Shown: positions 1-64,000 of the stretch, one piece after another
Position numbering within the stretch: position 1 is the first letter of the stretch
Layout of the letters: each line of letters begins with the position of its first letter
Assembly (NCBI GenBank): GCA_029062895.1
Contig: JAIDPF010000091.1
Span: 1,502 to 65,501, forward strand
Source: Lachnospiraceae bacterium
GTDB taxonomy: Bacteria > Bacillota > Clostridia > Lachnospirales > Lachnospiraceae
DNA length: 64,000 nucleotides
Direction of reading: 5' to 3'
Program-made: the position numbers and the translations under genes
The notes under the pieces: generated by a model
Told to the model about the DNA's origin: nothing
The model's input: the letters and a program-made list of their open reading frames with translations, nothing else
Databases searched by the model: none

Positions 1-3000
1 GTTAAGATCAGTTTTGATCCGGCGTTCGCGAAAGAATATTCTTATGCCATCACCAGACTGGAAAGCGGCGCATCCGTGGAAATCAGTCCGGTGCAGATCC
101 TCTTGTCTTCGGAATATCTGTTTTCATTGACGGAGCGGATCGTGGGAAGTATGGAGATTCTGGTTTTGTCCAAGGAAACAGATACGGCGGATGCTTCTGA
201 CAGGAATATCATCGGAACTTTTCACCAGGAGATCGAAGTACTGGCATATGACCAGTGGAGCGGGTTGATGATCATGCCGGAGATGTCGGCTGCCTTTGTG
301 ATGCCTAATCATCCGGTGATCGCGCCAATCCTGACGAAAGCCTCTGCAATCTTAAAACAGTGGAATGCCGCGCCGTCATTTACCGGCTATCAGACACAGA
401 ATCCCAATCATGTAAAAATGCAGATGGCGGCGATCTTTGCGTCGCTTCATGAGGAGCATATCATTTATACGAATCCCCCGGCAAGCTATGAGGAAATGGG
501 GCAGAGGATCAGACTGCCGCATGTTTTATTAGAACAGAAACAGGGAACCTGTCTGGATCTTTCCGTATTGTATGCTTCCTGTCTGGAAGCTGTGGGTATC
601 CATCCGCTTTTGATGTTTATCAAAGGGCATGCATTTGCGGGGGCATGGCTGGAGGAACAGACATTTGCAGACTGTGCTGTAGATGACGTGTCTGCGCTGT
701 CGAAACGGCTTGCAGAAGGCGCGGAGGAGCTTCTGTTGGTTGAGTGTACAGACTATGTAGAAGGGAAAAATGTTGATTTTGATACTGCATTAGCTCATGG
801 TAAGGCGCATCTGCTTCATGAGGAAGAATTTGAGTATGCAATTGACGTGCGCAGATGCCGAACAAGCGGGATAAGACCGATTCCGGTAAAACTGGAACAG
901 TCCTATGTTGGTGGCGGATGGACGGGCGAGGATGATCCGGATGGTAAGGCAGCTTATGGGGAAGCGCCTAAAGACCTTGCGAAGCGTTTCAATGATGCTG
1001 TTGTGAAGGAAGAAACTGCACCCACCCGTATGAAAGTCTGGGAGCGGAAACTGCTGGATTTTAGTCTGCGTAATACACTTTTGAATTTCCGCGCGACGAA
1101 AAATACCATTCAGCTTATGGCGGCGGATCTGGGGGAACTGGAGAATTGTCTGGCGGACGGAAAAGACTTTTTGATGATGGAGGTCCCGGCAGAATGGTCG
1201 GGGACATCCAAGGATGCCAGAATATACGAGATTGAGAATGAAAAGGATTACATAGAACAGATTGCGGGCGAGGAAATGAAAAATCACCGGATTCGTACGT
1301 TTTTGAAGACGGAAGAACTGGATAAGAGCTTAAGGAGCTTACAGCGTGCTACCCGCGTCAGTATGGAAGAGAATGGTACAAATACCCTTTATCTTGCCCT
1401 TGGTTTCCTGCGCTGGTATGAGAGCGATGTATCGGAAAAGGCGAGGTATGCGCCGCTTGTTATGATTCCCATTGATCTGGTTCGTAATTTCCGTAACAAG
1501 GGCTATGTTATACGCAGCCGTGATGAAGAGACGCAGATCAATATCACGTTGTTGGAATATTTAAGGCAGGTTCATGGAATCAAGATCAGTGGTCTGGATC
1601 CATTGCCCTGTGATGAACATGGGATAGACCTTCCGCTGGTATTTCATATTATCCGGCAGAGTATTCTTGAGAAGCGTCAATGGAATATTGAAAATATGGC
1701 ATTTATCGGATTATTCTCCTTTGGGCGCTTTGTCATGTGGAATGATCTTCGCAGCCGGTCAGAAGATCTTTTGGAGAATAAAGTGGTTGCCAGTCTGATG
1801 GAAGGCAGGATGACATGGCAGGAGGAACAGCTTGGAATCGATGATACCAATCTTGATGAGAAGATACCCCCGGAGAGTATGGCAGTTCCGTTAAGCGCCG
1901 ATTCTTCACAGATGGTTGCCATCGCAGCAGCTGCAGGCGGGCAGAGCTTTGTTCTGCATGGACCGCCGGGAACAGGAAAGTCACAGACCATTACCAATAT
2001 GATAGCCAATGCCTTATATCAGGGCAAATCTGTTTTGTTTGTGGCAGAGAAAATGGCAGCGTTGTCAGTTGTCCGAAGCCGTCTGGAAAAGATCGGTTTA
2101 GGACCGTTCTGCCTAGAGCTTCATTCCAATAAAACCAATAAAACCTCTGTATTAAATCAACTGAATCAGGCGTTGGAGATTGGAAGGATCAAGAACCCGG
2201 AAGAGTATCAGGCGACGGCGGAGGAGTTAAAAAAAGTACGCGGTCAGCTTAATTATATCATGGAAGCGATCCATCGTAAGAGAGAATACGGGTGTTCCCT
2301 ATATGAAGCGATTTCCTGTTATGAGCAGAATATTGATCAGAAGGGCAGCGTGACATTTGACAGGGAACAGGTGAATACACTGACCGGGGAGCAGATCGAC
2401 GGATGGATCCGGTTGGTAAAGGATTATGAAGCGGCGGCGCGGATCGCCAGTACTTATGATCAGAGCCCGTGGGTGGGTTATGAAGGCGTACAGTACAGCA
2501 TAGAACTTCGCGACCAGCTTGTAAAGGAGCTTCAAGAGATGGAGGCGGTCTGCAAAGGGGCAGTATCGAAAGTAAGCCGGTTAAAAGAATGGGCTGGTGT
2601 TGTCAATGAAGACAGCCGGGATACCATAGAAAAAATACTTGGGTTATGCGTATTGTTGAAAGATCCGGCGCCGGTACTGACGGGGCTGTTGGAACTGCCT
2701 GATCATGCAGGGGTGGTAGAACAGCTTCATCATATGGCTGCTGCAGGACGGGAATATCAGCAGAAGCAGGCGGAGATCCTTGCTTCCTACGAACCGCAGA
2801 TCTTACAATATCCTGCCGGGGACGCTTCGCTTCGGTATAAACAAGCGCAAAACAGCTGGGTTCTGCCCAGATTATTACAGACCAATAAACTGTTAAAGGA
2901 AATCAGGCTGTACGCAAAGGATCCCAAAGGAATAACGAAAGAAAGTCTTCCGGCGGTCTATGAACAGCTGGGTCTCCTGTCGGAACTGCAAAATAAGATA

Positions 3001-5778
3001 ACGTCCGTACCGGCGGAGATCACTTCGCTGACAGGCGGGGTGTACGCAGGCGTTAATACGGATTTTACAAAGCTGCAGGCGTCGGTGGATAAAACCGAGA
3101 AGATATATCAGAGCATGCAGTCCTTGTCTTTTGGCGACAGGGGTCAATTGATACAAAATATTTCCGGAATAGGAAATCTGTCGGTATCGTCTGCTGCGGG
3201 CGGAGTACAGACGCAGGATGTTGCAGCTGCAGACACTTCTCAGATATTGGATTATACAGAAAGTTTGTGCGAGGATATTCGTGCCTTGGATGAAATGACC
3301 GGCAGATATCATATTGACCTAACGCAGGAAGAAAAGGGCTCCCATTGGCTTACGGATACTGCGGATACCTTTGCGCGGTATCAAAAGTCGATGGACACGT
3401 TCAAGGAGTGGGTAAACTTTAATCAGGTTGAAACGCAGGTAAAGGAACAGGGACTTTTGCAGCTGGTGGAAGCTTATCATGAAGGAATCGTCAAGGCTGA
3501 TGCCATGGTCGGAGCCGTACTTTGCAATCTATATTATGGACTTAGCGTTAAGACGATTACGCAGGATGACAAACTGAACCATTTTCAGGGAAGCCAGTAT
3601 GAAAACCAGATTGCGGAATATGATGCGCTGCTTGAAAAATTCCAAGACCTGACGATACAGGAGCTGGTGGCTGGCTTATCAGCGAAGATACCGAACAGCG
3701 CGGTTGAGAGTGTTTCTTCCTCAGAGATGGGGATTCTAAAGAGGGCGATCAAGAGCAAAGGAAGGATGATGTCCATCCGTAAGCTGTTTAATGAGATTCC
3801 CACACTGCTTCGAAAACTTTCGCCTTGTATGCTGATGAGTCCCATTTCAGTAGCGCAGTATATCGATCCGAAGTTTCCGAAATTTGATCTGGTGATTTTT
3901 GACGAGGCGTCACAGCTAGAGACCAGCGAGGCAGTCGGGACCATCGCAAGAGGAGATCATGTTGTCGTTGTCGGGGATCCCAATCAGCTTCCGCCCACGA
4001 GTTTCTTTTCTTCCAATCATGTGGATGAGGAGAATTACGAGCATGAGGATCTGGAGAGTCTGTTGGATGATTGTCTGGCAATCTCCATGCCGCAGGAGTA
4101 TCTCAAGTGGCATTACCGTTCCAGACATGAAAGCCTGATTGCATACAGCAATATGAAATATTATGATAATAAACTTTATACGTTCCCTTCGCCGAACGAC
4201 CTTGTTTCGGAAGTGAAGTTGATTCCGGTGGAGGGAAGCTATGATAAGGGAAAAACAAAGCAGAACAGGGCGGAAGCGGAAGCTGTTGTGGCGGAAATCA
4301 TCCGAAGGCTTCAAGATGATGAACTGCGTAAGGACAGTATCGGCGTCGTAACATTCAGTTCCGTGCAGCAGAACCTGATCGAGGATCTTTTAATGGAGGA
4401 ATTTACCAAATATCCGGAACTTGGCGATATGGATGCCCAGTCCAAAGAGCCGGTGTTTATTAAGAATCTGGAAAATGTCCAGGGAGACGAGCGGGATGTG
4501 ATCCTGTTCTCCGTGGGCTATGGACCGGATGAGAACGGTAAGGTATCTATGAACTTCGGACCGCTCAATCAGGAGGGCGGATGGAGGCGGTTAAATGTTG
4601 CGATCTCCAGAGCGCGCAAGAGTATGATCGTCTATGCGGTGATCCGTCCGGAGCAGATCGATCTGTCAAGAACTCGCTCTGAAGGGGTTGCGGGACTGAA
4701 AGGATTTTTGGAGTATGCGGCAAGGGGAAGAGGAGCGCTGACAGTACATGCCGGACATCAGGAGTTGCGCAAGGATGGACTGGCAGAGGAAATCGCCGGG
4801 GCGATTGAAGCTATGGGTTATGCCGTAAGGACTAATATCGGTGATTCCAAATATAAGTTGGATATTGGCATTATTCATCCACAACATCCGGATATTTATC
4901 TGTTGGGTATTTTATTGGATGGAGAGAACAGCAGGGAAGCGACCCTGTCAAAAGACCGTTATATCCTGCAGCCCGGCGTCTTGGCGGGACTTGGCTGGAA
5001 GATCATGAGGATATGGGCGTTGGATTATCTGGATAACTCCAAGAAGATCTTGGGTGAAGTTGATCAAAAGATCAGGGAATTACTGGAACAGGAAAAACTG
5101 ACGGCAGATGAAGATATTCAGGGCAGGACAGGTGGGACCGGAAGCAGAGAAGCAGCCGGTGCAAATGCTGATGAGAAGCAGTCGCCGGTATTTGAAAAGG
5201 TTTCGGAAGCGGATATGCCTTCCGGGAAAAAGATGCCGTATCAGTCCATCCCGCCTGTAAAGAAAGGTGCGAGCGAAAGTTTTTATGAGCCGGAAACTTT
5301 ACAGTCGATCCGTCAGCTTATTGTTCAGATCCTGATCACGGAGGCACCGGTCAGCAGAAAGTATATGATGCGGAAAGTACTTGGCGCATGGGAAATTGCC
5401 AGAACCGGCAGCAGAGTTGAGCATGTATTTGATACGGCATTGCAAAATGTGCAGAGATCTGAAACGGTAGAAGCCGACAATACATTTTACTGGCGCGTCG
5501 ATCAGAAGCCGGAGGAATATGACAATTACCGGGCGGAGGATCAGTTTGGCAATCACAGGAGCATGGATGAAATAGCGGTACAGGAAATATTGTGTGCTGT
5601 TATGGAAGCGTTAGCGGAACAGGTAGCGGTCAGCAGAGAGGATCTTATCAGGGAAACAGGAAAGAAATTTGGCTATACCAGAATGGGAACAGTCATCGAA
5701 AAGGCAGTCAATAATGCTGTTGCTTATGGTATAGAGCACGGAAAGATCAGGGAGGCTGAAGGAAAGCTCATGCTTTGA
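1..5778 (+). CDS. DUF4011 / SF1 helicase / Vsr-like / DUF3320 protein with N-terminal transglutaminase-like domain (Hhe-like); 5'-truncated by the window edge
   Basis: Frame +1 is open from base 1 (VKISFDPAFAKEY...), so the true start lies upstream. Motifs: GTCLDL..GHAF (TGase-like), WERKLLDFSLRN (DUF4011), Walker A GPPGTGKSQT, FDLVIFDEASQ, WHYRS, NVQGDERD, RRLNVAISRAR, GWKIMRIW, C-terminal winged-helix-like region. Confidence 0.88.
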   Translation, partial: VKISFDPAFAKEYSYAITRLESGASVEISPVQILLSSEYLFSLTERIVGSMEILVLSKETDTADASDRNIIGTFHQEIEVLAYDQWSGLMIMPEMSAAFVMPNHPVIAPILTKASAILKQWNAAPSFTGYQTQNPNHVKMQMAAIFASLHEEHIIYTNPPASYEEMGQRIRLPHVLLEQKQGTCLDLSVLYASCLEAVGIHPLLMFIKGHAFAGAWLEEQTFADCAVDDVSALSKRLAEGAEELLLVECTDYVEGKNVDFDTALAHGKAHLLHEEEFEYAIDVRRCRTSGIRPIPVKLEQSYVGGGWTGEDDPDGKAAYGEAPKDLAKRFNDAVVKEETAPTRMKVWERKLLDFSLRNTLLNFRATKNTIQLMAADLGELENCLADGKDFLMMEVPAEWSGTSKDARIYEIENEKDYIEQIAGEEMKNHRIRTFLKTEELDKSLRSLQRATRVSMEENGTNTLYLALGFLRWYESDVSEKARYAPLVMIPIDLVRNFRNKGYVIRSRDEETQINITLLEYLRQVHGIKISGLDPLPCDEHGIDLPLVFHIIRQSILEKRQWNIENMAFIGLFSFGRFVMWNDLRSRSEDLLENKVVASLMEGRMTWQEEQLGIDDTNLDEKIPPESMAVPLSADSSQMVAIAAAAGGQSFVLHGPPGTGKSQTITNMIANALYQGKSVLFVAEKMAALSVVRSRLEKIGLGPFCLELHSNKTNKTSVLNQLNQALEIGRIKNPEEYQATAEELKKVRGQLNYIMEAIHRKREYGCSLYEAISCYEQNIDQKGSVTFDREQVNTLTGEQIDGWIRLVKDYEAAARIASTYDQSPWVGYEGVQYSIELRDQLVKELQEMEAVCKGAVSKVSRLKEWAGVVNEDSRDTIEKILGLCVLLKDPAPVLTGLLELPDHAGVVEQLHHMAAAGREYQQKQAEILASYEPQILQYPAGDASLRYKQAQNSWVLPRLLQTNKLLKEIRLYAKDPKGITKESLPAVYEQLGLLSELQNKITSVPAEITSLTGGVYAGVNTDFTKLQASVDKTEKIYQSMQSLSFGDRGQLIQNISGIGNLSVSSAAGGVQTQDVAAADTSQILDYTESLCEDIRALDEMTGRYHIDLTQEEKGSHWLTDTADTFARYQKSMDTFKEWVNFNQVETQVKEQGLLQLVEAYHEGIVKADAMVGAVLCNLYYGLSVKTITQDDKLNHFQGSQYENQIAEYDALLEKFQDLTIQELVAGLSAKIPNSAVESVSSSEMGILKRAIKSKGRMMSIRKLFNEIPTLLRKLSPCMLMSPISVAQYIDPKFPKFDLVIFDEASQLETSEAVGTIARGDHVVVVGDPNQLPPTSFFSSNHVDEENYEHEDLESLLDDCLAISMPQEYLKWHYRSRHESLIAYSNMKYYDNKLYTFPSPNDLVSEVKLIPVEGSYDKGKTKQNRAEAEAVVAEIIRRLQDDELRKDSIGVVTFSSVQQNLIEDLLMEEFTKYPELGDMDAQSKEPVFIKNLENVQGDERDVILFSVGYGPDENGKVSMNFGPLNQEGGWRRLNVAISRARKSMIVYAVIRPEQIDLSRTRSEGVAGLKGFLEYAARGRGALTVHAGHQELRKDGLAEEIAGAIEAMGYAVRTNIGDSKYKLDIGIIHPQHPDIYLLGILLDGENSREATLSKDRYILQPGVLAGLGWKIMRIWALDYLDNSKKILGEVDQKIRELLEQEKLTADEDIQGRTGGTGSREAAGANADEKQSPVFEKVSEADMPSGKKMPYQSIPPVKKGASESFYEPETLQSIRQLIVQILITEAPVSRKYMMRKVLGAWEIARTGSRVEHVFDTALQNVQRSETVEADNTFYWRVDQKPEEYDNYRAEDQFGNHRSMDEIAVQEILCAVMEALAEQVAVSREDLIRETGKKFGYTRMGTVIEKAVNNAVAYGIEHGKIREAEGKLML

Positions 5779-5876
5779 CTTGCATTTTTTTATAAAATTA
5801 GTTATAATTCCTAATTATTGGCGATTTTATTGCTGATATCATTAGTGAAAGCAATAACAGGAGAGGAGAAGTGATT

Positions 5877-6665
5877 ATGAAAAAGATGTTAAAAAACTAT
5901 TTTATGTTAGCGGCTGCCTTGACGCTGGTAATGGCGATGCTGTGCGGATGCGGTAATGACAATGCGACAGGGGCGAATGACGGAGCGTTTACAACAGTGA
6001 CAGAGGGCAAGCTGATCATGGCGACGAACGCGTATTTTCCGCCTTACGAGTATTATGAAGGAGATGCGATCGTAGGCATTGACGCAGAGGTTGCACAGGC
6101 AATTGCCGATAAGCTGGGTTTAGAGCTTGAGATTCAGGATATGGAGTTTGGTTCGATCATTACAGCGGTTCAGACGGGTAAGGTGGATATGGGACTTGCC
6201 GGCATGACGGTGACAGAAGAACGACTTCAGAATGTTGATTTTACTACGTCATATGCAACCGGTATCCAGTCTGTCATTGTTCCGGAAGGATCAGAGATTA
6301 CTTCTGTTGATGATCTTGCAGGACATATGATCGGTGTACAGCTTTCTACAACAGGCGATATCTACGCTACAGATGATTTTGGCGCAGATTATGTGGAGCA
6401 GTACAATAAGGGTGCGGATGCTGTTCTTGCGCTTACGCAGGGTAAAGTAGATGCCGTGATCATTGATAACCAGCCGGCGCTTAGTTTTGTTGCGGCAAAT
6501 GAAGGGTTGGTAATTCTTGATACGGAATATGCGATTGAGGATTATGCGGCATGTATTTCCAAAAACAATCCTGAATTAATGGAAGCTGTAAACACCGCAT
6601 TGGAAGAGCTGATTGCGGACGGAACTATTCAGGGAATTCTTGATAAGTATATCAAGGCTGAATAA
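5877..6665 (+). CDS. Polar amino acid ABC transporter substrate-binding lipoprotein
   Basis: Lipobox MLCGC; ATNAYFPPYEY, GIDAEVA, AGMTVTEER, DAVIID motifs of SBP family 3; RBS ggagaggag before ATG 5877 (GTG 5871 also possible). Confidence 0.93.
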   Translation: MKKMLKNYFMLAAALTLVMAMLCGCGNDNATGANDGAFTTVTEGKLIMATNAYFPPYEYYEGDAIVGIDAEVAQAIADKLGLELEIQDMEFGSIITAVQTGKVDMGLAGMTVTEERLQNVDFTTSYATGIQSVIVPEGSEITSVDDLAGHMIGVQLSTTGDIYATDDFGADYVEQYNKGADAVLALTQGKVDAVIIDNQPALSFVAANEGLVILDTEYAIEDYAACISKNNPELMEAVNTALEELIADGTIQGILDKYIKAE

Positions 6666-6693
6666 GTAGAAATTGCAGACTGAAACTGAAAAT

Positions 6694-6731
6694 AAGGAGA
6701 TGCAGGATGAAACGCCGGCATCTTCTTTTTT
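6694..6731 (+). terminator. Intrinsic terminator after the SBP gene
   Basis: Stem aaggagatgc / gcatcttctt followed by a T run. Confidence 0.7.
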
Positions 6732-6854
6732 ACTGAAATAGCCGCCTGTATATTGGCGGATGCATCCAATGTGGTCCAATATTGACCGATGATCTGTATT
6801 AGTAATATAATGTGCGTAGAAAAAGAGAGAAACTTCAAAGTGGGGAGTGAGACG

Positions 6855-7757
6855 ATGAAAAAGGCGCTTATTACCGGCGGTACGGTTTTTGTAAGTCGTT
6901 ATGCTGCCGAGTATTATGTCAAAAAAGGATATGAGGTCTATGTTTTGAACCGGAACAGCAGGGTGCAGCCGGAGGGTGTTACTTTGATTGAAGCAGACAG
7001 GCATAATCTGGGGAATCAACTGCGTGACTATCATTTTGATGTGGTTTTCGATATTACCGCTTATGATGCAGAGGATATAGATTGCTTACTGGATGCTTTG
7101 GGAAGTTATGAAGATTATATCATGATCAGCTCCAGCGCCGTATATCCGGAGTATGGGCCACAGCCTTTTTGTGAGAATACGCAGTTAGGTGAAAATAAAT
7201 TCTGGGGTAAGTATGGAACCGGGAAGATCGAAGCGGAACAGGCATTGATCAGACGTAGTCCAAACGCTTATATTTTACGCCCGCCTTATCTGTATGGACC
7301 GATGAATAATGTATATCGTGAGGCGTTTGTGTTTGAGTGCGCACGAAAGAATAGACCGTTTTATCTGCCGCAGGAAGGGCAGATGCAGCTACAGTTCTTT
7401 TATATTGATGATTTATGCCGATTTATGGATATTCTTCTGGAGCAAAAGCCTAAACGGCATATCTTTAATGTGGGAAATAGAGAAACCATATCTGTCCGCG
7501 ATTGGGTTTCTTTATGTTATCGGATTGCCGGAAAAGATGCAGAGTTTGTTAATGTCAACAGTAAGATAGAGCAAAGAAATTACTTTAGTTTTTATAACTA
7601 TGAATATTGTCTTAATGTGAAGGCGCAGGAGGATCTGATGCCAGAGACGACCTTGCTGGAAGATGGATTAGAAGAATCCTTTCGGTGGTATCTGGGGCAT
7701 GAGGATGCAGTAAACCAAAAACCTTTTATTCAATATATTGATACGCATTTGAATTAG
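6855..7757 (+). CDS. NAD-dependent epimerase/dehydratase family protein
   Basis: ALITGGTVFVS Rossmann start, ISSSAVY, YGTGK (YxxxK), LRPPYLYGP; start moved to ATG 6855 after ggggag. Confidence 0.88.
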   Translation: MKKALITGGTVFVSRYAAEYYVKKGYEVYVLNRNSRVQPEGVTLIEADRHNLGNQLRDYHFDVVFDITAYDAEDIDCLLDALGSYEDYIMISSSAVYPEYGPQPFCENTQLGENKFWGKYGTGKIEAEQALIRRSPNAYILRPPYLYGPMNNVYREAFVFECARKNRPFYLPQEGQMQLQFFYIDDLCRFMDILLEQKPKRHIFNVGNRETISVRDWVSLCYRIAGKDAEFVNVNSKIEQRNYFSFYNYEYCLNVKAQEDLMPETTLLEDGLEESFRWYLGHEDAVNQKPFIQYIDTHLN

Positions 7758-7841
7758 GGAGACGTTGATGAAAGTGCTTCATTAGGAAAGATTTATGGGT
7801 TACAAATGATGAAAATTGTGATATGATAAGAAAATGTCTAA

Positions 7842-7896
7842 CATGAAAATGTTATCATGAAAATATTTTCATGATAATGTTTTACATGACAATGTT
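7842..7896. repeat. Four tandem 14-15 bp repeats CATGANAATRTT including a perfect 26-bp palindrome; candidate operator array
   Basis: Units start at 7842, 7856, 7870, 7885; ttatcatgaaaat/attttcatgataa at 7852-7877 is a perfect inverted repeat. Confidence 0.8.
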
Positions 7897-7965
7897 TTGC
7901 ATAGGACAAAGTGTATTAACAGCAATGTACATATCAAATAATATCAAGATAACGGAGAGAAGAAC

Positions 7966-8697
7966 GTGACGGAATGGTGGAATGATCTGGTTGCAAAATT
8001 TGTGCTGGATTTTGTGGAAAAGGAAAGATGGCGTTATATTACAAACGGCGTAGTGGTTACTTTACAGGTGACCGCTGCCGCGCTTTTAATGGGACTTGTG
8101 ATTGGTATTCTGGTAGCGATCGTCAGGACATCGCATGATCAGATCGGAAAGAAGAACCTTCATGGGTTTTCGGGATTTCTGCTTCGGTTTTTAAACGCGA
8201 TGTGCAGCATCTATCTGACAGTGATCCGCGGTACGCCGATGATGGTACAGTTGATGATCATGTATTTTGTGATTTTAGCCAGCAGTACGAATAAATTTTT
8301 AGTGGCGTTTTTGTCGTTTGGTATTAATTCGGGCGCATATATTGCCGAGATTATGCGTTCCGGTATTATGTCTATAGATAAGGGACAGATGGAGGCGGGA
8401 AGGTCGCTGGGGCTTGGTTATGCGAAGACCATGCAGAAGATCATTATGCCACAGGCGATCAAGAATGTGCTTCCGGCGCTGGTCAATGAGATGATCACAT
8501 TGCTGAAAGAGACGTCTATCTGTGGTACGATCGGGTTAAATGAACTGACGCGCGGCGGGGACATCATCCGTGGCGTTACTTATGATGCGATGTTGCCTCT
8601 ACTTGTGGTAGCGTTGATTTATCTTGCAATCGTCATGTTCTTCACATGGATTATGGGGTTGTTGGAAAGGAGGCTGCGGGAAAGTGATATCCGTTAG
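7966..8697 (+). CDS. Polar amino acid ABC transporter permease
   Basis: [32 protein letters not shown] (EAA loop), LLKETS. Confidence 0.95.
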
Positions 8698-9409
8698 AAA
8701 CTTATGTAAGGATTTCGGAGCACATAAGGTACTCCGTGGAATTAACTATGAAATAGGGCAGGGGGAAAAGATTGTTATCATCGGTCCGTCCGGTTCCGGC
8801 AAGTCTACTTTTTTAAGATGCCTAAATCTGTTGGAAACCCCTACGTCCGGTCAGATTTTCTTTGAAGGAACGGAAATAACGGGAAAAGGCGTTGATATTA
8901 ATAAGATAAGGCAGCAGATGGGAATGGTATTCCAGCATTTTAATCTGTTCCCACACTTAAGCATTATGGATAATCTGATCCTTGCTCCGGTAGAATTAAA
9001 ACTGATGACGAAGGAAGAGGCGAAAGAGGAAGCGTTGAGGCTGTTGGATATTGTTGGTCTTAGGGAGAAAGCTGATTCTTATCCCGGGCAGCTGTCCGGT
9101 GGACAGAAGCAGAGAATTGCAATTGTGCGGTCGTTGGCGTTAAAACCTAAGATGATGCTTTTTGACGAGCCCACCAGCGCGCTTGATCCTGAGATGGTCG
9201 GAGAGGTGCTGGAGGTTATGAAAAATCTGGCAGAGGATGGAATGACCATGGCGGTTGTAACCCATGAAATGGGATTTGCCAAGGAGGTTGGAACGAAGGT
9301 CCTGTTTATGGATGAGGGTATCATTTTAGAGGAAGGAACGCCGGAAGAAATTTTCGGAAATCCCAAACAGGATCGAACGAAGGAATTTTTATCAAAAGTT
9401 TTGATATAG
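8684..9409 (+). CDS. Polar amino acid ABC transporter ATP-binding protein (GlnQ family)
   Basis: [34 protein letters not shown]; GTG 8684 after gaaaggagg, overlapping the permease stop. Confidence 0.95.
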
Positions 9410-9440
9410 CGAAGAACATACATGATGGAGAAAAGAGGTT

Positions 9441-10823
9441 TTGGCTTTGAAATCCGCTATTCATAATACCAATATGATGAATGGTTCTTTGTGGAATAAG
9501 ATTTTGCTTTTTGCACTGCCATTGGCGGCAACCGGTATTTTGCAGCAGCTTTTTAACGCAGCCGACATAGCGGTAGTAGGACGCTTTACCGGGGATCAGG
9601 GGGAAGCTGCCGTGGCGGCAGTGGGCGCAAACAGCCCTATTATCGGACTGATCGTAAATGCCTTTATCGGCATTTCACTTGGGTCGAATGTTGTGATTGC
9701 CAATGCCGTAGGCTGCGGAAATACCAAAACCGTAAAAAAAGCAGTACATACGTCCGTCCTGCTTGCCCTTATCATAGGAGTTTTGATATCTGTTCTGGGA
9801 CAGGTCTTTGCAAAGAGGATCTTTCTTTCCCAGAATGTCCCTGCCGACGTGATCGATATGGCGATTCTGTACTTCAGAGTATATATGATCGGAGTTCCGG
9901 TAATCCTATTGTATAATTTTGAATCTTCGATTTTCCGTGCCATAGGTAATACAAAAATGCCCCTGATTGCACTGTCAATATCGGGGGTTCTTAATGTATT
10001 ACTAAACTTGTTTTTTGTCTGTGTTTTGCATATGACCGTAAACGGCGTGGCGCTTGCAACGGTGATATCGAATCTTATAAGTTCTGCTATTTTATTAACC
10101 GCTCTTATAAAAAGTGATGATATGGTACAATTAAAAATTTCGGATCTGAAAATAGACGGACCGGTTCTAAAAAATATTTTAAGAATCGGTATTCCGGCAG
10201 GCATACAGTCCGCAGTGTTCTCTTTTGCAAATATCATAGTCCAGAGCGCGATTAACAGTCTTGGGAAAATTGTCATGGCGGCATCAAGCGTAGCGTTTAA
10301 TATTGAAGTTTTTGCCTATGATGTACTGAACAGTTTCAGTCAGGCATGTACTACTTTTGTGGGACAAAATTACGGTGCCGGAAAAATAGACCGTTGCAAA
10401 AAGGCCTTTGGACTGTGTTATCTGGAGGGCTGTATTTTTACAGCGGCAGCGATTGGAATGATTCTTTTGTTTGGTCATGATATTTTAGCTATTTTCAACA
10501 AGAATCCGGAAGTCATAGAAAACGGATATTACAGGCTAATCATGATATTTTCTGCCTATTTCTTTTCTCTGTCATATGAAGTAATGTCCGGATATATGCG
10601 AGGTTTTGGGATATCTTTACTGCCGGCGGTGCTGACGATCATTGGGATCTGCGGTGTGAGAATTGTATGGATCTATCAGGTATTTCCAAAATATAATACC
10701 TTTCAGAATATTATGGTGGTATATCCGATTAGTTTATCGACAACGGCGATACTTATCTTTATTGCATTAATTTGTGCCCATCCGGCGAAAAGGATTCTTA
10801 ATAAAAGAAAAGAAGGTTCCTGA
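9441..10823 (+). CDS. MATE family efflux transporter
   Basis: PLAATGILQQLFNAAD, RAIGNTKMPL, GVALATVIS, two-repeat 12-TM pattern. Confidence 0.93.
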   Translation: MALKSAIHNTNMMNGSLWNKILLFALPLAATGILQQLFNAADIAVVGRFTGDQGEAAVAAVGANSPIIGLIVNAFIGISLGSNVVIANAVGCGNTKTVKKAVHTSVLLALIIGVLISVLGQVFAKRIFLSQNVPADVIDMAILYFRVYMIGVPVILLYNFESSIFRAIGNTKMPLIALSISGVLNVLLNLFFVCVLHMTVNGVALATVISNLISSAILLTALIKSDDMVQLKISDLKIDGPVLKNILRIGIPAGIQSAVFSFANIIVQSAINSLGKIVMAASSVAFNIEVFAYDVLNSFSQACTTFVGQNYGAGKIDRCKKAFGLCYLEGCIFTAAAIGMILLFGHDILAIFNKNPEVIENGYYRLIMIFSAYFFSLSYEVMSGYMRGFGISLLPAVLTIIGICGVRIVWIYQVFPKYNTFQNIMVVYPISLSTTAILIFIALICAHPAKRILNKRKEGS

Positions 10824-10824
10824 G

Positions 10825-11493
10825 ATGAAGATTTTTATTGTGGAAGATGATGAAACGCTGGCAGGTGAAATTGCCGGATATCTGATAAAGTGGGGATACG
10901 AAACCCGGATAGCAGAAAATTTTGTTGATATTGCAAAGGAAGTGTCTCTGCTGTCGCCGGATCTTATTCTGATGGATGTAAATCTTCCAAATTATGACGG
11001 GTTTTACTGGTGTGAAAAAATCCGTCAGTATTCCACCGTGCCGATTATTTATATCAGCAGTCGTAATGATGACAGGGATAAGATCATGGCGATTGCCTGG
11101 GGCGGAGACGATTATGTGGAAAAACCCTTTTGTATGGAGTTGTTAAAGGTCAAAGTAGAGGCGCTTTTGCGTAGGACGTATCAGTACAGGGAGAAAAGAG
11201 AGATCCCCCTGTGGGGCGGACTCTGTTTTGACAGCACTTCTCAGATCATGTTTATCGATCATAGGGAAATTGAACTGACAAAGTCGGAACGGCGAATCTT
11301 AGCAAAGCTTCTTGCAGAGCGTCCGAATGTTGTTACCAGAGAAGAACTGAAGATGGAGTTGTGGAGCACGGATGAATTTATTTCAGACGGAGCCTTAACC
11401 ACAGCGCTTTCCCGCCTTCGTTCCAAATTGAAGGAAGCGGCAGGCGGAGAAGTTATTTGTACGAAGAAAGGTAGAGGTTATTTTGTTCCATGA
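10825..11493 (+). CDS. OmpR-family response regulator (BceR/GraR-like)
   Basis: IFIVEDD, LMDVNLPNYDGFYWC, GGDDYVEKPF, C-terminal winged helix; start moved to ATG 10825. Confidence 0.93.
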   Translation: MKIFIVEDDETLAGEIAGYLIKWGYETRIAENFVDIAKEVSLLSPDLILMDVNLPNYDGFYWCEKIRQYSTVPIIYISSRNDDRDKIMAIAWGGDDYVEKPFCMELLKVKVEALLRRTYQYREKREIPLWGGLCFDSTSQIMFIDHREIELTKSERRILAKLLAERPNVVTREELKMELWSTDEFISDGALTTALSRLRSKLKEAAGGEVICTKKGRGYFVP

Positions 11494-12488
11494 AATATTT
11501 ACAGGTCTATTGGAGGAAACGGGCAGGGACGATCATGCTTGTCACTGCTCTGATGATATTTTTTAATCTTTATTACTGGCTTCTTACGAAAGATATTCCG
11601 ATAAAATATCAAAATTATTTTAATCTGTTATTACTGGTGTCATTGCTGATACTTTTTTTCTTTGATTTTTTTGCTTTGCTTCAAGCAGAAAGGCGTAAAG
11701 AGGCAGGGATGCAATCGAATGATGTGGTTTCCACAGAACTGCCGGCGTTTGAAAATCAGGATATTGCACTGCATGATATAGAGATCCTGAAAGCGCATTT
11801 GGAAAGGCGGTCGGAAGAAAACCGTGATCTGCAGGATTACGTGGCGAGATGGTGCCATGAAATCAAGATTCCGCTGGCGGCAGCTCTTTTGATGGATGAG
11901 AAGATCCGGGACGAACAGCTGAGAGGAGATCTGCGGGGACAGTTGGAACGGATCAACCAGCAGGTCCGCTCTATGCTGCTTGGATGCAGGTTGCAGGGAG
12001 ACTGGCTGGATCTCAAGATCGAAAAGACTGATCTTAGGGAATGTGTCAATTTGGCTGTGAAGAACAATCAGTTTTTTTTGATTCAGAAGAACTTTACTCT
12101 GGAAATCCATATGGAAGACCATAAGGTGTATACCGATCCGTCTTGGCTGGTTTATATTCTCGATCAGCTTTTTTCTAATGCGATAAAATATGCCACAGAG
12201 CAGCCATGTCTTATCATTCGTTCTGAAAAAGCAGAGGATGCAGTGATCTTATCTGTGGAAGATCATGGGGAAGGAATCTTGGAAAGTGATATCCGAAGAG
12301 TTTTTGAAAAGGGATTTACCGGAAGCAATCACCATAACGGAAAGTATAAATCCACCGGGATGGGGCTTTATATGGTTTCCAGAGTTGCTGAAAAGCTGGA
12401 ACATGAGATTCGGATCGAAAGTAAAGTTGGGGAATATACAAGGGTGTTGGTGGTGTTTCGGAGATATGGGGGATTGCAGAAAGATTAA
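11490..12488 (+). CDS. Intramembrane-sensing histidine kinase (BceS/GraS-like)
   Basis: Two N-terminal TM helices with no extracellular loop, WCHEIKIP H-box, QLFSNAIKY, EDHGEGI, TGMGLY. Confidence 0.92.
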   Translation: MKYLQVYWRKRAGTIMLVTALMIFFNLYYWLLTKDIPIKYQNYFNLLLLVSLLILFFFDFFALLQAERRKEAGMQSNDVVSTELPAFENQDIALHDIEILKAHLERRSEENRDLQDYVARWCHEIKIPLAAALLMDEKIRDEQLRGDLRGQLERINQQVRSMLLGCRLQGDWLDLKIEKTDLRECVNLAVKNNQFFLIQKNFTLEIHMEDHKVYTDPSWLVYILDQLFSNAIKYATEQPCLIIRSEKAEDAVILSVEDHGEGILESDIRRVFEKGFTGSNHHNGKYKSTGMGLYMVSRVAEKLEHEIRIESKVGEYTRVLVVFRRYGGLQKD

Positions 12489-12532
12489 ACGGATAAAAAT
12501 GATTGAAAGTTGGGAAATTGATATTGAAAGTA

Positions 12533-12590
12533 TGTAAGGTTTCTTACAAAAACTGTAACCTTCCCCTGTGCTTTGTAAGGAAGATGTAAG
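12533..12590 (+). promoter_or_regulatory. Candidate response-regulator binding sites upstream of the BceAB-like transporter
   Basis: Inverted repeat TGTAAG-N4-CTTACA at 12533-12548; direct repeats TGTAAG at 12574 and 12585 (11 bp apart); TGTAAC at 12554. Confidence 0.6.
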
Positions 12591-12666
12591 GATTATTCCT
12601 GTAGATTCTTCTACAATATCTTTATAGATCATGTTAACAAAAGCAGATCAAAGAAGGAGGTTATTT

Positions 12667-13428
12667 ATGAAGAAAGTTGTAGAAGTTGCCGGACTGCAAA
12701 AGAGCTATGGAGGTCGTGGGTTTAAGGCGGTGGCATTAAAAGGCATAGACCTTTGCATTAATGAAAAGGATTTTATCGCTGTTATGGGACCGTCCGGTTC
12801 TGGGAAAACCACGTTGCTAAACATTCTATCGACGATTGATAAGGCATCCCAAGGGACTGTCTTGATCGACGGGATGGATGTTTCCCGTATTTCCAATAAG
12901 GATCTTTCCAAACTACGCAGGGATAAAATCGGATTTATATTTCAGGAGTATAACCTGTTAGATACCATGACATTGCAGGATAATATTGCGCTGCCTTTGT
13001 CCTTGAACGGGGTTTCGGGCCGCATCTGCCTGGAACAGACGGAAGAACTGGCGAAGATGTTTGGTCTGACAGCGCATTTGAAAAAATATCCTTATCAGCT
13101 GTCCGGAGGACAGAAACAGCGGGGTGCAATCTGCAGGGCGCTGATCACGAATCCGCAGATCATCTTTGCCGACGAGCCCACAGGAGCCTTAGACTCCGCT
13201 TCCGGCAGGGAGCTTTTAGAGTGTATGCAGGATGTCAATGAAAACAGGGGCGCCACAATTCTTATGGTCACACATGATCCATTCTGTGCTTCTTATGCAA
13301 AAGATGTATTCTTCTTAAGTGACGGTTCCATTAAATGCAAAATCAGCCGTGGCAGCAGCCGGAAAGAGTTTTATGACCGCATTATAGGGGTAGAAACCTC
13401 CATGGGAGGTGATTTTCTATGCGAATGA
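12667..13428 (+). CDS. ABC transporter ATP-binding protein (BceA-like)
   Basis: [31 protein letters not shown]; ATG 12667 after aaggagg. Confidence 0.93.
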   Translation: MKKVVEVAGLQKSYGGRGFKAVALKGIDLCINEKDFIAVMGPSGSGKTTLLNILSTIDKASQGTVLIDGMDVSRISNKDLSKLRRDKIGFIFQEYNLLDTMTLQDNIALPLSLNGVSGRICLEQTEELAKMFGLTAHLKKYPYQLSGGQKQRGAICRALITNPQIIFADEPTGALDSASGRELLECMQDVNENRGATILMVTHDPFCASYAKDVFFLSDGSIKCKISRGSSRKEFYDRIIGVETSMGGDFLCE

Positions 13429-15311
13429 CAAAACTTGCATTCTTAAATTTTAAGAGCGGTGCCAGAAACTTTTTGTGGCTGATTGTTTCGCTGGCTTTCA
13501 CTGTCATGATTTTTCTCAATTTTGTAAATCTAATATATTCCGATGCATTGATGGAATTGGGGGAACATAATAAGAACTATGTGGATATCATTATCCAAGT
13601 TCTCTGTTTTATTCTGGGGGTATTTTCCTTTTTCTATATCTGGTATGCAACTAATGTATTTCTCACCAGGCGAAAGAAGGAAATAGGAATCTATATCTTT
13701 ATGGGTCTTTCTGGAGAAAAGATCGGGAAAATGTATATGATAGAATCTGCATTAACCGGAATTACGGCGCTTGTGCTGGGACTTTTATTTGGTACTCTGA
13801 CAACAGGGTTATTCCAGATGATCTTACTGACGGCATTGGATATGGAGATTATTATTGATTTTCATGTAAAACTTATGCCGATCGTCATTACCGGTATTGT
13901 ATATGCGGTAATTTATTCCATCTTTGTCTGGAAAGGATATTGGAATATTGCAAGAAGCAGTGTGCTTGATATGATTTCTGCGGCAAAGAGAAATGAATAT
14001 GTAAGGCAGAACTCCATTCTTCTATTTTTGAAAACCATTCTTGGGTGCGGGGTGCTTGGGAGCGGTTATTATATGGCAGTTAAGGATGCAGGACAGGAAC
14101 TGCTGGGCAATGTGATGATAGCAGTAGTGCTGGTAACTATCGGCGTATATCTGCTGTTCGGAGGTTTGATTCCATTGGTTTTTCAGAGGATGGCTGCGCA
14201 TAAAGCTTTTCTATATCAGAAGCAGCGGAATCTGTGGATCAATCAGATGATTTTTCGTATGAAAAAAAACTACCGGACTTATGCTATGGCAAGCGTACTG
14301 GCGCTATCTGCCGTTACAGCGCTTGCTACGGGATTTGCCATGAAGAACCGTTATGATAATATCGTTTCTTTTGAAAATACTTATACCTTTCAGTTTCTGA
14401 CAAATCAGGAAAGTATCGGAGAGCAGGCTGCGGCTATTATAGGAGACAGCCTCCTGTATCAGGGCGGGGTTCCGATTGTGATGTTGAAGGCAGAAGATGG
14501 AGATTCCGGCTGGGGTCGTTCCGGTTATCTGATGGTTTCCTGGTCGGGACTACGGGAACTGGCGGCAGCAGCAAGGTTGGAATTTGATCTGGAGGAACCA
14601 GGGGAAAACGAGGTCATTTCCTTGAGTAATATGCCATTATTATCACTTACCAATGAAGAACGGGGGACCAGAATCATTGCCGGCAGATCCTATGAACAGA
14701 TTATGACAACGCGTGTGCCTTACTTTGGTTATCTGCAGGAGCAAGGGTCTATTTATGCGGTAAGTGATACGGAATATGAGCAGCTAGCGTCTGAGGGGGA
14801 AGAACTCTATACCTTTCATTACAGAATCTCGAATCCTGCTGATTTTGAACGGATAAAGGAAGCCTTAAACGTCCTAAGCAGTAATACGGAGGAGAATTAT
14901 ACAGGGCGCGTGGCGATAGATCCCTATAATAATGATATTGGATGGATTAAGGCATTATATCCTTTTTGCATCTTTCTGTTCATGGTCTTTGCCATGGCAA
15001 GCGGATGTATCATGTTAATGAAGGTCATCAATGATTCGGTGGAAGAAAAGCCACGTTATGAAGTTTTAGGAAAGCTGGGGATTGACAGAAAGATTTTACG
15101 CAGATCCGTTGCCTGTGAACTGGCGGCAGCATACGGTTCATCCTTTCTGGTTATGGCGGTTTCGTCCTATTTTTCGGTGCTGGCGCTGGCAAAAACCATG
15201 TTTACGAACCTGATTTCTGTCAATATTGTGAGTGTTTTGGTAATATTCGCTATTTTTGTTGTTTTTTATCTATGCTCTTTGACGGCGTATCAGAAAACGG
15301 CAGGGATATGA
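13419..15311 (+). CDS. FtsX-like ABC permease (BceB-like)
   Basis: RRKKEIGIYIFMG, large extracellular loop, RYEVLGKLG, ~10 TM helices; 630 aa. Confidence 0.9.
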   Translation: MRMTKLAFLNFKSGARNFLWLIVSLAFTVMIFLNFVNLIYSDALMELGEHNKNYVDIIIQVLCFILGVFSFFYIWYATNVFLTRRKKEIGIYIFMGLSGEKIGKMYMIESALTGITALVLGLLFGTLTTGLFQMILLTALDMEIIIDFHVKLMPIVITGIVYAVIYSIFVWKGYWNIARSSVLDMISAAKRNEYVRQNSILLFLKTILGCGVLGSGYYMAVKDAGQELLGNVMIAVVLVTIGVYLLFGGLIPLVFQRMAAHKAFLYQKQRNLWINQMIFRMKKNYRTYAMASVLALSAVTALATGFAMKNRYDNIVSFENTYTFQFLTNQESIGEQAAAIIGDSLLYQGGVPIVMLKAEDGDSGWGRSGYLMVSWSGLRELAAAARLEFDLEEPGENEVISLSNMPLLSLTNEERGTRIIAGRSYEQIMTTRVPYFGYLQEQGSIYAVSDTEYEQLASEGEELYTFHYRISNPADFERIKEALNVLSSNTEENYTGRVAIDPYNNDIGWIKALYPFCIFLFMVFAMASGCIMLMKVINDSVEEKPRYEVLGKLGIDRKILRRSVACELAAAYGSSFLVMAVSSYFSVLALAKTMFTNLISVNIVSVLVIFAIFVVFYLCSLTAYQKTAGI

Positions 15312-15383
15312 CAGCGATTCGGATAATAGGGTTAAATGTCGGCAGCTGAAAAGGTGTAGATGCACATCAAAATACAAACAGCG

Positions 15384-15420
15384 AAAAAGGAGGCTTAGAT
15401 ACGTTTAAGCCTCCTTTTTT
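15384..15420 (+). terminator. Intrinsic terminator
   Basis: aaaaaggaggctta / taagcctcctttttt. Confidence 0.85.
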
Positions 15421-15606
15421 AAATTAAAATTTTAAAAACACTTTACATATTTAAAAAAACGGTGTAATATAGTATTTAATACTACATATAATAATTTTAA
15501 AAATTATTATATAGTAACAAATATTATATTTCGAAAAAAAGTGGAAAAGATAAATTTAAGATAGTTTTAAAGATGTGAGCCGCTGAAGGCGGCAAGGAGG
15601 TGTATT

Positions 15607-16254
15607 ATGACGAAGGTAGAAAGTTTTAACGGACAGAGCGTATTAGAAGAAGTTGCCAATTCCATATCCCATGGAACAGGAGCGTTGTTGGCGGCAGCAG
15701 GTACGTGGATCTTAATCGTTTATGCATCCATGCATTCGGATACCATCGGTTTAGTCAGCGCGGCATTATATGGTGCAAGTCTGATCTTGCTGTACAGTGT
15801 GTCTTCCCTTTATCATGCCATGACCAGATATAAGGCGAAAAGGGTATTTCAGATTCTTGACCATTGTTCCATCTTTGTTTTGATCTGGGGAACCTATATT
15901 CCGGTAGCCTTATCTCTGGTTGGCGGCGTGAAAGGATGGATTATCTTTGGGGTTCAGGCCGCCTGTGCGGTGATCGGAATTGTATTAAATGCTATTGATC
16001 TGAAGCGTTTTCACCGGTTTTCCCTTGTGCTTTATGTAGTCATGGGATGGGCAATTGTGGTATCTGCCAATACGGTACTCTCCATGATTGACAGAACGGG
16101 ATTTTGGCTTCTTCTTGGCGGCGGCATTGCATATACCGCAGGAATTTATTTCTATGTAAAGAATAACCAGAAATATATGCATTTTATCTGGCATCTGTTT
16201 GTCATCGCAGGAAGTCTGCTTCATTATTTCTTTGTTCTTATGTACTGCCTTTAA
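15607..16254 (+). CDS. Hemolysin III / PAQR family membrane protein
   Basis: EEVANSISHG, SSLYH, LDHCSIF, HFIWHLFV motifs. Confidence 0.93.
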   Translation: MTKVESFNGQSVLEEVANSISHGTGALLAAAGTWILIVYASMHSDTIGLVSAALYGASLILLYSVSSLYHAMTRYKAKRVFQILDHCSIFVLIWGTYIPVALSLVGGVKGWIIFGVQAACAVIGIVLNAIDLKRFHRFSLVLYVVMGWAIVVSANTVLSMIDRTGFWLLLGGGIAYTAGIYFYVKNNQKYMHFIWHLFVIAGSLLHYFFVLMYCL

Positions 16255-16328
16255 ATAATATATGGATCAAAATATTTTAAAACTGTCGTATTAGATATGC
16301 GGCGGTTTTTTCATGGTAAAATAAGCTC

Positions 16329-16461
16329 AAGAATCCAGCCGCTACGCGTCTGTCGCGCTGTCGCGCTTAAAATCTGCTTTGCAGATTAGATTCTTTCGCT
16401 ACCATGTCAGGTGAAATCAAATGCTCACTGCGTTCGCGCTTGATTTCCTGCTGACATGGTA
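16329..16461. repeat. Hairpin-rich intergenic element (REP/MITE-like)
   Basis: Nested inverted repeats aagaatc/gattctt, aatctgc/gcagatt, taccatgtcag/ctgacatggta, gaaatcaa/ttgatttc. Confidence 0.6.
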
Positions 16462-16642
16462 TATAATTCTGTGGCTGTTTTGGAGAGAATGCAACCGCTA
16501 ATAAGGTCGGTTGCAACCGTTGTTTGACAAATTGTCCGATGGCATTTTCTTGTATGCAACCGGAGGACATGATAATGTTTAAGCAAGCTATAGCGAATTG
16601 CCATTGAATATTATAGAATAGGAGAAGGAGGAGAGATGTAAA

Positions 16643-17653
16643 ATGATCTTGGCAGATAAAATATTATATGAAAGAAAGAAAAACGGATATTCCCAGGAGG
16701 AGCTGGCGGATAAACTGGGTGTCACCAGGCAGGCGATTTCTAAGTGGGAGGGCGCACAGTCAACTCCGGATCTGCAGAGGATCCTGCAAATGAGCGAATT
16801 ATTCGGAGTATCGGTGGATTACTTATTAAAAGATGAAATAGAAGCGGATGAATTAAGCAGCAATCCCAAAGAGGAGACTCCATCCATCCGCAGGATCAGT
16901 ATGGAAGATGCGAGCGAATATCTCCGTATTATAAAAGAAAATGCGCCCCAAATTGCATTAGGTGTAATAATGTGTATCTTATCACCTATTTGTCTGATCC
17001 TGCTTGGAACCTGTGCGGAAGGAAATTTAATTCCCCTGTCGGAAGATGCTGCCGGTGGGATAGGAATAATGATACTTCTAGCAATCGTTGCGGTTGCCTG
17101 CGGAATCTTCTTATCATGCAGTGCGAAGATAAAACCATACACGTTTCTTGAAAAGGAAGTCTTTGAGTCGGAATATGGGGTGACCGGGATGGTGGAGGAG
17201 AAGAAAAAGGGATACCAGAGCGTATATAATCTATATAATATTACTGGTACGGTGATATGCTTTATTGGTGCAATTGTGCTGTTTGCCGCCGCATTCTTTG
17301 GGGAAAATGATTTGCCTGCTGCGATTTGCTTTTGCTTAATGTTAGTGATTGTTTCCATTGGAGTAAGATTTTTTGTGATTGCTAGCATGATACAAGGATC
17401 TTTTGAAAGATTACTGCAAGAAGAAAAATATTGTATTGCTGCAAAAGAAAAAGCAAAGATGTCTATTAAACCAGCTATAAGCGCGGTATACTGGCTTGTG
17501 GTTACAGCAATCTTCCTGGCTTTCACTTTGGGCGCTAAGACGGAAATGATTCCTGAGGAAATGATGGAAATTAGGATCATCTGGCCGGTTGCGGGAGTTC
17601 TCTTTCCGATTGTCCTGATCATTGTAAACTTATTGGAAAATAAAGGGAAATAG
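16643..17653 (+). CDS. XRE-family HTH regulator with C-terminal membrane domain
   Basis: SQEELADKLGVTRQAISKWE...PDL HTH followed by about six hydrophobic segments. Confidence 0.9.
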   Translation: MILADKILYERKKNGYSQEELADKLGVTRQAISKWEGAQSTPDLQRILQMSELFGVSVDYLLKDEIEADELSSNPKEETPSIRRISMEDASEYLRIIKENAPQIALGVIMCILSPICLILLGTCAEGNLIPLSEDAAGGIGIMILLAIVAVACGIFLSCSAKIKPYTFLEKEVFESEYGVTGMVEEKKKGYQSVYNLYNITGTVICFIGAIVLFAAAFFGENDLPAAICFCLMLVIVSIGVRFFVIASMIQGSFERLLQEEKYCIAAKEKAKMSIKPAISAVYWLVVTAIFLAFTLGAKTEMIPEEMMEIRIIWPVAGVLFPIVLIIVNLLENKGK

Positions 17654-17688
17654 ATTTGAAAGGAAAGCACTTTCAGAGAACAGAATAT

Positions 17689-17757
17689 AAAAAATCAAGA
17701 GCTGTTTCGTTTACCCGGATTACAATTCTTCGGGGTCTGAACAGCTCTGATTTTTTT
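17689..17757. terminator. Bidirectional terminator between convergent genes
   Basis: aaaaaatca-agagctgtt ... aacagctct-gattttttt. Confidence 0.75.
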
Positions 17758-17787
17758 AACATATGCCGGGTGTCCGCGTATCAATGA

Positions 17788-18564
17788 TTACTGTACATTC
17801 AGATCATTGATCGTGGCGGTGAGACGAGAAAGTCTCACATCTATTTCTTTGCTGGTTTCCGCCATACCGCTTGCAAGTTTCTGCACCTCGGCTGCAACCA
17901 CAGAAAATCCCTTGCCGCTTTCTCCGGCGCGGGCTGCTTCTATAGATGCGTTAAGAGAAAGAATATTTTGTTTCTTACTGAATGCAGCGATCTGTGCAGT
18001 ACATGTATTCGCAGCAGTAATTTCTTCAGCAGCCTGAGCAATGCCGTTTTTCAGCTTTTCCAGCAGACGTTCGTTTTGCTTCTCCTGATAGCTTGAACGC
18101 ACAAACATATTGATAACATCACCTAAAAGATTCGCTGATGCCTCGATCTGTTCTCTGGACTTTACAGTAACTTTATGTAATGCTTCAATGTAGGTATCTT
18201 CGTCAATGTCAAGTTCCCTTGCAACGGCACGGAATTTTTCTTCATCTGGATTTTCGGGAAGAACCTGCCCGCCGATGACGCTGCCCAAAACAGTTCCGTC
18301 GCTTAAAGTAATGGGAATTCCGAAATCAACCAGACCAGCGTGGCAGGCATATACGCCGTTCCCTTCCTGATCGCACTTTTCACACCGTCTGCATCCTTCT
18401 TTACTTCCTCTTGTTAATTTGATACAAAAGTCAGTAAAATTGTAACAGTCGCTGATGTACTTTCCGTCAGCGCCTACTGCAACGGTAGCCAATCCTGTAC
18501 TTTTTGCCCAGCTGTCCATAATGCTTTCAAATTTTTCCATATCACAAAATTCGCTGATTTCCAT
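17788..18564 (-). CDS. Soluble PocR-sensor-domain protein with short methyl-accepting chemotaxis signalling segment
   Basis: PocR-like [31 protein letters not shown]; MCP core [25 protein letters not shown]; no TM; start ATG 18564 after agaaagg. Confidence 0.85.
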
Positions 18565-18833
18565 AGTTTCTTTCCTTTCTGATGCTGATTTCATTATAAA
18601 CTATCGGTAAAAAAAGTCAATGAAATATCGGTAATTCGGAACCCGGTATTCAGAAAGGATTCAAGCGGATTTAAGGAATAATTACATAAATTAATCAGCC
18701 GTGTTCTGCATAATTTAGTAGAAAGCAACGAATTGACTGATGATATAGATTGATGTAAAATATTAATGCTGAAATTATAGGTTGTGTAGAAATCTAGGAT
18801 TTTTAGAAATAAATAATAAGGAAGGTATCGTCT

Positions 18834-19712
18834 ATGTTTAAAATTTTAAAGGCGGAAGAACTGACAGACAACATCTTTTTGATGGACGTCGAGGCACCAA
18901 GAGTTGCCAAATCCTGCCAGCCGGGACAATTTGTGATCGTCAGGACGGATGAGGAAGCGGAAAGAATTCCTCTGACAATCTGCGATTATGACAGGGAGAA
19001 GGGAACGATCACCATCGTACTTCAGATCGTGGGCGCTGGAACGCAGATCATGGCTGGATTAAAAGCTGGTGACAGCTTTGCTGATTTTGTAGGACCTCTG
19101 GGATGTCCTTCCGAATTTGTTCATGAGCCAATTGAAGAGTTAAAGAAGAAAAAGATATTATTCGTAGCGGGCGGCGTTGGTACTGCTCCGGTTTATCCGC
19201 AGGTGAAATGGCTTCATGAGCATGGAATCGATGCGGATGTCATTGTCGGGGCAAAGACGAAGAGCTTACTGATCTTAGAGAAAGAGATGGAAGCTGTTGC
19301 AGGTAATTTGTATGTTACGACAGATGACGGATCTTATGGAAGAAGCGGTATGGTAACACAAACCATTAAAGATCTTGTTGAGGAAGGAAAGCATTACGAT
19401 ACCTGCGTTGCCATCGGACCGATGATCATGATGAAATTTGTCTGTCTGATGACGAAGGATCTGAATATTCCCACGATCGTCAGTCTCAATCCGATTATGG
19501 TTGACGGTACCGGCATGTGCGGCGCATGTCGTGTAACTGTGGGTGACGAGGTGAAATTTGCCTGTGTTGACGGACCGGAATTTGACGGCCACAAAGTAAA
19601 CTTTGATGAGGCAATGAGACGTCAGCAGATGTATAAGACCGAGGAGGGAAGAGCATTCCTTGCTGCGAAGGAAGGGGATACCCACCACGGCGGATGCGGA
19701 AATTGCAATTAG
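18834..19712 (+). CDS. nfnA: NADH-dependent reduced ferredoxin:NADP+ oxidoreductase subunit A (FAD, 2Fe-2S)
   Basis: PGQFVIVR, ERIPLTI, GGVGTAP, MVDGTGMCGACR, CVDGPEF; adjacent to a GltD-like gene. Confidence 0.85.
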   Translation: MFKILKAEELTDNIFLMDVEAPRVAKSCQPGQFVIVRTDEEAERIPLTICDYDREKGTITIVLQIVGAGTQIMAGLKAGDSFADFVGPLGCPSEFVHEPIEELKKKKILFVAGGVGTAPVYPQVKWLHEHGIDADVIVGAKTKSLLILEKEMEAVAGNLYVTTDDGSYGRSGMVTQTIKDLVEEGKHYDTCVAIGPMIMMKFVCLMTKDLNIPTIVSLNPIMVDGTGMCGACRVTVGDEVKFACVDGPEFDGHKVNFDEAMRRQQMYKTEEGRAFLAAKEGDTHHGGCGNCN

Positions 19713-19738
19713 ATTGAGTTTGAGAAAGGGGAAAATAG

Positions 19739-21130
19739 ATGGAAGTAGATGTAATGAAGAAGATTCCTGTCCGTGAGCAGGATGCAAAGGAGCGGGCAGC
19801 TAATTTTAAAGAAGTATGTCTTGGATATAACGAGGAAGAGGCAAAGTGCGAGGCGACCAGATGTATCAACTGTAAGAATGCACAGTGTATCAAAGGTTGT
19901 CCGGTATCGATCAATATCCCGGGATTTATCGAACAGGTCAAGAACGGCAATATGGCGGAGGCTTATAAGGTCATCAGCGAATCTTCCGCATTGCCTGCTG
20001 TCTGTGGTCGTGTTTGTCCGCAGGAGAGCCAGTGTGAAGGGAAATGTATCCGCGGTATCAAAGGGGAAGCAATCTCCATCGGTAAGCTGGAGCGTTTTGT
20101 AGCTGACTGGGCAGCGGAGAATGGTATTAAACCGGAACCTGCCAAAGAGAAAATTGGTAAGAAGGTGGCTGTTATAGGTTCTGGCCCGGCAGGACTGACC
20201 TGTGCGGGTGATCTGGCAAAATTAGGCTATGACGTTACGATTTTTGAGGCGCTGCACAAGGCGGGCGGCGTACTGGTATATGGTATTCCGGAGTTTCGTC
20301 TTCCGAAAGAAGATGTTGTTCAGAAGGAGATCGATAACGTAAAGTCTCTTGGCGTAAAGATAGAGACTGACGTTGTGATCGGAAAATCTACGACCATCGA
20401 CCAGCTTTTGGAGGAAGAGGGATTTGATGCGGTATTTGTAGGCTCCGGTGCTGGACTTCCGAAGTTCATGGGGATTCCGGGCGAAAATGCCAACGGCGTA
20501 TTCTCTGCCAATGAATATCTGACCAGAAGCAATCTGATGAAGGCGTTTGACGGCAATTCCACAACGCCGATCATGAAGAGTAAAAAGGTAGCTGTAGTAG
20601 GCGGCGGTAATGTTGCCATGGATGCGGCAAGAACAGCGCTCCGTCTGGGCGCGGAAGTGCACATCGTATATCGGAGAAGCGAGGAAGAACTTCCCGCCAG
20701 AGTAGAAGAAGTCCATCATGCAAAGGAAGAAGGCATTATTTTTGATCTTTTGACCAACCCGGTGGAAATCCTGACGAATGAAAGCGGCTGGGTAAGCGGC
20801 ATCAAATGTATCCGTATGGAGCTGGGTGAGCCGGATGAATCGGGAAGAAGAAGACCGGTGGAGGTTCCGGGATCTGAATTTGTGATCGACGTAGATACGG
20901 TGATCATGTCCCTTGGTACATCTCCGAATCCGATGATTTCTTCTACAACGAAGGGACTGGAAATCAACAAGCGCAAATGTATTATCGCAGAGGAGGATAC
21001 CGGAAAGACTTCCAAGGAAGGCGTTTATGCAGGCGGCGATGCCGTAACAGGTGCGGCAACCGTTATCCTTGCCATGGGTGCAGGCAGGGCAGGCGCAAGG
21101 GGTATTCATGAGTTCCTTTCTAACCAGTAA
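19739..21130 (+). CDS. nfnB: NfnB / NADPH-dependent glutamate synthase small-subunit-like flavoprotein
   Basis: RCINC...CIKGCPV, GRVCPQESQCE, GSGPAG, GGGNVAMD, YRR, GGDAVTG; no large glutamate synthase subunit nearby. Confidence 0.85.
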   Translation: MEVDVMKKIPVREQDAKERAANFKEVCLGYNEEEAKCEATRCINCKNAQCIKGCPVSINIPGFIEQVKNGNMAEAYKVISESSALPAVCGRVCPQESQCEGKCIRGIKGEAISIGKLERFVADWAAENGIKPEPAKEKIGKKVAVIGSGPAGLTCAGDLAKLGYDVTIFEALHKAGGVLVYGIPEFRLPKEDVVQKEIDNVKSLGVKIETDVVIGKSTTIDQLLEEEGFDAVFVGSGAGLPKFMGIPGENANGVFSANEYLTRSNLMKAFDGNSTTPIMKSKKVAVVGGGNVAMDAARTALRLGAEVHIVYRRSEEELPARVEEVHHAKEEGIIFDLLTNPVEILTNESGWVSGIKCIRMELGEPDESGRRRPVEVPGSEFVIDVDTVIMSLGTSPNPMISSTTKGLEINKRKCIIAEEDTGKTSKEGVYAGGDAVTGAATVILAMGAGRAGARGIHEFLSNQ

Positions 21131-21214
21131 ACTTCTTATCGCAGCAGAGTAAATAATAGAATATTTGCTTATCGTACAAATGAAAGCTGTAACAGAAGCT
21201 TTCTTTGGATATAA

Positions 21215-22591
<1,377 letters not shown>

Positions 22592-22651
22592 AACCTCCGG
22601 CGTGGGAAACGCTTTCATCAGCGTTTTCCTAAGATAATATATAATGTGGAT

Positions 22652-22720
22652 AGGCCTTATAAACAAATCAAATCTATGATTTGATTGATGTTTATAGGGC
22701 TTTTCTTTATATAAATTGAA
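22652..22720. repeat. Hairpin repeat copy A (homologous to 23093-23158)
   Basis: gccttataaaca-aatcaaatc-tat-gatttgatt-ga-tgtttatagggc followed by ttttctttatata. Confidence 0.7.
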
Positions 22721-22862
22721 ATATATGTAAAAATTTAGTATGATAACAGATAATAGATTGATTGAAAGCTGCAAAAGAGAATTACCTGATGGAGATGTAA
22801 TTATAGTAAAGGATGTATTTCTGAGAGGACAGGAATATAAAAGATTGTCGGAGATGATAGAA

Positions 22863-23054
22863 ATGAGTAAGGAAATGTTAAAAGGAATGATTGAGTTAGT
22901 GCCAGATGAAGACATAGAAACAATTTATAATGTTATTATTAAATTTATTCCGGAAGATACTCCTTTACCAGATGAGATAGTAGCAATAGAGAGGGCGAAT
23001 AGAAGTATAGCGGAGAATGGAACCATCCCCCATAATGCAATAAATTGGGATTAA
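22863..23054 (+). CDS. Small acidic protein resembling clostridial antitoxins found beside RelE/ParE toxins; no toxin adjacent
   Basis: 63 aa MSKEMLKGMIELVPDEDIETIYNVIIKFIPEDTPLPDEIVAI...INWD; ggag RBS before ATG 22863. Family recognised from memory. Confidence 0.55.
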   Translation: MSKEMLKGMIELVPDEDIETIYNVIIKFIPEDTPLPDEIVAIERANRSIAENGTIPHNAINWD

Positions 23055-23092
23055 TATCATTGCGCCACAAAATGTGTGGCAATGATAGTAAT

Positions 23093-23158
23093 AAGTCCTG
23101 TAAATAGATCAAATTTATGATTTGGCTTATATTTATGGGACTTTTCTTTATATATTGA
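23093..23158. repeat. Hairpin repeat copy B (homologous to 22652-22720)
   Basis: aagtcctgtaaata-gatcaaatttatgatttgg...-tatttatgggactt followed by ttctttatata. Confidence 0.7.
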
Positions 23159-23171
23159 GGAGGAAGACATT

Positions 23172-24110
23172 GTGATCTTAAGCGTAAGCCGCAGAACGGA
23201 TATTCCAAATTATTATTCGGATTGGTTTTTTCATAGGATCAAAGAAGGTTTCGTATATGTAAGAAATCCTATGAATCCGCATCAGGTCAGTAAGATCGAC
23301 ATTTCTCCTGAGGTGGTGGACTGCATTGTATTTTGGACGAAGAATCCGGAGCCGATGATTAAGAGATTGGATGAATTATCTGCATATCAGTATTACTTTC
23401 AATTTACTCTGACAGGATATGGACAGGATATGGAATGTAACGTTCCCCATAAAAAAGAGATCATGATACCGGTCTTTCAAAAGTTATCTGAGAAGATCGG
23501 AAAGGATAAGGTGGTCTGGAGATATGACCCGATCATATTTACCAAAGTTTACACACCGGAGTATCATATCAATGCATTTGAACAGATCGCGGGCGCGTTA
23601 AATGGCTATACAAATAAGTGCGTGATCAGTTTTGTTGATACCTATGTAAAGAATCAAAGAAATATGAAGGCGGTCAATGCTTATGATATGGATGGACCTG
23701 CATTAAAGGAGTTTTGCAAAATGTTCAGTGGAATAGCGGAAAAAAACGGAATGGCGATTGGCAGCTGCGCTGAGAGCATGGATTTATCAGATTGTGGCAT
23801 TGAGCATAATTGTTGTATTGATAAGAAGTTGATAGAGGATATCACAGGTTATAAAATAAAGGTTGGAAAAGATAAGAATCAAAGACCGGAATGCGGGTGC
23901 GTGGAAAGCGTGGATATCGGAACTTATAATACCTGTAAAAACGGTTGTAAGTATTGTTATGCGAATTATAGTCAGGAAAGCGTTGTGAAAAATTGTAGTA
24001 AATATGATTTAAATTCTCCGTTATTATGTGGGACGGTTGCAGAAGAAGATAAGATAAATGAAAGAAGGGTAACTTCTCTAAAAGAGAAACAGATCAGCTT
24101 GTTTGACTGA
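23172..24110 (+). CDS. DUF1848 domain protein (radical-SAM-like)
   Basis: MILSVSRRTDIP, VFWTKNP, WRYDPI, C-terminal CKNGCKYC (CxxxCxxC). Confidence 0.92.
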   Translation: MILSVSRRTDIPNYYSDWFFHRIKEGFVYVRNPMNPHQVSKIDISPEVVDCIVFWTKNPEPMIKRLDELSAYQYYFQFTLTGYGQDMECNVPHKKEIMIPVFQKLSEKIGKDKVVWRYDPIIFTKVYTPEYHINAFEQIAGALNGYTNKCVISFVDTYVKNQRNMKAVNAYDMDGPALKEFCKMFSGIAEKNGMAIGSCAESMDLSDCGIEHNCCIDKKLIEDITGYKIKVGKDKNQRPECGCVESVDIGTYNTCKNGCKYCYANYSQESVVKNCSKYDLNSPLLCGTVAEEDKINERRVTSLKEKQISLFD

Positions 24111-24143
24111 TAAGATTATCAGAGGCGGGAAGGGGCAGATGGA

Positions 24144-24950
24144 ATGCAATTAACTATGCTGGGCACAGGACACGCTACGGTGACGGAATATTATAATACC
24201 TGTTTTTTGCTACAGGAGGAAGAACTTCAGGAAAATTTTCTTGTGGATGGAGGCGGCGGCAATGCGATCTTACAGCAGTTAAAAAAAGCCGGAATCGATT
24301 GCAACAGTATTCATCAGATGTTTGTCACCCATAAGCATATGGATCATTTGATGGGAATTCTCTGGATGATCCGGATCATCTGTCAGAATATGAGAAATGG
24401 AACCTATGAAGGGGATGCATATATTTATACTCATGAGGAAGTAGTGGGGATGATTTCTTCCATCTGCCGGATGTTATTGATGGAGCGTCAGGCTGTTTAT
24501 CTGGGGGATCGGGTTCATTTGATCTCGGTGGAAGACGGGGAAAACCGGACGATCTTAGGGAAAAAAGTGACATTTTTTGATATCCATTCTGATAAAGCGA
24601 AGCAGTTTGGATTTTCTATGGAGTTTGCAGAGGGAGAGCGGTTGACCTGCTGTGGGGACGAGCCCTATCATGAATGTAATGAGGTTTATGTAAAAGGGAG
24701 CAAATGGCTGATGCATGAGGCTTTTTGTCTTTCCTCTCAGGCAGATATTTTTCGACCTTATGAGAAAAATCATTCTACGGTAAAGGATGCCTGCGAGACT
24801 GCGGAACGATTAAGCGTAGAGCATCTGATTCTCTATCATACGGAGGATCGGAATATCAAAGAGCGCAGGGAACTGTATCTGGCAGAGGGACAAAAATATT
24901 ATCATGGCAAACTTTATGTTCCGGAAGATCTGGAGAAGATAACATTATAA
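24144..24950 (+). CDS. MBL-fold metallo-hydrolase (RNase Z/BN-like)
   Basis: THKHMDH, GD, HEAF, NHST, LYH metal-binding motifs. Confidence 0.85.
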   Translation: MQLTMLGTGHATVTEYYNTCFLLQEEELQENFLVDGGGGNAILQQLKKAGIDCNSIHQMFVTHKHMDHLMGILWMIRIICQNMRNGTYEGDAYIYTHEEVVGMISSICRMLLMERQAVYLGDRVHLISVEDGENRTILGKKVTFFDIHSDKAKQFGFSMEFAEGERLTCCGDEPYHECNEVYVKGSKWLMHEAFCLSSQADIFRPYEKNHSTVKDACETAERLSVEHLILYHTEDRNIKERRELYLAEGQKYYHGKLYVPEDLEKITL

Positions 24951-24976
24951 AAATATCATCTAAATGGAGAGATGAC

Positions 24977-25540
24977 ATGCAGAAAGATAGTTCAGAATAT
25001 CAGACAGTTGAACATCTATTTGAACCGGTATATAATAGAAAGTCGAGAATCCTGATCTTAGGCTCCCTGCCTTCAGTGAAGTCAAGGGAGAATCATTTTT
25101 ATTACGGTCATCCCCAGAACCGTTTTTGGAAACTGATTGCGACGCTGTGCTGGCAGTATGATCAGCAGGAGAAAAGCGGGCTGCAGGAAACAGAATCGAT
25201 GGTGACAGCGATCGTGCCGCAGACGATAGAGGAAAAAAAGAAATTATTGTACGATCACCATATTGCTATCTGGGATGTGATCGCGCAGTGCGATATTATC
25301 GGTTCCAGCGACAGCTCCATTAAAAATGTGGTTCCCAACGATATGCAAAAGATCTTAGATCAGGCGCCCATTGAAAGAATCTATGCGAATGGCGGCAAAG
25401 CATATGAGCTGTATATGCAGTATTGTTACCCGGTATGCAAAAGAAAGATTACAAAGCTTCCATCCACAAGTCCTGCAAATGCTGCGTTTTCTATGGACAA
25501 ACTGTTATCGGCATGGAGTGTAGTCATACAAGAGAGATAA
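24977..25540 (+). CDS. DNA-deoxyinosine (hypoxanthine) glycosylase, UDG superfamily
   Basis: LILGSLPSVKS, YYGHPQNRFW, IWDV, NGGKA, LPSTSPAN. Confidence 0.9.
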   Translation: MQKDSSEYQTVEHLFEPVYNRKSRILILGSLPSVKSRENHFYYGHPQNRFWKLIATLCWQYDQQEKSGLQETESMVTAIVPQTIEEKKKLLYDHHIAIWDVIAQCDIIGSSDSSIKNVVPNDMQKILDQAPIERIYANGGKAYELYMQYCYPVCKRKITKLPSTSPANAAFSMDKLLSAWSVVIQER

Positions 25541-25552
25541 GGGAGAATTTTT

Positions 25553-26122
25553 ATGGGATTTATAGAATTACTGTTGTTAGCAGTGGGATTGAGCATGGAC
25601 GCTTTTGCTGTTTCCATATGTAAGGGGTTATCTATGAAAAAGGCATCAGTGAAAGGTATGATGATCTGCGGCGGTTGGTTTGGTGGTTTTCAGGCATTGA
25701 TGCCTCTGATTGGTTTTTTGGCGGGCAGAATGTTTGCAGACGCAATTGCTGCTTATGACCATTGGGTAGCATTCGGTCTGTTATTCATTATTGGGGTGAA
25801 TATGCTTCGGGAGGCATTATCAAAGAAAGAGGGAGAGGCAGAGAGCGGAGATCTGTCTGTAAAGACGATGTTTGTCATGGCGGTAGCAACTTCGATTGAC
25901 GCTTTGGCAGTCGGCGTTTCCCTTGCGATGGCAGGTGATGTGAATATCTGGACGGCTGTCATACTGATCGGTTGTACGACATTTATCCTGTCTGCTGTCG
26001 GCGTAAAGGTGGGAAGCATCTTCGGCAATAAATTTGAAAAGAAGGCGCAAGCCGCAGGAGGCGTTATCCTGATGCTTCTGGGGATAAAGATATTATTGGA
26101 ACATTTGGGAATTCTGGGTTAA
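25553..26122 (+). CDS. mntP: Manganese efflux pump MntP family
   Basis: LSMDAFAVSI, FGGFQALMP, DHW, ATSIDALAVG. Confidence 0.9.
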   Translation: MGFIELLLLAVGLSMDAFAVSICKGLSMKKASVKGMMICGGWFGGFQALMPLIGFLAGRMFADAIAAYDHWVAFGLLFIIGVNMLREALSKKEGEAESGDLSVKTMFVMAVATSIDALAVGVSLAMAGDVNIWTAVILIGCTTFILSAVGVKVGSIFGNKFEKKAQAAGGVILMLLGIKILLEHLGILG

Positions 26123-26190
26123 TTTCTTTCACTGATCTGTGATTGCTTTCATATGATATATAAAATGCTTATTGCATTACACATTAATAT

Positions 26191-26303
26191 AAACTGATCA
26201 GGCTGTAAACGATATGTTTATGAAGCCGGGCTGCAAGCTGGCAGCAGCAGATGGAATGATTCACATCTGTGGGACAGCTGTGTGTTCCATAGGTGTGTTT
26301 TTT
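26191..26303 (+). ncRNA. NiCo (czcD) riboswitch with overlapping intrinsic terminator
   Basis: ACUGAUCAGGC...GCCGGGCUGC...GCAGCAGAUG...CAUCUGUGGGACAG four-way-junction pattern; terminator cacatctgtgggac/gttccataggtgtg plus T run; upstream of a CDF gene. Confidence 0.85.
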
Positions 26304-26376
26304 ATGCCTTATTGTATATGGCAGTGGTTACAGGAACAATTAGATACATATCATTTGCAATATGGAGGATTCTTTT

Positions 26377-27282
26377 ATGGCAAAAGAAATACCAACTACA
26401 TTGGACGAAAATGAATTGATCAGGCAGATCTCTTTAGTGACGATGATAGGCAATATTGTACTTTGCGCATTTAAATTGTTTGCCGGTATTGTTGGAAAAT
26501 CGGGAGCGATGTTATCTGATGCGATCCACTCTTTGTCAGATGTTGTGATCACCTTTGTTGCATTTTGGGGAGCTAAGATGTCCAGACGGGGAGCAGATAA
26601 AGAACATCCATATGGTCACGAAAGATTAGAATGTATTGCGTCCCTGATTTTGGGAGTTATACTTTTGGTGACGGGTTTGGGGATCGGAAAGGTTGGTCTG
26701 CAAATCATTTTTTCGGGAAATTATGAAAAGCTTATGATTCCGGGAGTGATTGCATTGGCTGCCGCGGTGATATCTATTGTAGTTAAAGAGGCGATGTATT
26801 GGTATACAATGCATTATGCAAAGATTCTCAACTCTGCAGCTTTTATGGCAGACGCATGGCATCATCGTTCGGATGTATTCGCATCCATCGGCTCGTTGAT
26901 TGGTATCGGCGGTGCAATGTTGGGATTTCCAGTATTAGATGCAGTTGCGGGCGTTGTTATTTGTCTTTTTATTTTACGGGTGGCGTTTGATATTTTATTG
27001 GATGCCGTAAAAAAGATGTTGGATACTTCCTGCGGTGAAGAATATGAAAAAAAGTTAAGTGAATATGTTTTAACTCAGAACGGCGTAGTGGGGATTGATA
27101 TGCTTCGTACCAGAATGTTTGGTAATAAGGTATATGTTGATCTGGAAATCAGCGTGGATGCGGATAAAACCTTCCGGGAAGCTCATACAATCGCAGAGAA
27201 GGTGCATTACAATGTTGAAAAGGATTTTCCAGACACAAAACACATTATGATACATGTAAATCCGACAGAACAGATTTCCTGA
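26377..27282 (+). CDS. Cation diffusion facilitator (CzcD/FieF-like)
   Basis: SDAIHSLSD, HPYGHER, ADAWHHRSD, C-terminal AH..AE..H and IHVNP; ATG 26377 after ggagg. Confidence 0.93.
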   Translation: MAKEIPTTLDENELIRQISLVTMIGNIVLCAFKLFAGIVGKSGAMLSDAIHSLSDVVITFVAFWGAKMSRRGADKEHPYGHERLECIASLILGVILLVTGLGIGKVGLQIIFSGNYEKLMIPGVIALAAAVISIVVKEAMYWYTMHYAKILNSAAFMADAWHHRSDVFASIGSLIGIGGAMLGFPVLDAVAGVVICLFILRVAFDILLDAVKKMLDTSCGEEYEKKLSEYVLTQNGVVGIDMLRTRMFGNKVYVDLEISVDADKTFREAHTIAEKVHYNVEKDFPDTKHIMIHVNPTEQIS

Positions 27283-27338
27283 GATCCATTATAAGGAAAT
27301 TACTTGTATATTAACGAAATTGGGGCTAATATTAAATT

Positions 27339-27473
27339 ATATCAATATGTTGGAGGCAAGGGAGTGTACACGGAGCCGCAGATGGTTGCATAATATCCCC
27401 AGACTTGCCGTTAGATGTTAGTGCTGAAGAAAAATATGCCAAACAGCGGGTCTGAATAAAAGCCGCTGTTTTT
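27339..27473 (+). ncRNA. Candidate small RNA, copy 1
   Basis: Promoter TTGTAT-17-TAATAT (27304-27332); stem ggcaag (27355-60)/cttgcc (27404-09); terminator aaacagcgg/ccgctgttt; homologous to copy 2. Confidence 0.65.
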
Positions 27474-27544
27474 ATAGGAAAAATTCCCGAAAATATTTTT
27501 AAAAAAGAATTGATAAAAGCGGTAAAACGGTGTATAATATAAAT

Positions 27545-27720
27545 GACAAAAATTAAGCATTGCCCGTAAGTAATCGGGATTGCTAAGCTATGAAGTGTCA
27601 CGCAGGAGTCAAGAGGTGTGCATGGAGCTTTGGTGGTTGCATAATAACCAGACTTGACGTAGGCAGAAATGCTGAAAGAAAATATGCATAAGCGGTTCTG
27701 TTTTCAGAGCCGCTTATTTT
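27545..27720 (+). ncRNA. Candidate small RNA, copy 2
   Basis: Promoter TTGATA-17-TATAAT (27510-27538); stem gtcaag (27608-13)/cttgac (27653-58); terminator ataagcggttctg/cagagccgcttat plus T run. Confidence 0.68.
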
Positions 27721-27738
27721 ATGTAAAGAGGTGCAAAA

Positions 27739-27963
27739 GTGGAGAATAATGACAAACTATACCAATGTGCAGATTCATATACAGGACTTTGCGATTATGA
27801 ATACTGAATATGTCTGTACAATAACGGGACAATTATCAATAGAACTATTGGATTTGATGATAGTGGCTTCATGCATTTAGCAGGGTTGGAGAAGCTTACT
27901 GATTTAACGGCATTTTCTGATACAAGCAAAGGAAAGAGGTTTAAAAATGACATTTTCCATTAA
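27739..27963 (+). pseudogene. Truncated PBECR4-like nuclease remnant with an in-frame stop
   Basis: RBS gaggtg + GTG 27739; reads MENNDKLYQCADSYTGLCDYEY*ICLYNNGTIINRTIGFDDSGFMHLAGLEKLTDL...; TGA at 27805-27807; the F..F.HLAGL.KL.D motif is recalled from PBECR4-type proteins. Confidence 0.55.
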
Positions 27964-28753
27964 TTTTCTTATCTTATTTGGAGTGGCTTTATTATGCTGC
28001 GTGGTGGGATTCTATAAGTATGTATATTTTATATCCATAGGATATGGTATCGCTATAGCAGGACAGGGGATTGCAATGCTGATATTGTTCCGTGGGGATC
28101 TGACGCTGCCCGTGATTGCGCTGTGTGTACTGCTGATTCTGTACGGATGCAGATTAAGTGGTTACCTGCTGTTCCGTGAGATCAAAAGCGTAAGCTATCA
28201 AAAGCATATGAAAACGGAGATCAAGGACGGTTCTGACATGAAGCTTGGAATTAAAGTGCTGCTGTGGATTTCCTGTGGACTGCTTTATGTGATGATGGTT
28301 TCCCCGGTATTTTATCGGATCGAGAATCAGGATGTCCATGGGGACGTGGCATTTTACATAGGGATAGTGCTTATGGCCTTTGGTTTGGTATTGGAGTCCG
28401 CTTCTGATATCAGTAAGAACAGACAGAAGAAGGTTAATCCGAAAAGATTCTGTGACAAGGGACTGTTCAGGATTGTGAGATGTCCTAACTATCTGGGAGA
28501 AATGGTTATTTGGACAGGGGTATTGGTTGTCGGTGTTTCGTCATTTTGTACGGTTGGGCAGTGGATCGTTGCGGTCGTTGGCTATCTGGGCATTATCTAT
28601 GTCATGTTCAGCGGTGCCAGAAGACTGGAGATCCGGCAGAATAAGAACTATGGCGACGACCCGGAGTATCAGGCATATGTGAAGAAGGTTCCGATTATGG
28701 TTCCGTTTGTTCCACTATACAGCGTAGAAAAATATAAGTTTTTAGTGCTTTGA
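27947..28753 (+). CDS. DUF1295 / steroid 5-alpha-reductase-like membrane protein
   Basis: YGCRLSGYLLFRE, GLFRIVRCPNYLGE, YQAYVKKVP. Confidence 0.88.
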   Translation: MTFSINFLILFGVALLCCVVGFYKYVYFISIGYGIAIAGQGIAMLILFRGDLTLPVIALCVLLILYGCRLSGYLLFREIKSVSYQKHMKTEIKDGSDMKLGIKVLLWISCGLLYVMMVSPVFYRIENQDVHGDVAFYIGIVLMAFGLVLESASDISKNRQKKVNPKRFCDKGLFRIVRCPNYLGEMVIWTGVLVVGVSSFCTVGQWIVAVVGYLGIIYVMFSGARRLEIRQNKNYGDDPEYQAYVKKVPIMVPFVPLYSVEKYKFLVL

Positions 28754-30190
28754 TTTTTGTCCTACAAGGTCGATCTGCCGCCACTTGCCCTGCCGGTAGC
28801 GGAGATAGGTCAGCAGCGCATTTAAAAGCCATGAGAACAGCAGGGAGAAAAAGAGAGCGTCAGGGTGTCCCTTCGGCCAGTCTTCCGAACTGTTCCACGC
28901 AGCAAGAAGATAAGCAAGGGGGACGCGTACTACAACCGTGGTGATAAGAGAAATTACCATGGTTGATAATGTATCTCCGGCGGCCCTTAAGATACCGCCA
29001 TAGATTTGGATGATTCCCATAGCAATATATCCTGCCGCGAGGATCTTTAACCCACGTCCGCCCAGTTCTACCACATATTGATATACGATAGGATCTGTAT
29101 TTTCTTCATTAATGAAGAAGGCGATAAACTGTTTGCCAAAAAGGAGCAGCGCAAGTACGATGACGGCTGAGACACAAAGAGTAAGGCAGAGCGCTGCACG
29201 TTCACCGGGTTTTAGTCTGTCTGTCCGTCCTGCGCCGATATTCTGACCGATATAAGTTGAGATTGCAAGTCCGAAGGTAAAAGCAGGCAGTACGGCAAAT
29301 CCATCTACACGCATGATGGCAGTATTGATGGCGGGAACAAAGTCCGCCATTTGATTGGTCAGGCTCTGCACCATGACAAGCGCAAGGGAGAAAATACCCT
29401 GTGTAATGCCGGAGGGAAGTCCAAGTTTTAATATTTTCTTACAAACGTCAAATTTGGGGATTAGGTTCTTTTTTGTGATTTCTACGATATCTTTCATCTG
29501 AAGAAGACGGACGATACATAAAAGTCCGGAGACGCCCTGGGCAAGGATGGTCGCCAAAGCAACGCCCTGCACTCCCATGCCGAGACCGGCCACAAACCAA
29601 AGATCCAAAACGATATTTAAACCGGCGGAAACCAGCAGGAAAATCAGTGGATAAAGGCTGTCGCCAAGTCCGCGGAGGATACCGGAGACAATATTATAGA
29701 AAGCCGCGCCGATGATTCCCCAAAAAATGATCTGCAGATAGGCAGCCGCCAGATCATAATATTTTGCCGGTGTGTTGATAAGAGTAAGCAAAGGGCGGGA
29801 AAGCGGAACTCCCGCTGCCGTAACAAGTAGGGCGGCAGTAAAAACCAGAGTAATGGAAGTGCCGACGCAGATAGAAAGGCGTTTTTTATCCTTTGCACCA
29901 AAATATTGCGCAACAAGAATCCCCACGCCGGTGGAGATCGCGATAAATAATACAAGCAGCAAATTAATGATCGGCGCAGACACTCCTACTGCGGAAAGAG
30001 CATCTATGCCATTGTAGCCGTTGCGCTCTATAGAGCAATATTTTCCTACGACCACAGAGTCAACTGTGGAATAGAGCTGCTGTGCCAGATTGCCGATCAA
30101 AAGAGGGATTGCAAATTTAGCAATCACTTTTATTGGACTGCCAACAGTCATATCCTGAGCGCCAAATAGGGAGTTAAGATTTTTCGGCAT
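28742..30190 (-). CDS. MATE family efflux transporter
   Basis: PLLIGNLAQQLYSTVD, LRGLGDS, NIVLD, GVALAT; RBS ggagg. Confidence 0.93.
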   Translation of the reverse strand: MPKNLNSLFGAQDMTVGSPIKVIAKFAIPLLIGNLAQQLYSTVDSVVVGKYCSIERNGYNGIDALSAVGVSAPIINLLLVLFIAISTGVGILVAQYFGAKDKKRLSICVGTSITLVFTAALLVTAAGVPLSRPLLTLINTPAKYYDLAAAYLQIIFWGIIGAAFYNIVSGILRGLGDSLYPLIFLLVSAGLNIVLDLWFVAGLGMGVQGVALATILAQGVSGLLCIVRLLQMKDIVEITKKNLIPKFDVCKKILKLGLPSGITQGIFSLALVMVQSLTNQMADFVPAINTAIMRVDGFAVLPAFTFGLAISTYIGQNIGAGRTDRLKPGERAALCLTLCVSAVIVLALLLFGKQFIAFFINEENTDPIVYQYVVELGGRGLKILAAGYIAMGIIQIYGGILRAAGDTLSTMVISLITTVVVRVPLAYLLAAWNSSEDWPKGHPDALFFSLLFSWLLNALLTYLRYRQGKWRQIDLVGQKSKH

Positions 30191-30342
30191 TTGAAACCTC
30201 CAAAATTATGTAATATAAGCGATACTTATCAATAATAGCGATAATAAAAAATATTGTCAAGGCTAGGTGTTGATAGAATAGAAAAAGTGGTTTAAAATAA
30301 AGATGAGTGTATATGGCGTTACGGAAAGGCATGGTTATTAAT

Positions 30343-31938
30343 ATGGGCTTCTTTAAAAAATTATCTGCTATTATAACGGCTTTGTTGGCATTATTTCTTC
30401 TGTTTATTATCATATGTGCGTTGAATCCCGATCTTTCTAAAAGGATAGGGAGTTCTCTTTTTCCGAAAGAGGATCAAACAGTATCTTTGAGCAGCAATTA
30501 TACGGACTTGCCGGTTCCCACCGTGGATGTCGTTTCAGCCAATGATACTGTTCAGGAGCCGGTTCAGACGCCGCTGTTTCCTGATTATAATGGGAATCAG
30601 AACGTAATCCCCAATGGAAATAACCAGCCTGCTTCTAATCAAACGCTGGACTGGGGCAGCACAGGAATAGCAAGAGATACTGCTTCCACTTATGTGGCGC
30701 CTAGCACGTCCGGTCTGACGATTCCAAGTACGGTAAGTGGCAAAAATGGGTATCAGCCGTTACAGGAAGAATACATACCAGTCAGCGACGCTCAGGCTGA
30801 GCAGATCCAGGATCAGCTTGGTACAGGATTTACTGGTGAAGGATTAACGTTTGATCCGTATTGGTATCCTTACTATGGTATGTTAGATGAGAGAGGGCAG
30901 CATATTTATTGCCAGATCTATGCCAATGCGAAAGAGCTGAACGCTGCATTTGTCCCGTTGGAACCGATTACGTCAGGTCAGCTGAAAAACGCACTGACCG
31001 CAGTGTATAACGACCATCCGGAGCTGTTCTGGCTGGATACGGCGTATTATAGTAAATATACTCCAGAAGGACAGTGTGCGGAGATTGGTTTACAATTTAA
31101 CCGCACGGCGCAGAATCTGGAAAGTGCAAAATCCTCTTTTGAAGAAAGTGCGAGGGAGATTCTTGACAAAGCACGGGGATTATCAAGTGATTATGCGAAA
31201 GAAGTATATGTTCATGATGCGCTGATAGATAATACCACCTATAATCTTAGGGCGGAAATGAATCAGAGCGCTTATAGCGCGCTGGTAAATGGACAGACGG
31301 TATGCGCCGGATACGCAAGGGCATTTCAATATCTGATGCAGCAGTTGAATATCCCATGCTATTATTGCGCAGGTTATGCCGGAGAAAGACATGCGTGGAA
31401 TATTATTGTATTGGATGACGGCTGTTATAATGTGGATACGACATGGGATGACGTCGGTGATGGCACTTATGATTATTTTAATAAAAATGATACGGATTAC
31501 GCAAGCAATCACGTAAGACAGGAGCTTTCCGTGTATCTGCCACCCTGTAATGGGCGGGCATACCGCAATCTGGAAAAGCCGCCGCAGACAGCTTCATCGA
31601 ATCAGACAACTTCGTCAAATCAGGCAGGAACATTAAGAACTTTGGCGGATGTCGGCGTATCGGAGTCGCAGGTCATTAAGGATATGGCAGTATATTATCA
31701 GAACTGCCATAATCAGATTTTGGCAAATGGAAAAGGGGATTATACCTTTTATAATGTGATAGAGGGAAGACAGCTGTTGACCAGATGGGAACAGGAAATA
31801 GATAATGGAACTTATAATGATGAATATATGACTGCAGTTATGGTAGAACTTGATGCCGGAGACTGCAAGATGCAGCTGCGGGTAGAGGAACTGCAAGGGG
31901 ACAGATATCTGATCACGCATCAGATATCGATCAACTAA
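30343..31938 (+). CDS. Membrane-anchored transglutaminase-domain protein
   Basis: N-terminal TM, low-complexity linker, VCAGYA / HAWN / VDTTWD triad (Cys-His-Asp); start moved to ATG 30343. Confidence 0.85.
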   Translation: MGFFKKLSAIITALLALFLLFIIICALNPDLSKRIGSSLFPKEDQTVSLSSNYTDLPVPTVDVVSANDTVQEPVQTPLFPDYNGNQNVIPNGNNQPASNQTLDWGSTGIARDTASTYVAPSTSGLTIPSTVSGKNGYQPLQEEYIPVSDAQAEQIQDQLGTGFTGEGLTFDPYWYPYYGMLDERGQHIYCQIYANAKELNAAFVPLEPITSGQLKNALTAVYNDHPELFWLDTAYYSKYTPEGQCAEIGLQFNRTAQNLESAKSSFEESAREILDKARGLSSDYAKEVYVHDALIDNTTYNLRAEMNQSAYSALVNGQTVCAGYARAFQYLMQQLNIPCYYCAGYAGERHAWNIIVLDDGCYNVDTTWDDVGDGTYDYFNKNDTDYASNHVRQELSVYLPPCNGRAYRNLEKPPQTASSNQTTSSNQAGTLRTLADVGVSESQVIKDMAVYYQNCHNQILANGKGDYTFYNVIEGRQLLTRWEQEIDNGTYNDEYMTAVMVELDAGDCKMQLRVEELQGDRYLITHQISIN

Positions 31939-31952
31939 AAAGGAGAACGAAA

Positions 31953-32864
31953 ATGTCTGAATTAAGCGAATCTATCAGAAAAAGCTTCCAAGAGGGAGAC
32001 GATATCAGGGATGCGGGATTGACCGCACCGGAGGATATTAAGAGGTTTGATGATATTTTATATGGCAGTGATACAAAGTGGCAGCTTCTTGATGTCTATC
32101 GTCCAAGTGCTTCGGAAGGAAGGAAGTTGCCTGTGATCGTCAGCGTTCATGGCGGCGCATGGGTATATGGTGATAAAGAGCGTTATCAGTATTATTGCAT
32201 GAGCCTTGCCCAGCATGGATTTGCAGTGGTGAACTTTACTTATCGTCTTGCGCCGGAATATAAATTCCCCAGTCAGCTTGAGGATACAAACAGCGTGTTT
32301 GCATGGGTTTTGGAGCATGCGGAAGAATATGAATTTGACACACGATACATATTTGCGGTAGGAGATTCTGCAGGAGCCCATCTTCTGAGTCTTTATTCCG
32401 CCATCTGTACCAATGAGGAATATGCGAAGAATTATGATTTGCAGATTCCGAAAGGCTTTGTGCCAACAGCGATTGCGCTGAACTGCGGCATCTATAATAT
32501 GGATGATGCAGAGAAAAGGGAGGAGTTTACTTTTTCTATCATGGAGGACCTGCTTCCCAAACAGGGGACACCGGAGGAATTAAAGCTTGTTTCCCCGGAA
32601 AGATACGTCACAGCTCATTTTCCACCCACCTATCTAATGACGGCAAGCGGCGACTTTTTGAAAAAGCATACGCCATATATGGCAGAACGCCTGACGGAAC
32701 AGGAAGTGGAGTTTGAATATCATTTTTATGGAAATTCTGAAAAGGTGTTGGGGCATGTATTCCATGTGAATATGAAGTTGGAAGACGCTGTCAGGTGTAA
32801 TAAGGAGGAATGTGAGTTTTTTAAGAAATATATGAATGAAAAAGACTCTTGCAAGGAAACCTAA
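31953..32864 (+). CDS. Alpha/beta hydrolase (HSL-like esterase)
   Basis: HGGAW, YRLAPE, GDSAG, HVF. Confidence 0.92.
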   Translation: MSELSESIRKSFQEGDDIRDAGLTAPEDIKRFDDILYGSDTKWQLLDVYRPSASEGRKLPVIVSVHGGAWVYGDKERYQYYCMSLAQHGFAVVNFTYRLAPEYKFPSQLEDTNSVFAWVLEHAEEYEFDTRYIFAVGDSAGAHLLSLYSAICTNEEYAKNYDLQIPKGFVPTAIALNCGIYNMDDAEKREEFTFSIMEDLLPKQGTPEELKLVSPERYVTAHFPPTYLMTASGDFLKKHTPYMAERLTEQEVEFEYHFYGNSEKVLGHVFHVNMKLEDAVRCNKEECEFFKKYMNEKDSCKET

Positions 32865-32941
32865 AATATTATAATATATTCTGCAGAAATAGTTTCATAT
32901 GTTTTTTAAAGCACGGAGGTAAACTGTTCATTAGAAACGGT

Positions 32942-32994
32942 AAACCGGATAAGGCGCAGGTTGAGATACCTGTTTCTTATCCGGTTTTATTTTT
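32942..32994 (+). terminator. Terminator hairpin abutting the MATE RBS
   Basis: aaaccggataag/cttatccggttt with inner caggt/acctg, then tattttt and aggagg. Confidence 0.75.
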
Positions 32995-33006
32995 AGGAGG
33001 ATGAAA

Positions 33007-34329
33007 ATGGACTTTTTAAAGGATAATATCAGATCGATCTACTTTAAGTATCTTGCTGCTTCCTTTGGCAGCACGCTGATAACGTCAATCTATGGTATTG
33101 TGGATATGGCTATGGTAGGGCAGTACCACGGATCTGAGGGTTCGGCGGCTTTAGCAGTGGTAGCGCCTATATGGAACATTATTTATAGTCTGGGACTTCT
33201 TATGGGAATAGGAGGTTCGGTGCTTTTTAATACTGCAAGAGGTTTGGGTGGAGATGCAGAAAAAAGGTCTAATGAATATTTTACCGTCTCACTGATAGGC
33301 TCAACGATTCTTTCGGTTATTGTGTGGCTAGGTGTCATATTCTTTGACAAAGAGCTTTTGACGATGTTTGGCGCAGAGGATAATACCCTTTTTCTTGCAA
33401 GGGAATATGTATTCCCGATTAAATTTGCCATACCGTTTTTCCTGTTTAATCAGATGCTGACGGCGTATATCCGCAGCGACAAAAATCCGACCCTTGCTAC
33501 AGTGGCGGTTTTAGCGGGTGGTCTTTTTAATGTCTTTGGGGATTATTTTTTCGTTTTTGTTTGCGATATGGGCGCAAAGGGCGCAGGCGTTGCAACAGCA
33601 GCGGGTTCTGTGATTACCTGTGCAGTTATGCTTTTTCACTTTTTCAGCAAAAAAAATACGCTTCGGTTGACTGTGCCAAAGGGCCTTTTCAAGAAGCTGA
33701 AAGAGATTTCCATAACAGGATTTGCAACGTTTTTTATAGATGTTGCCATGGGTATTCTTACGATCATATTTAACCGCCAGATCATGAAATATCTTGATAC
33801 AAACGCCTTGGCAGTTTATGGTGTTATCGTAAATATCAGCACCTTTGTACAATGTTGTGCCTATAGCGTGGGACAAGCGGCGCAGCCTGTGATATCTACA
33901 AATTTTGGTGCAGGAAACGGCGGACGTATTCGTCAGACCCTGCGTTACGCATTGGGAACAGCGGCATTTTTTGGTATATTGTGGACAGCGCTTAGTATAC
34001 TGTTACCGAATATGTTTATTCGTATTTTTATGACCCCTACGCCTAAGGTCTTGCAAATTGCTCCATCGATCTTTCGGCGTTACGGTATTTCTTTTATACT
34101 GCTCCCGCTCAATGTTTTTTCTACCTATTATTTTCAGGCGCTTATGAAACCGAAAATTTCCTTTATAGCTTCCGTAGCAAGAGGAATGTTGATCAGCGGT
34201 ATTATGCTGTATATACTGCCTGTTTTGGCAGGGGCAGATTCCATATGGTTTGCAATGCCGATCACCGAGTTGGTTGTTGCGGTATATACTTCGATCTATA
34301 TTTTCCAATGTACAAAAAAATTGGCTTAA
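33007..34329 (+). CDS. MATE family efflux transporter
   Basis: SIYGIVD, YIRSDKNP, NVFGDY, GAGVAT, FAMPITE; ATG 33007 is properly spaced from aggagg. Confidence 0.92.
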   Translation: MDFLKDNIRSIYFKYLAASFGSTLITSIYGIVDMAMVGQYHGSEGSAALAVVAPIWNIIYSLGLLMGIGGSVLFNTARGLGGDAEKRSNEYFTVSLIGSTILSVIVWLGVIFFDKELLTMFGAEDNTLFLAREYVFPIKFAIPFFLFNQMLTAYIRSDKNPTLATVAVLAGGLFNVFGDYFFVFVCDMGAKGAGVATAAGSVITCAVMLFHFFSKKNTLRLTVPKGLFKKLKEISITGFATFFIDVAMGILTIIFNRQIMKYLDTNALAVYGVIVNISTFVQCCAYSVGQAAQPVISTNFGAGNGGRIRQTLRYALGTAAFFGILWTALSILLPNMFIRIFMTPTPKVLQIAPSIFRRYGISFILLPLNVFSTYYFQALMKPKISFIASVARGMLISGIMLYILPVLAGADSIWFAMPITELVVAVYTSIYIFQCTKKLA

Positions 34330-34372
34330 TGTTATTTCATATCGCTGCAGCAACATTGCATAAATTTGTCCA

Positions 34373-35191
34373 TTATTTTGGGATGCCCTTGTTTTTGGCA
34401 TAATCCGTAAGAAATAAAAGAAAAGCAATGATAAGCAGTATAAATATGGTGAGGATGTCCCAGATATCTGCTCTTGGCTCGGAAAGCAGTTTTGATAATG
34501 TGACATTAATACAAATGTTTAATGGAATGGCAAGCAGAACACTGATTCCGGCGGCACGGAATTTTCTGGTGTGCAGACGGCAGGAAACAAAATATATGAT
34601 CCAAAGGTATACAATGGATATAAGTGACATACGCCAGCCGATGGTGAATACTGCCGGTACATTGATCAGGATGCCCAATAGATAAAGATAGGGAATGAGA
34701 AAAATACTCAGTGCTATCAGACTTCCGGTGATGCCTTTTTTCCAAAGTATAACTATAGGAAAAGAGATAACATAAGTGAAAATGATAGAACTTAATGTAA
34801 TGGTAGACCAAGTCAATTCTCCTGTAATGGCAACATCGCATATAGAGCAGATTACGATTCCAAGAAAAAGAACAACAGAATAAATGATGGCAAACAAAAC
34901 ATTTTTTTTGTTGCTGTTTTCATCTTTTCTTTTCAGAATCATTAAATTTTCCTCTGCACTTTGCGTATAAGCGTCCGTATCCATTCGTTCGCCGCTTAAT
35001 AATTCATTCACTTTGATCCCTAATATTTCACATAGTTCCAGCATAATGGAGGAATCCGGCATACTCTTTCCGTTTTCCCATTTGGATACGGCTCTATCCG
35101 TAATGTTTAGTTTTTCTGCCAGTTGTGCCTGAGTAAGCTGCTGCTCCTTACGGCATGTGGCAATAAATGCTCCGATTTTGATCTGATCCAT
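34373..35191 (-). CDS. XRE-family HTH regulator with C-terminal membrane domain
   Basis: MDQIKIGAFIATCRK..LTQAQLAEKLNITDRAVSKWENGKSMPD, then about six TM segments; promoter TTGACA-17-TATACT on the minus strand at 35273-35301. Confidence 0.9.
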   Translation of the reverse strand: MDQIKIGAFIATCRKEQQLTQAQLAEKLNITDRAVSKWENGKSMPDSSIMLELCEILGIKVNELLSGERMDTDAYTQSAEENLMILKRKDENSNKKNVLFAIIYSVVLFLGIVICSICDVAITGELTWSTITLSSIIFTYVISFPIVILWKKGITGSLIALSIFLIPYLYLLGILINVPAVFTIGWRMSLISIVYLWIIYFVSCRLHTRKFRAAGISVLLAIPLNICINVTLSKLLSEPRADIWDILTIFILLIIAFLLFLTDYAKNKGIPK

Positions 35192-35398
35192 AATAATCCT
35201 CATTTCTGCGTATTCGTATTTTTATAAAAGTTTGAATTTTCTATATACAAGATTACAATTTTTTCATGGATAAGTATACAAACCAGTGGTTGAGTTGTCA
35301 AAAACCATTAAAATAGGTTATAATTTTACTAACAAAATTTAAGTTTGTGAAGTAGTTAAAAAGCAGAGAATATTTTTTAATGTATTAAGGAATTGCAA

Positions 35399-35947
35399 AT
35401 GATATATTATATCTTTAGATTTTTTATTATTATATTGATATTGTTTCCGTTCTATCTGATCTTTCGTCGCCCGTGGAAGAAAGATTGGGAAAGGGAATGT
35501 GTGCTTGGCGTTTTTGTTTTATTTACTTTGGGGCTTCTTGTTCTTGTGCTGGAAGGGAATTATCAGAATCCTTTTCAGATGGTTCGATATGCCGGATGGC
35601 GGATTTCTTCCGGATATGGCATTAATCTGATTCCTTTCCGCACGATCAGAGGATATTTTCGGCATTTTATTTTTAGTATATTTATGGTGAATATTGTGGG
35701 GAATATCGTGATGTTCATTCCATGGGGATTCGGACTGCCTCTTTTATGGAAAAAAAGACAGTCCGTTCCCTCGGTTGTTCTTTTCTCTGCGCTGCTTCCG
35801 CTTTTCATTGAAACCGTGCAGCTTTTTATAGGAAGAAGCGTCGATGTGGATGATCTGATCCTAAATTTTGCAGGCGGTTTAATAGGCGGTTTTGGCTATT
35901 TACTTATCAGACACAAGATTGAGAAAGCGGATAGATTTTCCCGCTGA
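35399..35947 (+). CDS. VanZ family protein
   Basis: NLIPFRTI, GNIVMFIPWG, IETVQLFIGRSVDVDDLILN. Confidence 0.9.
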   Translation: MIYYIFRFFIIILILFPFYLIFRRPWKKDWERECVLGVFVLFTLGLLVLVLEGNYQNPFQMVRYAGWRISSGYGINLIPFRTIRGYFRHFIFSIFMVNIVGNIVMFIPWGFGLPLLWKKRQSVPSVVLFSALLPLFIETVQLFIGRSVDVDDLILNFAGGLIGGFGYLLIRHKIEKADRFSR

Positions 35948-36081
35948 CGCGTTCTATGCGTTCCTTTTTGCTCCTGCATTTTCTATGTATCTGCAGAATT
36001 TGCTGCAAATTTTCCGGGCTGCTATAATCTATTCAATGTTCATAGAGATGTTTGGAAGTTTAAAATGTCGGAAATAGACTC

Positions 36082-36140
36082 TTGACAAGAGGGTTTACAA
36101 GATGTAAACTCATGATAAAGGTTTACATCTTGTAAACCTT
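36082..36140 (+). promoter_or_regulatory. Promoter with two BlaI/MecI-type operators
   Basis: TTGACA (36082)-17-TAAACT; palindromes gtttacaagatgtaaac (36093-36109) and aaggtttacatcttgtaaacctt (36118-36140) with TACA/TGTA cores. Confidence 0.85.
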
Positions 36141-36186
36141 TGCGATTGATACAGATTAGGGTATAAGAACATCTGAGGAGGCAAGA

Positions 36187-36555
36187 ATGATTATGAGTGA
36201 TAAGAAATTGGGCGCTATAGAAGCCAGATTCGCAGATATGATATGGGAGAATGAACCGGTAGGCTCAGGAGATCTTGTGGCAATGTGCGCCAGAACATTG
36301 AATTGGAAGAAATCGACTACATATACCGTATTAAGGAGGCTGTGCGAAAGGGGAATCTTCCAGAACCGGGAGGGAATCGTTACATCCCTGATTTCCAGAC
36401 AGGATTATTATGCGATCCAGAGTGAACAGTTTATTGAAGAGACGTTTTCGGGATCGCTGCCGGGATTTCTTGCATCATTTACCACAAGAAAAAAACTTTC
36501 TGAACAGGAAATAGAGGAACTGGAACGGTTGATAGAAGAGAATAGGAGGAGATAG
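36187..36555 (+). CDS. BlaI/MecI/CopY family repressor
   Basis: FADMIWENEP, WKKSTTYTVLRRLCERG, FSGSLPGFLASF, LSEQEIEEL. Confidence 0.92.
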   Translation: MIMSDKKLGAIEARFADMIWENEPVGSGDLVAMCARTLNWKKSTTYTVLRRLCERGIFQNREGIVTSLISRQDYYAIQSEQFIEETFSGSLPGFLASFTTRKKLSEQEIEELERLIEENRRR

Positions 36556-36557
36556 CT

Positions 36558-39053
36558 ATGTTGTTGGAAATATTGTCTAGAATCGTCAATATGAGTATGA
36601 CTGCCAGTATCGTGATCATAGCAGTGCTCCTGCTTCGACTGGTGTTAAGAAAAGCGCCGAAAGTATATTCTTATCTGCTGTGGTTTATTGTTTTATTCCG
36701 GTTGCTTTGCCCGGTATCCATATCTTCCGCGGTATCCCTGATGGGGATGTTTGATACTCCGGTAACGGAAGATGGAGTGATCACCTATATTCCTTATGCA
36801 GACAATCTTGGACGGGAAATAACGGCGGTAAACTTTGAAATCATCCCTGACGGATTTGCTTCAGAGGAAATGTACGGGGTGGAAAAAATGGAAACGACAT
36901 TTGATCTACGGGCGATCCTTGCTGTGACGGGAGGGACATTATGGAGTGTCGGTGTTGTAGTATTGCTTATATATAGCATATTTAGTCTGGTACGACTTAA
37001 AAAAAATCTGGTGGGTTCCGTGAAATTAGATGATGGGATTTATCGTGCGGATCATATTGTGACGCCTTTTGTTATGGGCATTATATATCCACGGATCTAT
37101 CTTCCGTCTGATCTTACGGAAACAGAAAAAGATTATATTCTGATGCATGAAAAGCACCATATCAAAAGAGGCGATCATATCTTTAAAATATTATTTTATG
37201 TGACATTATGCGTATATTGGTTTAATCCTCTGGTTTGGGTCGCGTTTTATTTGTTTGTAAAGGATATGGAGATGAGCTGTGATGAGGCGGTAATGAACCA
37301 TATGACGGAGGATATCCGTGCAGAGTATTCCAGTTCCTTATTATGTCTTGCAACAGGACGGCGCATGATGACAGGTGTACCGCTTGCTTTTGGGGAGGGT
37401 GATACCGGTGACAGAATAAAGAATATTTTAAATTGGAAGAGACCGAGAGTATGGGTGGCTTTGGCGGCAGTTGTGTTGGTTCTGACAGCAGTGGTCGTTC
37501 TTAGTACTAATCCAGAGGCATCTGATGGAAACGGGGAAGAGGTAAATGACACTGTATTTGAAGAAACTGAAGAAACGGGTGTATATACATCTGTAGAGGA
37601 TGCTCTGAGGGCGGCAGTGATCAATTATAACCAGACCTATGCTGTTCCTGCGGATTTTCATTGCGCATCTGTAGCTGTTTTAATTGCCGTCTATGGACAG
37701 CAAGGAGACAATTTGTCGACGGTAGATTATTATGTCTATTCCTTATATAAAGATATGGATCTTAGCGAAGACGGTATAAGGGAACTGGTAACCGTTTCTG
37801 TACCGATGATCATCACGCTCACTACGGATGCGGATGGAGGATATCATATTGAAGAAGATGGTGTGACTTCAGTAAATGAATTCACAGGCGAGGATTATGA
37901 AAAATATATGGAGGAAAATTATCCGGAATTGAATGTAGCGGAAGGATCCCGGGTGCTTTCTAATCTGTATGAAAAGGTTTTATGCATGGATTGTCATGCC
38001 CAGGCGGTGGAATACGGACAGTTGGATACGGATGCCATTATAGGTGGACTGGTTGATTATATTGCAGAAGAACCGCTGGTATCATCGTCAACGCAGGAAT
38101 ATATAAGTCATTCGCCGGTGGAATATCGGGAGCTTATTTATTATGGAAAGTATACGATAGCCTATGCGGAAGCATACAGGCAGACAGGGGTAACAGATCT
38201 GAAGATGGCAATTTTAGATTGCGCAGAGGCGGAAATCCGTACGTATATTGAGAGAACTGATGAAGCGAAGCAGGAACAGAGCGAAAGTAATGATACGATT
38301 GCCGGGCAAGAACGGAACGAGCTGATGGAACTACAGGAACAGCTTAACGAGCATATTGCCATCGTTGAGCAGGAACGGAACGAGCTTAATTCACAATTGG
38401 AACAGATTGAAGGAATGATTGATATCACCGAGCAGGAGCGGAGCGCGCTGATTACGCAACTGGAACAGATTGACGAGCAAATTTCGCAATTGGAACAGTA
38501 TGATGAGCTGATTGCCGTCACAGAGCAGGAACGAAACGAACTGATTGCGCAACTGGAACAGATTGATGAGTTGATTGCCATCACCGAGCAGGAGCTTAAC
38601 AGGCTGATGGCACAAAAGGAACAGCTTGACGAACTCATTGAGGTGCAGGTGCAGAATAATATTCTTTTGGATGCCATGGTATGGCCGACGACGGGCAGCA
38701 CCATATCCCAAGCCTATGGGAACTTGCAGAGATTTGACGGAGAAACCTATTTTTCAGACCATATCTGTATTGCAGGCGAGGAGGGAGATCCGGTCTATGC
38801 CGCTATGGATGGCGTAGTAGAAGAGACAGGATATACTGCGGATTATGGTAATTATATTGTGATTCTTGGCGGTGATGAAATCAGGACAAGATATGGATAT
38901 CTTAAATCAGTTGAAGTTACGGAGGGGACACAGGTCGCAGTGGGGGAAGAAATTGGAACGGTAGGAAGAACCGGAAGAGTCACCGGCAACTGTCTGGGCT
39001 TTGCCATAACGGATCATGGTGTTCCCATAGATCCGTCAGGCATTGCAAGGTGA
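36558..39053 (+). CDS. BlaR1-like M56 metallopeptidase sensor fused to a coiled-coil repeat and a degenerate M23 domain
   Basis: M56 HEKHH and EMSCDE; second TM region; C-terminal M23 fold (PVYAAMDGVV, GNYIVI, G..IG.VGRTG) lacking the Zn ligands. Confidence 0.85.
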   Translation: MLLEILSRIVNMSMTASIVIIAVLLLRLVLRKAPKVYSYLLWFIVLFRLLCPVSISSAVSLMGMFDTPVTEDGVITYIPYADNLGREITAVNFEIIPDGFASEEMYGVEKMETTFDLRAILAVTGGTLWSVGVVVLLIYSIFSLVRLKKNLVGSVKLDDGIYRADHIVTPFVMGIIYPRIYLPSDLTETEKDYILMHEKHHIKRGDHIFKILFYVTLCVYWFNPLVWVAFYLFVKDMEMSCDEAVMNHMTEDIRAEYSSSLLCLATGRRMMTGVPLAFGEGDTGDRIKNILNWKRPRVWVALAAVVLVLTAVVVLSTNPEASDGNGEEVNDTVFEETEETGVYTSVEDALRAAVINYNQTYAVPADFHCASVAVLIAVYGQQGDNLSTVDYYVYSLYKDMDLSEDGIRELVTVSVPMIITLTTDADGGYHIEEDGVTSVNEFTGEDYEKYMEENYPELNVAEGSRVLSNLYEKVLCMDCHAQAVEYGQLDTDAIIGGLVDYIAEEPLVSSSTQEYISHSPVEYRELIYYGKYTIAYAEAYRQTGVTDLKMAILDCAEAEIRTYIERTDEAKQEQSESNDTIAGQERNELMELQEQLNEHIAIVEQERNELNSQLEQIEGMIDITEQERSALITQLEQIDEQISQLEQYDELIAVTEQERNELIAQLEQIDELIAITEQELNRLMAQKEQLDELIEVQVQNNILLDAMVWPTTGSTISQAYGNLQRFDGETYFSDHICIAGEEGDPVYAAMDGVVEETGYTADYGNYIVILGGDEIRTRYGYLKSVEVTEGTQVAVGEEIGTVGRTGRVTGNCLGFAITDHGVPIDPSGIAR
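38304..38648 (+). repeat. Intragenic tandem repeat, five 63-bp units (one expanded)
   Basis: Units of the type EQERNELIAQLEQIDELIAIT, lengths 21, 21, 31, 21, 21 aa. Confidence 0.85.
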
Positions 39054-39102
39054 CTGATGGTATCTTAATTTATCTATTTACATATGGCAGGCAAAGCGGA
39101 CA

Positions 39103-39831
39103 TCATATATATCTGACATCCTGCTTTTTCAAAAGGCAGATGCCGATACAGGAGATGATTATCCCTATGGCACAGCATAGAAGCGGCATAAAGTGACCGT
39201 GCAAAAGGCTTCCGGCATAATCAATATGATGTTCCAATGATGCCATCTCTTCACTGTCCATGCTTGATAAAAATATGCTGGCACACATCCATATTCCCCA
39301 GAGGATCCAGTAGATGATTAGGCCAAAACGGATGAGGAGGCTGCCTAGGAACAGGCGTATGCCCAAAACTATGGCTGCAAATGCCAGCATCCAGAAGATG
39401 CCGGAAGAAAAGCTGCCAAACAGGGCTGTGAAAAACGGAAGTTCCGGTTCTCTGGAAAAGCCAGAATAGCATAAGGGAATCAGTACGCTGTTTTCCAATT
39501 GAAACAGGAGAAAGCAGAGGATATACAGGATCAGGCTTCCGAGGACGGTTTGGAACAATTCCGTCAGGATATAGTTTTCCCTTGTTGTACTCATGGATAT
39601 GGCAAGTGTAAAATATTTTGTTACGGTAAAAGGACCGCTAATGATCCAGAACATAGCAACGGAAATCAGGGACATTGTACTGGCCAGAGGAAATACAGGC
39701 ATATCGTGCAGTCCGCCCAGGATTCCATACATAAAGATCAGATTTAGAATCAGTCCGATAAGATAGACCAGTCCAGTGATGATAAGTAAGGAAACAAAGT
39801 TTTTTTGAGTGATATTCCAAAATTTTCTCAT
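39103..39831 (-). CDS. ABC-2 type membrane protein (Ytr-like operon)
   Basis: About six TM helices, FTLAISMSTTRENY motif; last gene of the GntR-ABC operon; start ATG 39831. Confidence 0.75.
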   Translation of the reverse strand: MRKFWNITQKNFVSLLIITGLVYLIGLILNLIFMYGILGGLHDMPVFPLASTMSLISVAMFWIISGPFTVTKYFTLAISMSTTRENYILTELFQTVLGSLILYILCFLLFQLENSVLIPLCYSGFSREPELPFFTALFGSFSSGIFWMLAFAAIVLGIRLFLGSLLIRFGLIIYWILWGIWMCASIFLSSMDSEEMASLEHHIDYAGSLLHGHFMPLLCCAIGIIISCIGICLLKKQDVRYI

Positions 39832-39903
39832 ATTGATAACCATGCCTTTCCGTAACCCGCGAATTTTAATGCACTTTAGTGCTATACCGTGGGTACAATA
39901 TTT
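39829..39903 (-). repeat. Dispersed RBS-bearing repeat, full copy
   Basis: 57/66 identity to 58335-58400 (aaatattgt..atagcactaaagtgcattaaaatt.gc.ggttacggaaaggca). Confidence 0.85.
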
Positions 39904-39947
39904 GAAAAACGTATAAATTCGTTTATGAAAAATCTTTGATTTTCAAT

Positions 39948-40562
39948 CTACATTCTGTCGATGGTCCTTTTGCCAAAAAGAGTTACGATCAGACCATAGA
40001 GAATCAGCATGCCTCCAATGATGATCAACCGGGAAGAGGGACCCGATAGAAATTCTGTCATCAGGGAGAAAGAGTTCAGTGCAAAAACAGCTATGCCACC
40101 ATAAAAGATGACCAGGATCAGCATCATTTTTGCATAGCCGAACCGGCGGACCAGAAACCCCATCAGAATTCCCAAAGTAGTAGATAAGAGTTCCGAGATT
40201 ACAAAGGACAGGATCATATCGGCAGTGATGGAGGTGGAAGCAATCATCTTCATGAGCAGAAAGACCGCTAAGCATTCAATTAAGAGCTCTGCTGTGAGAA
40301 TATAAATGCTTAGATAGATATTTCTGCGGGTACATCCCATAGACAGACAAAAATCGATCTGGTATCTGATATACTTTTCGATCAGGGCGCAGGGGAGGAT
40401 GGCCAGAATCGTTTCGAGGTATCCTATTATTTTTTCCGGCGAGTCATTGATAAATGTAGTCAGAAAGATACTGTAGATCAGACCACCCAATATAATGATG
40501 GAAAATATTTTACCCTGATAAAGACTGATAAATTGTATATGACGTTTGAGTCCTTCATTCAT
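39948..40562 (-). CDS. ABC-2 type membrane protein (Ytr-like operon)
   Basis: Hydrophobic, FCLSMGCTRRNIY motif; RBS aaggag. Confidence 0.75.
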   Translation of the reverse strand: MNEGLKRHIQFISLYQGKIFSIIILGGLIYSIFLTTFINDSPEKIIGYLETILAILPCALIEKYIRYQIDFCLSMGCTRRNIYLSIYILTAELLIECLAVFLLMKMIASTSITADMILSFVISELLSTTLGILMGFLVRRFGYAKMMLILVIFYGGIAVFALNSFSLMTEFLSGPSSRLIIIGGMLILYGLIVTLFGKRTIDRM

Positions 40563-40584
40563 AATCTTATGCTCCTTTTAAAAA

Positions 40585-41475
40585 TTAGTTTTCGTCTCCG
40601 CAAAGTGCAATAAATAGATTTTGTAAAGATACCGGCTGTACGGAAATCTCACCGGATGACTGGAATTCCTGGCCATTTTCCATCAGTACCGTAATGCCCT
40701 TGCTACGTCCGACCTTCTCAGGATGGTATGTTTTTAAACCTTTGACTGCCGTGTCAACAGCATCTTCCCTGCCGCTGATATGAACTGCCCTTGATAATAG
40801 GTCTTCTGTGTTTTCTATGAGAAGAATGGCGCCGTCTTTTAACATAATAACTTCTTCAAAAACGGGAGAAGCTTCATCAATAATATGTGTGGAAATCAGA
40901 AAAGTACGTCCGGTTTTTTCATATTCTTCCAACAGCAGTTTGTAAAACTTATCGCGCATGAAGACGTCCAGACCGGCAACAGGTTCATCCAGCAGCGTAT
41001 AATCGGCTTTGCTTGCCAGCGCCAGAATGATGGTAAGCATGGATAGCATACCTTTTGACAGCTTTAGGATTTTTTTCCCCGGTTCCAGCTCAAAGGTTTT
41101 TACAAGACGATCTGCCATTTCCTTATCCCAGTGGGGATAATAAATGGAAGCGGCTTTTAAATAATCTTTTACTTTCATTGAGGCGATTGCGCTTTCCGCA
41201 ACAGGATTCAATTCTCTGGAAAAGCAGATATGGGAAAGTGTCTGCTGATTTTCCCAGACGGTTTCTTCGCCTAACGTAATATCACCGGAGGTTGCGGGAC
41301 ACTGTGCGGCAAGAATGGATAAAAGAGTGGTTTTACCCGCGCCGTTTCTGCCGATCAGACCGTAAATCTTACCGGGCTCTAAGGTAAGATCGATGTTATG
41401 CAGAACTTCTTTTTCGTTATACTTTTTTATAATGTTTTTACACTGTAATGGCATGAGGTCTTTTGCGTTTTCCAT
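40585..41475 (-). CDS. ABC transporter ATP-binding protein (YtrB-like)
   Basis: GRNGAGKTT, LSKGM, LLDEPVAGLD, STH; start ATG 41475. Confidence 0.92.
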   Translation of the reverse strand: MENAKDLMPLQCKNIIKKYNEKEVLHNIDLTLEPGKIYGLIGRNGAGKTTLLSILAAQCPATSGDITLGEETVWENQQTLSHICFSRELNPVAESAIASMKVKDYLKAASIYYPHWDKEMADRLVKTFELEPGKKILKLSKGMLSMLTIILALASKADYTLLDEPVAGLDVFMRDKFYKLLLEEYEKTGRTFLISTHIIDEASPVFEEVIMLKDGAILLIENTEDLLSRAVHISGREDAVDTAVKGLKTYHPEKVGRSKGITVLMENGQEFQSSGEISVQPVSLQNLFIALCGDEN

Positions 41476-41520
41476 GATGATCATTCCTTTCTTCTATACA
41501 TATTTTTACGGCAGATACCA

Positions 41521-41892
41521 TTATTTTTTATCTTCTTCGGCATGGATCATGCGGATCAGGTCTTCTCCGGTTATTCCAAGGCTGTGGGCTTCTTCCATCA
41601 TGGCTTTGAAATAGCGATGGTAGAATTCTTCTTTCCGATGCTGCCTGATCTTTTCCTTTGCTCCGGAGGTCACAAACATTCCAATTCCCCTTTTCTTATA
41701 TAAAATATTTCTATCTACCAGAAGATTGATCCCTTTGGCAGCGGTTGCCGGATTGATGGCGTAAAGCGCTGCAAGTTCATTGGTAGAAGGTACTCGTTCT
41801 TCTTCCAGTAGGATATCCCTGAGAATATCATTCTCAATCATCTCACTGATCTGCAGATAAATTGATTTTTCCTGTGTGAGAATTTCATTCAT
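41521..41892 (-). CDS. GntR family regulator (YtrA subfamily)
   Basis: IYLQI, VPSTNELA, INPATAAKG, KKRGIGMFV; short C-terminus; promoter TTGACA-17-TATAGT on the minus strand at 42107-42135. Confidence 0.92.
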   Translation of the reverse strand: MNEILTQEKSIYLQISEMIENDILRDILLEEERVPSTNELAALYAINPATAAKGINLLVDRNILYKKRGIGMFVTSGAKEKIRQHRKEEFYHRYFKAMMEEAHSLGITGEDLIRMIHAEEDKK

Positions 41893-41896
41893 TACC

Positions 41897-42054
41897 AATC
41901 CTCCATGTCAGAGCAATTTTATTGCGATGACACGCGATGAGAAATCCGCGTAGGCGGTTTCTCATCTGCGATCAAAGCAATTTGAGGCTCTGACTCAAAT
42001 TGCTGATTGAAAAATAAGATATCAATCTTATTTTTCAATCTAATCCTCCATGTC
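41897..42054. mobile_element. Small hairpin-array insertion (MITE/REP-like) flanked by a 13-bp direct repeat
   Basis: aatcctccatgtc at 41897-41909 and 42042-42054; internal stems at 41936-41966, 41976-42004 (11 bp) and 42005-42040 (perfect 16 bp). Confidence 0.6.
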
Positions 42055-42197
42055 GCAGCTCTTCTGCGACTCTTTTTGGTTATTTGGTTCATTACTTGTG
42101 TAACTAACTATATCACCATGTATTACGGATGTCAACATAAAAATTTATTTTTCACTAAAAAAACAGCCTTATTGCTTTGGCAATAAGACTGTTTTTG

Positions 42198-42749
42198 CTA
42201 TTTAATACCATTTTTATTCCATTTTATTGATGTTCTGTATCCGAGTTTTTCATACCATGAAGCTACGTATGTAAAGTGGATATAGCTATAATCAAAACCC
42301 TCTTCTTTTAATTTCTGGGTTACATGCTTTACCATGGTTAATCCGATTCCTTGATTGCGGTACTCCGGCAGTGTTCCCACGCATCCGGGAGCGCCTACTT
42401 TGATCTTTCGTCCATTGATATGATGTGTACCTTTATCATCTATGAGGCAGAAACTTGCAACTTCTCCATCTATAAAGCCGCAATATATTTTGCCGTTTTT
42501 ATTGAAATATTGTACCCAGTCCGGATCCACCTTTTCTACTTTTTTCTGTATTTTATCAAGATCGCCATCGTAATATCCAAATGAAATGCTGCGATCCAAA
42601 AGTTTATCATATTTATGGATATCAAATTCGTTAAGAGGAAGAATCATCTCGTCAAATACATATTCTTCCGGCAGATTTTGAATGGACTCATTTTCAAAGA
42701 AATTTGGAAATAAGCTGTGAAACAATAATATATATTCTTGTTTATTCAT
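42198..42749 (-). CDS. GNAT family N-acetyltransferase
   Basis: GCVGTLPEYRNQGIGL acetyl-CoA motif, WYEKLGY. Confidence 0.88.
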   Translation of the reverse strand: MNKQEYILLFHSLFPNFFENESIQNLPEEYVFDEMILPLNEFDIHKYDKLLDRSISFGYYDGDLDKIQKKVEKVDPDWVQYFNKNGKIYCGFIDGEVASFCLIDDKGTHHINGRKIKVGAPGCVGTLPEYRNQGIGLTMVKHVTQKLKEEGFDYSYIHFTYVASWYEKLGYRTSIKWNKNGIK

Positions 42750-42898
42750 AATATTATCTGGATTCCTTTCTATGTTCTATAAGGATATATAACACTCTGA
42801 TTATACTACAATGTAAGAGAAATGAAAAATATCTATCCTAATTTTGTGCAAAAATTCCTTTGATGTTTCAGAAGAAAAGCAGTAAAGTACATATTAGA

Positions 42899-42946
42899 AC
42901 GTGTGGCAGAACTGCGTAAATCCAGTTATCTGCCATGCGTTTTTTT
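42899..42946 (+). terminator. Terminator in the 5' leader of the MATE gene
   Basis: acgtgtggcaga/tctgccatgcgt with inner aactg/cagtt plus T run, 5 nt before the gaaaggag RBS. Confidence 0.75.
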
Positions 42947-42964
42947 GTTTGAAAGGAGACAGAC

Positions 42965-44428
42965 ATGGAAACAAAAAGTAATTCATTTTTAATGGAGGAG
43001 CCGGTGGGCAGGCTGATGGGAAAATATGCTGTTCCCTGTATTATTTCGCTTCTTGTGGGAGCTTTATACAACATAGTTGATCAGATATTCATTGCCAATG
43101 CCTCATATCTCGGCTCTTATGGAAATGCTGCGAATACAGTGGTGTTTCCGCTGACTGTGATTGCCCTTGCTATTGCGGTTATGGTGGGTGATGGCTGCTG
43201 TGCCTTTGTGAGTCTGAGCCTTGGCAGGAACAAGCCGGAGGATGCGGGCAGCAGCATGGGAAATTCCATCCTGCTCACAGTACTGTTTAGCGTTGTGTTG
43301 TGTGTTGTTTATCTTGCGCTCAGCACACAGATTATTGCGATGTTTGGAGGAACAGTAAATGAGGAGACTTTCCGTCACTCAAAAGAATATTTCTTCTGGA
43401 TTTCCCTCGGCATCCCGTTCTATATGTTTGGGCAGGCGATGAATCCGGTGATCCGCGCAGATGGGAGTCCGAAATATGCCATGGTGTCAACGCTTGCGGG
43501 GGCTGTGGTCAACATCATACTCGACCCGGTTTTTATCTTTGTATTCAAGTGGGGAATGATGGGAGCGGCAGTTGCAACGGTGATAGGGCAGATTGTGACA
43601 GCGGTTCTGGCAATATGGTATCTTACCCATACGAAGATGATAAAGTTATCTCGGAAGAACTTTAAACTGAAAGGGAAGGTTGTGGGCAAGACCTTGTCCC
43701 TTGGAATCTGCAGTTTTTTGTCGCAGATATCCCTTGTGGCGGCAATGGCAGCCATCAATAACATGATCCGGAAATATGGTGCAATGGACGCCATATTCGG
43801 GCAGGAGCAGTATGCGCAGATTCCAATGGCGGTGGTTGGCATCGTAATGAAATTCTTCCAGATAGTCATTTCCATTGTAGTAGGCATGGCGGCAGGTTGT
43901 ATTCCGATTGTGGGGTATAATATGGGTGCAGGGGCAAGTAGGAGAGTCAGGGAACTGTTTACGAAACTGTTGTTATCGGAAGCCGCAGTGGGTGTTCTGG
44001 CACTTATTATTGTAGAGCTTTTCCCGGCCGGACTGATCGGCATATTTGGAGCTGCCAATGAGAGCTCCTACTATACAGACTTTGCGGTCCGGGCTTTTCG
44101 GATTTATCTCTGTATGGTGGTGTTTGCCTGCGTAAATAAAGCGGCATTTATTTTTCTGCAGGCCATGGGGAAAGCTATTGGTTCTACAATGCTCTCTATG
44201 GTCAGGGAGATTGTGTTTGGTGTTGGGTTTGCAATTCTTTTGCCGATGTTTTATGGACTGGATGGGGTTTTATACTCCATGCCGGTATCCGATATTTTGA
44301 CATTTATTATTTCTGTTATTGTCATCCGGGCGACGTATAAGCAGTTGGATGACAGCATGACAAAATCCAGGAAAAACCCAATTACAGGAAGTCTATCATT
44401 TAGAAATCAATTAAATGTTGACAAGTAA
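42965..44428 (+). CDS. MATE family efflux transporter (MepA-like)
   Basis: LVGALYNIVDQIF, IRADGSPKYAM, NIILDP, GAAVATVIGQ. Confidence 0.93.
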   Translation: METKSNSFLMEEPVGRLMGKYAVPCIISLLVGALYNIVDQIFIANASYLGSYGNAANTVVFPLTVIALAIAVMVGDGCCAFVSLSLGRNKPEDAGSSMGNSILLTVLFSVVLCVVYLALSTQIIAMFGGTVNEETFRHSKEYFFWISLGIPFYMFGQAMNPVIRADGSPKYAMVSTLAGAVVNIILDPVFIFVFKWGMMGAAVATVIGQIVTAVLAIWYLTHTKMIKLSRKNFKLKGKVVGKTLSLGICSFLSQISLVAAMAAINNMIRKYGAMDAIFGQEQYAQIPMAVVGIVMKFFQIVISIVVGMAAGCIPIVGYNMGAGASRRVRELFTKLLLSEAAVGVLALIIVELFPAGLIGIFGAANESSYYTDFAVRAFRIYLCMVVFACVNKAAFIFLQAMGKAIGSTMLSMVREIVFGVGFAILLPMFYGLDGVLYSMPVSDILTFIISVIVIRATYKQLDDSMTKSRKNPITGSLSFRNQLNVDK

Positions 44429-44513
44429 TTGGTAGAGGATAAAATGGTACTAGGTATGATTTCAAATGGAGAGAAATCGTAATATCAAGATTTTCTGGTG
44501 GGAGAAGGAACGT

Positions 44514-45683
44514 ATGAAAAAAAGGATATTAAGTATTTTGACATATTTCTGTCTGATGATGGTAATCATAGGCGGATGCGGTGCAGATAATGAAAACTTA
44601 TCTGGACAGTCAGACCGGGAGGAAGATACCGAGGAAGCTGGTGAGAGTTTATCTGAAAGTTCAGATCCGGAGAAGGATACAGAAGAAGAAGAAGTCAGTG
44701 ACAGCATATCGTCAGATATGGCTTCATCTTCGCATCAGCCAGTTTTCCATTTGATCTATCAAACGACTTATAATGCAGACGGAAGTGTTGCTTCGTGGAA
44801 CGAACATGAATATGATGCAGATGGAAATAAGACGAGCTTCATGCGATATAATGCAGACGGTAGTATTGTTTTGTGGTACGGATATGAATATGACGCATCA
44901 GGAAATGTGATAAAATGGACGACTTATAATGCAGACGGCACTGTTGTTTCCTGGGAAGAATATGAGTATGATGCTTTGGGAAATGAGATCAAAATTACGA
45001 GTTATGATGCGGACGGCAGTATTATTTCCTGGGAAGAATATGAATATGATGCAGATGGAAATCAGACCAGATGGACAAGTTATAATCAAGACGGAACTGT
45101 TTCCGAATGGGAAGAATATGAATATGATGCGTCAGGAAATATGATTAAAGAAACAGGATATATTAGAAGCAGCTTTGGTAGTGATATTTGGAAGGAATGG
45201 GAATATGATGCAGCTGGAAATCAGATGAGCTACATGCAATATAATGCAGACGGCAGTGTTGCTTCGTGGTACGGATATGAATATGACGCATCAGGAAATG
45301 TGATAAAATGGACGACTTATCATGCAGACGGCAGCGTTACTGACTGGAGAGAATTTGAATATGATGCAGCTGGAAATCAGATTAGATATACGGATTATCA
45401 TGCAGACGGCAGCACCGGTGGTTATAGCGAATATGAATATGACGCATTAGGAAATGAGATCAAATACACAACTTATCATGCAGACGGCAGTATTTCCAAA
45501 TGGGGCGAATATGAATATGATGCGTCAGGAAATCTGATGAAAGAGACGAGTTATGCTACGGGTGATTTTGGGGGCGAAAAGGAATATGATGCAAATGGAA
45601 AACTGATCAAACAGACGGTGTATAGTCCAGACGGCAGTATTTTCAGTTGGATTGAATATGAATATATGGAGTTTGATAATTAA
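44514..45683 (+). CDS. Lipoprotein with about 12 YD/RHS-like 26-aa repeats
   Basis: Lipobox IIGGC, acidic linker, repeat xYxADGSxxxWxEYEYDAxGNxxxxT; start moved to ATG 44514. Confidence 0.8.
   Translation: MKKRILSILTYFCLMMVIIGGCGADNENLSGQSDREEDTEEAGESLSESSDPEKDTEEEEVSDSISSDMASSSHQPVFHLIYQTTYNADGSVASWNEHEYDADGNKTSFMRYNADGSIVLWYGYEYDASGNVIKWTTYNADGTVVSWEEYEYDALGNEIKITSYDADGSIISWEEYEYDADGNQTRWTSYNQDGTVSEWEEYEYDASGNMIKETGYIRSSFGSDIWKEWEYDAAGNQMSYMQYNADGSVASWYGYEYDASGNVIKWTTYHADGSVTDWREFEYDAAGNQIRYTDYHADGSTGGYSEYEYDALGNEIKYTTYHADGSISKWGEYEYDASGNLMKETSYATGDFGGEKEYDANGKLIKQTVYSPDGSIFSWIEYEYMEFDN
44763..45670 (+). repeat. 78-bp intragenic tandem repeat array
   Basis: tataatgcagacgg recurs at 44769, 44847, 44925; a long identical stretch is shared between units at ~44873 and ~45266 (393 bp apart). 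Confidence 0.85.
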
Positions 45684-45743
45684 ATAAAAATCAGGGAGGA
45701 AGAATTCACCAGATAACGATTAATGAAAAAGAAATAACGCTTG

Positions 45744-45792
45744 AAAAAGCAGACCAGATCTTATGGCAGATTGATCTGGTCTGCTGCTTTTT
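45744..45792. terminator. Bidirectional terminator
   Basis: Perfect 12-bp stem gcagaccagatc/gatctggtctgc with an A run before and a T run after. Confidence 0.8.
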
Positions 45793-45839
45793 TACCCGAC
45801 GAAAACATTTTTGCAGCTTCATTTTTAAGGTTAGGGAGA

Positions 45840-46181
45840 CTACCGCCTTGCAATACGGATTTTCTTTATAAAGATGATTTTTATTGTTTGTTTTATTCCG
45901 TACCATACCGCTAAGGCAAGAACCTGCTGCGCCACTCCCATCAGCCAAACCTCTATTGCGTTTTCTGTTGTCACCGGGAGAGATTCTTTTGAGGATTTTC
46001 TGTTAGTATCTTCTTTCTGTTGGCTTGGGTTTTGAACAACAGATTCTATGGATGTGTCAGTTCCCTGGGAGTATGATTCCTGAATTTCCTGTTCCGAGCT
46101 TGTAGAGGATTTTTCTCCGCAAAAGGTGCAATAGAAGGAGAAAGATGCGATAAATAATAGTGTAATAAATTTTCTGCGCAT
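45840..46181 (-). CDS. Hypothetical exported/membrane protein
   Basis: Signal-like N-terminus, Ser/Glu-rich middle, C-terminal TM plus basic tail; promoter TTGACA-16-TATAAT at 46215-46242 on the minus strand. Confidence 0.55.
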   Translation of the reverse strand: MRRKFITLLFIASFSFYCTFCGEKSSTSSEQEIQESYSQGTDTSIESVVQNPSQQKEDTNRKSSKESLPVTTENAIEVWLMGVAQQVLALAVWYGIKQTIKIIFIKKIRIARR

Positions 46182-46349
46182 ATGTGATATCCTTTGTTAA
46201 TGTATTATGAATTAATTATACCCCCAATAGATGTATTGTCAATGAAAAAATTCGCTATAAGCGAACATAATATAACAATAGTTTGTGTATGCATTAAGAA
46301 AAATCGTATAGAATTTATTACAAATAGTAAGTAATCAGAGGAAAAAATA

Positions 46350-46688
46350 ATGTCTGCTTCTGGCTTGAAAATGGAAATTGGAAAAAGAGTTCACGATTTT
46401 AGAACGGAACATCATTATACACAGGCGCAGTTTGCTGAAATGATGGATGTATCCGTCAATTTTTTGTCTGAAATCGAAAATGGGAAAAAAGGAATGTCAC
46501 AAGAGACCATATGCAGATTGTGCAGTTATTGCGATATCTCGGCAGATTATCTTTTGTTTGGAACAGCTTCTAAAAATGCATGCGCGCAGAATCTTGTAGA
46601 AATAGCTACTTCTTTGAATATTCAGGATTTGGAATTGGTGATAGATTATTTAACTTCGTTGAAAAAAATAAAAGAATTGAACATTTGA
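46350..46688 (+). CDS. XRE-family HTH regulator
   Basis: IGKRVHDFR..YTQAQFAEMMDVSVNFLSEIENGKK...ISADYLLFG. Confidence 0.9.
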   Translation: MSASGLKMEIGKRVHDFRTEHHYTQAQFAEMMDVSVNFLSEIENGKKGMSQETICRLCSYCDISADYLLFGTASKNACAQNLVEIATSLNIQDLELVIDYLTSLKKIKELNI

Positions 46689-46845
46689 TGGCGTATGCGG
46701 TTTCAGGCAGTGGGTCAAGGTAGCCAAAAGCGGTTGTTTGTGTTATACTGACGGAATGGGAAACATGATGTAGACAAAGCCCACTGTTTATCTTGTATAA
46801 TGAAATGGCATGGTTCCTGTAATGGAACATAAGGAGATATCTGTA

Positions 46846-47745
46846 ATGGAAGACACAACAGTTGATATAGAGACGGCGCAAAGTGAATTGATCGGTAACG
46901 CCGCTGATCCTGCTGACTTCTGTGAACGTGTAGAAACAGAGCTTAGAAAGCGTTATCATAAAAAGCTGTTTTCGCCGTTTGCGAAGGCGATCAATACATA
47001 CCAACTCCTGCAGGAGCATGATAAAGTTGCGGTATGCATTTCCGGCGGTAAGGATTCCATGCTGATGGCGAAGTTATTTCAGGAGCTGCAGCGGCATCGG
47101 AAGTTTCCATTTGAACTGGTGTTTCTGGTTATGGATCCGGGGTATCGAGAAGAAAATCGCAGGATGATCGAGCATAATGCAAAGCTTCTTGGGATCCCGA
47201 TCACAATATTTGAATCCGAGATCTTTGATGCGGTATATGAGATTGAAAAATCGCCATGTTATCTTTGCGCAAGGATGAGGCGGGGGCATCTGTATCATAC
47301 GGCAAAGGAACTGGGATGTAATAAAATAGCGCTGGGACATCATTATGATGATGTGATTGAGACGATCCTGATGGGAATGCTTTACGGCGGGCAGATCCAG
47401 AGCATGATGCCCAAGCTGCATAGTACGAATTTTGAGGGAATGGAGCTGATCCGTCCCATGTATCTGATCCGGGAGGCGGATATCAAGCGATGGCGGGATG
47501 AGAACGGACTACAGTTTTTACAGTGTGCATGCCGGTTTACGGAACGCTGCGCAGCACGAGGTGCCGATGAGCCTATGGAATCCAAACGGCAGGAGGTAAA
47601 AGAGCTGATCGCCCGGATGAAAAAAGACAACCCTTTTGTGGAATCCAATATCTTTAAAAGTGTGGAAAATGTATCGCTGGACACGGTGATTGCATATAAG
47701 AAAAAGGGAAAGAAGATATCGTTTCTGGATGAGTATGACAGTTGA
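46846..47745 (+). CDS. ttcA: TtcA-family tRNA thiolation (PP-loop) protein
   Basis: SGGKDS, CYLCARMRRG, ALGHHYDD, LIRPM, CAC; ATG 46846 after aaggag. Confidence 0.8.
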   Translation: MEDTTVDIETAQSELIGNAADPADFCERVETELRKRYHKKLFSPFAKAINTYQLLQEHDKVAVCISGGKDSMLMAKLFQELQRHRKFPFELVFLVMDPGYREENRRMIEHNAKLLGIPITIFESEIFDAVYEIEKSPCYLCARMRRGHLYHTAKELGCNKIALGHHYDDVIETILMGMLYGGQIQSMMPKLHSTNFEGMELIRPMYLIREADIKRWRDENGLQFLQCACRFTERCAARGADEPMESKRQEVKELIARMKKDNPFVESNIFKSVENVSLDTVIAYKKKGKKISFLDEYDS

Positions 47746-47770
47746 TAAGGAAAGGCATGGTTAATTAATA

Positions 47771-48757
47771 ATGGAACAGGATATTAAACAGACGATCGCT
47801 GCTGCTGCTGCGGGGCTTAGCGGGAATTACCGGTCACAGGAGATCTTTGAAGTCAGTATCGGGGTAAAGTTGCCGAATCGTTCGGAGATCATCGAGGTGG
47901 TGGATGAGGTTCGCAGACTGATGTTTCCCGGATATTTTGGTGATGAGAATACGGCTTATGTTTCTCTGGAGAGTTTTGCGGGCAATACGCTGGCGGGAGT
48001 TTATGAAAAGCTGTTTAAGCAGATAAAGACGGCTCTTTTATATAAGATGGGCAGTAAGGATGAATCGCAGGAAATGCAGGAGGCGGAAAGTCGGAGAGAG
48101 GCGGACGCTGCAGACCGGGAAACTCATGAGACAGAGAAGCTGACGGAACAGCAGATCAGAAATCAGGCGGAGGATCTTACTTTGCAGTTTATCGGGCGTC
48201 TTCCGGAGATACAAAAACTTTTGTTCAAGGATGTGGAAGCGGAGCTGGCAGGGGATCCTGCAGCAAACAGTAAGGAGGAAATCATATTTTCCTATCCGGG
48301 AATCTTTGCAATCTTTGTTTACCGAATCGCGCATGAACTGTATCAGCTGAATGTTCCGTATATTCCCAGAATCATGACGGAGTATGCTCATGGCAAGACA
48401 GGGATCGACATCAATCCCGGCGCAGAGATCGGAGAGTATTTTTTTATCGACCATGGTACGGGTATTGTGATTGGCGAGACGACGAGGATCGGTGATCATG
48501 TGAAGATCTATCAGGGTGTGACGCTTGGCGCATTATCCACACAGAAAGGGCAGGCGCTTTCCGGAGTGAAGCGTCACCCGACGATTGAGGATAACGTGGT
48601 CATCTATGCCAATACGACGGTCCTTGGCGGAGAGACTATTATTGGCAGAAATTCCGTAGTAGCGGGCAATTCCTTTGTGACAGAGTCGATTCCGCCTGAC
48701 ACGAAGGTATCGGCATATCTGCCGGAACTGCAGTATAAAAGCAGGAAAAAAGATTAA
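47771..48757 (+). CDS. cysE: Serine O-acetyltransferase (EpsC/CysE type)
   Basis: [44 protein letters not shown]. Confidence 0.9.
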
Positions 48758-48781
48758 ATAGAATGATGTGGAGGTTTTTAG

Positions 48782-49741
48782 ATGAGTTCTGAAAAAAAAT
48801 ACGCTGTTTTGATCGATGGTGACAATGTTGCCCCTAAATATCTAAAAGCGATTCTGGACGAGGTTTCGGATCATGGGGTGGCGACTTATAAGCGTATCTA
48901 CAGCGATTGGACAGACCGTCTTCGTTCCGGCTGGAAACAGCCGATCTTGGAACATTCCGTACTGCCGGTGCAGCAGTACAGTTATACCACCGGAAAGAAC
49001 GCTACAGATTCCGCGATGATCATAGATGCGATGGATATCTTATATACAGGAAATGTTGATGGATTTTATCTGGTGACGAGCGATAGTGATTTTACAAGGC
49101 TGGCTGCAAGACTGCGTGAAGCGGGCAAAGAAGTCGTCGGCATCGGAGAGGCCAAAACGCCAAAGGCTTTCCGCAGCGCGTGCAACAGTTTTAAGCTGTT
49201 AGAAGTAATCTATAACGATGAGGAAATGGAAGAGATCACGGCGAAAAAAACCAGTACACGGAAAACCAGCAAAAAGGAAAATAAACTGGAAGTGACTGAG
49301 CTTTCAGAGATTGAGAACGCTATCTGTAAGATTATTGATGAAAATTCTAATAAAGGCAAAGATACCTATATCGGCGAGGTCGGAAGCAAACTGACTAATA
49401 AATATCCGGATTTTGACGTACGTAACTATGGATGTACAAAATTAAGTACGCTTCTGGAAGATAAGATGAGTAATTTCATGCTGCAGAAGAAAAACAGCAG
49501 CACTGTGATTATGTTTAAAAGTACGGATATTGAGAAGGAAGATGTGGAGCAGGAGATCATCCATATCCTCAGAAAGCATGGCGGCGAATGTAACAATATG
49601 GCAATTATTAATGAAGGCCTGAAGGCATGGAATTCCAATTTCTCGGCCAAAAAGCTGGGATATAGCAAGTTTTCGGATTATCTACAGTCCTTTACGGAGA
49701 TTCTGGAAGTAAAGAATAATGAGGTAAGATTACTAAAATAG
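48782..49741 (+). CDS. NYN (LabA/DUF88) domain protein with C-terminal OST-HTH/LOTUS domains
   Basis: LIDGDN, GKNATDSAMIIDAMD, SDSDFTRLA, FDVRNYGCTKLS and a second KLGYSKFS repeat. Confidence 0.9.
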   Translation: MSSEKKYAVLIDGDNVAPKYLKAILDEVSDHGVATYKRIYSDWTDRLRSGWKQPILEHSVLPVQQYSYTTGKNATDSAMIIDAMDILYTGNVDGFYLVTSDSDFTRLAARLREAGKEVVGIGEAKTPKAFRSACNSFKLLEVIYNDEEMEEITAKKTSTRKTSKKENKLEVTELSEIENAICKIIDENSNKGKDTYIGEVGSKLTNKYPDFDVRNYGCTKLSTLLEDKMSNFMLQKKNSSTVIMFKSTDIEKEDVEQEIIHILRKHGGECNNMAIINEGLKAWNSNFSAKKLGYSKFSDYLQSFTEILEVKNNEVRLLK

Positions 49742-49751
49742 GGGTAATCAT

Positions 49752-51071
49752 TTAGTATCCCACACAGATTCCGCAGATGGCAAAAAAGTCTCCGGTACTG
49801 TCCTCGGAAGGTTTTAATTCAATCAGATGCGTTTCGGAGATATCATTTTTATAACATTCCACGTAGTCGCAGCAATTTCCCCAACCGCCGCTGTAATCTG
49901 CGTCAATTGTTGTGACACATATCCCGTCAACATAGACATCATATTGTCCGCTCATGCCGTCGGTCGTCTGGTAAAAGACGATGCCGGCTTCGCGGCTTGT
50001 GATCTCAAATGAGATCGTTCCGCCGATTGTAGTTACCCATCCATCTGTGTGAGACAATGCCGAGGGAATATTGGTAAGCGCAAAACCGTACGTAGCGGCA
50101 GGCGAAATATCCGAAGCATAAAGCAGGTCGGCGTTTTCATATCTTGACTTGGTCAGAGTAGCTTCTGTTACCACATATTCCGGGTAAGCAGTCGTATTGA
50201 TTTCAGATAATACATTACAATAAAACTGGGTTAAAAGATGAGCAATTAAAGCATGCCCGCCATTTGCCGGATGAACGCCGTCCGGATTACCGACGTCTTC
50301 CCAGGAAAGAGTTCCGTTTTTCCTGCCTTCAGAAAGGACGGAAGCATAATTGATCGTGCTGACACTTAGTTTAAATGCCACCTGCGCATGTTCAGCAGCA
50401 TAATTATAATCCTGTTCAGTGCCTAATAGTAAGGCAATCACGGCAGGCTCGCTATCAGATAAGAGGATTGCGCGCAAAAGACTTTCGTATGTTTCTTTGT
50501 TCCATGAACGGTAATCATTGACAGAAAATTCCGTAATGACTAAGTCAGGTTCATAGATAAGGACATCATCCTGCAATCTATGTACGCCAAGATAGGAGTC
50601 CGTTGCACCAATCCCTGCATTAATATAGTTAATCGTAGCGTCAGGAAAGGTATCTTCCCACCATTTAGTGGAAAGATAAGCATAGCAGGAAGTATCTTTG
50701 GGAGATGCGCTGGAGCCGTCGGTGATCGAGCCACCAATATAGGCGATCGTGATCTCTTCTCCATGGGCGGCGCGTTCCATAACGTTCATAAGGCGGTACA
50801 GGTTGCCGGGATTCTGGATGCCTGTATTGATCATTTCTTCAGTTACGGTCAGACTGCCGGTATCTGTGGGAGCAGCCATGGTGGTGATCAGATCAGGTGA
50901 TACCCTGTTATCTGCGGAGGTTTCCGTCATATTAGCGGAGAGACTGTCTGCACCGGCACTGTCATTTTGCCCGAAATGACATCCTGAAAGGGTGGATATC
51001 AGGAAGATACTAAGGACGACAGACACGCTGATATATCTGACTATATTTTTTATCAGAAGAATACATTTCAT
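49752..51071 (-). CDS. SGNH/GDSL hydrolase lipoprotein
   Basis: Lipobox LSGC; GGSITDG, GIGATDS, EFSVND, DGVHP blocks. Confidence 0.88.
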   Translation of the reverse strand: MKCILLIKNIVRYISVSVVLSIFLISTLSGCHFGQNDSAGADSLSANMTETSADNRVSPDLITTMAAPTDTGSLTVTEEMINTGIQNPGNLYRLMNVMERAAHGEEITIAYIGGSITDGSSASPKDTSCYAYLSTKWWEDTFPDATINYINAGIGATDSYLGVHRLQDDVLIYEPDLVITEFSVNDYRSWNKETYESLLRAILLSDSEPAVIALLLGTEQDYNYAAEHAQVAFKLSVSTINYASVLSEGRKNGTLSWEDVGNPDGVHPANGGHALIAHLLTQFYCNVLSEINTTAYPEYVVTEATLTKSRYENADLLYASDISPAATYGFALTNIPSALSHTDGWVTTIGGTISFEITSREAGIVFYQTTDGMSGQYDVYVDGICVTTIDADYSGGWGNCCDYVECYKNDISETHLIELKPSEDSTGDFFAICGICVGY

Positions 51072-51180
51072 AGGGAAACTCCTTTTCTACCGGCGTTTAT
51101 TAAGTTCGTTCCGGTTGGTTGACGGGTTTAAAAAATGGCGGACAAACCTGCCCGCCATTCATGGATTCCTGTTTGGCTGA

Positions 51181-52008
51181 TTATCTTACAGTAATGGAAG
51201 TAATATGGGGATTAGCGCCATTATACCAGTAAAGGAAACCTTCCATGCTGACAACATCGCCGATTTGAAGATTCTTAACAGCGGCATATACGTCCGTTGT
51301 ATTATCACACAGATAAGATTCTACTACAAAGGAATAAGTTTCGCCATTGGCGGAAACATTGAAATAAAGATCATCGCCATCGGATCCTGAATTATCCCAG
51401 TTATACATAAATGCCTCTCCATTGCCGGCATCCTCTACGGTCATATCGGTGAAGGATACCAGTTCATTTTGATGAACGATCAGTTCATCTTCTACGCCAA
51501 GGATATCAGTTACATCCAAAGGTTTAGCAACGAAGTTGCCGTCAATGATCTCAAAAGTAGCATCCGTGATCTCAATCTCACCGGACCATTCGCTCTTATA
51601 ACCTGTTACGCGGATTTTGGTGCCAACAGTCAATTTCTCATAGTCTTCTGCAGAACATGCCATTCCATAGATAAAGTAAGCGCCATCCTCATCCTGTGTA
51701 TAGATGGTTGCTGTATCCTCCCACCAAGCCTGCTTTGCCTGTACATAGGTCTCTACAACGACCTGTGTATCCAGATCAGCAGCGATGTATTCCGCATACG
51801 TCATAACGCCCTCTGTAGATTCTTCTTCAGGGGTTGTTTCCGTATTTCCCGAAGCGTCGTCGACATCATTGCGATCTGTTTCCGTTTCAGTTGTTGCATC
51901 CGTTCCATTTCCGTCAGATGTGGGATTCTCTGTTTTGCCACATCCGCTTAACGCAACCGCAAGTGAAAGAACGGCTGCCGTCATCAGTGCTAAATAATGT
52001 TTTTTCAT
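51181..52008 (-). CDS. Lipoprotein with two OB-fold-like modules
   Basis: Lipobox LSGC, acidic linker, LTVGTKIRVTGYKSEWSG and LQIGDVVSMEGFLYWYNG; start ATG 52008. Confidence 0.7.
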   Translation of the reverse strand: MKKHYLALMTAAVLSLAVALSGCGKTENPTSDGNGTDATTETETDRNDVDDASGNTETTPEEESTEGVMTYAEYIAADLDTQVVVETYVQAKQAWWEDTATIYTQDEDGAYFIYGMACSAEDYEKLTVGTKIRVTGYKSEWSGEIEITDATFEIIDGNFVAKPLDVTDILGVEDELIVHQNELVSFTDMTVEDAGNGEAFMYNWDNSGSDGDDLYFNVSANGETYSFVVESYLCDNTTDVYAAVKNLQIGDVVSMEGFLYWYNGANPHITSITVR

Positions 52009-52218
52009 AATAATAACCATGCCTTTCCGTAACCTGCGAATTTGGGCCGCAGGCACAAATTATCTCCCTTTCTGCTTTTTGAGCATTGCATATATGATTA
52101 TGACTCATATATGTAATAGAAAATCTTGAATATTCTATTTAAGATCTCCGATTTTCTATTTTTCCTCGTTATTTTACAAAGTTATAATGGATAAATCAAT
52201 GTATTTTTCTACAAAAAA

Positions 52219-53814
52219 TCAGTTCCTTTTTGGCTTCCTGTGTTCAAAGATGACATATATCAGGATAAAAATCCATATAACGGCAAGAGAAGTAAGCAGT
52301 ATGACGGCAGTATTCGGAAGCGGACCAAGATCCGTTTTGGCATTTGCCGAGGCTCCTTCCTGATTCAGACGGTATAAGGAAGTGATATCACTGTATAGGT
52401 TTTCAATATACTGTTCGTCGATCGTTTCCCCACGGCGGACAGATTTTACGGTATTTTCGATCAATTGTCCCGCCGCATCGCGCAGGGAGGCAGAACCGTT
52501 AAATACGGGCGTTACAAAGGTATTGGCGGTATAGTCCAGCAAGAGCATGGAAGCTGCGATCTTAACATCATAATAGGTAGAGTTATCCTCGCCTCTTCTG
52601 GAAAGATAATCCTGATATTCCGCACTGTTCCGCGCGCGGGTAGTAACGGGGATATAGCCTTCCGTTTCGGCATAGGCGATTTGGACATCATTGGTCAGAA
52701 GGTACTGCGCAAAGAGCCAGGATGCCAGAACTTCCTGCGGATCGCTTTTGTTAAAAATACAGATGGAAGGACCTTGTGAGATCATCTGCGTATTTGCCGG
52801 ATCAAATTGCGGAATCGGCATAACGACGGTTTCAAAATCCACTTTCTGGTCTTCGCTGATATCGGAAAGCGGGGCATCAGAACCCATCCATGTTGCACCG
52901 GCAGTAGAATCAATGGCGAAGATACACTGCCCTGCATTAAGAAAATTGGCAGGATAGCTGGAGATTTTAAATGTTGAAAACGCCCTGCTTTCTCCGTGCT
53001 CCGCAATGGTATATAAAAGGTCGGTCGTCGTGTCATTAAACAGCTCGATCGTTCCGTCTTCGGTAGAATATCCCGCGCCGCGCTGTTTTAACATCTGGAT
53101 CATCATATTGTCCGTTGACTTATAGATAAAGGGGATCAGGACGTTCTGCCCGTTGACGATAAAGTTGCCGTCCTCGTCCTTTGCCATGGCGGCTTCTGAC
53201 ACTTCCCAGATAAAATCCCATGTCAATGTATTAGGAAGAGTATAGCCCAGCGCTTCCACATAAGTCTTATTGATATAGCAGGCTTCGGTAGAACGCATGT
53301 AGGGGATTGCGTAGTAAGCATCCTGAAAACGACATTCCTCCAAAAATTTGGACACGATTTCCTCCTGCGAGACGGAATTGAATAAGACCTCGCTGCCGCC
53401 TAATCCGTATCGTTCGTCGGTAAACAGATCGTCCAGCGGTACGACGGTATTGCTGCCCGTCAGATAGGTAGCGATGTGGTCGGGATAAGTAATACAGACA
53501 TTGGGCGTCGTATTGGTTGCGATATTTGTAATGACGTCATTGTAAATGGTGCCATAATTCGTGTAAAGGCGCAGATTGACAGTGACATTGGGATAGATCT
53601 CCTGAAAATCCTCGATCGCCTGTTTATAGATATCGGTCTGTGTCTTATTGGTATCATTTTTGGCCCAGAAGGTGATCGTAATCGGCTGCGTGGTATCAAA
53701 GGTGTCCGGTATTTCAAAGGTATTTGCTTCCTGAGAACCGTGGCAGGCAGTCAGGCAGAAAATAAGGATCATCTGAACCAGCAGGAAATAGAATTTTCTT
53801 GTTTTCATTATCAT
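52219..53814 (-). CDS. Extracellular solute-binding protein (CUT1-type) with C-terminal membrane anchor
   Basis: Lipobox LTAC; AIPYMRSTEACYINK, ISQGPSICIF, TEGYIP; ends LPNTA + hydrophobic stretch + RKPKRN. Confidence 0.85.
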   Translation of the reverse strand: MIMKTRKFYFLLVQMILIFCLTACHGSQEANTFEIPDTFDTTQPITITFWAKNDTNKTQTDIYKQAIEDFQEIYPNVTVNLRLYTNYGTIYNDVITNIATNTTPNVCITYPDHIATYLTGSNTVVPLDDLFTDERYGLGGSEVLFNSVSQEEIVSKFLEECRFQDAYYAIPYMRSTEACYINKTYVEALGYTLPNTLTWDFIWEVSEAAMAKDEDGNFIVNGQNVLIPFIYKSTDNMMIQMLKQRGAGYSTEDGTIELFNDTTTDLLYTIAEHGESRAFSTFKISSYPANFLNAGQCIFAIDSTAGATWMGSDAPLSDISEDQKVDFETVVMPIPQFDPANTQMISQGPSICIFNKSDPQEVLASWLFAQYLLTNDVQIAYAETEGYIPVTTRARNSAEYQDYLSRRGEDNSTYYDVKIAASMLLLDYTANTFVTPVFNGSASLRDAAGQLIENTVKSVRRGETIDEQYIENLYSDITSLYRLNQEGASANAKTDLGPLPNTAVILLTSLAVIWIFILIYVIFEHRKPKRN

Positions 53815-53838
53815 GGTGATCGTTCTCCTTTTTGGTCT

Positions 53839-54735
53839 TTATCCCTTGGTTCCGCCTCTGGATACGCCGGCCATGATCTTATCGCGAAAGATCAGGAACA
53901 GCGCCACCAGTGGTATGGAGATGATGACGACAGCAGCCATCATAGCAGGGATATTCTCCCTTCCAAAACCGTTTTCACGGATCTCTTGGATACCGTTGGA
54001 AACCAGATAATAATTCTCATCATCGGTGATCAGACGCGGCCATACATAGGAATTCCAACATTCTATGATCTTTAGGATGCCGATGGTGATCAGTGTAGGG
54101 CGGCAGATAGGGATCAGTACTTTAAAGAGATATTTCAGATCCGAAGTTCCGTCGACTTTGGCTGCATAGTAAAGCGCGTCCGGCACCTGGGCAAAATTCT
54201 CCTTTAAAAGGTAGATATAAAATACCGAAGTGACCGAAGGCAGGATCAGCCCTAAGAAGGTATTGCGCATATTGAGATTGGTAATGGTTGTAAAGTTTGT
54301 AATGATCACAAGTTCATTCGGGATCATCATCAGGGAAAGAAACAGTGTAAACAGAGTGTTTTTTCCTTTAAATTGCAGCCGGGCAAACGCAAATGCCGCA
54401 AGGGTGATCACAACCATCATGATTGCCGTCGTTGCAAGGGTGAAAATCAGCGTGTTGGTCAGATAGCGGACAAGGGGAACTTCCGTAAAGGCGCTGATAT
54501 AGTTTTGAAAAGTCGGCGAGGTAGTAAAAAATTTCGGTATATATTCGGAATTGTATTCCCCATAGCTTTTAAAGGAGGTCAGGATCATCCAATAAAACGG
54601 AAAGAGAACAACGATCCCCCAGACCGCCAGAAAAAAGTAAATTACCGTATGGACCGCTTTGCTTCGGGCAGCGGCAGAACGGGCGGTATTATGATAATTG
54701 GTGGGTTGGTTTGTCCCGATACCACTCATATACAA
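53839..54735 (-). CDS. Carbohydrate ABC transporter permease (MalG-like)
   Basis: PFYWMILTSFK, AAFAFARL, AAKVDG (EAA loop), WNSYVWP. Confidence 0.92.
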   Translation of the reverse strand: MYMSGIGTNQPTNYHNTARSAAARSKAVHTVIYFFLAVWGIVVLFPFYWMILTSFKSYGEYNSEYIPKFFTTSPTFQNYISAFTEVPLVRYLTNTLIFTLATTAIMMVVITLAAFAFARLQFKGKNTLFTLFLSLMMIPNELVIITNFTTITNLNMRNTFLGLILPSVTSVFYIYLLKENFAQVPDALYYAAKVDGTSDLKYLFKVLIPICRPTLITIGILKIIECWNSYVWPRLITDDENYYLVSNGIQEIRENGFGRENIPAMMAAVVIISIPLVALFLIFRDKIMAGVSRGGTKG

Positions 54736-54770
54736 TCTTATCTCCTTTCAAAGTTTGTATTTTATCAGAT

Positions 54771-54903
54771 GTGCATCATTGACAATTCATCGCAGGCACG
54801 CTTGCGCTGCGCGTCGCACGCAGCGGCACCTAACATGCTAAAATACAGCATGTAAGTGCCGGCGGCTCCCCAGCACCTGCTTATGAATTTGTCAATGCTG
54901 CAC
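54771..54903. repeat. Long intergenic cruciform (REP-like) inside the ABC operon
   Basis: Outer stem gtgcatcattgacaattcat/atgaatttgtcaatgctgcac, then gcagg/cctgc, ggcac/gtgcc, acatgct/agcatgt. Confidence 0.7.
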
Positions 54904-54965
54904 AATTTAATTCCTACTAAAAAGAGTTACGCAATTTCCTATTTGTATTTCATAGAGTGTCACAG

Positions 54966-55859
54966 TTATACATAATAGGTGTGCTTCCGGCTCACCAGCA
55001 GGTTGATGCAGGTAATGGTCAGCACGATGGCAAACAGAATGATGGCAGCGGCGGACGCATAAGACGGATAGCCGCCGCTGTCGCCGTAAAGCATGTCATA
55101 TACATAGCCTACGATGGTATTCATCTCGGCAGCATTCAGGTTAGTGCCGAATAGGGCAACCGCATTGCTGTATTCCTTGAACGCTCCGATAAAACCTGTG
55201 ATAATCAGATAAAAGATCGTTGGTGAGATCATGGGGAGCGTAATCCGCGTGAAGGTGCGCAGGCGTGAAGTTCCGTCAACTTTTGCGGCATTGTAGTAAT
55301 GCTGATTGACAGAAGAAAGCGCGCTGGTCAGCAGTAATATCTTAAATGGCATAACGACCCAGATGATATAAAAGCACATCACAAACATTTTCGCCCAGTA
55401 AGGGCCGTCGATAAAATCCACGGAAGAGCCGCCGAACCAATTGATCAGCAGATTGATAAGACCATCCGAGTAAGCGGTCTTTTTAAACAGGATCATAAAT
55501 ACCAGACCGACTGCCAGAGTATTGGTCACATAAGGTAAAAAATAGATCGTCTGGAATAAGTTTCGCAGAGGTTTGATGGAACTGATCCCTACAGAGATCA
55601 GCAAGGCAATCCCGGTTGACAGGGGTACTGTAATGATTACCATTAAGAAGGTATTTCTGACCGCTTGTAGAAAATAAGTATCATGCAGGACATAGGAAAA
55701 ATTGTACCATCCGACGTCAAAAAAAGTCTGGGACGCAAAATTGTATCCCTCCTCAAAAGAATAGATCAGGACATCGATCAATGGATATACCATAAAAATT
55801 CCTAAAAAGAGGATTGCCGGCAGCAGGTAAAGCCAGCCTTTAGAGTTGTTTTTGCTCAT
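54966..55859 (-). CDS. Carbohydrate ABC transporter permease (MalF-like)
   Basis: YLLPA, FLPYVT, AAKVDGTSR..ITLPMISP, YASAAA. Confidence 0.92.
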   Translation of the reverse strand: MSKNNSKGWLYLLPAILFLGIFMVYPLIDVLIYSFEEGYNFASQTFFDVGWYNFSYVLHDTYFLQAVRNTFLMVIITVPLSTGIALLISVGISSIKPLRNLFQTIYFLPYVTNTLAVGLVFMILFKKTAYSDGLINLLINWFGGSSVDFIDGPYWAKMFVMCFYIIWVVMPFKILLLTSALSSVNQHYYNAAKVDGTSRLRTFTRITLPMISPTIFYLIITGFIGAFKEYSNAVALFGTNLNAAEMNTIVGYVYDMLYGDSGGYPSYASAAAIILFAIVLTITCINLLVSRKHTYYV

Positions 55860-55887
55860 ATTTTCTCCTTGTTTATCTGCTTTTGGT

Positions 55888-56652
55888 TTAGAAAGCAGGG
55901 GGTGTTCCGTATTTAATATGATTTACCAGATCTTTGATCTTGCCAACGTTCATGTACAAAGTATCTTCACTGAGATGTTTTTTCGCAAGTGATTCTAAGA
56001 TACTTGGCTTTGCCGCGGCATCAATTACGATCGTATCTATAAAGTCGTTCATATCAAGTTTTTCATTGAGCATGATATTTTCAAAGGAACATTCGTCACG
56101 TCCCCAGAGAAGAAATAATCCCTTTTGCATATAAAGACGGTCAAACTGCTGGGTTGCGTCAACAAAAATCGGCATATCCACGCCGCGGTTCATATCGGTG
56201 GACTCTTTATCAATATATTTCTGTAACCATTCATAAAGGTATTGGTTATTGCGGATGACCTGACTGGATAGTTTCCTGCGATCTTTCAGCATCTGCTCGT
56301 ATCTGCTCTTGTTAAAGATAAATACTTTGCCGTCGCAATCCAGATATCTTCCCTTTGCGTCGTGACAGGCAAAGAACAGCGCCACATCAAAGGAGTAGGA
56401 AAAATCCAGCATACGTGTAGGCAGTGTAAAATGCTGCGCAATTTCGATACAGGTTAACTCATCAAAATTAAACAGATGCTTCATCTCGTCTACAAAGCGG
56501 AACATCTGGCTGTCCGCAATAGCGATATGGTCGCCGCGGAGACCGGATGGGATCAGGACAAAGTCGCTGTTTGGCTGCCCGCGGAAGACAATGACATCGC
56601 CTCGCCCGTTTAACTGCTGGATATATTCGTCATAGGTTGTTGCTTTGTTCAT
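55888..56652 (-). CDS. FRG domain protein
   Basis: VFRGQ, AQHFTLPTRMLDFS..FDVALFFAC, RLYMQKGLF. Confidence 0.9.
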   Translation of the reverse strand: MNKATTYDEYIQQLNGRGDVIVFRGQPNSDFVLIPSGLRGDHIAIADSQMFRFVDEMKHLFNFDELTCIEIAQHFTLPTRMLDFSYSFDVALFFACHDAKGRYLDCDGKVFIFNKSRYEQMLKDRRKLSSQVIRNNQYLYEWLQKYIDKESTDMNRGVDMPIFVDATQQFDRLYMQKGLFLLWGRDECSFENIMLNEKLDMNDFIDTIVIDAAAKPSILESLAKKHLSEDTLYMNVGKIKDLVNHIKYGTPPAF

Positions 56653-56686
56653 GTGATCACGTCATTCCTTTAGTATGTTGTCTGGT

Positions 56687-57817
56687 TTAAAAATGAATGC
56701 GATTGCCGGTTTCTTTGTTAAATAACAATACTTTATGCGGCTTTAGCGAAAAACGGACTGTGGCGCTGTCGGGATCGATTTCATTGTCCGCGTCAATAAT
56801 GGAGCGGATGTTTGGATTCTCACAGGCCGGATGTGTGGAAACTACGCTGATATCGCGACCCATCACTTCGACTCTGACCAGATTGCAGCAAAGAGCGCCA
56901 TGTTCGTCCGGGATAAATCCTTCCGGGCGGATACCGACGGTCACCTCCTGATCGGTAACACCCGCAACATTTAAAAGCGCGGTAGGTGCTGACTGGTTGG
57001 AAGCGCAGTCCTGAGCGATATTTTCTGTAAGATAAAGTTTGCCGTCTTTCACCCTGCCCTGAAATATATTGATCGGCGGCGTGCCAAGGAACTTAGCGAC
57101 AAACAGATTCACAGGATCGTCATAGATATTCTGAGGTTTGCCGATCTGTTGGAGTTCGCCATCTTTCATGACAACGATCACGTCGGAAATACTCATGGCT
57201 TCTTCCTGATCGTGTGTGACGAAGATCGTTGTGATGCCTGTCTCTTTTTGAATCCGCCGGATTTCTTCCCGCGTCTGCAGGCGCAGTCTGGCGTCAAGGT
57301 TGGACAGCGGCTCGTCTAAAAGAAGGACTTTTGGCATTTTCACCATGGCGCGGGCGATGGCGACGCGCTGCTGCTGACCGCCGGAAAGCTCGCTGGGCTT
57401 TCGTTCCATCAATTCCTCGATCTGTACCAGCTTGGCGGCGTCAAGGGTGCGTTCGTTCATCTCCTCTTTGGAAAGCTTGTCCGATCCTTTTAGATTCTGC
57501 AAAGGGAAGATAATATTCTGTCTGACAGTCAGATGAGGATAAAGCGCATAATTTTGAAAGACAACGCCGACGCCTCTGTGTTCCGGAGGAAGTTCGGTTA
57601 CGTCGTCTTCGCCGAAGAAGATTTTTCCTTCTGTGGGTTCTTCCAGACCGCAGATCATAAACAGCGTAGTACTTTTGCCGCAGCCGGAGGGACCAAGCAG
57701 CCCGACCAGTTTACCATCGGGGATTTCAAAACTGAAATCATTGACGGCGATCACATCGGCGCCTTTCTTATTGCGGTTGGGAAATTTCTTCGTTAAATTC
57801 TGTAATACGACCTTCAT
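56687..57817 (-). CDS. Carbohydrate ABC transporter ATP-binding protein (MalK/MsmX/UgpC-like)
   Basis: GPSGCGKST, VFQNYALYPH, LSGGQQQR, LLDEPLSNLDA, TOBE-like end; start moved to ATG 57817; promoter TTGTTT-17-TATAAT at 57969-57997 on the minus strand. Confidence 0.93.
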   Translation of the reverse strand: MKVVLQNLTKKFPNRNKKGADVIAVNDFSFEIPDGKLVGLLGPSGCGKSTTLFMICGLEEPTEGKIFFGEDDVTELPPEHRGVGVVFQNYALYPHLTVRQNIIFPLQNLKGSDKLSKEEMNERTLDAAKLVQIEELMERKPSELSGGQQQRVAIARAMVKMPKVLLLDEPLSNLDARLRLQTREEIRRIQKETGITTIFVTHDQEEAMSISDVIVVMKDGELQQIGKPQNIYDDPVNLFVAKFLGTPPINIFQGRVKDGKLYLTENIAQDCASNQSAPTALLNVAGVTDQEVTVGIRPEGFIPDEHGALCCNLVRVEVMGRDISVVSTHPACENPNIRSIIDADNEIDPDSATVRFSLKPHKVLLFNKETGNRIHF

Positions 57818-58019
57818 AGCGTGAACCCTTATCCTTTTATATAAATTATCAAATGTTTGGTATGTAATATGGATCTCATCGCGTGACATCGCGGCAATCT
57901 GCCTGACATAGATTAATATGATTATTGTCCATTTGCTGTCTTTGTATGCGATAAAATCTGCAGTCATTATTATAGCTTACAATAAAGTGGGAAACAAGAG
58001 TTATTTGTCAGAGAAAGCC

Positions 58020-58049
58020 TTGACAATCCTGCGCGGCATTGCTTATAAT
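58020..58049 (+). promoter_or_regulatory. Sigma-70 promoter of the ileS leader
   Basis: TTGACA (58020-25), 18-bp spacer, TATAAT (58044-49). Confidence 0.75.
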
Positions 58050-58059
58050 ATGGGTGCGA

Positions 58060-58329
58060 TAAAGGCGATGACGAAGACAGTATCTTATGATGGAAATCAA
58101 TAGTGTGATCAAACGCGCAGCGAGCCGGTGAGGGTGGGAGACCGGTGAAAGTAGATCATAAGGGAAGATCACTTCCGAGCTGCAGGCTGAAAATTAAGGT
58201 AGGCTGTGCCGTGTGTGCCGACGTTACCGGCAGGCATATGAAAGTCCTGTGCATGACGTGGGGACGGAGTATGAGCGTAACAGGTGGTTATGGGTATGAT
58301 CTCATCCTTTTACGGGATGAGTTTTTTTT
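58060..58329 (+). ncRNA. T-box riboswitch (Ile)
   Basis: Stem I features (AGCGA, GGTGGGA, GAA); specifier ATC (Ile) at 58168-70; UGGU bulge at 58285-88; terminator ctcatcc/ggatgag plus T8; precedes ileS. Confidence 0.82.
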
Positions 58330-58334
58330 GTTTT

Positions 58335-58409
58335 AAATATTGTGCCTGCAGCATAGCACTAAAGTGCATTAAAATTTGCAGGTTACGGAAAGGCAGGGGT
58401 ATTGAGATG
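58335..58409 (+). repeat. Dispersed RBS-bearing repeat, full copy, supplying the ileS RBS
   Basis: 57/66 identity to 39838-39903 (minus strand). Confidence 0.85.
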
Positions 58410-61400
58410 TATAAGAAAGTTTCTACCGATCTGAATTTTGTGGAGAGGGAAAAAGAAGTTGAAAAGTTTTGGAAGGACAATGATATTTTCAGGAAAAGTA
58501 TCAAGAGCCGCGAAGGTTGTCCCACGTATATGTTTTATGATGGACCTCCGACAGCCAACGGCAAACCGCATATTGGTCATGTGCTGACCCGTGTTATCAA
58601 AGATATGATTCCGAGATACCGTACTATGAAGGGATATATGGTTCCCCGAAAGGCGGGCTGGGATACCCATGGACTTCCGGTAGAGATTGAAGTAGAAAAG
58701 CTGCTTGGCTTAGACGGCAAGGAGCAGATCGAGGAATATGGATTAGAGCCTTTTATTGAAAAGTGTAAGGAAAGTGTCTGGAAATACAAGGGTATGTGGG
58801 AGGATTTCTCCGGCACAGTGGGATTCTGGGCGGATATGGATGATCCATACGTTACCTATCATGATGATTTTATAGAATCAGAATGGTGGGCATTAAAAGA
58901 GATCTGGAATAAAAACCTTTTATATAAAGGTTTTAAGATCGTACCGTACTGCCCTCGCTGCGGGACACCGTTGTCCTCTCAGGAGGTGGCGCAGGGGTAT
59001 AAGGATGTAAAGGAGCGTTCTGCGGTTGTACGGTTCAAGTGCAAGGACGAGGACGCATATATTCTGGCATGGACCACAACGCCATGGACACTCCCGTCCA
59101 ATGTTGCCCTCTGTATGCATCCGGATTATGAATATGTCAAGGTAAAAAGCAATAAGGACGGTCTTACCTATTATATGGCGCAGGCGCTGGTTGCGCAGGT
59201 GCTTGGCGATGATGTAGAGGTGCTTGAAAGCTATCGTGGAAAAGATCTGGAACATAAGGAATATGTTCCTCTGTTCCCTTATGCGGATGATGTCGTTGCT
59301 AAACAGGGAAAGAAGGGATTCTATGTTGTATGTGATGAATACGTTACGCTGACGGATGGTACGGGCGTTGTTCATATCGCGCCGGCATTTGGTGAGGACG
59401 ACGCTAACGTAGGAAGAAAATATGATCTGCCTTTTGTCCAGCTGGTGGATGGCAAAGGTGAGATGACAGAGCCTACCCCATGGGCGGGAACCTTTGTGAA
59501 AAAGGCGGATATGCCGATCTTACAGGCGTTGGAGGATGCAGGCCTTTTATTTGACGCGCCGAAGTTCGAGCACAGCTATCCCCATTGCTGGAGATGTGAT
59601 ACGCCGCTGATCTATTATGCGCGGGAATCATGGTATATCAAGATGACTGCGGTAAAAGATCAAATGATTGCCAATAACAATAAGATTAACTGGATCCCGG
59701 AATCTATCGGAAAGGGACGTTTTGGAGACTGGCTGGAAAATCTGCAGGATTGGGCGATCTCCCGAAACCGTTATTGGGGTACACCGTTAAATATCTGGGA
59801 ATGTGAATGCGGTCATATGCACTCTGTGGGCAGCAGAGCAGAACTTGCAGAGCTTAGCGGCAATGCGGAGGATGCGAAAGTTGAGCTGCACCGTCCGTAC
59901 ATTGATGCGGTGACCTTCCCCTGTCCGAAGTGCGGTAAGACTATGCACCGGGTGCCGGAGGTGATCGACTGCTGGTTTGATTCCGGCGCGATGCCGTTTG
60001 CACAGCATCATTATCCATTTGAGAATAAAGAGTTGTTTGAAGCGCAGTATCCGGCGCAGTTTATTTCCGAAGCGGTTGACCAGACAAGAGGCTGGTTTTA
60101 TTCTCTGCTCGCGGAATCAACACTTTTGTTCGATTCTCCATGTTATCAGAATGTTATTGTGCTTGGACATGTGCAGGATGAAAACGGGCAGAAGATGAGT
60201 AAATCGAAAGGAAATGCAGTAGATCCTTTTGATGCGCTTGCGACACATGGAGCGGATGCGATTCGCTGGTATTTCTATATCAATTCTGCGCCGTGGCTGC
60301 CGAACCGTTTTCATGCGGGTGCAGTAACAGAGGGGCAGAGAAAATTTATGGGTACTCTTTGGAATACCTATGCGTTCTTTGTCTTGTATGCGAATATTGA
60401 TAACTTTAACGCCACGGAATATCAGCTGGAATATGATAAGCTTCCGGTTATGGACCAGTGGCTCTTGTCCAGATTAAATACGGTGGTCGGCGAGGTTGAC
60501 AACTGTCTGGAGAATTATAAGATTCCTGAGGCTGCAAGGGCTTTGCAGGATTTTGTAGATGAGATGAGTAACTGGTATGTAAGACGCGGCCGTGAGCGTT
60601 TCTGGGCAAAAGGAATGGAGCAGGATAAGATCAACGCTTATATGACGCTTTATACGGCGCTTGTAACGATTTCCAAAGCGGCAGCACCGATGGTACCCTT
60701 TATGACAGAGGAGATCTATCTGAATCTGGTGAAGAGTATTGATAAAGACGCTCCGGAAAGTATCCATCTTTGTGATTATCCGGTGGTAAATCAGGAAATG
60801 ATCAATAAGGAACTGGAAAAGAATATGGACGCAGTTCTTAAGACGGTTGTCCTTGGACGGGCGGCAAGAAATACTGCCAATATCAAGAACCGTCAGCCCA
60901 TCGGGACGATGTTTGTAAAAGCGCCCTTTACTTTGGATGAATTTTATCAGGAGATCATAGAAGACGAGTTAAATGTTAAGAAAGTGCAGTTCACGGAGGA
61001 CGTCAGGGAATTTACTTCCTATACCTTTAAGCCACAGTTAAAGACGGTGGGACCAAAGTATGGCAAGCAGCTTGGCGGTATTCAGAAGTATCTTGGCGCG
61101 GTTGACGGCAATGCGGCGATGGATCAGTTAAAAACGGAAGGCGCTCTTGTCTTTGATGTGGATGGCACAGAGATCAGGCTTGCCGAAGAAGATCTGTTGA
61201 TCACAATGGCGCAGAAGGAAGGATACGTGGCGGAAGCTGACGGCGGCGTAACGGTAGTCATGGATACGAATCTGACGGAGGAACTGATCGAGGAAGGCTT
61301 TGTATATGAGCTGATCAGTAAGATCCAGACCATGAGAAAGGATTCCGGATTTGAAGTGATGGATCACATCAGGATCTCCTTTACCAATAATGATAAGATT

Positions 61401-61553
61401 GCGGCAATTGTAAAGAAAAATCAGGACGCAATCATGGGTAAGGTGCTGGCAGATGAAATCTTATCGACAGACTGCTCCATCCATAAAGAGTGGAATGTCA
61501 ATGGCGAGAAAGTAATGATTGGCGTAGAGAAAATGGTGAATTTTAACAAATAA
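58407..61553 (+). CDS. ileS: Isoleucine--tRNA ligase (IleRS2 type)
   Basis: DGPPTANGKPHIGH, GWDTHGLP, WTTTPWTLP, DWAISRNRYWG, WFDSG, KMSKS; long C-terminal IleRS2-type extension; start ATG 58407. Confidence 0.97.
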   Translation: MYKKVSTDLNFVEREKEVEKFWKDNDIFRKSIKSREGCPTYMFYDGPPTANGKPHIGHVLTRVIKDMIPRYRTMKGYMVPRKAGWDTHGLPVEIEVEKLLGLDGKEQIEEYGLEPFIEKCKESVWKYKGMWEDFSGTVGFWADMDDPYVTYHDDFIESEWWALKEIWNKNLLYKGFKIVPYCPRCGTPLSSQEVAQGYKDVKERSAVVRFKCKDEDAYILAWTTTPWTLPSNVALCMHPDYEYVKVKSNKDGLTYYMAQALVAQVLGDDVEVLESYRGKDLEHKEYVPLFPYADDVVAKQGKKGFYVVCDEYVTLTDGTGVVHIAPAFGEDDANVGRKYDLPFVQLVDGKGEMTEPTPWAGTFVKKADMPILQALEDAGLLFDAPKFEHSYPHCWRCDTPLIYYARESWYIKMTAVKDQMIANNNKINWIPESIGKGRFGDWLENLQDWAISRNRYWGTPLNIWECECGHMHSVGSRAELAELSGNAEDAKVELHRPYIDAVTFPCPKCGKTMHRVPEVIDCWFDSGAMPFAQHHYPFENKELFEAQYPAQFISEAVDQTRGWFYSLLAESTLLFDSPCYQNVIVLGHVQDENGQKMSKSKGNAVDPFDALATHGADAIRWYFYINSAPWLPNRFHAGAVTEGQRKFMGTLWNTYAFFVLYANIDNFNATEYQLEYDKLPVMDQWLLSRLNTVVGEVDNCLENYKIPEAARALQDFVDEMSNWYVRRGRERFWAKGMEQDKINAYMTLYTALVTISKAAAPMVPFMTEEIYLNLVKSIDKDAPESIHLCDYPVVNQEMINKELEKNMDAVLKTVVLGRAARNTANIKNRQPIGTMFVKAPFTLDEFYQEIIEDELNVKKVQFTEDVREFTSYTFKPQLKTVGPKYGKQLGGIQKYLGAVDGNAAMDQLKTEGALVFDVDGTEIRLAEEDLLITMAQKEGYVAEADGGVTVVMDTNLTEELIEEGFVYELISKIQTMRKDSGFEVMDHIRISFTNNDKIAAIVKKNQDAIMGKVLADEILSTDCSIHKEWNVNGEKVMIGVEKMVNFNK

Positions 61554-61682
61554 GTCCTGCGATTCCCATGAGTTATTTACAAAGTAATGCTTGCAGAAAA
61601 TGTCGCACATAGTGTATAATTATGATTCGTATAAATTACTATAAACGAATGAAATTTTAAAGAAGCAAACGGAGGTAAGCAT

Positions 61683-64000
61683 ATGTCAAAGAAAGCAGTA
61701 CCTGCTAATACGTCATCCGGTATCACGATCCGTGATTCCTTTGACAAGGAACTTTTTAAGAGAAGCGTACTTTACAATATTAAGACGCTTTATAGAAAAA
61801 CACCTGAAGAAGCAACAGACCAGCAGATTTTTCAGGCGGTAGCATATGCGATAAAAGATCAGGTCGTTGATATGTGGCTTGATACGCAGCAGCAGTATGA
61901 AAAGAAAGACCCAAAGACGGTTTATTATCTGTCTATGGAGTTTTTGATGGGTCGTGCTCTCGGCAATATGATGATCAATATGAAGGCATATAAGCCAGTT
62001 GCAGAAGCGCTGGAAGAGTTGGGACTGAATCTGAATGTTATTGAGGATCAAGAGCCGGATGCAGCGCTTGGTAACGGCGGTCTTGGTCGTCTGGCAGCAT
62101 GTTTTCTGGATTCCCTTGCAACTCTTGGGTATTCGGCTTATGGCTGTGGTATACGTTACCGTTACGGTATGTTTAAGCAGAAGATTCGTGATGGATATCA
62201 GATAGAAGCGCCGGATCACTGGCTGGAGAATGGCAATCCATTTGAGCTGCGTCGCCCGGAATATGCCAAGGAAGTAAGATTTGGCGGATATGTCAGTGTT
62301 CGTGTGGATGAGAACGGCAGAAACAATTATTATCAGGAAGGTTATCAGGCAGTACGCGCGATTCCCTATGATCTTCCGATTGTTGGATATGGCAATGGCA
62401 TCGTAAATACGCTTCGTATCTGGGATGCGGAACCCCTTGACGTATTCCGTTTGGATTCCTTTGATAAGGGCGATTACCAGAAGGCGGTTGAGCAGGAGAA
62501 TCTTGCAAGGAATATCGTAGAGGTTCTTTATCCGAATGACAATCATTACGCAGGTAAAGAGCTGCGTCTGAAACAGCAGTATTTCTTTATTTCCGCGTCA
62601 GTGCAGGAAGCAGTTCAAAAATATATGAGAACTCATGATGATATTAAAAAGTTCCATGAGAAGGTGACCTTCCAGCTCAATGACACGCATCCTACAGTTG
62701 CTGTAGCAGAGTTGATGAGGATCCTGATGGATGAATATTATCTGACATGGGAAGAAGCATGGGATGTGACGACTAAGACCTGTGCTTATACGAACCATAC
62801 GATTATGGCGGAAGCTTTGGAAAAATGGCCCATAGAGTTGTTCTCCCGTCTGCTTCCCCGCGTATATCAGATTATTGAGGAGATCAACCGCAGATTTATT
62901 CTTGATATTGAGCGTAAATATCCTGGTAATCAGGAGAAGGTTCGTAAGATGGCGATCATCTATGACGGACAGGTGAAGATGGCGCACCTTGCAATCTGCG
63001 CGGGCTATTCTGTTAACGGTGTGGCAAGACTGCATACAGAGATCTTGAAGAATCAGGAACTGAAAGACTTTTATGAGATGTTCCCGGAGAAGTTCAATAA
63101 TAAGACCAATGGTATCACACAGAGAAGGTTCCTGCTGCATGGCAATCCGCTGCTTGCTGATTGGGTAACGGCTCATATCGGTGAGGATTGGATCACGGAT
63201 CTTGCAAAGATCAAGAAGTTAAAGGTTTATGCGGATGATGAGAAAGCACAGCAGGAGTTCATGAATATTAAGTATCAGAACAAGGTAAGACTTGCTGCAT
63301 ATATCAAAGAGCATAATGGTGTGGAGGTTGATCCCAGATCGATCTTTGACGTACAGGTAAAGAGACTTCATGAATATAAGCGTCAGCTGTTAAATATCCT
63401 TCATGTAATGTATCTGTACAATGAATTGAAGGAACATCCGGAGATGGAGTTCTATCCGAGGACATTTATCTTTGGAGCAAAGGCAGCCGCAGGCTATATG
63501 AATGCGAAACTGACCATTAAGCTGATCAATTCCGTTGCAGATGTAGTTAATAATGATGCTTCCATCAACGGTAAGATCAAGGTTGTGTTCATCGAGGATT
63601 ACCGTGTGTCCAACGCAGAGCTGATCTTTGCGGCAGCGGATGTGTCTGAGCAGATTTCTACGGCAAGTAAGGAAGCATCCGGTACAGGTAACATGAAGTT
63701 TATGTTGAACGGCGCACTGACCATTGGTACGATGGATGGTGCCAATGTGGAGATCGTAGAGGAAGTCGGCGAGGAGAATGCATTTATCTTCGGACTTTCT
63801 TCCGATGAAGTCATCAAATATGAAAACTTCGGCGGTTATAATCCGATGGAGATCTTTAATAATGATCCTGACATCAGAAAAGTATTGATGCAGCTGATCA
63901 ATGGTGCATTTGCGCCGAATGATCCAGATATGTTCCGTCCGCTGTATAACTCCTTATTGAATACGTTAAGTACTTCTAAAGCAGATACGTACTTCATCTT
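61683..64000 (+). CDS. glgP: Glycogen/starch phosphorylase, 3'-truncated by the window edge
   Basis: Absent from the ORF track because there is no stop in the window. RBS ggagg, ATG 61683; YYLSMEFLMGR, LGNGGLGRLAACF, LYPND, QLNDTHP, HEYKRQ, KEASGTGNMKFMLNG. Confidence 0.96.
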   Translation, partial: MSKKAVPANTSSGITIRDSFDKELFKRSVLYNIKTLYRKTPEEATDQQIFQAVAYAIKDQVVDMWLDTQQQYEKKDPKTVYYLSMEFLMGRALGNMMINMKAYKPVAEALEELGLNLNVIEDQEPDAALGNGGLGRLAACFLDSLATLGYSAYGCGIRYRYGMFKQKIRDGYQIEAPDHWLENGNPFELRRPEYAKEVRFGGYVSVRVDENGRNNYYQEGYQAVRAIPYDLPIVGYGNGIVNTLRIWDAEPLDVFRLDSFDKGDYQKAVEQENLARNIVEVLYPNDNHYAGKELRLKQQYFFISASVQEAVQKYMRTHDDIKKFHEKVTFQLNDTHPTVAVAELMRILMDEYYLTWEEAWDVTTKTCAYTNHTIMAEALEKWPIELFSRLLPRVYQIIEEINRRFILDIERKYPGNQEKVRKMAIIYDGQVKMAHLAICAGYSVNGVARLHTEILKNQELKDFYEMFPEKFNNKTNGITQRRFLLHGNPLLADWVTAHIGEDWITDLAKIKKLKVYADDEKAQQEFMNIKYQNKVRLAAYIKEHNGVEVDPRSIFDVQVKRLHEYKRQLLNILHVMYLYNELKEHPEMEFYPRTFIFGAKAAAGYMNAKLTIKLINSVADVVNNDASINGKIKVVFIEDYRVSNAELIFAAADVSEQISTASKEASGTGNMKFMLNGALTIGTMDGANVEIVEEVGEENAFIFGLSSDEVIKYENFGGYNPMEIFNNDPDIRKVLMQLINGAFAPNDPDMFRPLYNSLLNTLSTSKADTYFI

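Follow-up and report, generated by a model that had tools for sequence, protein, structure and literature searches.

Among the described systems that come closest to the locus reported here are the type III toxin-antitoxin systems, in which a single promoter is followed by an RNA, a terminator and an endoribonuclease gene, and in which the antitoxins are pseudoknotted RNAs (PMC5086642). Phages can exploit this arrangement: a phage pseudo-ToxI mimics the antitoxin and lets the phage escape ToxIN abortive infection (Blower et al. 2012, PMC3475682). The RNA itself belongs to the drum motif, which was described by Weinberg et al. 2017 (NAR) alongside skipping-rope. In its passages on these motifs, that paper presents drum as one of four highly conserved motifs with a 3' terminator, judges the group that includes it to be improbable riboswitches, though it notes riboswitch-like properties, reports a "compelling association" with a nearby protein, and describes the function of drum as not known (PMC5737381). 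Our search of the literature returned no later functional work on drum, and no link between drum and PBECR4 or between drum and toxin-antitoxin systems.

The locus lies at positions 27304-27928 of the window, by which we mean the whole stretch of 64,000 nucleotides of Lachnospiraceae DNA that was analysed. We think it rather probable that it is a 583-bp fragment of a mobile cassette, made of a drum RNA and a PBECR4 gene and inserted between czcD on one side and a DUF1295 gene on the other, and that drum would be the antidote in this pair. Relative to G022, a genome of the same genus, the insert spans 27346-27928 (583 bp, ±2 nt) and holds two tandem RNA units, hereafter copy 1 and copy 2, followed by the stub of a PBECR4 gene.

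Copy 2 is a member of the drum family, and the RNA is not a new family. A scan of the whole window against Rfam 15 gave it 50 bits with the drum model RF02958 (gathering threshold 43; model positions 1-112; E 2.2e-06), so that it fits the covariance model end to end and above the curated cut-off; the only other above-threshold match in the window is a NiCo riboswitch at 26184-26279. Copy 1 scored 24.1 bits, below the 43-bit cut-off, and its P2 was forced to a zero-length loop. We also built a covariance model of our own (R1) from 16 diverse drum RNAs, with which 51 matches were aligned, 44 of them distinct. This model gave copy 2 72.8 bits and copy 1 36 bits (E 5.7e-05). The sequence-only reading that preceded this work had taken the pair for an unmatched RNA family, had proposed an Rfam scan, and had named a match to a well-characterised family as the result that would count against it. 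The scan refutes the first of these points by placing copy 2 in drum. The last one holds by half: the family is catalogued, without functional characterisation.

The complete RNA of copy 2 (27585-27690, + strand) has stems P1, P2, P3 and P4, the pseudoknot (27608-27613 with 27653-27658), and the GGAGC, GGUUG..AACC and GAAAGAAAA blocks. It is preceded by a sigma-70-type promoter at 27510-27538 (TTGATA, 17-nt spacer, TATAAT; 11 of 12 consensus matches) and followed by an intrinsic terminator at 27688-27722, with a 13-bp stem and then a T run. Two traits of drum given by Weinberg et al. 2017 can be recognised. First, the Rho-independent 3' terminator is present in both copies and in all members inspected. 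Second, a specific protein family is encoded nearby, here by the PBECR4 stub directly downstream, which may correspond to the protein meant in that paper. The locus departs from the described motif in that copy 1 is truncated and sub-threshold, the tandem pair is unusual, and the associated protein gene is dead. Furthermore, the native transcript has a 5' hairpin outside the Rfam model (27556-27584 in copy 2, from the RNAfold centroid), which lies 5' of the model's first base and has a counterpart at the equivalent position in nearly all family members.

The claim that the two units belong to a family of structured, non-coding and genuinely covarying RNAs was borne out by the 44 distinct sequences. 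With the pseudoknot included, 90.2% of cells are paired; column shuffles give 71.4%, and sliding the 3' partners leaves 27-46%. Changes on both sides were found at 27 of the 29 pairs, and every one of the five helices has some. The pseudoknot, in which the P2 loop pairs with the joining region that follows ACCnCAA, is family-wide: all six of its pairs show double changes, 93.9% of its cells are paired, and the family contains at least 12 variants of this helix. When loops and joiners were compared without an alignment, 77% of the cognate pairings and 2% of the non-cognate ones gave a Watson-Crick helix of at least 6 bp. These results reverse the topology that had been proposed from the sequence, since the stem regarded as the closing one is the pseudoknot, and the GCAUA/UAUGC pairing regarded as a pseudoknot is P3, a nested stem of the Rfam consensus. 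The minimum free energy topology, in which the pseudoknot strands are nested as a plain stem just as in the sequence-only reading, was rejected because P2 covaries around the 5' strand.

Much of what had been said of the pair as a pair can be retained. The two units are homologous and stand where they had been placed, with 93 of 123 aligned positions identical (75.6%, terminators counted) in a global alignment of 27346-27478 with 27596-27722. All the common blocks that had been listed were found (GGAG.CAAG, GGAGC, TGGTTGCATAATA, CCAGACTTG, TGCTGAA and AAAATATGC). The covarying pairing is a compensatory double change, with GGCAAG (27355-27360) facing CTTGCC (27404-27409) in copy 1 and GTCAAG (27608-27613) facing CTTGAC (27653-27658) in copy 2. 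The complementary GCATA and TATGC occur in both copies, at 27388-27392 with 27435-27439 and at 27639-27643 with 27683-27687. Each unit has its terminator, a hairpin followed by a T-run at 27441-27475 and at 27688-27717. Finally, reading frames are not conserved: judging from their coordinates, the 33-codon open reading frames at 27320-27421 and 27590-27691 read the GGTTGCATAATA block in different frames. We therefore rejected the possibility that these frames encode small proteins, since the conserved block is in a different frame in each copy and the differences between the copies are of the kind that maintains RNA pairing.

The two copies are not equivalent. Copy 1 (27346-27442, + strand) is truncated at its 5' end: it keeps both pseudoknot strands and P3 (27388-27392 with 27435-27439) and has a degenerate P4, and the 5' strands of P1 and P2 are missing. 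Its intrinsic terminator at 27441-27475 (+ strand), read as AAACAGCGG ... CCGCUGUUU and then a U run, was found with RNAfold and has a 9-bp stem; it was missed by the consensus scan because of its 13-nt loop. The stability of the copy 1 fold is that of shuffled sequences (RNAfold, z = -0.12), and copy 1 is probably inert. The expectation that each copy has its own promoter held for copy 2 and failed for copy 1, where the promoter-like element on the + strand at 27304-27332 (TTGTAT at 27304-27309, 17-nt spacer, TAATAT at 27327-27332) has 7 of 12 consensus matches, went unreported by the promoter scan, and is ancestral host sequence that G022 has as well. Two independent genes are thus not what the locus contains: copy 1 is a 5'-truncated paralogue that was joined to a host promoter-like element by the insertion. 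The 16 other drum loci that we examined in sampled Clostridia genomes have no tandem copies. A pattern search of genome contigs for a full-length relative of copy 1 gave copy-2-type sequences only, and the one metagenome match to the copy 1 search (L194), which has no similarity to the window, is a chance match.

The history of the insertion can be read from the empty site in G022, where C9 positions 8511-8955 correspond to window positions 26900-27345 (93%), positions 8955-9328 correspond to 27928-28300 (90%), and the two blocks abut. The order across the junction in that genome is the czcD stop, TTGTAT-17-TAAAAT, a ribosome-binding site and the DUF1295 start. Since this empty site carries the same element, the promoter-like sequence in front of copy 1 is host-derived, and it was probably the original promoter of the DUF1295 gene. 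As a side effect of the insertion, two terminators now separate this gene from its ancestral promoter. The homology of copy 1 to copy 2 begins at the left junction, within the P2 region, which accounts both for the absence of the 5' strands of P1 and P2 in copy 1 and for its low scores. Copy 1 is an older paralogue that lost its 5' third at the insertion junction.

What had been overlooked in the sequence-only reading is the gene stub immediately 3' of copy 2. This PBECR4 (PF18813) pseudogene (27739-27927, + strand) starts with GTG, is interrupted in frame by a TGA at 27805-27807, and breaks off after about 62 codons, where the insert ends on its right side; its translation reads VENNDKLYQCADSYTGLCDYEY*ICLYNNGTIINRTIGFDDSGFMHLAGLEKLTDLTAFSDTS. 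It corresponds to the N-terminal quarter of the PBECR4 domain (PF18813 positions 1-50 of 188, 34 bits). In a genome-wide search for PBECR4, this stub, with 33.1 bits and one internal TGA, was the sole match in a genome that is 98% complete, and no intact PBECR4 gene was found there. Both RNAs of the locus are orphans as a result. The dead stub beside drum is in keeping with a role of drum as RNA antidote to the predicted PBECR4 nuclease, and does not prove that role.

Relatives of copy 2 show the cassette at several stages of completeness. Its drum core is identical in two independent metagenome-assembled genomes, L006 and L007, which are unrelated assemblies with different flanks. In L007, the same RNA precedes an intact open reading frame that is more than 405 aa long and carries a PBECR4 domain at its N terminus; in L006, only the first 9 codons of the PBECR4 gene are left; and in a further relative (L008) none of the gene is left. 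That copy 2 is nearly identical to its counterparts in L006 and L007 is evidence of recent transfer, and not of selection in this host, which weighs against the antidote reading. No convincing drum RNA turned up in the 36 other genomes of the genus that were sampled, nor in 24 other sampled genomes of the order. Weak Rfam drum matches in genomes of the same genus and the same order (L003-L005, 23-30 bits) were rejected as chance, being at most 22 bits or absent with our own model and failing to align. Neither the copy-2 unit nor the L007 protein had a match in GenBank phages or PLSDB plasmids. Copy 2 RNA may still be made, and should a cassette of the L007 type arrive, in which the drum core is the same, this RNA could neutralise its PBECR4.

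The association between drum and PBECR4 extends well beyond this locus. Drum RNAs were present in 16 of 400 sampled Clostridia genomes, and when both elements were scored in 399 Clostridia genomes, 13 had both, 3 had only drum and 9 had only PBECR4 (Fisher p = 3e-16). Outside the window, the 16 drum loci comprise 10 with a PBECR4 open reading frame directly downstream on the same strand (1 of them truncated), 1 at a contig edge and 5 that are lone; hence about 5 of the 15 informative bacterial loci lack the gene. Seen from the protein, a drum RNA lies upstream on the same strand at 46 of 46 informative PBECR4 loci, a count drawn from 48 loci (the other two being a contig-edge case and a C-terminal fragment) and covering proteins at least about 32% identical to the closer alignment set, the relatives of the PBECR4 proteins of about 200 aa. 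In these loci the RNA mostly ends about 55 nt before the gene. The gene arrangement as worded in the passage on drum in Weinberg et al. differs from this strict arrangement (PMC5737381). PBECR4 genes that lack drum (L106, L109-L114, L120) are preceded all the same by a promoter and by a structured RNA with a terminator. Such non-drum RNAs contain two tandem repeats in several cases, and none of them has a match in Rfam. The dependence is one-sided: the gene always comes with an RNA, and the RNA often comes alone. Drum RNAs that are lone, or whose predicted toxin gene has decayed, are found in the window, L006, L008, L035, L038, L031 and L040, and two lone loci lie at prophage ends (L026, L039), by a GIY-YIG endonuclease and a CHAP lysin.

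Intact relatives share one layout, in which TTGACA-17-TATAAT is followed by the conserved 5' hairpin and drum, then by a strong terminator and, after about 25 nt, by a ribosome-binding site and an ATG. The gap from terminator to start codon is too short for a separate promoter, so PBECR4 would be expressed only by read-through of the terminator. No other conserved neighbour protein was found beside the drum-PBECR4 pair, which leaves no candidate for a protein antitoxin.

An attenuator would show just the same succession of promoter, leader, terminator and gene, and drum could be a cis-acting leader, a riboswitch or a protein-binding attenuator that gates the terminator before PBECR4, in which case the copies described here would be the leftover leaders of a dead gene. 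Like known leaders, drum lies in the 5' UTR, on the strand of the gene, from which a terminator separates it, and the gene has no promoter of its own; its high conservation and its pseudoknot are typical of ligand-binding RNAs; and the passage of Weinberg et al. that treats its group notes riboswitch-like properties (PMC5737381). Yet we regard this explanation as unlikely for several reasons. First, the terminator starts right after P3 (one base on), folds independently in every member and has no bases in common with the drum fold, so that the competition for shared bases expected of an expression platform is absent, and no alternative antiterminator pairing is apparent in the drum leaders inspected. 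Second, free-standing copies exist: complete drum RNAs with their terminators, and in some cases with their promoters, persist without a downstream PBECR4 gene (L035, L038, L008, L006). Third, drum also occurs between the tRNA genes of phages, where there is nothing to regulate. Finally, the same passage of Weinberg et al. calls the members of the group improbable riboswitches (PMC5737381).

In phages, most drum copies lack the gene. Drum RNAs were found on 35 viral contigs of IMG/VR, with PBECR4 downstream of about 5 of the copies (1 of them frameshifted) and only a small fragment of the gene at two more. For about 21 copies, the downstream sequence extends over at least 600 nt and holds no PBECR4 gene. 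Many of the viral copies lie within tRNA arrays, on the strand of the tRNA genes, and one contig carries three of them interleaved with tRNA-Thr, Tyr, Phe and Gln. The earlier suggestion that these RNAs act in trans gains from the lone copies, which exist both in bacteria and in phage tRNA arrays; drum very probably also acts in trans. One may speculate that its placement within tRNA arrays hints at a nuclease activity directed at tRNAs.

As for the protein, PBECR4 is assigned as a nuclease from the name of its Pfam family alone. Its AlphaFold model has a pLDDT of 91.4, and a Foldseek search with this model gave no significant solved relative in the PDB (best E 0.03). Searches with PBECR4 in PADLOC, NCBIfam and PDB sequences gave no useful match, and a search of PHROGs gave an unnamed family only. 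Given so tight a one-to-one linkage, with no further partner, drum might also be an obligatory RNA subunit, guide or substrate, forming a ribonucleoprotein that activates or targets the PBECR4 nuclease. The conserved fold is more elaborate than simple occlusion would need, and the variable sequence of the pseudoknot could in principle provide specificity. We consider this decidedly unlikely, since the variable strands are both internal and paired with each other, and thus not free to act as guides, since lone drum RNAs in phages and in bacteria devoid of PBECR4 are hard to explain if the RNA arms the nuclease, and since an unprotected RNase gene carried by mobile elements without an immunity factor would be unusual. 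There is very little to be said for two intact and independent trans-acting small RNA genes of a novel family, each with its own promoter and with targets in the host, because in spite of two promoter-like elements, two terminators and a real RNA fold, Rfam already contains the family, copy 1 starts at the insertion junction without the 5' strands of P1 and P2 and stands behind a promoter-like element that is host sequence, and neither the closest relative nor 35 other genomes of the genus carry the unit, which is not the distribution of a host-integrated regulator.

The hypothesis best supported by the comparative data is that drum acts as an antitoxin. Most likely, drum is a type III-like RNA antitoxin, or a decoy, for a predicted PBECR4 RNase, and the locus in the window is an orphan remnant of such a system. 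An antitoxin is expected to outlive its toxin, and we therefore counted the lone and decayed bacterial loci, together with the gene-less phage copies, in favour of an antidote. Under this hypothesis, one promoter would drive a surplus of terminated, stable and pseudoknotted drum RNA, while the predicted PBECR4 RNase would be made by occasional read-through of the terminator. The RNA would bind or decoy the RNase, which would stay inactive until the supply of RNA fails, for instance upon phage infection or loss of the element. The lone copies in the tRNA arrays of phages might then serve as counter-measures.

The comparison with type III systems (ToxIN, CptIN, TenpIN; PMC5086642) shows likenesses and differences. 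The likeness is in the single promoter, the RNA, the Rho-independent terminator and the gene of a predicted endoribonuclease, as found in intact relatives (the toxin gene is a stub in the window); in the pseudoknotted RNA, with covariation at 6 of 6 pairs, carried by a cassette on mobile DNA; and in the existence of RNA look-alikes carried by phages (PMC3475682). The differences concern both partners. Drum is one RNA of 110-190 nt, whereas the type III antitoxin is an array of 34-45-nt repeats that is cut by the toxin. On this point the analogy fails: a single drum unit was found in 16 of 16 other Clostridia loci, and the two copies in the window are 75.6% identical with a terminator each. The protein is assigned to PF18813 PBECR4 only and is not similar to ToxN, CptN or TenpN. 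Drum copies carried by phages without the toxin gene recall pseudo-ToxI (PMC3475682), with the difference that they are full drum RNAs, often in tRNA gene arrays.

We propose more tentatively, as a possibility short of a probable one, that drum and PBECR4 form a new and widespread class of type III-like toxin-antitoxin or abortive-infection systems. Here, a long pseudoknotted RNA, possibly mimicking a tRNA-like substrate, would restrain a BECR-type RNase; the copies in tRNA arrays would be phage decoys, and bacterial orphans such as those in the window would outlast the toxin and shield the cell from cassettes that invade again, an anti-addiction role; and other PBECR4 subfamilies would be paired with other uncatalogued RNAs, some of them tandem-repeated.

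The locus provides a natural experiment in which the nuclease gene has decayed and a complete, promoter-driven RNA gene remains, and the RNA of copy 2 recurs in unrelated genomes, where it is either gene-less or gene-linked. The strict order of RNA before gene, the absence of a protein partner and the lone copies that phages carry among tRNA genes make the hypothesis of an RNA antidote specific enough to be tested. If it is true, type III systems would gain a new toxin fold and a new, non-repetitive kind of antitoxin; a widespread orphan RNA, for which this question has been open since 2017, would have its function; and one class of non-tRNA inserts in the tRNA arrays of phages would be explained.

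In nearly all loci, the interval from the promoter to the first base of the Rfam model of the structured RNA drum (RF02958) contains a hairpin. It sits some 25 nt ahead of the drum match in loci L056-L103, outside the window, and at 27556-27584 in the window. Its sequence in most loci is ACAGGCAAC(N4)GUGUCUGU. Because this hairpin precedes the start of the model, the native drum RNA extends some 30 nt beyond RF02958 at its 5' end.

Behind intact drum RNAs, further cases of decay of the gene that normally follows, encoding the predicted nuclease and putative toxin PBECR4 (PF18813), were found in L035 (6209-6320) and L040 (6140-6448): the former retains promoter, drum, terminator and RBS, perhaps with a few codons from the beginning of the PBECR4 gene, and in the latter PBECR4 is reduced to 85 of 217 profile positions. 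In L081, the drum terminator is separated from the start codon of PBECR4 by a GC-rich and apparently structured insertion of ~300 nt (1200-1500). Lone drum RNAs also occur within phage tRNA gene arrays, on the strand of the tRNAs (L147, L184, L176, L146, L183); e.g., three drum copies are interspersed with tRNA-Thr, Tyr, Phe, and Gln at 10537-11897 of L147, a 104-kb IMG/VR contig. A drum core identical to that of the complete window copy (copy 2) was found in L007 (CAYNYB010000011.1, a contig labelled as an Alistipes MAG), followed by a PBECR4 protein of >405 aa. This pair adjoins a 711-aa ParB-N/radical-SAM-like protein and a BspA-type leucine-rich-repeat protein, and the region therefore looks like a mobile element, whose Bacteroidota label may be due to mis-binning or to transfer.

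PBECR4 genes lacking drum have other structured RNAs and a terminator upstream (L106, L109, L111, L113, L114; L110, L112; L120), the RNA lying about 250 nt upstream of the gene in the first five. One class is built from a 5' hairpin, UAAAAUCCGAAA and a tandem pair of units, each some 55-60 nt long with GUUGGCrGACAACAGAAAAA at its end; two more classes are distinct from it. None of these RNAs matched Rfam 15 at E <= 0.01, and they may be RNA partners not yet catalogued, with repeats resembling those of type III systems.

In the window, the sequence preceding the drum copies (25553-27282) is a metal-efflux cluster, with a gene for an MntP-family manganese exporter (25553-26122), a NiCo (nickel/cobalt) riboswitch (26184-26279, 75 bits) and a CDF/CzcD-type cation efflux gene (26362-27282) presumably controlled by this riboswitch. 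Downstream stands the DUF1295 gene (27947-28753). Within 27283-27960, its RBS and the ancestral promoter-like element are now split by the 583-bp insert carrying the two drum copies and the PBECR4 stub, and two intrinsic terminators lie between the gene and upstream transcription. It is possible that DUF1295 expression now relies on read-through transcription starting at the strong drum promoter.

Follow-up and report, generated by a model that had tools for sequence, protein, structure and literature searches.

The window analysed here, a 64-kb stretch of DNA, spans positions 1502-65501 of contig C107 in the Lachnospiraceae assembly G000 (3.07 Mb, 115 contigs, 43% GC) and holds five copies of a repeat, each standing directly in front of a different gene. 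At 39.8 kb a complete composite copy, matched by nhmmer at C107:41465-41329, fills the entire spacer from the stop codon of an upstream ORF to the start of a gene encoding an ABC-2 permease:

39829..39950, minus strand: complete composite copy, from the stop codon to the ABC-2 permease ATG
39950-39948, minus strand: stop codon TAG of the upstream ORF (39948..40562), identical with the leading TAG of the copy
39925-39947, minus strand: hairpin H1a
39905-39924, minus strand: hairpin H1b
39887-39893, minus strand: 5' arm of stem P2
39863-39886, minus strand: hairpin P3
39856-39862, minus strand: 3' arm of stem P2
39832-39855, minus strand: tail
39831-39829, minus strand: ABC-2 permease ATG (ORF call)

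This copy carries every module of the repeat. The part containing H1a and H1b, up to position 39950, had been missed by an earlier, sequence-only reading of this DNA. Downstream, a copy devoid of H1 is found in the leader of ileS, a gene with its own promoter and T-box:

58020-58049, plus strand: ileS promoter, a perfect sigma-70-like TTGACA-18-TATAAT, upstream of the T-box
58059-58312, plus strand: ileS T-box leader, a full-length match to Rfam RF00230 (62.5 bits, E 2.6e-13; this score is below the listed gathering score of 93)
58301-58321 (context to 58329), plus strand: intrinsic terminator of the T-box, followed by a T-run and preceding the repeat
58335..58409, plus strand: copy without H1, between the T-box terminator and the ileS start
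58345-58351, plus strand: 5' arm of stem P2
58352-58375, plus strand: P3
58376-58382, plus strand: 3' arm of stem P2
58383-58406, plus strand: tail, variant GGCAGGGGTATTGAG
58407-58409, plus strand: ileS ATG

The three shorter copies of the window are listed below, together with a sister cassette family that has the H1 hairpin in common and had likewise escaped the earlier reading:

30318..30345, plus strand: lone tail TTACGGAAAGGCATGGTTATTAAT and the ATG (30343-30345) of a transglutaminase-like gene
41894-42042, minus strand: sister cassette family sharing the H1 hairpin
47745..47773, plus strand: cysE tail fragment, made of a Shine-Dalgarno (SD) sequence common to relatives (AAGGAAAGG), then repeat-type CATGGTTAATTAATA, then the ATG (47771-47773)
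52006..52060, minus strand: short variant with neither H1 nor P3, between the native SD of a lipoprotein gene and its ATG (52008-52006)
52064..52072, minus strand: stranded native SD of the lipoprotein gene, GAAAGGGAG, about 56 nt from the ATG

All five copies that the sequence-only reading had reported are present where it placed them, and each ends at the ATG of a long ORF. The 15-mer GGTTACGGAAAGGCA, with up to two mismatches, occurs four times in the window while 0.11 occurrences are expected. As for the details, the identity of 57/66 given for the two full copies is right for a sub-stretch, and over the whole 75 nt it is 63/75 without gaps. The copy at 52006-52060, which was thought to be internally deleted, does lack sequence, but it represents a common short variant without the 24-nt P3 (gcactaaagtgc). 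The supposed 3' fragments at 30318-30345 and ~47745-47773, both on the plus strand, indeed hold the 3' tail alone. Finally, the repeat said to lie inside a T-box leader does belong to the ileS leader, although it is found between the terminator and the ATG and thus not inside the T-box fold.

The full unit displays the following order: (T)TA, the hairpin H1 (G-ATTGAAAAAT-loop-ATTTTTCAAT-C), an optional hairpin H1b, a linker, the stem P2 with or without P3, and the tail TTAYGGAAAGGCATGGTTATTA-RT-ATG. H1 is AT-rich (ATTGAAAAAT...ATTTTTCAATC), with arms reading GTGTGAAAAAT/ATTTTTCACAC in other genera; H1b is a second AT-rich hairpin, AAACGAATTTATTCGTTT, and the linker between H1 or H1b and P2 reads GCAAAT(A)TTGTG. 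P2 (CCTGCGG...TCGCAGG) encloses either a loop of 6-8 nt or an inserted P3, whose types are lineage-specific and amplified (24 nt, catagcactaaagtgcattaaaat; 41 nt, cagcatacaacaaaaagcttacgcttttcgttgtcaagaat; and caatgcgtaaaaacacgcatgaaag in another MAG). In predictions each hairpin folds locally, on its own. Most of the P2 stem does not vary, and compensatory variants are few, such as CCCGCGG/CCGCGGG and CCTGCAG/TTGCAGG. Positions 1-6 of P2 gave 332 Watson-Crick pairs, 38 G.U, 14 A.C and 12 other mismatches, counts that are not independent since the copies share descent; they provide a mild hint that the sense strand pairs as RNA (or as a single strand), which for this reason is not decisive. 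We infer from this architecture that the hairpins may act at the RNA level, for instance as stabilisers of mRNA 5' ends or of intercistronic regions, or as insulators.

A profile of the repeat was built from 78 seeds and searched with nhmmer across the whole G000 genome, which returned 121 matches; the GGAAAGGCA anchor was found in 116 of them. The earlier reading had missed this genome-wide scale. Consistently, the 18-mer GGAAAGGCATGGTTATTA (at most one mismatch) occurs 73 times in the genome and its reversed control not at all. The location of these copies relative to start codons is clearly non-random, as had been proposed: 113/121 are in sense orientation to the next gene and 92/121 abut its start, genes beyond the window being our own crude ORF calls, while 66 copies belong to a strict set in which the start codon lies exactly 20 nt past the GGAAAGGCA anchor and the ORF has at least 60 aa. 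The similarity is not limited to the SD core but spans 60-150 nt, hairpins included, and per-position conservation is kept to position -1 (...GGAAAGGCATGGTTATTA(A/G)T ATG), dropping to background level straight past the ATG. Random placement and similarity limited to the SD core, the two outcomes that the sequence-only reading had named as refuting it, were thus not observed. Ten downstream proteins were picked at random and searched against Pfam. Apart from one protein without a match, their domains start at residues 1-16, which identifies the ATG next to the repeat as the true start. The sample included ABC-2 permeases, XseB, IspF, SecE, an AraC regulator, MnmA, RimM and PurE; the functions differ and no shared theme was seen among the ten, in agreement with the earlier statement that the genes are unrelated.

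Several other roles were considered for the repeat and rejected. The possibility that it is a promoter module, raised by the sequence-only reading, is not supported: a consensus scan revealed no promoter-like site in the window copies, 102/119 copies (86%, for a baseline of 80%) follow a co-oriented gene, usually less than 80 nt away, and ileS has a promoter of its own. A coding N-terminal extension or leader peptide does not fit either, because the distances from H1 to the ATG lack a 3-nt periodicity (78 nt in 8 copies, 79 in 6, 80 in 2, 81 in 6 and 82 in 5) and P3 variants carry stop codons. The features that prompted this coding reading were that H1 starts with TTG/GTG after an SD-like sequence and that the short variant is in frame with the gene. 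A known RNA family or riboswitch was discarded since Rfam scans were empty at both gathering and E-value thresholds, P2 covariation is limited and the genes are unrelated. A switch that masks the SD is not supported by predicted folds, in which replacing the real upstream part by a shuffled one leaves the unpaired share of the tail at about 54%; an alternative long helix, GCRAATTTG/CAAATTYGC, has an A.C mismatch in most cases. P2 shares CCUGCGG with helix 45 of the 16S rRNA, but, by sequence reasoning, the segments are not arranged in the order that a continuous duplex would need. Finally, integron attC sites or gene cassettes were dismissed, as copies are scattered over many contigs and both strands while gene order is conserved.

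We then compared the orthologous leaders of three syntenic close congeners with those of G000, namely G017 (~94% flank/window identity), G022 (~91%) and G011 (83-91%). Empty sites were found, and in the filled counterparts the native SD is stranded upstream of the unit. The clearest example is the lipoprotein gene (junctions marked by a slash). The site is empty in G022, gggagat/attATG, with the SD 5 nt from the ATG; it is filled in G000, gggagat/aatttgtgcc...catggttatt/attATG, and it is filled at the same point in G011 by a unit that has H1, gggagat/agattgaaaaat... Further empty alleles with filled orthologues read gaggaccaaggt/ATG, gggagacttt/ATG and catggaggctgact/ATG. Likewise, gttggTAgcATG corresponds to gttggCA/GATTG...GGTTAT/TAgcATG when filled and catggaggatTAgtTTG to ...ggatTA/GATTG...GGTTAT/TAgtTTG, and aaactTAggATG is another empty/filled site with the native SD upstream of the unit. 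In front of ileS, G017 has the same copy as G000, G022 has no copy (gttttaAGGAGGTTATTAATATG) and G011 shows a remnant, ATTCGCAG, along with a true SD, AAGGAGGG. The cysE leaders of relatives end in ...aaggaaaggtaaaaaatATG (G022) and ...aaggaaggaaaatatATG (G011).

The repeat content of these sites is variable between species in spite of a conserved gene order. Among the 38 G017 copies with flanks orthologous to G000 (93.9% flank identity), 8 are unchanged, 12 differ in modules and 18 lack the tail in the counterpart; the corresponding numbers for G022 are 1, 12 and 5. Repeat turnover between close species is thus fast. At one and the same site H1, H1b and short or long P3 are gained or lost between species, and at some loci another cassette family, with H1 or the tail style in common, has taken over the entire stop-to-start spacer, examples being family 2 (...caatttgagtcagagcctcaaattg...gctgctctgacatggaggattagtATG) and family 3 (...GCCGCnaaagGCGGCggaatggag...ATG). 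The ABC-2 permease spacer is one of the swapped regions, with a different cassette in G022 in place of the G000 unit. At the transglutaminase site, G022 and G017 have full units between the tail-like direct repeats GTTAGGGAAGG and GTTACGGAAAGG while G000 has a single tail, which for this reason looks like a product of recombination.

Altogether, these data lead us to propose, with moderate confidence, that the family consists of non-autonomous, modular, hairpin-rich intergenic repeats that act as a portable translation-initiation cassette. The portable module put forward by the sequence-only reading is thus supported by the filled and empty orthologous sites and their stranded native SDs, and the tail probably works as the ribosome-binding site (RBS) of the downstream gene. 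In the clearest cases the unit would land in the few bases separating the native SD from the start codon; in others it would occupy the entire stop-to-start spacer within an operon. Either way the native SD would be out of range, 60-150 nt too far upstream in displaced cases, leaving the GGAAAGG of the tail, 13 nt 5' of the AUG, as the only SD in range to take over. About 3% of G000 genes would then initiate from repeat-derived sequence, including ileS, secE, rimM, purE, ispF and mnmA. Copies would multiply within a lineage, exchanging or losing hairpin modules, and recombination between the tail-like direct repeats could reduce them to lone tails. With the canonical Firmicute 16S 3' end, assumed here because the assembly has no 16S gene, the tail has a predicted duplex energy of -11.8 kcal/mol, to be compared with -8.2 to -12.9 for displaced native SDs and -19.8 for an ideal SD.

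GGAAAGG at a spacing of 13 nt is a moderate, sub-optimal SD, and this would also suit the view that the repeats are selfish or neutral junk, inserting anywhere in AT-rich spacers and persisting where harmless, with translation relying on coupling or weak contacts and not on GGAAAGG. Coupling is possible for the 86% of copies located behind a co-oriented gene, usually at less than 80 nt, and about one quarter of the copies precede a separate native SD or another module. Yet survivorship alone would permit a range of tail-to-start distances, which are fixed at 20 nt in most copies, and first-gene copies such as that of ileS, behind a terminator, cannot depend on coupling. In addition, a minority of tails read GGCATGGAGGATTAGTATG, a canonical SD (GGAGG) at ideal spacing, as expected if selection acted on the tail as an RBS. 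We therefore regard the junk view as highly improbable.

The distribution of the repeat was surveyed in congeners with the 18-mer GGAAAGGCATGGTTATTA (at most one mismatch), using the reversed pattern as a control. Next to the 73 copies of G000, 52 were found in G017, 45 in G022 and 27 in G011, all four high-copy genomes being MAGs; of the other congeners, two have low counts (2 and 3) and 19/25 have none. Beyond, 27 of 401 genera (one genome per genus) have at least one copy, the maximum being 16, with 0-1 for the reversed control. An exact 26-mer is present in Acetatifactor, Kineothrix, Lachnoclostridium, Anaerocolumna jejuensis DSM 15929, Anaerosporobacter mobilis DSM 15930 and Bacterium C-53, where it likewise adjoins start codons. 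A tail of 18-26 nt is identical across distant genera, an identity that could also reflect functional constraint.

Such constraint would be in line with a cis-regulatory RNA, in which the tail and hairpins bind a global post-transcriptional regulator (for example of the CsrA type, with GGA in a loop) or the ribosome; the copies would make up a regulon, and their differences between species would correspond to its rewiring. Nearly all copies are in sense, P2 pairing is kept with some compensatory changes and an excess of G.U over A.C, and TTAT-type tails have a small predicted fold, UAUG-GAAAGG-CAUG, that puts GGA in the loop. However, the TTAC/TTAT polymorphism is not accompanied by covariation in the partner strand, no Rfam family matches, and the downstream genes have no common functional theme. 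The repeat is missing from those 19 congeners, orthologous genes gain or lose it at ~94% flank identity, and lineage-specific amplified subfamilies are typical of copying and not of independent constraint. The cis-regulatory RNA is on these grounds very unlikely, and we retain the portable initiation cassette.

The junctions give hints of how this cassette may spread. TA precedes H1 in ~61/96 copies, and most copies have TTAT/TA ahead of the last two bases before the start. An SD-like motif is found 5' of H1 in 38/96 copies as opposed to 6.7% of random positions. TA flanks the unit on both sides in 4-5 clean filled/empty pairs, among them the non-homologous targets gggagaTAttATG, gttggTAgcATG and aaactTAggATG, and these cleanest junctions resemble insertions into a TA located two bases 5' of the start codon. 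In the other pairs, and for about half of the 'empty' sites (e.g. L157, L165, C77, C85), a simple insertion does not fit and native spacer bases are replaced; such junctions look like microhomology recombination.

Recombination through tail-like direct repeats and SD/TTAG/ATG microhomology is accordingly a serious rival to insertion. It could mean that host recombination copies an ancestral 5'-UTR or intercistronic cassette between initiation regions, by gene conversion, template switching or microhomology events at SD-like and TTAG/ATG sequences, without any transposition and with the same role as an RBS. Comparison of the two unit ends revealed no terminal inverted repeats (TIRs), the 5' end GATTGAAAAAT being unlike the reverse complement of the 3' end, ATAACCATGCC, and no partner transposase was found. 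Units often stand between two tail-like direct repeats, lone tails exist, entire spacers are exchanged for H1-sharing families, and the cysE junction falls within the GGAAAGG common to the native SD and the repeat. A recombination-type origin has also been suggested for the Neisseria REP2 repeat (PMC3184786). On the other hand, several clean TA-flanked junctions lie at non-homologous targets, more than 100 events are hard to attribute to microhomologies of 2-5 nt, and a defined end is suggested by the constant spacing between most copies and the start codon. On balance, copying by host recombination without transposition appears to us rather unlikely.

The insertion counterpart would be a start-codon-directed 'RBS-hopping', in which the unit integrates at the TA two bases 5' of the start and 3' of the SD, bringing a replacement SD. 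The TA-flanked junctions are consistent with it, and we consider it just as doubtful. If true, it would be a naturally occurring means of rewiring how housekeeping genes start translation, and one that permits clean loss. Known mobile elements do not account for the repeat. An IS200/IS605-derived element, to which the TTAC of the tail had pointed, is rejected since the presence of Y1_Tnp shows no correspondence with that of the repeat and the sole intact copy in G000 has unrelated, GC-rich ends. An IS630-type TA-MITE was excluded because there are no TIRs and DDE_3 is absent in all four repeat-rich genomes, which as MAGs often lose IS copies. A phage or plasmid vector was rejected as well: no carrier was found, no IMG/VR record has the 26-mer, and only partial H1-like matches were seen, in a Lachnospira eligens megaplasmid and in three unverified faecal 'phage' scaffolds.

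The closest described kinds of repeat are REP2 of Neisseria and IR-A/IR-B of Borrelia, compared here by their described architecture. REP2 (Parkhill 2000; Morelle 2003) is 120-150 bp long, has 26 copies, no TIRs and two 5' stem-loops (Delihas 2011, PMC3184786), and it carries a promoter, an RBS and an ATG within the repeat, immediately upstream of unrelated ORFs (PMC3184786). Its origin and mode of proliferation are treated as an open question in the same review. The Lachnospiraceae repeat resembles it in the absence of TIRs, in internal inverted repeats that form 5' stem-loops and in an RBS/ATG 3' end at unrelated ORFs. Unlike REP2, it has no detectable promoter, fronts unrelated housekeeping genes and not a co-regulated set for host contact, is composed of modules, some hairpins being optional, is mostly found between co-oriented genes, belongs to the phylum Bacillota and reaches ~120 copies, about five-fold more than the ~26 of REP2. 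The IR-A/IR-B repeats of Borrelia burgdorferi plasmids (Dunn 1994) adjoin genes and have an RBS, an ATG and two 5' inverted repeats (PMC3184786). These traits, and the position immediately upstream of genes, are common to both, but by description IR-A/IR-B are plasmid-borne, low-copy and promoter-bearing.

MIRU elements (Supply 1997) are intercistronic in polycistrons, their ends overlap the adjacent stop and start codons, and filled and empty sites are known (PMC3184786). Here the likeness lies in the intercistronic placement, the stop/start overlap and the filled and empty sites; however, MIRU form tandem arrays and hold short in-frame ORFs for coupling, whereas Lachnospiraceae copies are mostly single, with an H1-to-start distance that is not a multiple of 3. 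The E. coli REP/BIME and pneumococcal BOX (boxA-B-C) repeats are similar in having interchangeable hairpin modules that are intergenic, transcribed and of lineage-variable copy number. REP/BIME, which are short, GC-rich palindromes sharing a conserved tetranucleotide at the 5' end, are associated with RAYT transposases and lie for the most part 3' of genes. In contrast, the H1 of the present repeat is AT-rich, and Y1-family matches are uncorrelated with it. We know of no REP/BIME or BOX repeat that supplies an RBS. With TA-targeting MITEs (Correia/CREE, RUP, ERIC-type) the repeat has in common the TA-flanked termini of many copies and of the cleanest pairs, and the location 5' of genes. Such MITEs sit 5' of genes and can change their expression (PMC3184786), but they have TIRs and IS630-like partners, while the ends of the Lachnospiraceae repeat are unrelated and DDE_3 is absent.

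A literature search with the repeat as a sequence string retrieved no relevant paper. To our knowledge, Neisseria (REP2) and the plasmids of Borrelia are the only previously described cases of repeats that equip unrelated genes with an RBS and start context. The ~5-fold larger number of the Lachnospiraceae family, in abundant gut Firmicutes and in cultured strains, offers more material, and the dozens of filled, empty and rearranged orthologous sites in sister species make its junctions and its spread directly accessible to study. Essential genes (ileS, secE, rimM, purE) can evidently have their native SD displaced, and, if the tail works as proposed, replaced by mobile sequence. The unit is also a candidate for a naturally insulated RBS cassette in the engineering of Clostridia. 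Gene annotation is affected as well, since ORF callers read into the repeat and can place start codons too far upstream.

Besides the hairpin-rich repeat with the GGAAAGG Shine-Dalgarno tail (family 1), two further cassette types lie beside start codons:

Window 41894-42042, minus strand: copy of a second cassette family, adjoining the start of the ORF that ends near 41521..41898.
Contig C88 of the source genome (G000), 20880-20925: third cassette type, ...GCCGCcgaagGCGGCGGAATGGAG..ATG, also present in the orthologue of window 39832-39947 in the congener G022.

The second family is represented by about 25 copies across the genome, and its copy in the window displays an H1 (5' hairpin) with a long loop, TTGAAAAATAAGATTGATATCTTATTTTTCAA, a perfect hairpin, CAATTTGAGTCAGAGCCTCAAATTG, and a tail, ...CTCTGACATGGAGGATTGGT, within which a canonical GGAGG is found. 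At orthologous sites the second family and family 1 interchange. The third type also provides a Shine-Dalgarno sequence next to the start codon, and the stop-to-start spacer preceding the ABC-2 permease ORF is filled by family 1 in the window while it holds the third type in G022.

Mechanical ORF calls reach upstream into the repeat (window 30307.., 39103..39843, 51181..52056 and 58284..), beginning at a GTG or ATG within the tail or P2, the hairpin following H1 and the linker. For genes fronted by the repeat, automatic annotation is therefore likely to give N-termini with too many residues.

On the Lachnospira eligens megaplasmid, 42 nt (NC_012780.1:114440-114481) match H1 and the linker of the repeat at 85.7%, which suggests that related hairpin modules occur in human-gut Lachnospiraceae. 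Two other loci were noted in G000:

C8:16702-17058, minus strand: IS200/IS605-type Y1 transposase, the sole intact one in the genome.
C88:5964-6295: large near-perfect palindrome, tttgtccatgcatgttccaaaaa...tttttggaacatgcatgggcaaa, within a 240-nt unique spacer.

The hairpins flanking the transposase are GC-rich and bear no relation to family 1. The palindrome is possibly an operator, or else some different element; in G022 the matching stop-to-start gap is occupied by family 1.

The 3' end of 16S rRNA was not found in the whole G000 assembly; thus the rRNA operon is missing from this MAG and the anti-Shine-Dalgarno sequence is unreadable. At the lipoprotein site of a second congener (L100, G011:C107), an N run masks the stored sequence exactly within the repeat copy, making the 3' junction unreadable.

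The window also carries the following elements:

26184-26279, plus strand: NiCo (nickel/cobalt) riboswitch, Rfam gathering-level match, 75 bits.
27585-27690, plus strand: drum RNA, Rfam gathering-level match, 50 bits.
58020-58329, plus strand: promoter and T-box leader driving ileS, the promoter being a perfect sigma-70-like TTGACA-18-TATAAT upstream.

The ileS T-box is missed by a default Rfam scan because its score, 62.5 bits, falls below the listed RF00230 gathering score of 93.
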